A stretch of 61,305 nucleotides of DNA from Eledone cirrhosa (taxonomy: Eukaryota): NCBI GenBank assembly GCA_964016885.1, contig CAXHJY010000380.1:1-61305 (forward strand). Reading direction: 5' to 3'. The notes under the pieces were generated by a model. It saw nothing but the letters and a program-made list of their open reading frames with translations, had not been told where the DNA came from and searched no databases. Below, piece after piece: positions 1-61,305 of the stretch. The position numbers and the translations under genes were made by a program. Within the stretch, counting starts at the first letter, position 1; each line of letters begins with the position of its first letter.

Positions 1-412
1 GATCGTAGTGTGATAAAAATATTAATCTGACTTAAGAGGTTTCATCCTGTCACCTAATTTTATTTCTATACTTTCACTGCATGGGTATCTAAAGGAGGGT
101 TGAAACTTTTAATAAAAGAACAGATGATTCCAAGTAACAAAATACACACACACACTGTGTGTGTGTGTGTGTGTGTGTTAGTTCGATTCCCGGACCAGGT
201 AGTTTTTCGTTTTGCCCTGTTTTCATTCGTTGTCATGTCCTCTCTTTATTGATTTTTCTGAAGTTTATATATATATTAGCTGACCCCGTGGAAATTCGAC
301 AATTTCCTCAGAAACAATCACTAAGAAAGATCCATATGGCATTTTAAATGTTTTATTTGTCATCCTAGCATTTTCGAATTAGGATCGCAAGGTTAGAACA
401 TATATCAAAATA

Positions 413-890
413 AACATAGAATATTCGAAAATTAGAATTTGGATTTAATGCTCTGAAATAGCGATATATATGTGAAGACAAACATAGAATATTCGAAAAT
501 ATTCTGTATGTTTATAATAAACATTTTGAAGACCCAATCGCTATAGAATAGAATACGTCACGTATTACAATTTGAGATTCTAATTTCTGCCGGACCGGCT
601 ACCGCTCTTTCAAACCAGTTCCTGTACACAGCTAAGTATTCTATAAGTCTCTAGCTGTGTCATTCTCGATAAAAGCATTGGATATGTAATCCTGATGATT
701 TCTAATAAGAATGAAACGCGTAGGTTACTTCCCTTGCTTTTATCGAGAATCTCAAATTGTAATACGTGACGTATTCTATTCTATAGCGATTGGGTCTTCA
801 AAATGTTTATTATAAACATACAGAATATTTTCGAATATTCTATGTTTGTCTTCACATATATATCGCTATTTCAGAGCATTAAATCCAAAT
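413..890 (+). mobile_element. Fold-back insertion (145-bp inverted arms) enclosing a hammerhead ribozyme; PLE-type non-autonomous element
   Basis: 437-581 is the reverse complement of 746-890. The 13-bp direct repeat ATATATCAAAATA at 400-412 and 889-901 is a candidate TSD. An HHR lies in the spacer. Confidence 0.75.
686..728 (+). ncRNA. Minimal type I hammerhead ribozyme
   Basis: GTAATC-CTGATGA-T-TTCT-AATA-AGAA-T-GAAA-CGCG-TA-GGTTAC: 6-bp stem I, intact core, palindromic ACGCGT stem/loop III, GUA cleavage triplet (after 722). Enclosed by a 16-bp stem, 662-677/735-750. Confidence 0.85.
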
Positions 891-1138
891 ATATCAAAAT
901 ATTTATTCTGACCTGAAGTCCTTGAATTAGTTTCAGGAATAAATCTGTAATTAATAGTCTATATATTTTTTAAGGAACATTTTATATAAACAACATTGAA
1001 CTCCACAAACATCGGTCAATGCCGAGGATTTGAGCTGCCGTTGTGAATCTTGACTTTTGTTAAAAACAAACAAACAACGCATGTATAACGTAAAGTGGGT
1101 GCAGTAATATCAGAACTTGAAGAACTGTGTATAAAATA

Positions 1139-1325
1139 TAATTGTTTCTATTTTTGGCACAAGGCCAGCAATTACCCAGTGCATTACTGATACTTTATTT
1201 TATCGACCCCGTAAGGATGAAAGGCAAAGTCAACCTCGGCGGGATTTGAACTCAGATCGTAAAGGGACGTAACTATGCTGGAAAGCATGGCGTCCGACCC
1301 TCTACCGATACTACCAAGCCACCGT
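1139..1325 (-). mobile_element. tRNA-derived SINE, full length
   Basis: Reverse complement of the consensus GGCGGTGGATTGGCAGTATCGGTAGAG...GAGTTCAAATCCC (A/B boxes)...GCCTTTCATCCTTACGGGGTCGATAAAATAAAGTACCAG...GGCCTTGTGCCTAAAGTAGAAACAATT. Confidence 0.9.
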
Positions 1326-1477
1326 GAATGCGATTTTAGTAACTGATAAATACGAAATAAATAATTAAAAGGAAAAAAAACTCGCGTTCAACACTTTTAT
1401 AAAATCGTTTTTAAAAACAAACAAAAAAAAATCAAAATCACAAATATATCAATCTTAAATCACGAACTGAATCATTC

Positions 1478-1730
1478 TTTCTATATTTGACACAAGGCCA
1501 GCAATTACTCCAGTTCATTACTGGTACTTTATTTCATCGATCCCGTAAGGATGAAAGGCAAAGTTAACCTCGACAGAATTTGAGCCGAGGTTAACTTTAT
1601 TTAACGATCTCCAAAAGGATAAAAAGCAAAGTTGACTTTCGCGGGATTTTATTTCCGAACGCAGGAAGGCAGAACTGATGTCACGAGGTTTTTAATCCGA
1701 AATTCAAACGACTCTGACAATTCGCAGCTT
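1478..1730 (-). mobile_element. Two degenerate/partial SINE copies
   Basis: A 3' half at 1478-1590 followed by a more diverged copy to about 1730. Confidence 0.7.
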
Positions 1731-1748
1731 TGAAGGAATCTTATTATG

Positions 1749-2040
1749 GGCGATGAATTTGTTTTGCAAGGTTTTTGATATGAAATCGTGTTTTGAAACA
1801 AATATTATTATATTTTGGGAGGGTCATGTTGTTCTAATATTGCCAGAAATATATAGTAAAACACACTCACTGTTTGGTTTGGGTTGGCTTTCGCTTCGTA
1901 TATTTGATATTTCTATAATTAATTCAGCTGGCAATCAATGTTTATCATTGATTAACCGACAGTTTAAAAATATAGATATATATATATATAGTTTCTCGGA
2001 GTTCTTTCGTTACACACATGTGACATCAGTGATATATTTC
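1749..2040 (-). mobile_element. Degenerate solo pLTR of the Penelope-like family at 50755-52770
   Basis: Shares TTGGGAGGGTCAT...ACACACTCACTGTTTGGTT...TTTCGCTTC with 50821-51110 and 19335-19570. Confidence 0.7.
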
Positions 2041-2069
2041 CCATTATTATTATCATCTTATCATCTAAG

Positions 2070-2258
2070 GGCGGTGGATTGCCAGTATCAGTAGAGGGTC
2101 GGACGCCATGCTTTCCAGCATAGTTACGTCCCTTTACGATCCGAGTTCAAATCCCGCCGCGGTTGACTTTGCCTTTCATCCTTACGGGGTCGATAAAATA
2201 AAGTACCAGTAATGCACTGGGTAATTGCTGGCCTTGTGCCTAAAGTAGAGACAATTAT
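2070..2258 (+). mobile_element. tRNA-derived SINE, full length, with TSD
   Basis: Complete consensus; flanked by the direct repeat ATTATTATTATCATCTTA. Confidence 0.9.
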
Positions 2259-2579
2259 TATTATCATCTTATTATTATCCTTACTTTATTTCGTTAGTTA
2301 TAAGATTTAGTTCCTGTTCACTCCGTCTGGTTTTAAGTAGGTACTATGTATAAGTAACAAGAGTTTAACAAATTACACGTGACCTATCAAACTAGGTGTA
2401 CTGAGTCAAGACGAATTACCTTGCAGTAATATATTTACGTCTCTTTAATCTGATCAAATTTTCCTGAACAAATTTTCGTGAACCCACACTGCGTCAATGG
2501 TTCAACGAATTCTGTCTCATTAACGTCAGTGAACTTGATATGCAAGAATCAATTTAATGTTGCTAAAAACTAAAAAAAT

Positions 2580-3220
2580 AATCGTTTTTGATTTAGGCAC
2601 AAGGCCAGCAATTTTAGGGGAGGAGAAAGTCGATTAAATCAACCCCAGTGCACTACTGGTACTTTATTTTATCGACCTCTTAAGGATGAAAGGCAAAGCT
2701 AACCTCAGCGGGAAGCGGGATTTGAACTCAGAACGTAAAAGGCCGTAACTCTCTGCTGCGAAGCAGGTTGTCCTAGACTCTACTAATACTGCTAATCTAC
2801 CTAAAAATAATGGTTTCTACTTTAAGCAGAAGGCCAGCAATTTGAAGGGAGGAGAAAGTCGATTAAATCGACCCCAGTGCATTACTGGTATTTTATTTTA
2901 TCGACCCCCGTAAGGATGAAAGGCAAAGCTAACCTCGGCGGGATTGAACTCGGATCATAAAGGGCCGCGACTCTCTGCCGCGAAGCAGGTTGTCCGACGC
3001 TCTACCGATACTGCCAATCCACCTAAAATAATTGTTTCTACTTTAGGCACAAGGCCAGCAAATACCCAGTACATTACTGGTACTTTATTTTATCGACCCC
3101 GTAAGGATGAAAGGCAAAGTCAACCTCGGCGGGATTTGAACTCAGATCGTAAAGGGCCATAACTCTGCTACAAAGCATAGTGTCTGAAGCTCTACTGATA
3201 CTGCCAATCCACCTAAAATA
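2580..3220 (-). mobile_element. Three head-to-tail SINE copies
   Basis: Units at about 2580-2805, 2807-3025 and 3028-3216, joined by ACCTAAAATAAT. The first two carry a longer 3' region (GGGGAGGAGAAAGTCGATTAAATC). Confidence 0.85.
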
Positions 3221-3784
3221 ATGTCTGATGTTATAATTTATCGAAACGTTTTAAAGAATTCATATACTCCAGGTGTTTTTTTTTAACCCCAGGTTAATCC
3301 TGATTGGGTTGACTTATGATCAGTCGCGACTATTTCGTGTTTTCGGTGATATCTTCGACTATATTGTCAAATATGTTCTTTCCACTTTTAAGATTATTAC
3401 GTGATTTAAGGGACATTTAGTCGTTGCAGTTTAGCAGGTCGAGCGATTGCGTAGAGGTTCTCTCTTTGCCGTTTAGTTATTTTAACAGTAATTCTTAGAG
3501 TTAAATATTTGTTTTGTAATCCTTGATGTTTAATGATATCGGTATTGAATCCTTCTGCTTTTTTTTTTTCCTTTTGAAAAGCTATAAAAAGGAGAAAATA
3601 CTATTATTTATCTGCCGTGGGTTTTAGGTTTTGGCTTTATAATACTATAGTTGCTAACTTATTTTTTTCTTTTCATTTCATCCCGTAACTCCTGATAGTC
3701 GTAGAGGTGTCACATTGACATACGGCATCTCTTGGACATTTCAAACCTGGTAGAGCCCATCCCCCCCCCCCCAGTCCCGAGTAC

Positions 3785-3985
3785 AGCCGATTTTTTTCCA
3801 GTGAGAAGAAGAATCAACAACAGTAGTACACTAGCACTTATGTTTTTATAGACCTCGAAAGGATGAACGGCAAAGTTTACCTCGGCAGGATTTGAACTCA
3901 GAGCAGAGAGCCGGAACGAATACCATAAAGCAGAAGCGTGCACAGGTGGCCCGCGGGTCACAATCCGTCCCGCCAAACCAGTCAA
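3785..3985 (-). mobile_element. Diverged SINE
   Basis: AAGGATGAACGGCAAAGTTTACCTCGGCAGGATTTGAACTCAG matches the SINE core. Confidence 0.7.
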
Positions 3986-4066
3986 TAGCCTACGATGACA
4001 GTTTTTAATTTTTACCTTGTAGGCTTATTTAGGATTTTTTTCGTAACTGTAATACAATTTTCTGTT

Positions 4067-7000
4067 AGTTGACCTATACTAAAGGTCTTCACTGATAGGG
4101 TTATGTGTGTTATAATTTTCCAGTTGACCTATACTAAAGGGCTTCACTGATAGGGTTATGTGTGTTATAATTTCCCAGTTGACCTATACTAAAGGGCTTC
4201 ACTGATAGAGTTATGTGTGTTATAATTTCCCAGTTGACCTATACTAAAGGGCTTCACTGATAGGGTTATGTGTGTTATAATTTCCCAGTTGACCTATACT
4301 AAAGGACTTCACTGATAGGGTTATGTGTGTTATAATTTCCCAGTTGACCTATACTAAAGGACTTCTCTGATAGGGTTATGTGTGTTATAATGTCCCAGTT
4401 GACCTATACTAAAGAGCTTCTCTGATAGGGTTATGTGTGTTATAATTTCCCAGTTGACCTATACTAAAGGGCTTCACTGATAGGGTTATGTGTGTTATAA
4501 TTTCCCAGTTGACCTATACTAAAGGACTTCACTGATAGGGTTATGTGTGTTATAATTTCCCAGTTAACCTATACTAAAGGGCTTCACTGATAGGGTTATG
4601 TGTGTTATAATTTCCCAGTTGACCTATACTAAAGGGCTTCACTGATAGGGTTATGTGTGTTATAATTTCCCAGTTAACCTATACTAAAGGGCTTCACTGA
4701 TAGGGTTATGTGTGTTATAATTTCCCAGTTGACCTATACTAAAGGGCTTCACTGATAGGGTTATGTGTGTCATAATTTCCCAGTTGACCTATACTAAAGG
4801 ACTTCACTGATAGGGTTATGTGTGTTATAATTTCCCAGTTAACCTATACTAAAGGGCTTCTCTGATAGGGTTATGTGTGTTATAATTTCCCAGTTGACCT
4901 ATACTAAAGGACTTCTCTGATAGGGTTATGTGTGTTATAATGTCCCAGTTGACCTATACTAAAGGGCTTCACTGATAGGGTTATGTGTTATAATGTCCCA
5001 GTTGACCTATACTAAAGGGCTTCTCTGATAGGGTTATGTGTGTTATAATTTCCCAGTTGACCTATACTAAAGGGCTTCACTGATAGGGTTATGTGTGTTA
5101 TAGTTTCCCAGTTGACCTATACTAAAGGACTTCACTGATAGGGTTATGTGTGTTATAATTTCCCAGTTGACCTATACTAAAGGGCTTTACTGATAGGGTT
5201 ATGTGTGTTATAGTTTCCCAGTTGACCTATACTAAAGGTCTTCACTGATAGGGTTATGTGTGTTATAGTTTCCCAGTTGACCTATACTAAAGGACTTCAC
5301 TGATAGGGTTATGTGTGTTATAATTTCCCAGTTGACCTATACTAAAGGGCTTCTCTGATAGGGTTATGTGTGTTATAATTTCCCAGTTGACCTATACTAA
5401 AGGTCTTCACTGATAGGGTTATGTGTGTTATAATTTCCCAGTTGACCTATACTAAAGGGCTTCACTGATAGGGTTATGTGTGTTATAATGTCCCAGTTGA
5501 CCTATACTAAAGGTCTTCACTGATAGGGTTATGTGTGTTATAATTTCCCAGTTGACCTATACTAAAGGGCTTCACTGATAGGGTTATGTGTGTTATAATG
5601 TCCCAGTTGACCTATACTAAAGGGCTTCACTGATAGGGTGATGTGTTATAATTTCCCAGTTGACCTATACTAAAGGGCTTCACTGATAGGGTTATGTGTT
5701 ATAATGTCCCAGTTGACCTATACTAAAGGGCTTCACTGATAGGGTTATGTGTGTTATAATGTCCCAGTTGACCTATACTAAAGGACTTCTCTGATAGGGT
5801 TATGTGTGTTATAATTTCCCAGTTGACCTATACTAAAGGGCTTCACTGATAGGGTTATGTGTGTTATAATGTCCCAGTTGACCTATACTAAAGGGCTTCA
5901 CTGATAGGGTTATGTGTGTTATAATTTCCCAGTTGACCTATACTAAAGGGCTTCACTGATAGGGTTATGTGTGTTATAATTCCCCAGTTGACCTATACTA
6001 AAGGGCTTCACTGATAGGGTGATGTGTGTTATAATTTCCCAGTTGACATATACTAAAGGGCTTCACTGATAGGGTTATGTGTGTTATAATGTCCCAGTTG
6101 ACCTATACTAAAGGGCTTCACTGATAGGGTGATGTGTGTTATAATTTCCCAGTTGACCTATACTAAAGGGCTTCACTGATAGGGTTATGTGTTATAATGT
6201 CCCAGTTGACCTATACTAAAGGGCTTCACTGATAGGGTTATGTGTGTTATAATGTCCCAGTTGACCTATACTAAAGGGCTTCACTGATAGGGTTATGTGT
6301 GTTATAATTTCCCAGTTGACCTATACTAAAGGACTTCACTGATAGGGTTATGTGTGTTATAATTTCCCAGTTGACCTATACTAAAGGACTTCACTGATAG
6401 GGTTATGTGTGTTATAATTTCCCAGTTGACCTATACTAAAGGACTTCACTGATAGGGTTATGTGTGTTATAATTTCCCAGTTGACCTATACTAAAGGGCT
6501 TCACTGATAGGGTTATGTGTGTTATAATTTCCCAGTTGACCTATACTAAAGGACTTCACTGATAGGGTTATGTGTGTTATAATTTCCCAGTTGACCTATA
6601 CTAAAGGACTTCACTAATAGGGTTATGTGTGTTATAATTTCCCAGTTGACCTATACTAAAGGACTTCACTGATAGGGTTATGTGTTATAATGTCCCAGTT
6701 GACCTATACTAAAGGACTTCACTAATAGGGTTATGTGTGTTATAATTTCCCAGTTGACCTATACTAAAGGACTTCACTGATAGGGTTATGTGTGTTATAA
6801 TTTCCCAGTTGACCTATACTAAAGGGCTTCACTGATAGGGTTATGTGTGTTATAATTTCTCAGTTGACTTATACTAAAGGGCTTCACTGATAGGGTTATG
6901 TGTGTTATAATTTCCCAGTTGACCTATACTAAAGGGCTTCACTGATAGTTGTGTGTGTTATAATTTTCCAGTTGACCTATACTAAAGGACTTCTCTGATA

Positions 7001-7248
7001 GGGTTATGTGTGTTATAATTTCCCAGTTGACCTATACTAAAGGGCTTCACTGATAGGGTTATGTGTGTTATAATTTCCCAGTTGACCTATACTAAAGGAC
7101 TTCACTGATAGGGTTATGTGTGATATAATTTCCCAGTTGACCTATACTAAAGGGCTTTACTGATAGGGTTATGTGTGTTATAATTTCCCAGTTCACCTAT
7201 ACTAAAGGGCTTCACTGATAGGGTTATGTGTGTTATAATTTCCCAGTT
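4067..7248. repeat. 55-bp minisatellite, about 58 copies
   Basis: Unit GTTGACCTATACTAAAGGGCTTCACTGATAGGGTTATGTGTGTTATAATTTCCCA; period 55; no spacers. Confidence 0.97.
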
Positions 7249-7539
7249 CCTTGTTATGGAAAGAAGTTGTGGTGAATCTTTGGGATAGAGCTAATAAATA
7301 TTAATGGCACTAATACTTGTTCAACCAATGGAATAGGTTGCAGCTTACCCCCGTCATTAAACTATTAGGTTTAAACAAGTAGCTTGGTATGAAGCATTGA
7401 ATCATTTTTTAATATCCATCCTCTCGGCTGGAACACATAAAAGAGTATATATTTTTTCATTTTGTTTTTGTTTTGTTTTGTTTTTATGCAGGAGATTACA
7501 AAATTTACTTTGTGCCTCGTGAAAAATATTTATCAAAGA

Positions 7540-7705
7540 TGTCACCGAAAATAAATATATTTTATGCCCTTACAGGAAGAGAAAGCTAATTCCCAAGCAC
7601 TCAGGACCAGTAGAGAATGGTTTTATAAATTCAAACGACGACAGAACATACGCCTTATCTGCATCTATCGGGAAGCTGCAAGTGCAAAGATGGCGGCAAT
7701 GATAT
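7540..7705 (+). pseudogene. pogo/Tigger transposase relic (CENP-B-type HTH region)
   Basis: Manual translation from 7603 gives RTSREWFYKFKRRQNIRLICIYREAASAKMAA, resembling the Tigger motif F.AS.GWF..FK.R..I....I.GEAASAD..AA. Confidence 0.65.
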
Positions 7706-7939
7706 TGTGAAAAGTATAACCTTGAACTAAATACATTGCTAGTGATCGATAATACTTAGGTTACCCTCTAAATTTTGACAACCTTCAGACCTTATTTCCT
7801 GCCCAGGCAGTTTTTTTTTTTTTTACTACCAAACACTACCTACTTCCTTTGATGAAACAAACTAGTTTCAACAACCATTTATAACATCGTCAAGCTTGTC
7901 AGTGAAGGAAGATATAAATACAGGGGATGCGGTGTAGGA

Positions 7940-10900
7940 ATAGATTTGCAGGATGGGAGTTAATAGAATTGCATGATGGGAGTTAATAGAATTGCAGAAT
8001 GGGAGTTAATAGATTTGCATGATGGGAGTTAATAGAATTGCATGATGGGAGTTAATAGAATTGCATGATGGGAGTTAATAGAATTGCATGATGGGAGTTA
8101 ATAGAATTGCATGATGGGAGTTAATAGAATTGCATGATGGGAGTTAATAGAATTGCATGATGGGATTTAATAGAATTGCATGATGGGAGTTAATAGAATT
8201 GCATGATGGGAGTTAATAGAATTGCAGGATGGGAGTTAATAGAATTGCAGGATGGGAGTTAATAGAATTGCAGGATGGGAGTTAATAGAATTGCATGATG
8301 GGAGTTAATAGAATTGCATGATGGGAGTTAATAGAATTGCAGGATGGGAGTTAATAGAATTGCAGGATGGGAGTTAATAGAATTGCATGATGGGAGTTAA
8401 TAGAATTGCATGATGGGAGTTAATAGAATTGCATGATGGGAGTTAATAGATTTGCAGGATGGGAGTTAATAGATTTGCAGGATGGGAGTTAATAGAATTG
8501 CATGATGGGAGTTAATAGATTTGCAGGATGGGAGTTAATAGATTTGCAGGATGGGAGTTAATAGAATTGCAGGATGGGAGTTAATAGAATTGCATGATGG
8601 GAGTTAATAGAATTGCAGGATGGGAGTTAATAGATTTGCAGGATGGGAGTTAATAGAATTACATGATGGGAGTTAATAGAATTGCAGGATGGGAGTTAAT
8701 AGAATTGCATGATGGGAGTTAATAGATTTGCATGATGGGAGTTAATAGAATTGCATGATGGGATTTAATAGATTTGCAGGATGGGAGTTAATAGAATTGC
8801 AGGATGGGAGTTAATAGAATTGCAGGATGGGAGTTAATAGAATTGCATGATGGGAGTTAATAGAATTGCAGGATGGGAGTTAATAGAATTGCAGGATGGG
8901 AGTTAATAGAATTGCAGGATGGGAGTTAATAGAATTGCATGATGGGAGTTAATAGAATTGCAGGATGGGAGTTAATAGATTTGCATGATGGGAGTTAATA
9001 GAATTGCAGGATGGGAGTTAATAGAATTGCAGGATGGGAGTTAATAGAATTGCATGATGGGAGTTAATAGAATTGCAGGATGGGAGTTAATAGATTTGCA
9101 GGATGGGAGTTAACAGATTTGCAGGATGGGAGTTAATAGAATTGCATGATGGGAGTTAATAGAATTGCATGATGGGAGTTAATAGATTTGCAGGATGGGA
9201 GTTAATAGATTTGCAGGATGGGAGTTAATAGAATTGCATGATGGGAGTTAATAGAATTGCATGATGGGAGTTAATAGAATTGCAGGATGGGAGTTAATAG
9301 AATTGCAGGATGGGAGTTAATACAATTGCAGGATGGGAGTTAATAGATTTGCATGATGGGAGTTAATAGAATTGCATGATGGGAGTTAATAGAATTGCAT
9401 GATGGGAGTTAATAGAATTGCATGATGGGAGTTAATAGAATTGCATGATGGGAGTTAATAGAATTGCATGATGGGAGTTAATAGAATTGCATGATGGGAG
9501 TTAATAGAATTGCAGGATGGGAGTTAATAGATTTGCAGGATGGGAGTTAATAGAATTGCAGGATGGGAGTTAATAGAATTGCAGGATGGGAGTTAATAGA
9601 ATTGCAGGATGGGAGTTAATAGAATTGCAGGATGGGAGTTAATAGAATTGCATGATGGGAGTTAATAGAATTGCAGGATGGGAGTTAATAGAATTGCATG
9701 ATGGGAGTTAATAGAATTGCATGATGGGAGTTAATAGATTTGCATGATGGGAGTTAATAGAATTGCATGATGGGAGTTAATAGAATTGCAGGATGGGAGT
9801 TAATAGAATTGCAGGATGGGAGTTAATAGAATTGCATGATGGGAGTTAATAGATTTGCATGATGGGAGTTAATAGAATTGCATGATGGGAGTTAATAGAA
9901 TTGCAGGATGGGAGTTAATAGAATTGCAGGATGGGAGTTAATAGAATTGCATGATGGGAGTTAATAGAATTGCAGGATGGGAGTTAATAGAATTGCAGGA
10001 TGGGAGTTAATAGAATTGCAGGATGGGAGTTAATAGAATTGCATGATGGGAGTTAATAGAATTGCATGATGGGAGTTAATAGAATTGCAGGATGGGAGTT
10101 AATAGAATTGCAGGATGGGAGTTAATAGAATTGCATGATGGGAGTTAATAGATTTGCATGATGGGAGTTAATAGAATTGGATGATGGGAGTTAATAGAAT
10201 TGCATGATGGGAGTTAATAGAATTGCAGGATGGGAGTTAATAGAATTGCAGGATGGGAGTTAATAGAATTGCAGGATGGGAGTTAATAGAATTGCAGGAT
10301 GGGAGTTAATAGAATTGCATGATGGGAGTTAATAGAATTGCATGATGGGAGTTAATAGAATTGCAGGATGGGAGTTAATAGAATTGCAGGATGGGAGTTA
10401 ATAGAATTGCATGATGGGAGTTAATAGATTTGCATGATGGGAGTTAATAGAATTGCATGATGGGAGTTAATAGAATTGCATGATGGGAGTTAATAGAATT
10501 GCAGGATGGGAGTTAATAGAATTGCAGGATGGGAGTTAATAGAATTGCAGGATGGGAGTTAATAGAATTGCATGATGGGAGTTAATAGATTTGCAGGATG
10601 GGAGTTAATAGAATTGCAGGATGGGAGGTAATAGAATTGCATGATGGGAGTTAATAGAATTGCAGGATGGGAGGTAATAGAATTGCAGGATGGGAGGTAA
10701 TAGAATTGCAGGATGGGAGGTAATAGAATTGCAGGATGGGAGTTAATAGAATTGCAGGATGGGAGTTAATAGAATTGCATGATGGGAGTTAATAGAATTG
10801 CAGGATGGGAGTTAATAGAATTGCAGGATGGGAGTTAATAGAATTGCAGGATGGGAGTTAATAGAATTGCAGGATGGGAGTTAATAGAATTGCATGATGG

Positions 10901-11143
10901 GAGTTAATAGAATTGCAGGATGGGAGTTAATAGAATTGCAGGATGGGAGGTAATAGAATTACATGATGGGAGTTAATAGAATTGCAGGATGGGAGTTAAT
11001 AGAATTGCATGATGGGAGTTAATAGAATTGCAGGATGGGAGTTAATAGAATTGCAGGATGGGAGTTAATAGAATTGCAGGATGGGAGTTAATAGAATTGC
11101 AGGATGGGAGGTAATAGAATTGCAGGATGGGAGTTAATAGAAT
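7940..11143. repeat. 23-bp minisatellite, about 139 copies
   Basis: Unit AATAGA(A/T)TTGCA(T/G)GATGGGAGTT. Confidence 0.97.
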
Positions 11144-11194
11144 CGCGCAACGAAGAGCTGTATTAATGTTAGCACAGCAAACGTATCAAGAATG

Positions 11195-11612
11195 AGCGGT
11201 GGATTGGCAGGATCGGTTGAGCGTCGACCAACATACTTCTTCCGGTATATAGTTACGGCCCTTTACGTTCTGAGTTCAAATCCCGAAGTCAGCTTTACTT
11301 TACATCCTTACGATCGGTCGATAAAATAAAGTACCAGTAGCGCACTGGGGTTAATTTAATTGACTTCCTCCTTCCCTTCAAATTGCTGGCCTTGTGCCAA
11401 ATGTAGAAACTAATGGCGGTGGATTGAGAATATCGGTAGAGCGTCGGACATGCTTTTCGGCATATAGTTACGGCCCTTTACGTTCTGAGTTCAAATCCCG
11501 TCGAAGCCGGCTTTGCTTTACATACATGCGATCGGTCGATAAAACAAAGTACCAATAACACACAGGGGTCGATTAAACCGACTCCCCCCCCTTTCCTTCA
11601 AATTGCTGGCCT
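11195..11612 (+). mobile_element. Two tandem SINE copies (long-tail subfamily)
   Basis: GCGGTGGATTG...GAGTTCAAATCCCG...GTCGATAAAA at about 11195 and 11415. Confidence 0.85.
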
Positions 11613-11841
11613 CAACCAGAAACCGTTATTTCTACCAACCAGAAACCGTTATTTCTACCAACCAGAAACCGTTATTTCTACCAACCAGAAACCGTTATTT
11701 CTACCAACCAGAAACCCTTATTTCTACCAACCAGAAACCGTTATTTCTACCAACCAGAAACCCTTATTTCTACCAACCAGAAACCGTTATTTCTACCAAC
11801 CAGAAACCCTTATTTCTACCAACCAGAAACCGTTATTTCTA
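11612..11841. repeat. 23-bp tandem repeat, about 10 copies, at a SINE 3' end
   Basis: Unit CAACCAGAAACCGTTATTTCTAC begins right after AATTGCTGGCCT. Confidence 0.9.
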
Positions 11842-11908
11842 CTAACATGTTATCACAAATAACACAACTGCTACAACCGAGCTTGTTTCATAATATTATC
11901 ATAACATT

Positions 11909-12217
11909 AGGTGGTGGATTGGCAGTATCGGTAGAGGGTCGGACGCCATGCTTTGACGCATAGTTACGGCCCTTGCCATTCTGAGTTCAAATCCCGCCGA
12001 GGTTAACTTTGCCTTTCATCCTTACGGGGTCGATAAAATAAAGTACCAGTAATGCACTGGGTAATTGCTGGCCTTGTGCCTAAAGTAGAAACAATTAAAT
12101 TACCAAGAATATGTATTACTATTAGGTACACTTATTAGGCAACTAATTAAAGAATTGTTATTTTTACGTCAGTGTTTAAGACCCTTAAGTTAGCAGTTCT
12201 GTTACTGTAGGACACGT

Positions 12218-12253
<36 letters not shown>

Positions 12254-12590
12254 TGTTTCTACTTTTGGCACAAGGCCAGCAATTATCCAGTGCATTACTG
12301 GTACTTTATTTTATCGACCCCGTAAGGATTAAAGGCAAAGTTAACCTCGGCGGGATTTGAACTATATAATAATATTTGTATTATATTGTATTAATTTGAA
12401 TAATAATAATAATGAAATTATTGTGTACAGTGCTCAGGTGCACTACAACTTGTCAAAGGCGCATGTATAGTACATAGAATAATATATGCCGAAGTTAACT
12501 TTGCCTTTCATCCTTACGGGGTCGATAAAATAAAGTACCAGTAATGCACTGAGTAATTGCTGGCCTTGTGCCTAAAGTAGAAACAATTAT
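11909..12590. mobile_element. SINE cluster (+11909-12097, -12250-12363, +12488-12590)
   Basis: Consensus matches. The whole cluster is flanked by ATTATCATAACATTAGG (11895-11911, 12586-12602). Confidence 0.8.
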
Positions 12591-12822
12591 CATAACATTA
12601 GGCCTTAATTAATTAAACTTTTTTTTTGTCGTAATTTTACAAGAACCATAAATTTAAACGATACTGTGTCAATATCATATTACTTTATATGAAGGTATTT
12701 TAAAGCTATTACGAGAGTGTAGGGGCCCGCAGTGGGTCTTTAAATGTTTCATTCGTTTGGTAATCTCGAAGCTGCCACCTCCGTTTATTTTCGTATTAAC
12801 GTAAAGAATGCTATATCAAACA

Positions 12823-12898
<76 letters not shown>

Positions 12899-12983
12899 GG
12901 CGTGTTATAATGACGTTGTATAGAACCGATATGGGCTTAGGAATGGATCCAGAGGCCTAAGCCCCGTGTCCGTGTGTGTGTGC

Positions 12984-13023
<40 letters not shown>

Positions 13024-13169
13024 ACACAAATATATTATGAATTTATATTTGTATTATATTGTATCATACAATATATATGTGTGTATATATATATATATGT
13101 ATGTGTATATATGTCTGTGTGTGGACACAAATGTATTATGAATTTATATTTGTATTATATTGTATAATA

Positions 13170-13282
<113 letters not shown>

Positions 13283-13439
13283 TGCGCACAAATATATTAT
13301 GAATTTATATTTGTACTATATTGTATCATACAATATATATGTGTGTATATATGTATGAATGAAGTAATTCGGTCGGAAAAGTCCAAGAAAAAAGAGTGCT
13401 CTATGTAGGTAACAGAGCTTAATAGTTATGTAATAAACA

Positions 13440-13490
13440 ACATAAGTGGTTTCTTAAAAGCAAAAAATTTTGCTTTCAATCATCAGAATG
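13440..13490 (-). ncRNA. Degenerate hammerhead motif in a pLTR-like fragment (13355-13500)
   Basis: Minus strand reads CTGATGA-TTGAAAGCAAA..TTTGCTTTTAA-GAAAC, with a long stem II but poor stems I and III. Its downstream tail (TGTTTATTACATAA...TACATAGAGCACTCT) matches the 30022-30323 family. Confidence 0.55.
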
Positions 13491-39926: not shown

Positions 39927-40235
39927 AGTATATGTTGGTTGTATACCAACACCTCAGTATGCAGATTGGAGCATTCGACGAAGTGCGCAGGTTGGTTTGG
40001 TTACTCCGGAGTAATATAATCCGGAGTAAAATAAAATAAGTCAAATGTTTAAAATTTGGCTTCGTTTATTACTGCTGTATATAATTCGGTGAGACGAGTA
40101 CACATGTTGTTGAGGTGTCACCTCGACAACATGTGTACTCGTCTCTACCACACTAATTCGGACTGCCTGAAGAGGTCACAGCCAAAGATGGCTGTCACCG
40201 AAATATATACAGCAGTAATAAAATAAGCCAAATTA
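39925..40235. mobile_element. Fold-back element in (TA)n with a hammerhead at 40162-40216 (25385 family)
   Basis: ACTGC-CTGAAGA-GGTCACAGCCA-AAGA-TGGCTGTCACC-GAAATATATACA-GCAGT, with the cleavage triplet mutated. Inverted partner at 40065-40092; internal hairpin 40091-40145. Confidence 0.75.
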
Positions 40236-40276
40236 TATATATATATAATATATATATATATATAATATATATATAT

Positions 40277-40479
40277 AATGTGTGTATACAGAAATATATA
40301 TATATATATATAATGTGTGTATACAGAAATATATATATATATATATAATGTGTGTATACAGAAATATATATATATATATATAATGTGTGTATACAGAAAT
40401 ATATATATATATATATATATATATAATGTGTGTATACAGAAATATATATATATATATATATATGTGTGCGTGTATACAG

Positions 40480-40525
<46 letters not shown>

Positions 40526-40929
40526 ATACAGAAATATATATATATATATATGTGTGTGTGTGTATACAGAAATATATATATATGTGTGTGTGTGTATACA
40601 GAAATATATATATATATGTGTGTGTGTATACAGAAATATATATATATATATGTGTGTGTGTATACAGAAATATATATATATATATATGTGTGTGTGTATA
40701 CAGAAATATATATATATATATATATGTGTGTGTGTATACAGAAATATATATATATATATGTGTATATATGTGTGTGTGTGTATACAGAAATATATATATA
40801 TATATATGTGTGTGTGTGTATACAGAAATATATATATATGTGTGTGTGTGTGTATACAGAAATATATATATATATGTGTGTGTGTATACAGAAATATATA
40901 TATATATATATGTGTGTGTGTATACAGAA

Positions 40930-40961
<32 letters not shown>

Positions 40962-41129
40962 ATACAGAAATATATATATATATATATATGTGTGTATACA
41001 GATATATATATATATATGTGTGTGTGTGTGTATACAGAAATATATATATATATATGTGTGTCTGTGTATACAGAAATATATATATATATATGTGTGTATA
41101 CAGATATATATATATATGTATGTGTGTAT

Positions 41130-41175
<46 letters not shown>
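40277..41175. repeat. Compound minisatellite (TG)n-TATACAGAAA-(TA)n
   Basis: Constant 10-bp core with variable dinucleotide arms. Confidence 0.95.
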
Positions 41176-41178
<3 letters not shown>

Positions 41179-41689
41179 TTTTACAGCCGAACCATTAATC
41201 CACTACTGCACTGAAGTTGTGGTGGAGAAAATTCTAAGTATCTCTTTTAAGATGGGGTTACTAAAAGAGATACTTAGAATTTTCTATATATATGTCTAGG
41301 AAAACAAACTATAAATACGTTTGGTTTGTTATGTTTCTGCGTGTTAAAGCACACTGAAAGTGCAATGTTATACAACAAAACCTTTAACTGGAAGTTCTAG
41401 AAAGAAATATATCCAACCATTATGCTGATACTCCTGACTAAATGGTAATCTTTCTTGTATATAATCTCACACTTTTATTCCATGCACATATTTTATTACA
41501 TTTTAAATAAAGATGATATTTCTGCTCCTTGAAATATCTGCTACTTTTTGGTGTGAGTTTCCTGCAAAAATATTGTTTTGGGGCCAATAAAAGTATTTTG
41601 TTTCTAAGACTATCTCATCGCTGATAGCCCCCACAGCACCATCTGATGTTTCAAATATTAGGAAATATACTTATAAAGAACAGAATGGG

Positions 41690-41895
41690 TCACCATCATC
41701 ATCATCATCATCATCATCATCATTATCATTATCATCATTATCATTACCATCATCACCATCATCACCATCATCATCACCATCACCACCATCATCACCATCA
41801 TCATCATGATCATCATCATCATCATCATCATCATCATAGTCGCCGTCATCATAGTCGCCGTCATCATTATTCTCGTAATTATCATATTTGTCGTT

Positions 41896-41927
<32 letters not shown>

Positions 41928-42104
41928 TATCCTGATTATCATAATCCTCAATACCATCATCATCACCATTAACATCACCACCATTATCATCATCACCCCC
42001 ATCACCATTATCATCATCACTCCCATTAACATCATCACCCCCATCATCGCCCCCATCACCCCCATCATCATCACCATCACCAACATCACCATCACCATCA
42101 CCAT
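41690..42104. repeat. (CAT/CAC)n trinucleotide repeat
   Basis: Direct reading. Confidence 0.95.
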
Positions 42105-42190
42105 TCGTAAACTTTAAAGGAGCAGATTATGGAATATCCTTAGTCATTCACGTTTTTATTTTCATTCTTCCTCTTACTACACCTAGACTC

Positions 42191-42243
<53 letters not shown>

Positions 42244-42284
42244 GAGAGTAAAACAAAGAATCCTTTAATACATCAAAAGTTTTT

Positions 42285-42329
42285 ATTAGCCGACAATGTT
42301 TCGTCCTATTAAGGACTCATCAGGGCAAT
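42285..42329 (-). ncRNA. Minimal type I hammerhead ribozyme
   Basis: ATTGCC-CTGATGA-GTCC-TTAATA-GGAC-GAAAC-ATT-GTC-GGCTAAT. Confidence 0.85.
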
Positions 42330-42657
42330 CAAAACAACAAGAGGTAATTTCGGCAGATACAAGCCAGAAACTCTGAAGAATATGGAGTCTACATACACTA
42401 ATGTCTAACAAGGATATACGATAATAAAAATGAAGATAAAACTAATAAAATTATAATAACTAAGGATGTAGATAACATTAAGAACCATATTACAAATATG
42501 GTCCAAAGTCACCAACTTAAATCTAAACAAATTTGGTTATATAGAACAGGAATTATATATAACACAGTATAATACATTATAATAATAATATATCTATACC
42601 AACACTGAAATTCCAAATCAAAAATCAAAAGGTACAATATATACATGTATATATGTG

Positions 42658-42694
<37 letters not shown>

Positions 42695-44236
42695 TACAAT
42701 ACACATATCTATTTTCTATTACACAGAAATTAAGCCCTATTGGAAGTTTAAACATCAAAAATATTAAAAATAAGCATGGTAATAGTGAAAATAATGCTAA
42801 TACATCTACCCAATATACATGAGGCAATAATTACAAGAAACACTTATAATAAATAATAAACAACAAAATTATATAATATAATACAATATAATAAAGTAGA
42901 ATATATATAAAATAAGAATATATATAATCTCCGGTTAATTTACAGAAACAATATAGATGTCACAGTGAAATACAATGATAAGTTGTTAGCATTATATTAA
43001 CAATTACCATAATCAATATGTACAACATGGTTCATATTGGGTTACATAATAAATGGGGAAATATCAATCATATAATATAATACAATAATACTCAAAAAAA
43101 CTATATTGGTACAGGGAACAATTATGATGTTACAGAAAAAATATGTTGTTACAGAAAAAATATATAGACATCTAACATGATATGTAAAGTCTAAATACCG
43201 TAATGTTACATACTACAATATTAAAATATTAAAATATTAAAATATTAAAATATTAAAATATTAAAAAATATAAAGTTTAAGTATCTTAATGTTATATATA
43301 ATAAACGGTAAGTAATAAGGATCTAAATCATAATGTAATATATTTTAAAAATAGGCATATAATATATAAATAAATACTTATAATTTCAAGGTTAGTAGAC
43401 AGACATATGTGGATGAGCAAAGCCAGACAGTGAGTGGTAAATAAAAACAATCAACCGGAAATTACAAAACGAATCTAATGTATACACACTTAAGTTCCGG
43501 TTGATTGTTTTTATTTACCACTCACTGTCTGGCTTTGCTCATCCACATATGTCTGTCTACTAACCTTGAAATTATAAGTATTTATTTATATATTATATGC
43601 CTATTTTTAAAATATATTACATTATGATATAGATCCTTATTACTTACCGTTTATTATATATAACATTAAGATACTTAAACTTTATATTTTTTAATATTTT
43701 AATATTTTAATATTGTAGTATGTAACATTATGGTATTTAGACTTTACATATCATGTTAGATGTCTATATATTTTTTCTGTAACAACATATTTTTTCTGTA
43801 ACATCATAATTGTTCCCTGTACCAATATAGTTTTTTTGAGTATTATTGTATTATATTATATGATTGATATTTCCCCATTTATTATGTAACCCAATATGAA
43901 CCATGTTGTACATATTGATTATGGTAATTGTTAATATAATGCTAACAACTTATCATTGTATTTCACTGTGACATCTATATTGTTTCTGTAAATTAACCGG
44001 AGATTATATATATTCTTATTTTATATATATTCTACTTTATTATATTGTATTATATTATATAATTTTGTTGTTTATTATTTATTATAAGTGTTTCTTGTAA
44101 TTATTGCCCCATGTATATTGGGTAGATGTATTAGCATTATTTTCACTATTACCATGTTTATTTTTAATATTTTTGATGTTTAAACTTCCAATAGGGCTTA
44201 ATTTCTGTGTAATAGAAAATAGATATGTGTATTGTA

Positions 44237-44296
<60 letters not shown>

Positions 44297-44623
44297 ACAT
44301 ATATACATGTATATATTGTACCTTTTGATTTTTGATTTGGAATTTCAGTGTTGGTATAGATATATTATTATTATAATGTATTATACTGTGTTATATATAA
44401 TTCCTGTTCTATATAACCAAATTTGTTTAGATTTAAGTTGGTGACTTTCGACCATATTTGTAATATGGTTCTTAATGTTATCTACATCCTTAGTTATTAT
44501 AATTTTATTAGTTTTATCTTCATTTTTATTATCGTATATCCTTGTTAGACATTAGTGTATGTAAACTCCATATTCTTCAGAGTTTCTGGCTTGTATCTGC
44601 CGAAATTACCTCTTGTTGTTTTG

Positions 44624-44668
44624 ATTTCCCTGATGAGTCCTTAATAGGACGAAACATTGTCGGCTAAT
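44624..44668 (+). ncRNA. Minimal type I hammerhead ribozyme (mirror copy)
   Basis: Same motif; stem I carries a G>T change (ATTTCC). Confidence 0.8.
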
Positions 44669-44811
44669 AAAAACTTTTGATGTATTAAAGGATTCTTTGT
44701 TTTACTCTCTTAATGTTTCGGCTCTGTTTAACTGCATTGAGCTATACCTTTTACTGTCATTTCTATAATACGAAGAGGGTGTTTGACTCAAACACGCTCC
44801 AGTATTCTAAT

Positions 44812-45177
<366 letters not shown>

Positions 45178-45199
45178 TATATATATATATATATATATA

Positions 45200-45445
45200 A
45201 TAGCTTTCACTGTACTTTTCCACTAAAGAAATTTTAGTCTGATAATGGAGTTTAGAAGCCTCAGATAAATGGGAAAAGATGAGTATTGACGTACATGTAC
45301 GTCAATACTCATCTTTTCCCATTTATCTGAGGCTTCTAAACCCCATTATCAGACTAAAATTTCTTCAGCTTTCACAGTACTTTTCAACTATTCTATTTTC
45401 TAATTGCAAGCCTGCTCACTGTTTCAAAACATACTTACTTGTCAT
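45200..45445 (+). mobile_element. Second fold-back copy of the 17451 tRNA-headed family
   Basis: GTACGTCAATACTCATCTTTTCCCATTT...AAACCCCATTATCAG...GTTTCAAAACATACTTAC aligns with 17546-17687. Inverted about 45295; (TA)n on both sides. Confidence 0.75.
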
Positions 45446-45464
45446 ATATATATATACTTACTTG

Positions 45465-45507
<43 letters not shown>

Positions 45508-45509
<2 letters not shown>

Positions 45510-45600
45510 AAAATGTTTAACCCCGACGGCAGAGCTCAAGTCGTTTCGATAGCTATTTATGGACAGAAATAGTCGTCGAAACGGCTTCAGCTCTGCCGTC
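45508..45600. mobile_element. Small fold-back copy of the 24968 family
   Basis: GACGGCAGAGCT...AGCTCTGCCGTC. Confidence 0.7.
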
Positions 45601-45735
45601 TGAGCTGGGATGGGATGGGATGGGATGGGATGGGATGGGATGGCGAGGCGAGGTTGGGCTAGGCCAGGGTAAGGTAAGGTAAGACATTAACATTTATACG
45701 CATTCCTTTATACACTCAAATACACAATTCGTATA

Positions 45736-45829
<94 letters not shown>

Positions 45830-47338
45830 AATTATATACATGCCAATGTCGTGGTGAACTAAAAAGATGACACGGAAATATATAAAGAATTATCTTTCTT
45901 TGCCAGAACCGACCATGGCTGCAGGCCCTCTTTCTAACAGACTAGATACTTTCTTGTCGCTTCTCTCTTCCGCCATTTCTTATATCATTTAACACCAGAA
46001 GTAGAAGCATGGCTAAATTTACTTAACTTCTCATCTATTCATTGAAAATACATTTTTATGAATAGTTTTATTTTTAATTTCAAAATTTACAATATGTCTG
46101 CACTTATGCAACACACGCACGCACGCGGACAGACAGACCTACCATGGGTGCCACATAAAGGGGCCGCCACTTGGACTAGGAGCATGTTCTATTAAAGTCA
46201 AATATGCCTCGTTAATATGCCAAATATGCCATCCTTCAGATGTATGACCTGTCGCTGATTATCAGGGGTGAGAAGACTATGGTGGCTGGATCATTAAACC
46301 ATTATATAAATTATTATTGGTGCTCTGAAATAAAACATACAGTATATTATTAAATATACAATACGTACATGCATTTATATAAATTATTAGGCTCATAGGT
46401 AAAAATACAGTGCTTGGGCAGGGGTGCAATTTTACTGCTTGCCATAGGGGCTATTTTCCCTAGATATGCCTCTGCACACATACGTACGCATAATTTCAAA
46501 AAAGCAAATTGTAAGAGTTACAATATCCAGGCATTAACGTTACAAATTAAGTGAAATATCTCCAATCAAAACCGGGAATCGAATTCGGTTCCTCAGTAGC
46601 TAATCTTATTCCATTTTCAATGAAGTACACTTTTCCTTTCTAAATCATACCAATCTTTCACAAAAAAAAGGGAAACGTCTCGCTGTTCTGTTATGGATTT
46701 TTTTCTCGGGCATTCACCCCCACTAAAACACCCACATTTCTGAATAAATACTGCGCCCGATTTCGAGTTGTTTGTCTGAGAAGAAAAAAAAAGATTGTTT
46801 TTTACACCATTATTAAAGTTATTTACCAGCGTCAGTAGAAAATAAGAAATAAGAACCCCCCCCCCCCCCCCCCAAAAAAAAAATACAAGAGATTTAGGTC
46901 GGTTAACGAGGCGAGTGAAATCCAACCTTAAAACACGGTTAGACAAAGTAAACCAATAACACAAGTCCTGCTTTAATATCTGTCACTTAAAACGATAATC
47001 TTCCATTTACTGGTCGTCTTACTAAAAGAAAACCAGATGTTACTCATTTCTCATCTTATGTCATAAGATCTCGGGATAGCTTCCTTTCTTCCAGTTCCAA
47101 TAACTGTTAACTCACATTTTCCTGTCTTTCTCTACGTCACTAATGTTTACAAATGATTGACCGATTTAAACCAAAACTATTCAAGCAGACACTATACTGT
47201 AAACATGATCTACATACTTATAAACATTCACGTACTTAAGCATACCGCGCACGCACCACACACACGACACCACACACACCACACACACCACACACACCAC
47301 ACACCACACCACACCACACCACACCACACCACACCACA

Positions 47339-47384
<46 letters not shown>

Positions 47385-47507
47385 ACGTACAAACAAACAC
47401 AAGTGTACATCCCTCACATTGTTATATGTGTGTACAAATATATTAATTTGTGTGTGTGTATATGTGTTTGTTAGTGAATTTCTTTGTGTGTGAATCTATA
47501 TATGCAT

Positions 47508-47551
<44 letters not shown>

Positions 47552-47556
<5 letters not shown>

Positions 47557-50500
47557 GAAGAGAGAAGAAACATTTAGATATAATTAGTAATAAAATGTAT
47601 CATACCTAAACTGTTCCTAAATTCCTCGACTACGTAGTTTCGTGGCATGAAGTTGGCACCCTTAACTCACAGTTGGGTGCGGATGCATTCATGTATATAT
47701 GTGTGTGTCCGCATGTATCTGTGTGTTTCTAAATATATTAATAACTCCCTCTGGTCGAGCAATCTTTGAAGTGTGGGGACAACTGGAAAGCTTCCATTAC
47801 TCATACTTCTCGCCTTCTTCACTACCTCTTCTACGGCCTCGATATGAATACCCCCTCCGCCTCCGTGGTATTTTCTTCGTGGTTATAAGAGGCTTAGCTC
47901 TGTTTCTCGACCGTTATATCGCGTGACTGTCTCCCCCTCCGCCTTTTGGGATTCTTTCTCACGTCGTGTAGACGCGTTCTTGAGACTAGTAAAATGAGGT
48001 ATCCTCTTGATAAGTCGGCAGACCTCGCAAGGACTCTATATCTTTGATATATTGTTTTTGTTTATGCCACGAAACTACGTAGTCGAGGAATTTAGGAACA
48101 GTTTAGGTATGATACATTTTATTACTAATTATATCTAAATGTTTCTTCTCTCTTCATAATGTATTTTTAACTCTGATACTGGTTCAGTCTGGTTCAAACT
48201 GAATTGGTCTGTCCCAGTCATTCATTGAGCAACATCGGTGAAGTTGGCACCCTTAACTCACAGTTGGGTGCGGATGCATTCATGTATATATGTGTGTGTC
48301 CGCATGTATCTGTGTGTTTCTAAATATATTAATAACTCCCTCTGGTCGAGCAATCTTTGAAGTGTGGGGACAACTGGAAAGCTTCCATTACTCATACTTC
48401 TCGCCTTCTTCACTACCTCTTCTACGGCCTCGATATGAATACCCCCTCCGCCTCCGTGGTATTTTCTTCGTGGTTATAAGAGGCTTAGCTCTGTTTCTCG
48501 ACCGTTATATCGCGTGACTGTCTCCCCCTCCGCCTTTTGGGATTCTTTCTCACGTCGTGTAGACGCGTTCTTGAGACTAGTAAAATGAGGTATCCTCTTG
48601 ATAAGTCGGCAGACCTCGCAAGGACTCTATATCTTTGATATATTGTTTTTGTTTATGCCACGAAACTACGTAGTCGAGGAATTTAGGAACAGTTTAGGTA
48701 TGATACATTTTATTACTAATTATATCTAAATGTTTCTTCTCTCTTCATAATGTATTTTTAACTCTGATACTGGTTCAGTCTGGTTCAAACTGAATTGGTC
48801 TGTCCCAGTCATTCATTGAGCAACATCGGTGAAGTTGGCACCCTTAACTCACAGTTGGGTGCGGATGCATTCATGTATATATGTGTGTGTCCGCATGTAT
48901 CTGTGTGTTTCTAAATATATTAATAACTCCCTCTGGTCGAGCAATCTTTGAAGTGTGGGGACAACTGGAAAGCTTCCATTACTCATACTTCTCGCCTTCT
49001 TCACTACCTCTTCTACGGCCTCGATATGAATACCCCCTCCGCCTCCGTGGTATTTTCTTCGTGGTTATAAGAGGCTTAGCTCTGTTTCTCGACCGTTATA
49101 TCGCGTGACTGTCTCCCCCTCCGCCTTTTGGGATTCTTTCTCACGTCGTGTAGACGCGTTCTTGAGACTAGTAAAATGAGGTATCCTCTTGATAAGTCGG
49201 CAGACCTCGCAAGGACTCTATATCTTTGATATATTGTTTTTGTTTATGCCACGAAACTACGTAGTCGAGGAATTTAGGAACAGTTTAGGTATGATACATT
49301 TTATTACTAATTATATCTAAATGTTTCTTCTCTCTTCATAATGTATTTTTAACTCTGATACTGGTTCAGTCTGGTTCAAACTGAATTGGTCTGTCCCAGT
49401 CATTCATTGAGCAACATCGGTGAAGTTGGCACCCTTAACTCACAGTTGGGTGCGGATGCATTCATGTATATATGTGTGTGTCCGCATGTATCTGTGTGTT
49501 TCTAAATATATTAATAACTCCCTCTGGTCGAGCAATCTTTGAAGTGTGGGGACAACTGGAAAGCTTCCATTACTCATACTTCTCGCCTTCTTCACTACCT
49601 CTTCTACGGCCTCGATATGAATACCCCCTCCGCCTCCGTGGTATTTTCTTCGTGGTTATAAGAGGCTTAGCTCTGTTTCTCGACCGTTATATCGCGTGAC
49701 TGTCTCCCCCTCCGCCTTTTGGGATTCTTTCTCACGTCGTGTAGACGCGTTCTTGAGACTAGTAAAATGAGGTATCCTCTTGATAAGTCGGCAGACCTCG
49801 CAAGGACTCTATATCTTTGATATATTGTTTTTGTTTATGCCACGAAACTACGTAGTCGAGGAATTTAGGAACAGTTTAGGTATGATACATTTTATTACTA
49901 ATTATATCTAAATGTTTCTTCTCTCTTCATAATGTATTTTTAACTCTGATACTGGTTCAGTCTGGTTCAAACTGAATTGGTCTGTCCCAGTCATTCATTG
50001 AGCAACATCGGTGAAGTTGGCACCCTTAACTCACAGTTGGGTGCGGATGCATTCATGTATATATGTGTGTGTCCGCATGTATCTGTGTGTTTCTAAATAT
50101 ATTAATAACTCCCTCTGGTCGAGCAATCTTTGAAGTGTGGGGACAACTGGAAAGCTTCCATTACTCATACTTCTCGCCTTCTTCACTACCTCTTCTACGG
50201 CCTCGATATGAATACCCCCTCCGCCTCCGTGGTATTTTCTTCGTGGTTATAAGAGGCTTAGCTCTGTTTCTCGACCGTTATATCGCGTGACTGTCTCCCC
50301 CTCCGCCTTTTGGGATTCTTTCTCACGTCGTGTAGACGCGTTCTTGAGACTAGTAAAATGAGGTATCCTCTTGATAAGTCGGCAGACCTCGCAAGGACTC
50401 TATATCTTTGATATATTGTTTTTGTTTATGCCACGAAACTACGTAGTCGAGGAATTTAGGAACAGTTTAGGTATGATACATTTTATTACTAATTATATCT

Positions 50501-50684
50501 AAATGTTTCTTCTCTCTTCATAATGTATTTTTAACTCTGATACTGGTTCAGTCTGGTTCAAACTGAATTGGTCTGTCCCAGTCATTCATTGAGCAACATC
50601 GGTGAAGTTGGCACCCTTAACTCACAGTTGGGTGCGGATGCATTCATGTATATATGTGTGTGTCCGCATGTATCTGTGTGTTTC

Positions 50685-50693
<9 letters not shown>
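47552..50693 (+). mobile_element. Candidate retrozyme: 591-bp unit x about 5.15 with an inverted 5' segment, inserted in (TA)n
   Basis: Period 591 (47649 to 48240, etc.); units look identical. 47552-47648 is the reverse complement of 48064-48160. One HHR per unit; (TA)n on both flanks. Confidence 0.85.
48002..48089 (+). ncRNA. Type I hammerhead, U3-A8 variant (copies also at 48593, 49184, 49775, 50366)
   Basis: TCCTC-TTGATAA-GT(C)GGCA-[44-nt insert]-TGCCAC-GAAACTACGTAGTC-GAGGA; GUC cleavage after 48084. Confidence 0.75.
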
Positions 50694-50747
<54 letters not shown>

Positions 50748-50984
50748 TTGTGAATATATATATATTTATATATATATATAGTTTAGCGAGGTTTTTTATA
50801 TGAAATCGTGTGTCGAAACAGATATTGTTATACTTGGGGAGGGTCATATTTGCGTAATATTGCCAGAATTAATAACAGAACACACTCACTGTTTGGTTGG
50901 TTTTCGCTTCTCGCTGTCTTTTATATCTGCGATCTAACTTACTCGGTCCTCAATGTTGCCATTGACTGACCGACGGTCAAAAAT

Positions 50985-51042
50985 AATTGTTTCTACTTTT
51001 GGCACAAGGCCAGCAATTATCCCAGTGTATTACTGGTACTTT
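50985..51042 (-). mobile_element. SINE 3' fragment inserted into one pLTR
   Basis: Present here, absent from the 52440-52770 copy. Confidence 0.85.
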
Positions 51043-51397
51043 ACACAAACACATATATATAGTTTACATAATTTACATAAATCTTTCTTTGCACATCTGC
51101 AACATCGTCAGTGGTGTTATATTCTTTGTTCCTCCTGTTGTGTTGTATGTCTACGCCATTGTTTATTCAGTCTGTCTATATATTTATTTATTTATTTGCT
51201 TGTCTGTTTATCTTATTTTATTTTGTCTTCTTTGCGCATGCGTTTGCGTGTGTGAATAGTGTTATGTGTGCTGTGTGACTAGTGTGTATAGTGTTGTGTC
51301 TGCTGGGTGACTAGTGTGTGTTTATGTGCTTGTTGTTATTGTGCTTGTGTATGTATTTATTTATCTTATTTTATTTTATTTTATTTTATTTACTTAT

Positions 51398-52435
51398 TTA
51401 TACTTCTCTTAGGTCAGTGTTGTTTGTTTGGGTGTTGTTGTTGTTCCACTCATTCTTTCTGTTTAGCTTTGGTCTTCTAATTTCTATTTCACTGGCCTCT
51501 CTGATTTGCCTATCTGCTGGGTCATTCCTATGTTTAGATATTATTCTAATTTCTATGTTGTCTATGTTACCGTCATGTTGTTGTCTAGCATGTTCGTATA
51601 GTACTGACCCGTTTTTTCGTCCTTTTAGTTCCCCCCAGTGTTGGTCTATCCTTTCACCTATGCTACGAGCTGTCTCACCTATGTATGTTGTTGTCATGTT
51701 TCTGCAAGTACCCTCTGTACATCTTATGCTATAGACTACGTTTCTAGTTTTACAGTTTATCCGGGGGTTCACCTTACATATGATACATTTCCTATTGGTA
51801 CAGTGGGTTTTCTTAAAAGGGTAGGTTTTGCTGATCAGGGATTTTATGGTGGTTCCTGGCTTTTTTACCACCTTTATTTTTAAGTGGGTCTTTCTCAGGG
51901 CCTTTCTACACTGGTTAGCTAATTTCCCTCCAGGGGTGGCGTCCACAAACATGACACTCTGATATCTCTGGTTGTCGTACCATGATGTGGCCTTCCTTAT
52001 CTTATGTCTAGCCCTATCTAAGCTATTCCATGATTTGCTCCTGTATAGTGGGCAAATTCCTTTCATGTCCAGTTCTATGAGGGTCTTATACTTTTCCATG
52101 GCTCCTTCGTATACTCTGACTCTGTCTCTTTGGTTGTAGCCAGAGAACTGCATGCGGTTGATGAAGTGTTGGATGTGTCTTTCCATTTCTGTTGGGTCGC
52201 ACATGCTGGACACATTCTTCATCACTCGTACCAAATCTGCGATCAGAATATTAAACTTAGCACTACTGGACATTGCTGAGTTTTTGAGTATCAGGTATTG
52301 GGAGGCCATGGGTTTAGCATAGTGTGAGTGGAGAATTTGGGCTCTCTCGTCTATAGTGTTAATCCAGAGTTCTGTGTCTAATACCGGTAGTCTATTGTTA
52401 GGGTGTTTGGAAGGGAAGTCGATAGTTACAGTTAT
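51398..52435 (-). CDS. PLE polyprotein C-terminus: RT thumb, C-x4-C-x2-C linker, GIY-YIG endonuclease (5'-truncated)
   Basis: LPVLD, YAKPMAS, SAM, FSGY, CTNRKCIIC, NVVYSIRC..C....YIGETARSIGERIDQH, H...H, RQIREA..I...PKLN; about 345 uninterrupted codons. The ORF's first ~29 aa come from the inverted pLTR. Confidence 0.9.
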   Translation of the reverse strand: MTVTIDFPSKHPNNRLPVLDTELWINTIDERAQILHSHYAKPMASQYLILKNSAMSSSAKFNILIADLVRVMKNVSSMCDPTEMERHIQHFINRMQFSGYNQRDRVRVYEGAMEKYKTLIELDMKGICPLYRSKSWNSLDRARHKIRKATSWYDNQRYQSVMFVDATPGGKLANQCRKALRKTHLKIKVVKKPGTTIKSLISKTYPFKKTHCTNRKCIICKVNPRINCKTRNVVYSIRCTEGTCRNMTTTYIGETARSIGERIDQHWGELKGRKNGSVLYEHARQQHDGNIDNIEIRIISKHRNDPADRQIREASEIEIRRPKLNRKNEWNNNNTQTNNTDLREV

Positions 52436-52763
52436 AAATAAAAAAATAAATATATAGACAGACTGAATAAAAAATGGCGTAGACATACAACACAACAGGA
52501 GGAACAAATAATATAACACCACTGACGATGTTGCAGATGTGCAACGAAAGATTTATGTAAATTATGTAAACTATATATATGTGTTTGTGTCTGTATTGTA
52601 TCTGTATTATTTTTGACCGTCGGTCAGTCAATGGCAACATTGAGGACCGAGTAAGTTAGATCGCAGATATAAAAGACAGCGAGAAGCGAAAACCAACCAA
52701 ACAGTGAGTGTGTTCTGTTATTAATTCTGGCAATATTACGCAAATATGACCCTCCCCAAGTAT

Positions 52764-52814
<51 letters not shown>

Positions 52815-53204
52815 AACATAAATTATCGAGATTCGCATTTCGGCCCACGAAATAACGAAAAACAACCTCCGAGATGTGAGGCAAGTGCTCAATGATTCAG
52901 ATGAACCAGAGCTATAACAAACGTTAAAGGCCAAACACAGTTAGACGATGGTTATCATTCGCATAGCCAAAAAAACGATCAAGTAATTCGGGTAGTGAAA
53001 ATTTACCCATTTTATATATATATATATATAAAATACACGCAAATACCCCGTTAAGGGTGAAAGCAGCGATTCTTTGCTTAAACTTTAATCTATTCTTATA
53101 ATAAATATTTGCTCTACGGGTTTATATATTATCCTTATCGAGCTCTCTTCGGATTTTAGTCTTCACATTTATTATTACTATATATATATATATATATATA
53201 TATA

Positions 53205-53393
53205 ACGAAGGAGTTGTGGTAAGGAACCAGATGGACCATAACGCACCAGCGTATTCAATACTTAGGGTAGTAGAGTGGGTGATAGGAAAATGTTTAACCG
53301 CGACGGCAGAGCTCAAGCTGTTTCGACGGCTATTTCTAGTCCAGAAATAGCCGTCGAAACGGCTTGAGCTCTGCCGTCGGGGTTAAACATTTT

Positions 53394-53398
<5 letters not shown>
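53205..53398 (-). mobile_element. Fold-back copy of the 24968 family in (TA)n
   Basis: Arms about 53283-53338/53343-53398. Confidence 0.8.
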
Positions 53399-53426
<28 letters not shown>

Positions 53427-53623
53427 CTGTGCCTGTATCGTAAAAAATGTCGACAGTATACATGATTAAGGAGAATGCCACAAACATTCAAAATGGAGGA
53501 TAAAAGAAACTAAAATTGATTGATTTCTAACTTTGTCTCTGTACTTGGTATTTAATAGGAAAATATTACGAAACTGCCTCATGTCAATATGGCGTCATCT
53601 TTACACACACTCACACATATATT

Positions 53624-53662
<39 letters not shown>

Positions 53663-54012
53663 ACATATTTACGTACGTACGCGCACCCATGCACACACGC
53701 TCTCTCACACACGCACTCTCACACACGCTCTCTCACACACGCTCTCTCACACACGCGCTCTCACACACGCGCTCTCACACACGCGCTCTCACACACTCGC
53801 TCTCACACACTCGCTCTCACACGCACGCGCGATCTTAAAGATTTTGAATAAAATCTTATGTTAAAATGAAATTGACGTTTATGAAGTGAAGACATGTTAA
53901 GTGAGACGGAAGTGTAAGATGTAGTTTATGAGAGACGATAGTAGTGAGATGTAGTTTATGAGAGACATGTTATAAGAGACGACAGTACATATGTATGTAT
54001 GTATGTAGATAT

Positions 54013-54092
54013 ATAGGCTGACCCCCAAAATACATACACATATTTATTAGAATGCTGTTGAAGTGTGTATACATTTTTGGGGACATCCTGTA
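54013..54092. mobile_element. Tc1/mariner-like MITE relic
   Basis: TATAGGCTGACCCCCAAAA ... TTTTGGGGACATCCTGTATA imperfect TIRs with TA ends. Confidence 0.5.
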
Positions 54093-54294
54093 TATTTTAT
54101 GTAAAGCATATATAAACTATACGTATTCAATATTGCTGTGGACTTGGCCCCTATATTTGTTAAATATTACCCTCAGAACGAGTTGCAAAATCCGAGAATT
54201 TGCAACTTTCAAACCTTGAAATATAAACGAGAAATTACTTATTGGCAGAATCAATAATGTATTGGAGAATATGTCTCATGCCGGGGTCAGCAGA

Positions 54295-54995
54295 CGATCT
54301 TTCGTCTTTCCAGTCGAGTAATACTTTTTTACCTGTTCCACCGCGATCTTTCACCTTTCCAGTGAAGTAATACTCTTTTACCTGTTCCACCCCGATCTTT
54401 CACCTTTCCAGTGAAGTAATACTCTTTTACCTGTTCCACCCCGATCTTTCACCTTTCCAGTGAAGTAATACTTTTATCTGTTCCACCCCGATCTTTCACC
54501 TTTCCAGTGAAGTAATACTCTTTTATCTGTTCCACCCCGATCTTTCACCTTTCCAGTGAAGTAATACTTTTATCTGTTCCACCCCGATCTTTCACCTTTC
54601 CAGTGAAGTAATACTCTTACCTGTTCCACCCCGATCTTTCACCTTTCCAGTGAAGTAATACTCTTTTATCTGTTCCACCCCGATCTTTCACCTTTCCAGT
54701 GAAGTAATACTTTTATCTGTTCCACCCCGATCTTTCACCTTTCCAGTGAAGTAATACTCTTTTATCTGTTCCACCCCGATCTTTCACCTTTCCAGTGAAG
54801 TAATACTTTTATCTGTTCCACCCCGATCTTTCACCTTTCCAGTGAAGTAATACTCTTACCTGTTCCACCCCGATCTTTCACCTTTCCAGTGAAGTAATAC
54901 TCTTTTATCTGTTCCACCCCGATCTTTCACCTTTCCAGTGAAGTAATACTCTTTTATCTGTTCCACCCCGATCTTTCATCTTCCTTGTCAAGTAA
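54295..54995. repeat. About 49-bp minisatellite, about 14 copies
   Basis: Unit GAAGTAATACTCTTTTA(C/T)CTGTTCCACCCCGATCTTTCACCTTTCCAGT, with 47-bp variants. Confidence 0.95.
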
Positions 54996-55994
54996 TGGAA
55001 ACTATTAAACCTACTGTTCCACCTCGAACACGTGAGGCCTTGATTCTATGTCAGTAATCATTTCTACTGCGGCGCTGAATGACAGAATCGGTAGAGCGAT
55101 CTGTTATTGTAATAAGTTAGAAATCTCTTTCATTGTTATCGTTGGTGTTGTGACTTGATTTATTGCGGAATGCCGTCTCTTCAAGCAATTCTTGCTTGGA
55201 TTATTATTCTTGCTATTCTAATGGAAGTGCTTCCTTTATTATAATGTTGTTATATTAATACAGACGAAGACAACTCAACCATTATATATCTTCACTATTT
55301 AGAGAAGACATTTTTGTTAATTTTTAAAAATATATATTTCATTTCTGCTCTGAATGTAAAAATACGTTCAGACATAAATACTTTGATGGAAGAAACCATA
55401 AAACTATTTTGTGATATTTTCTTACTATACTGTAGATTCTGAGTTCAATTCGTGTCACGATTAACGCTACTTTTAATTATTTCAGGCTCAATAAAACAAG
55501 TATTAGTCAATTTTATTAGTTTTAATATTTAAAAGTGTCGTAACTCAAAATTCGAAGAGCTTAGCTCTGATAATTATCATTTAAGCTTTGAAGTGTGTCA
55601 ACAAATTATGAGCCATAGACATTTGGACGTGACATTTTTAGACCACTTTGGTATATTCCGCTCAACGTGAATCGTAGACTGAAATGATGTCTTAGAAGTT
55701 CACTGAAATTGTGTGACAGTAGCGGATAGATTAAGTGTTTGTAAAAATCCTTTCATATACTCAATCAGTTCGACAAACATCGAATGGATTCCCCGAACGT
55801 CTCAATCGCAATAGAAACAGATTGCCAACCTCTAAAAACCCACACGGGGAGTACCATGAAAAAAAGTGCCCCAAAATGGGGAGATTTTACTTAATGAAAG
55901 CTATACCATTTTCACAAGAGAAGACATCTCTCATCCACCCAAAGTGGGTGGGAGATCTCCCTGTGGGCTGGGGAGAGTGACAGGTGTGTAGAAA

Positions 55995-56186
55995 TAATTG
56001 TTAATACCTTTAGGCACAAGGCCAGCAATTACTCCAGTGCATTACTGGTACTTCATTTTATCGACCCCGTAAGGATGAAAGGCAAAGTTAACCTCGGAGA
56101 GATTTGAACTCAGAATGGCAAGGACCGTAACTCTATGCGTCAAAGCATGGCGCCCGACCCTCTACCGATACTGCCAATTCACCGCC
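55995..56186 (-). mobile_element. tRNA-derived SINE with TSD
   Basis: Flanked by CAGGT(G/C)TGTAGAAATAAT. Confidence 0.9.
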
Positions 56187-56934
56187 CAGGTCTGTAGAAA
56201 TAATGTAGAGTACCCAGGTTTTCTAACAGCTGACTAAACACAGAAGTTTGTGATCTGTACTATCTGTGCCATGCATTAAGTTAAATAAATAGACTGTAGA
56301 CATAATTGCCGAGGACTTATTTTATCGTCATACTGATGTCCTCCGATGAATTATGTTTCCAAAAATTTACTTTTCTCTAATGCTATAAGGTTTGTGAAAT
56401 TGTGGATGTTAACATTGACTTGCTTCATAAATCTTCTGATGATTTTCTAGAGAAAAGTAGAAATTCCAGGAAAGACAATCTATCTGTGGAAGTATAAGGA
56501 TAGAAGTCAAACCCTCAGAAATTAAGTCCTTAGCCTGTTTATTTAATTAAATACTAATATTTCCGGCTTTGTTGTGCTTTCAACTCTTTAACATCACATT
56601 AATGCTTCTGGGGAAGAACATGATACTTATAACTGCCATTTCCTTCTTTATCTTGGACCTCATGCCATTCCGTCTCTCTATCTCTAGAGATGCTATGACA
56701 TCATCGTAAAACTATATCCGAAACCAAATATGTTACCAAGGGGAAGTATATATCTTTAAAGTCAGAATTAATGAGTAGATTTCGTGTAAAAAAATGTTAG
56801 TTGTAACACTGTAGTTTGTTAAATGTGGAATTATGTAACTTATGTGCAATTAGTGGGCGTGACAACAACAACAACAACAATAACAACGACAATTGCTAGA
56901 GAGTTGTATAAAATCCCATTGCTGTATTTATTGT

Positions 56935-57378
56935 GACTCCTTATGTTCTGAGTTAAATTCCCGCCGAGGTCAACTTTGCTTTTCACCCTTTCTGGTTCGA
57001 TAAAATGAAGTACCAGTCAAGTACTGGGGCCGATTTAAAAGATTTCCTCCCAATTACTGGCCTTGTCTCTAAATTAGAAACCAAGATACCCGCGTTCCAT
57101 TAACAAAATTAACGAGTAGTATAGCGAAGGAAAGAGTGACTGATTTGATCGTACATAACACGCCGAATCAAATTATTTGGCATTTATTTAGGTGGATTGG
57201 CAGTATCAGTAGGGCGTCAGACACCATGCTTTCCAGCATAGTTACGACCCTTTACGTTCTGAGTTCAAATCCCGCAGAGGTTAATTTTGCCTTTCATCCT
57301 TACGGAGTCGATAACATAAAGTACCTGTAATGCATTGGGGGTAATTGCTGGCCTTGTGCCAAAAGTAGAAACGATTAT
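56935..57378 (+). mobile_element. Two SINE copies (56935-57081 diverged, 57190-57378)
   Basis: Consensus matches; the second is flanked by TTTATTTAGGTGG. Confidence 0.85.
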
Positions 57379-57939
57379 TTATTTAGGTGGTTAAGCTTGT
57401 TTTAAACTATATGTTCTCCCTCATGGGGGTGGTGGATTGGCAGTATCGGTAAATTACCCAGCCCAAGAGAAAAATCAAAGAAAAGAATTTTATTGATAAA
57501 TTCAAACCCAAGCTAAATGAACAATAATAATAACTATGACTACGACCATGTCGACTACGACCACCACCACCAACAACAACAACAACAGCAGCAACAGCAA
57601 CAGCAACAACAACAACAACAACGACAATAATAATAATAATAATAATAAAAGTGATGTTGATAGTGATGATTACTAGAAAATGCTATTTTCATCATTTCTA
57701 AAAATAGCAAAACAATTGATGCTTTGGATATGATCAATTAGTGGTTGTTAGACATGCTCAAGCAACTGTGACGCTTGAACCAATCAGCTTTAGTAATTCA
57801 GTGAAACTACACACCGATTGGTCGAAATACAGTTTGGAAGATTTAGCATTCTGGAGCCACTTTTCACTGTATATAAAGTACAAAATTTACCCATCTCATT
57901 ACAGTTGAAAATTGCAAACTTGACTGTTACCACACATTA

Positions 57940-57978
57940 TGAACCTGAAGATTGCGAAAGCATGAAAGTACTTGTTCA
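57940..57978 (+). ncRNA. Minimal type I hammerhead ribozyme in a pLTR-like segment (about 57740-58090)
   Basis: TGAAC-CTGAAGA-T-TGC-GAAA-GCA-T-GAAA-GTAC-TT-GTTCA: 5-bp stem I, GNRA loop II, palindromic AAGTACTT. Confidence 0.85.
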
Positions 57979-58219
57979 AGTACTTAACATTTAATATTCT
58001 ATCATACTATTTCATTATAAATTTTAAAGGATTGTAAATAAAACGAGTAAATCAGACAAAGTTGGAATTCCTTTTATTAATATAATCTTCTATACACACT
58101 CATACATACCCGTGTATATTTATCTATCTATATATCTGTATATATAAGTATATATAGATATATATATGTGTGTGTATGTTTGTATGTATGTATCTATATA
58201 TCTATGTATGTATGGCTTT

Positions 58220-59110
58220 GGGCATTGCTTTATATCTGGAGATCTCTCTGCACTTGTCGTCACATGGTACCATAGGCCCAGCACTATGTGTCAATAATTG
58301 TCACAAGTGTAGTGTTTGTACCAAAGTTTTCAAGTCGCTGGCTGGACTAAAAAGTCAAACTCGTTCAGCGCATCGGTAGGGGTTCTCCTACATGGATATA
58401 AAGTAGTGGCCGTACTCGAAAACGAGTTGGCAGCCACCATGTGTATATATATATGTATGTATGTATGTATGTATAATGTTGTGTGTGTGTATGTATGTAT
58501 GTATATATGTCAGGTCACCAGTTGGTGCTACTGGTAACATGTATCCCAATACAACCTGTCTCATGGTCGGGTCGTTGGCGACTAAACTGGCAACCCCACC
58601 AAGGTTTCTTGGTGAGGAGGGTGACTTTGGACATCTTGCAGGATTAAAAACAAAACCTGTCAAAGGGTAAAGGACCTCTTAAGAGTCAATGGCCATCCAA
58701 AATCAACGGAAGAGATGACCCCTTAGCCTTTGTCAAGGCAGAATTCTAGGAGAAGGAAAACTCTGATATAACACCTGCAACTCTGATGGTATCCAATGAT
58801 GTTGACTTGTTCTTTTTTTTAGTAAATATCATCTTGGTTAAGAGAGTGGGACTGGCTTTGTGCAGAGCCTTTGCTCACTATAAAAGGTTCACTGCACAGG
58901 CATTGCTTTATATCTGGAGATCTCTCTGCACTTGTCGTCACATGGTACCATGGGCCCAGCACTGTGTCAATAATTGTCTCAAGTGTAGTGTTTGTGCCAG
59001 TTTTCAAGTCGTTGGCTGGACTAAAATGTCACTCGTTCAGCGCATCGGTAGGGGTTCTCCTACATTGATATAAAGTAGTGGCCGTACTCGAAAACGAGTT
59101 GGCAGCCACC
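58220..59110 (+). mobile_element. Two copies (3' fragment 58220-58439; full 58509-59110) of the RTE-tailed element
   Basis: Colinear with 26306-26905; flanked by (TATG)n. Confidence 0.8.
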
Positions 59111-59121
59111 ATATATCTATG

Positions 59122-59168
<47 letters not shown>

Positions 59169-59294
59169 CTATGTATGTGTATGTATGTGTGTATGTATAT
59201 ATGTATCTATGTATCTGTCTGTATGTATGTATATATAAGTGTATATACTCTTTTACTCTTTTACAATTGCCTCTTGTTTTGTTGGTTCATTTTC

Positions 59295-59367
<73 letters not shown>

Positions 59368-59371
<4 letters not shown>

Positions 59372-59492
59372 AAAATGTTTGACCCCGACGGCAGAGCTCA
59401 AACATTTTCCTATTACCCACTCTACTACCCTAACTATTGAGTACTCTGGTGCGTTATGGTCCACCTGGTTCCTTACCACACTTCCTTCGTAT
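59368..59492 (+). mobile_element. Fold-back fragment of the 24968 family in (TA)n
   Basis: TAGGAAAATGTTTGA...TCAAACATTTTCCTA plus tail. Confidence 0.75.
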
Positions 59493-59741
59493 AATATATA
59501 TATATATATATATATACATATATACATATATACATATATATATCTATATATATATACATATAATATACATATATATATCTATATATATATACATATACAT
59601 ATATATATCTATATATACATATATACATATATATATCTATCTATATATACATAGATATATATATGTATATATAGATAGATATATATATCTATATATACAT
59701 ATATACATATATCTATCTATCTATCTATATATATACACATA

Positions 59742-61305
59742 TAACTTTGAATAACTTTGAAATGTTTTGGCCAGTATTGGCCCAGGCCATGTCTAACTTA
59801 ATAGCACCACCTGGCGAAGTCTTTCAATTCAGGATTTGGGCACCATGGCCCATTCGAGAAGAGAATTACTGTTTGCGGAGACATATCCGGGTGTGGGTGG
59901 TTTGTCCGGGATTACTTGGAGGAATTTGTCCAAAGACTTCTTGAATTTTGTGTGGTCAGTTTCTGTTTTGACGTGTCCTGGTGTGATGTTGAAGAGAGCA
60001 GGGCCGATTGAGGTGAAATAATTGTGCCGTATTGTTGTTATGAGTTGCGATTTAGATTTTTGAATAGGACGGATAGCACGGGGCCCAAGCCTTGGGTGTA
60101 TCTTGAAGGCGATGCCAACATCATTTGGGCAGTGATGATGGAACATTTTCCACATCATGCAGATAATATAACGCTCAAGGCGACGTTGGAGTGAGTAAAG
60201 TTTCAGGTTTTCTAATCGACCCCAGTAGTCAAGGTCTGACATGCCATCTATCTTTTTCGTGATTGCCCTTTGAGGAGCTTCAAGTTTCATGATACTTTGT
60301 TTCGTGTGGGGAGACCACAGTGGACAACAGTATTCAAGGTGTGGTCGGGCAAAAGTAGAGAAGAGAAGGATAATGGTGCGGGAATCTCTCGACTGGAAGG
60401 TTCTGAGGATCCAGGAACACATTCTGCGGGCCATGTCAACTTTGCTGCTTATATGCGTGGTCCAGCTTATGTTTCTGTCCACGGTTACTCCCAAGTCTCT
60501 GATGTTGTTAGATGCCACGAGAGTTTCCCCGGAGGGAAGGGAGTACGGGAGTTTCAGAGCATCCTCTTTTCCAAAGTGGATCAGTTCGAATTTGTCTTCG
60601 TTCAGTAACATGTTGTTCTTTTCCGCCATTGGGTAACAGCCAGTAGGTCTGACTGAAGGCTTATCCGGTCATCCACGCCATTGATGACCTTTTGGAGCTT
60701 GGAATCATCAGCGAAAATTTTAATGTTGCTGTGTTTGATGATGTCATTAATATAGATGATGAAGAGAAGTGGGCCCAACACAGTGCCTTGTGGGACCCCA
60801 CTACTGACTTTGGCTGGGCTTGATTTGACTCCCTCAACTACAACATGTTGGGTTCTGTTTGACAGGAAGCTCTTGATCCACTGCAGCAGCTTTCCAGTGA
60901 CACCAATATTGGACAGCTTTCTCAGTAGAATGTTATGATCAACCCTGTCAAAGGCCTTGCTGAAATCAAGGTAGATAACATCAGTGTTGGAACCCTCTCC
61001 CAAGGCTCTCAAAATGTCATCAAAGTGATGCAGTAGCTGCGTCAGGCAATCCCTTCCATTACAGAATCCATGCTGGTTGGAGTTCAGCATATTGTTACTC
61101 TCAAGGAAGTGGGTCATTCGCGATCTCACCACTCTCTCAAGTACCTTAATGATATGAGAGGTGAGTGAGATTGGACGGTAATTCACGGCAAGGGATTTGT
61201 TTCCCTTTTTGAAAACTGGGACAACAGATTGGGATAGAAGGTTTTCTGGCACATATCCAGCATCCAGTGAGTTCCGCCACAGATTGGCAAGAGGAGATGC
61301 AAGTT
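59742..61305 (-). mobile_element. CR1-group LINE, ORF2 reverse transcriptase with one frameshift (about 60627), runs off the window
   Basis: VVPVFKKG..NYRPISLTS, QHGF, YLDFSKAFDRV, GVPQGTVLGPLLF, FADD in 60602-61252; RDLGV, RPHLEYC..LWSP, LYSLQRR in 59829-60629; short 3' UTR ending in a 10-bp repeat. Confidence 0.93.

Follow-up and report, generated by a model that had tools for sequence, protein, structure and literature searches.

A 591-nt hammerhead retrozyme family in Eledone cirrhosa with two fixed ends and two-armed, Penelope-like insertions

A two-armed array of 591-nt units lies between (TA)n runs

The window that we analyzed is a stretch of 61,305 nucleotides from Eledone cirrhosa, which forms an unplaced 61-kb contig in the assembly. 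Self-comparison of the window revealed an exact 591-nt periodicity across 47648-50693, a distance of 3,046 nt or 5.154 units, with no mismatches. The adjoining 97 nt, 47552-47648, matched the reverse complement of 48064-48160 perfectly, and the array was flanked by (AT)n at 47510-47553 and 50688-50780. The preliminary description of this DNA had listed about 5.15 identical 591-nt units, a 97-nt inverted copy, and (TA)n on both sides, and these observations were all reproduced.

We numbered the unit from the first base 3' of the predicted ribozyme cut (unit position 1 is 48085). Arm 1 (47552..47648, minus strand, 97 nt) is inverted and covers unit positions 571-591 followed by 1-76. It spans the hammerhead cut site, carries only the 3' half of a hammerhead (47623-47641), and has its 3' end at an AU-rich site designated start site A (unit 76-82; 48160..48166, plus strand), which recurs every 591 nt. 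The (TA)n target on the left side (47510..47553) has AT letters in common with the start of this arm. Arms 1 and 2 meet head to head at 47648, with an exact overlap of 1 nt. Arm 2 (47648..50693, plus strand) runs from unit position 155 through the identical units to start site B (unit 245-247; 48329-48331), and the copy of site B used by this insertion is at 50693 (unit position 245). A hairpin at 48085..48155 (plus strand) lies immediately 5' of site A; a second, long hairpin is followed by site B in the interval 48254..48331 (plus strand).

The (TA)n target on the right side (50688..50780) is common to the array and to a neighboring insertion of a Penelope-like element (PLE). This is a separate, 5'-truncated, two-armed insertion (50781..52771, minus strand) of a family that we call F1, and it retains an ORF remnant with reverse transcriptase (RT) thumb and GIY-YIG motifs (51398-52552, minus strand).

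The 591-nt unit had a GC content of 0.418 (41.8%) and no LTR. Its longest stop-free frame was 86 codons, and a coding role was ruled out for lack of any longer ORF. No differences were found among the units and arms of the window copy over 3,143 nt. In the closest sister arrays, there were 71 non-fixed differences in 58,199 calls, so the window copy was somewhat cleaner than its sisters (P ~0.02), which means that it is very young or that its units were smoothed in assembly. The left flank (46900-47240) was single-copy in the assembly, no empty target site was found there, and a target-site duplication is unreadable inside (TA)n.

Each unit carries a hammerhead of the PLE minimal type

A descriptor scan found a type I hammerhead in all five full units. 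The first is located at 48002..48089 (plus strand), and the others follow at +591, +1182, +1773, and +2364. The predicted cut falls after 48084, as the preliminary description had proposed along with one hammerhead per unit. The motif has a 5-bp stem I, a core in which U3 and A8 replace C3 and G8, an extended stem II region of 57 nt, and a stem III in which strands and loop together make up a palindrome of 10 nt. Hammerheads with the U3-A8 covariation occur in nature and are active (PMC3088659). According to the accessible part of PMC4209133, the minimal hammerheads of PLEs combine U3-A8 with a short helix I and a long helix II, and their palindromic loop allows dimeric folding. Searches with Rfam did not detect the hammerhead at the gathering score or at E ≤ 10, probably because its core is U3-A8 and its stem II region is as long as 57 nt. 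Weak matches to Rfam miRNA families were dismissed as generic hairpin similarity.

The active hammerhead fold was predicted at -21.5 kcal/mol, 1.1 kcal/mol above the local minimum of -22.6 kcal/mol. The monomer as a whole folded better than its shuffled versions (z = -5.3; none of 100 shuffles was as good), and the hammerhead region by itself was no better than shuffles (z = -0.7). In the predicted monomer fold, the 3' strand of stem I is engaged in a different pairing, with the base of the hairpin that follows (48085..48155). Such refolding would permit co-transcriptional cleavage and would then silence the ribozyme and protect the product.

The core, stem I, and stem III of the hammerhead were nearly invariant across subfamilies that were 74-83% identical elsewhere; judged from these alignments, the hammerhead is kept under selection for function. 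Covariation in the region between sites A and B was modest in 14 related sequences, with double changes at 4 of 67 pairs and mostly one-sided changes at the others, and would back conservation of the hairpins weakly. We infer three things about the element: self-cleavage, which is suggested by the conserved motif, a 591-nt circle, and a mobilizing enzyme.

The unit belongs to a large dispersed family

An exact 22-mer from the hammerhead had 7,502 matches in the 3.0-Gb assembly, and a control had none. The first 100 matches corresponded to 50 loci, which extrapolates roughly to a few thousand loci. We read 148 loci in three sets. Set 1 contained the 40 loci closest to the window unit (the window itself among them), set 2 contained 49 additional loci taken in order of position on contig C1, and set 3 was a fresh sample of 59 loci that were chosen by variant words, with one duplicate stretch removed. 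The older insertion at L107 was included in the count of two-armed loci given below, and the duplicate at L113 was taken once. Arm lengths ranged from 34 to 6,553 nt, and the long arm could be either one.

The genome-wide check proposed in the preliminary description thus yielded young arrays with variable, non-integer copy numbers in (TA)n. By its testable features, namely tandem, non-coding hammerhead units in a dispersed multicopy family, the 591-nt element is a non-LTR retrozyme, as had been proposed, and the window copy is one insertion of this dispersed family. The origin of the array in a single event was likewise supported. The preliminary description had also considered a single genomic locus shaped by unequal crossover, which gave way to a family dispersed over many unlinked loci.

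A related explanation is that monomers or dimers retrotranspose and that arrays grow later by unequal crossover or slippage, or that the five identical units are an assembly artifact. Local amplification is preferred in the accessible part of a recent preprint (bioRxiv 10.64898/2026.07.22.740005), non-fixed variants are common to adjacent units in five of our arrays, and the units of the window, an unplaced 61-kb contig, lack differences. We nevertheless consider this explanation very improbable. Multi-unit arms were present at many unlinked loci on chromosome-scale contigs, where they had scattered single differences and fixed outer ends, and at least one unit length was already present in 30 of the 47 position-ordered loci. 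Moreover, later growth leaves unexplained both the pairing of ends and the variants fixed in both orientations that are described below.

Copies end at two fixed sites, and two-armed copies use one of each

The copies had their outer ends either within unit 76-82, site A, or within unit 245-247, site B, with a few older copies some bases off, and these ends were joined to (AT)n via common AT letters. The preliminary description had anticipated one common 3' end; the family has two alternative 3' ends, A and B. The distance from A to B, which we refer to as the tail, is 165 nt. Each site is AU-rich and lies 3' of a hairpin; in the predicted structure, site B is single-stranded and site A is partly paired. 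Neither site is the ribozyme cut site, so reverse transcription must start inside the monomer and, to proceed beyond it, cross the cut junction.

Among the 69 one-armed loci, 32 ended at A, 36 at B, and 1 elsewhere; set 3 was skewed toward B. On their 5' side, one-armed copies were truncated at variable positions, and this side adjoined (AT)n in 32 of the 42 that were checked. The 79 two-armed loci followed a strict pattern: 74 had one arm ending at A and the other at B, none had two A ends, none had two B ends, and 5 had other combinations (L065, L109, L125, L127, and L200). One locus (L038), which the classifier had called other because the BLAST extension ended at 85, was counted as A on its exact end at 82. 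The A+B combination was found at 21/22 loci in the closest set, at 22/25 loci in the position-ordered set from contig C1, and at 31/32 loci in the fresh set, for which it had been put down as a prediction beforehand. Independent 50:50 choice of ends gave P = 2e-13 for the first 42 loci alone. The same pairing was read by eye in four loci of diverged subfamilies (L090, L091, L097, and L098).

In the window copy, the left piece terminates at A and the long arm at B. The inverted piece is therefore a second arm from its own fixed site A, joined to (TA)n. The preliminary description had interpreted this piece as a 5' inversion typical of PLE insertions; the Penelope-like signature stands, and an incidental inversion is replaced by the second arm. 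We regard it as highly likely that both ends of an insertion are primed on one RNA at A and B.

Both arms very probably share a template, probably a monomeric circle

In the position-ordered set, the arms of the same locus differed at 0.51% of positions (32/6,223) versus 3.6% between loci (4,760/132,361). The corresponding values for the closest set were 0.15% within loci and 0.33% between loci. One locus (L200) joins two different haplotypes and is a clear exception to one haplotype per insertion. Among individual variants, C444T had 13 matches genome-wide, all of which were in L052, where it was present in 11/11 units of the B arm and 2/2 units of the A arm. C429A was present in 4/4 units of L047, plus one match elsewhere. 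A351G, A132G, and G122A were common to several loci and were mostly fixed per array; A351G (19 copies at about 10 loci) and A132G (77 copies) were rejected as private variants. The assembly represents one haplotype, so a seemingly private variant may have an unseen source.

The arms also overlapped. Each arm extended beyond the start site of the other in 22/42 A+B loci, which means that strand displacement on a common template is needed. Use of the same RNA template by both arms is strongly indicated.

The positions of the arm tips bear on what kind of template this was. The tips were 35 nt or less apart modulo 591 in 19/70 clean loci (P = 5e-4). This coincidence was noticed post hoc in sets 1 and 2, and it held in set 3 (12/31). 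An excess of tips about 160 nt apart, also noticed post hoc (13/43), failed on fresh loci (2/31) and was dropped. The coincident tips fell in six unit registers (-2 to +3), as would be expected if what matters is the place on a ring. At the ribozyme cut site, 237 crossings contained no indels within 3 nt, where about 2 were expected from the background (159/16,850 windows). This indel-free junction gives no sign of template jumps, and as weak evidence it is equally compatible with uncleaved multimers.

Not all variants were fixed. Of 36 testable single-unit variants, 2 were found in both arms in the same outer register (T439C in L056 and T381C in L198), and a monomeric circle cannot template these, which leaves a multimeric template or later gene conversion between the inverted arms. 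Five arrays (L050, L052, L127, L192, and L210) had some variants that lay in two or three, but not all, units of an arm, which indicates local duplication or conversion after insertion.

These exceptions bring up the possibility that the same element was primed at two sites on an uncleaved multimeric RNA, in which a dimeric PLE protein bound to the hairpins of one unit would fix A and B. The multimer could come from read-through of a tandem source locus or could be made from RNA. The variants in L056 and L198 fit such a template because they were shared in the same outer register (2/36) and not in other registers (0/35 and 0/39). An anole PLE used mainly unprocessed RNA, and a dimer was predicted for it (PMC11167929), and a multimer accounts equally well for the A+B pairs and the clean junctions. 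On the other hand, a homogeneous source would be required for each haplotype, and the assembly has none for C444T. Typical arrays have about 1.2 non-fixed differences per kb, so inheritance in register would be expected far above the observed 2 shared to 34 unshared. The tip coincidence also extends over six registers, not one. For these reasons, we think that a multimeric template is unlikely.

A second possibility is that only one end is target-primed and that the other arm arises by self-primed, fold-back copying, either of the first cDNA or of an antisense template, and is then trimmed and joined to (TA)n at the other site. Self-priming has been proposed for head-to-head PLE structures in the accessible part of PMC3846280. 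Consistent with this possibility, perfect or near-perfect palindromic joints were enriched (4/70 within 2 nt), and the two shared variants in L056 and L198 fit arm-to-arm copying. Several observations argue against it and make it quite improbable. Neither arm was a sub-interval of the other in 15/43 A+B loci, and non-fixed variants were shared in the tip register in 0/39 cases. Fold-back copying does not explain the absence of A+A and B+B loci: short arms frequently extend across a site of the first kind and have their ends at the other (L174, L175, L196, and L197). Finally, A and B each serve alone as the end of one-armed copies.

A ring that contains A once and B once accounts for the haplotype, variant, junction, overlap, and tip data jointly, and we consider it fairly likely that the common template is a monomeric RNA circle. 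The circular template of the preliminary description is thus backed by indirect signs in the genome, such as C444T in all 13 units of L052. Two sequencing runs each gave a single contig of the unit plus 30 nt (621 and 620 nt), the form that a closed assembly cycle takes; these contigs were rejected as evidence of an RNA circle, as low-depth tandem-repeat DNA gives the same result.

An intact PLE family in the same genome is a candidate mobilizer

We examined F1, the PLE family of the neighboring insertion. F1 is a young family with at least 120 copies at 98-100% protein identity among 40,949 first-look PLE candidates. Its frames reach about 1,217 amino acids and its unit is about 4.1 kb; F1 insertions lie in (TA)n and continue across the junction of one unit with the next. 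[quoted passage not shown] Pfam and PDB searches of the F1 protein gave no match; annotation as RT and GIY-YIG families was present for a few of its homologues, and the nearest database protein, from Octopus vulgaris, was 72% identical. An intact candidate enzyme is present in the same genome.

The ends of F1, A' and B', lie 43 or 58 nt apart, and they were paired as A' + B' in all 13 insertions in which both ends were seen; two further insertions that ran past the analyzed stretch are outside this count. No ribozyme family and no detectable hammerhead were found in the F1 junction region. Likewise, we found no sequence likeness between the 591-nt unit and F1 and no direct chimera of the two among 89 loci. 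A sequence parent of the unit was absent from 12 related loci and 20 other hammerhead loci, and a comparison of the unit with 108 RT proteins gave nothing beyond one match with E = 0.009. The full examination covered F1, one of many PLE families in the genome, and an autonomous PLE parent with sequence likeness to the unit may exist among the others. The retrozyme is very probably mobilized by a PLE, and F1 is a plausible, if tentative, source of the enzyme.

Discussion

The ends of the copies suggest extension from the two sides of a DNA break, with a single small ring of RNA as the template and two fixed starts on it. In the mechanism that we propose, a tandem copy would be transcribed and its hammerheads, going by the conserved motif, would cut the transcript into 591-nt monomers, a kind of processing that is established for other retrozymes. 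A host ligase would close the monomer, and the stem I strand would refold into the first hairpin and keep the ribozyme off. A PLE endonuclease would break both strands within (TA)n; this target is observed, and such cleavage is known in vitro for another PLE. Each DNA end would then anneal through a few AT letters to the AU-rich A or B on the same RNA, and the two ends, at sites 165 nt apart, would never take the same kind of site. Each RT would travel around the ring with strand displacement, over a distance that varies from 0.05 to 11 rounds, and the cDNA tips would be joined head to head, mostly via a few letters of microhomology, as in the observed structures. Priming from a single end would give a one-armed copy. 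The window copy would represent 97 nt from A and 5.15 rounds from B.

The class, the unit size, and the circle model are not new. The element resembles metazoan non-LTR retrozymes, as described in the accessible accounts, in its tandem units, which are non-coding and each contain one type I hammerhead, and in its GC content below 50%, lack of an LTR, thousands of dispersed copies, well-folded monomer, and co-occurring PLEs. Its hammerhead is of the PLE minimal type with U3-A8, whereas those described in the same accounts are canonical. The preliminary description had considered 591 nt unusually large. In fact, the unit is larger than the 170-400-nt circles demonstrated in invertebrate retrozymes but inside the published ranges of 51-972 bp (Li, Clavereau and Pollet 2026; bioRxiv 10.64898/2026.07.22.740005) and "150 to >1000 nt" (Cervera and de la Pena 2020; PMC7229834), as far as these sources are accessible. 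The latter account already proposed that circles are copied into tandem cDNA by PLE or LINE enzymes. The accessible part of the preprint argues for a PLE origin of retrozymes from their likeness to pLTRs and reports that 8 of 9 Xenopus retrozyme dimers lacked cleavage in vitro. So far, the case for mobilization of retrozymes by PLEs has been built on their co-occurrence and on likeness to pLTRs. Neither account, in its accessible text, describes strict targeting of (TA)n, a pair of fixed start sites, or insertions with two arms.

These features are familiar from EN+ PLEs, whose insertions carry a "tail" and an inverted 5'-truncated copy (Craig et al. 2021, PMC8557442; Arkhipova et al. 2013, PMC3846280; and Frangieh et al. 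2024, PMC11167929, the first two in their accessible parts). The 591-nt element shares the two RT start sites that bound a tail, the inverted 5'-truncated copy, and the microsatellite target. Unlike EN+ PLEs, it has no ORF, it forms up to 11 tandem units, and its tail is 165 nt rather than the 30-40 bp given in the accessible literature. The anole PLE is reported to have two RT start sites bounding the tail, to cleave and extend both strands, and, by prediction, to form a dimer; in vitro, it could do without cleavage by the hammerhead and used mainly RNA that had not been processed (PMC11167929). The start sites of the anole PLE were reported to be non-homologous to the cut DNA, in contrast to the AT microhomology between the ends and the target seen here. 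The asymmetry of the PLE tail, present at one end, was known qualitatively, and in the 591-nt family it becomes a counted rule (74 to 0). Non-autonomous MRC1-like elements of Chlamys, as far as PMC8557442 is accessible, have a 3' end that resembles the autonomous partner and mostly lack hammerheads, whereas the 591-nt unit has a hammerhead and no sequence parent was found for it. In the literature that we searched, we found no retrozyme whose ends form a PLE tail, no A+B rule established by counting, and no evidence from individual insertions for a monomer template; older work on Penelope and supplements may show such structures.

The origin of the tandem and inverted insertions of PLEs and of their tail is stated as open in PMC11167929 and in the accessible part of PMC8557442, and PLEs are the sister group of telomerase RTs. 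We put forward, as a conjecture held with some reserve, that a general two-ended mechanism has left its mark in the tail and the inverted copy of PLEs: one RNP would bridge a double-strand break, the two ends would be primed at two dedicated sites of one circular RNA, and two RTs would follow each other around it with strand displacement. If this is true, the 4.1-kb autonomous F1, which obeys the A+B rule, would work likewise, PLE transposition would be a rolling-circle, twin-primed process on circular RNA, and the family would provide the first insertion-level proof of animal retrozyme circles as a transposition intermediate.

The value of the family lies in the testable mechanism that it offers, and less in the window array itself. 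Because the family is young and has thousands of copies, it is a direct record of the reaction, with two fixed start sites, the use of one of each, and a single haplotype in each insertion. At its small size, the RNA can be made as a monomer, circle, or dimer, and an intact candidate enzyme is present, so that one in vitro assay can distinguish a circle from a multimer and one primer from two.

The head-to-head structure itself has a counterpart outside PLEs. In the twin priming of L1 elements, both DNA ends prime on one RNA, and a head-to-head inversion results; one primer is placed at the poly(A) end and the second at a variable internal site near the end of the first cDNA. In the 591-nt family, unlike in L1, both sites are fixed and internal, either site can work alone, and the arms can overlap by several unit lengths.

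Ends and haplotypes of the 591-nt family

The 591-nt retrozyme unit, which carries one type I hammerhead with a U3-A8 core, was represented at 80 to 93% of its words in sequencing runs X1, X2, X5, and X6, whose type was not on record and whose labels named three different organisms. In X2, loose ends with (AT)n fell precisely at sites A and B (unit positions 76 to 82 and 245 to 247), the two fixed outer ends of the family.

L050 and L192, unrelated 591-nt arrays that differ in haplotype, each carried G192A in two neighboring middle units, and T209C was found in three non-adjacent units of L052. At L200, two different haplotypes were joined head to head, and the right arm (i.e., the right-hand head-to-head copy) ended short of site B. 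The L200 joint was formed either by two RNAs in a single event or by a later insertion or rearrangement.

Other U3-A8 hammerhead families

Further U3-A8 hammerhead families (loci L151 to L170) were indicated by 4,479 pattern matches genome-wide versus 28 control matches. These families included 316-nt tandem arrays (L160, L161, and L170), which adjoined (TA)n and had ends about 130 nt beyond the cut site. At L152 and L169, one arm stopped at this position and the inverted arm continued beyond it, as if a rule for the tail, the stretch between the two end sites, held there too.

The neighboring Penelope-like family

F1 (window 50781 to 52771, minus strand; L070 to L089) was a young, autonomous Penelope-like element (PLE) family with (TA)n as its target. 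Its 4.1-kb unit contained a long insert rich in asparagine, and all 13 of 13 two-armed copies had one of each end site. No hammerhead was found when we looked near the F1 junction.

At L154 (positions 1605 to 3660), a piece of an F1-like ORF (91% amino acid identity) was fused to a copy of another hammerhead family via a short inverted stretch and without (TA)n. This junction was possibly generated by a template switch between PLE mRNA and retrozyme RNA, or by an insertion that was accompanied by a deletion.

Other elements in the window

Three identical 207-nt units (21338 to 21958), in which a descriptor scan detected no hammerhead, may be another young tandem insertion. Two minus-strand fragments (14970 to 15150 and 59829 to 60668) resembled the ends of non-LTR retrotransposon ORFs, as judged by eye; the latter had no Pfam match.

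A canonical type I hammerhead (44624 to 44668, plus strand; Rfam, 35.3 bits) lay some 150 nt upstream of the long (TA)n at 44815 and probably represented the 3' end of a further PLE-type element. On the minus strand, the descriptor scan gave two weak matches resembling hammerheads (25178 to 25236 and 25387 to 25445), and sequence similar to the former was also present in an inverted pair at the diverged subfamily locus L091. Finally, short, near-perfect palindromic insertions flanked by (TA)n runs (44986 to 45103, 45226 to 45359, 45505 to 45600, and 53282 to 53395) resembled very short insertions of the two-armed kind from other families.
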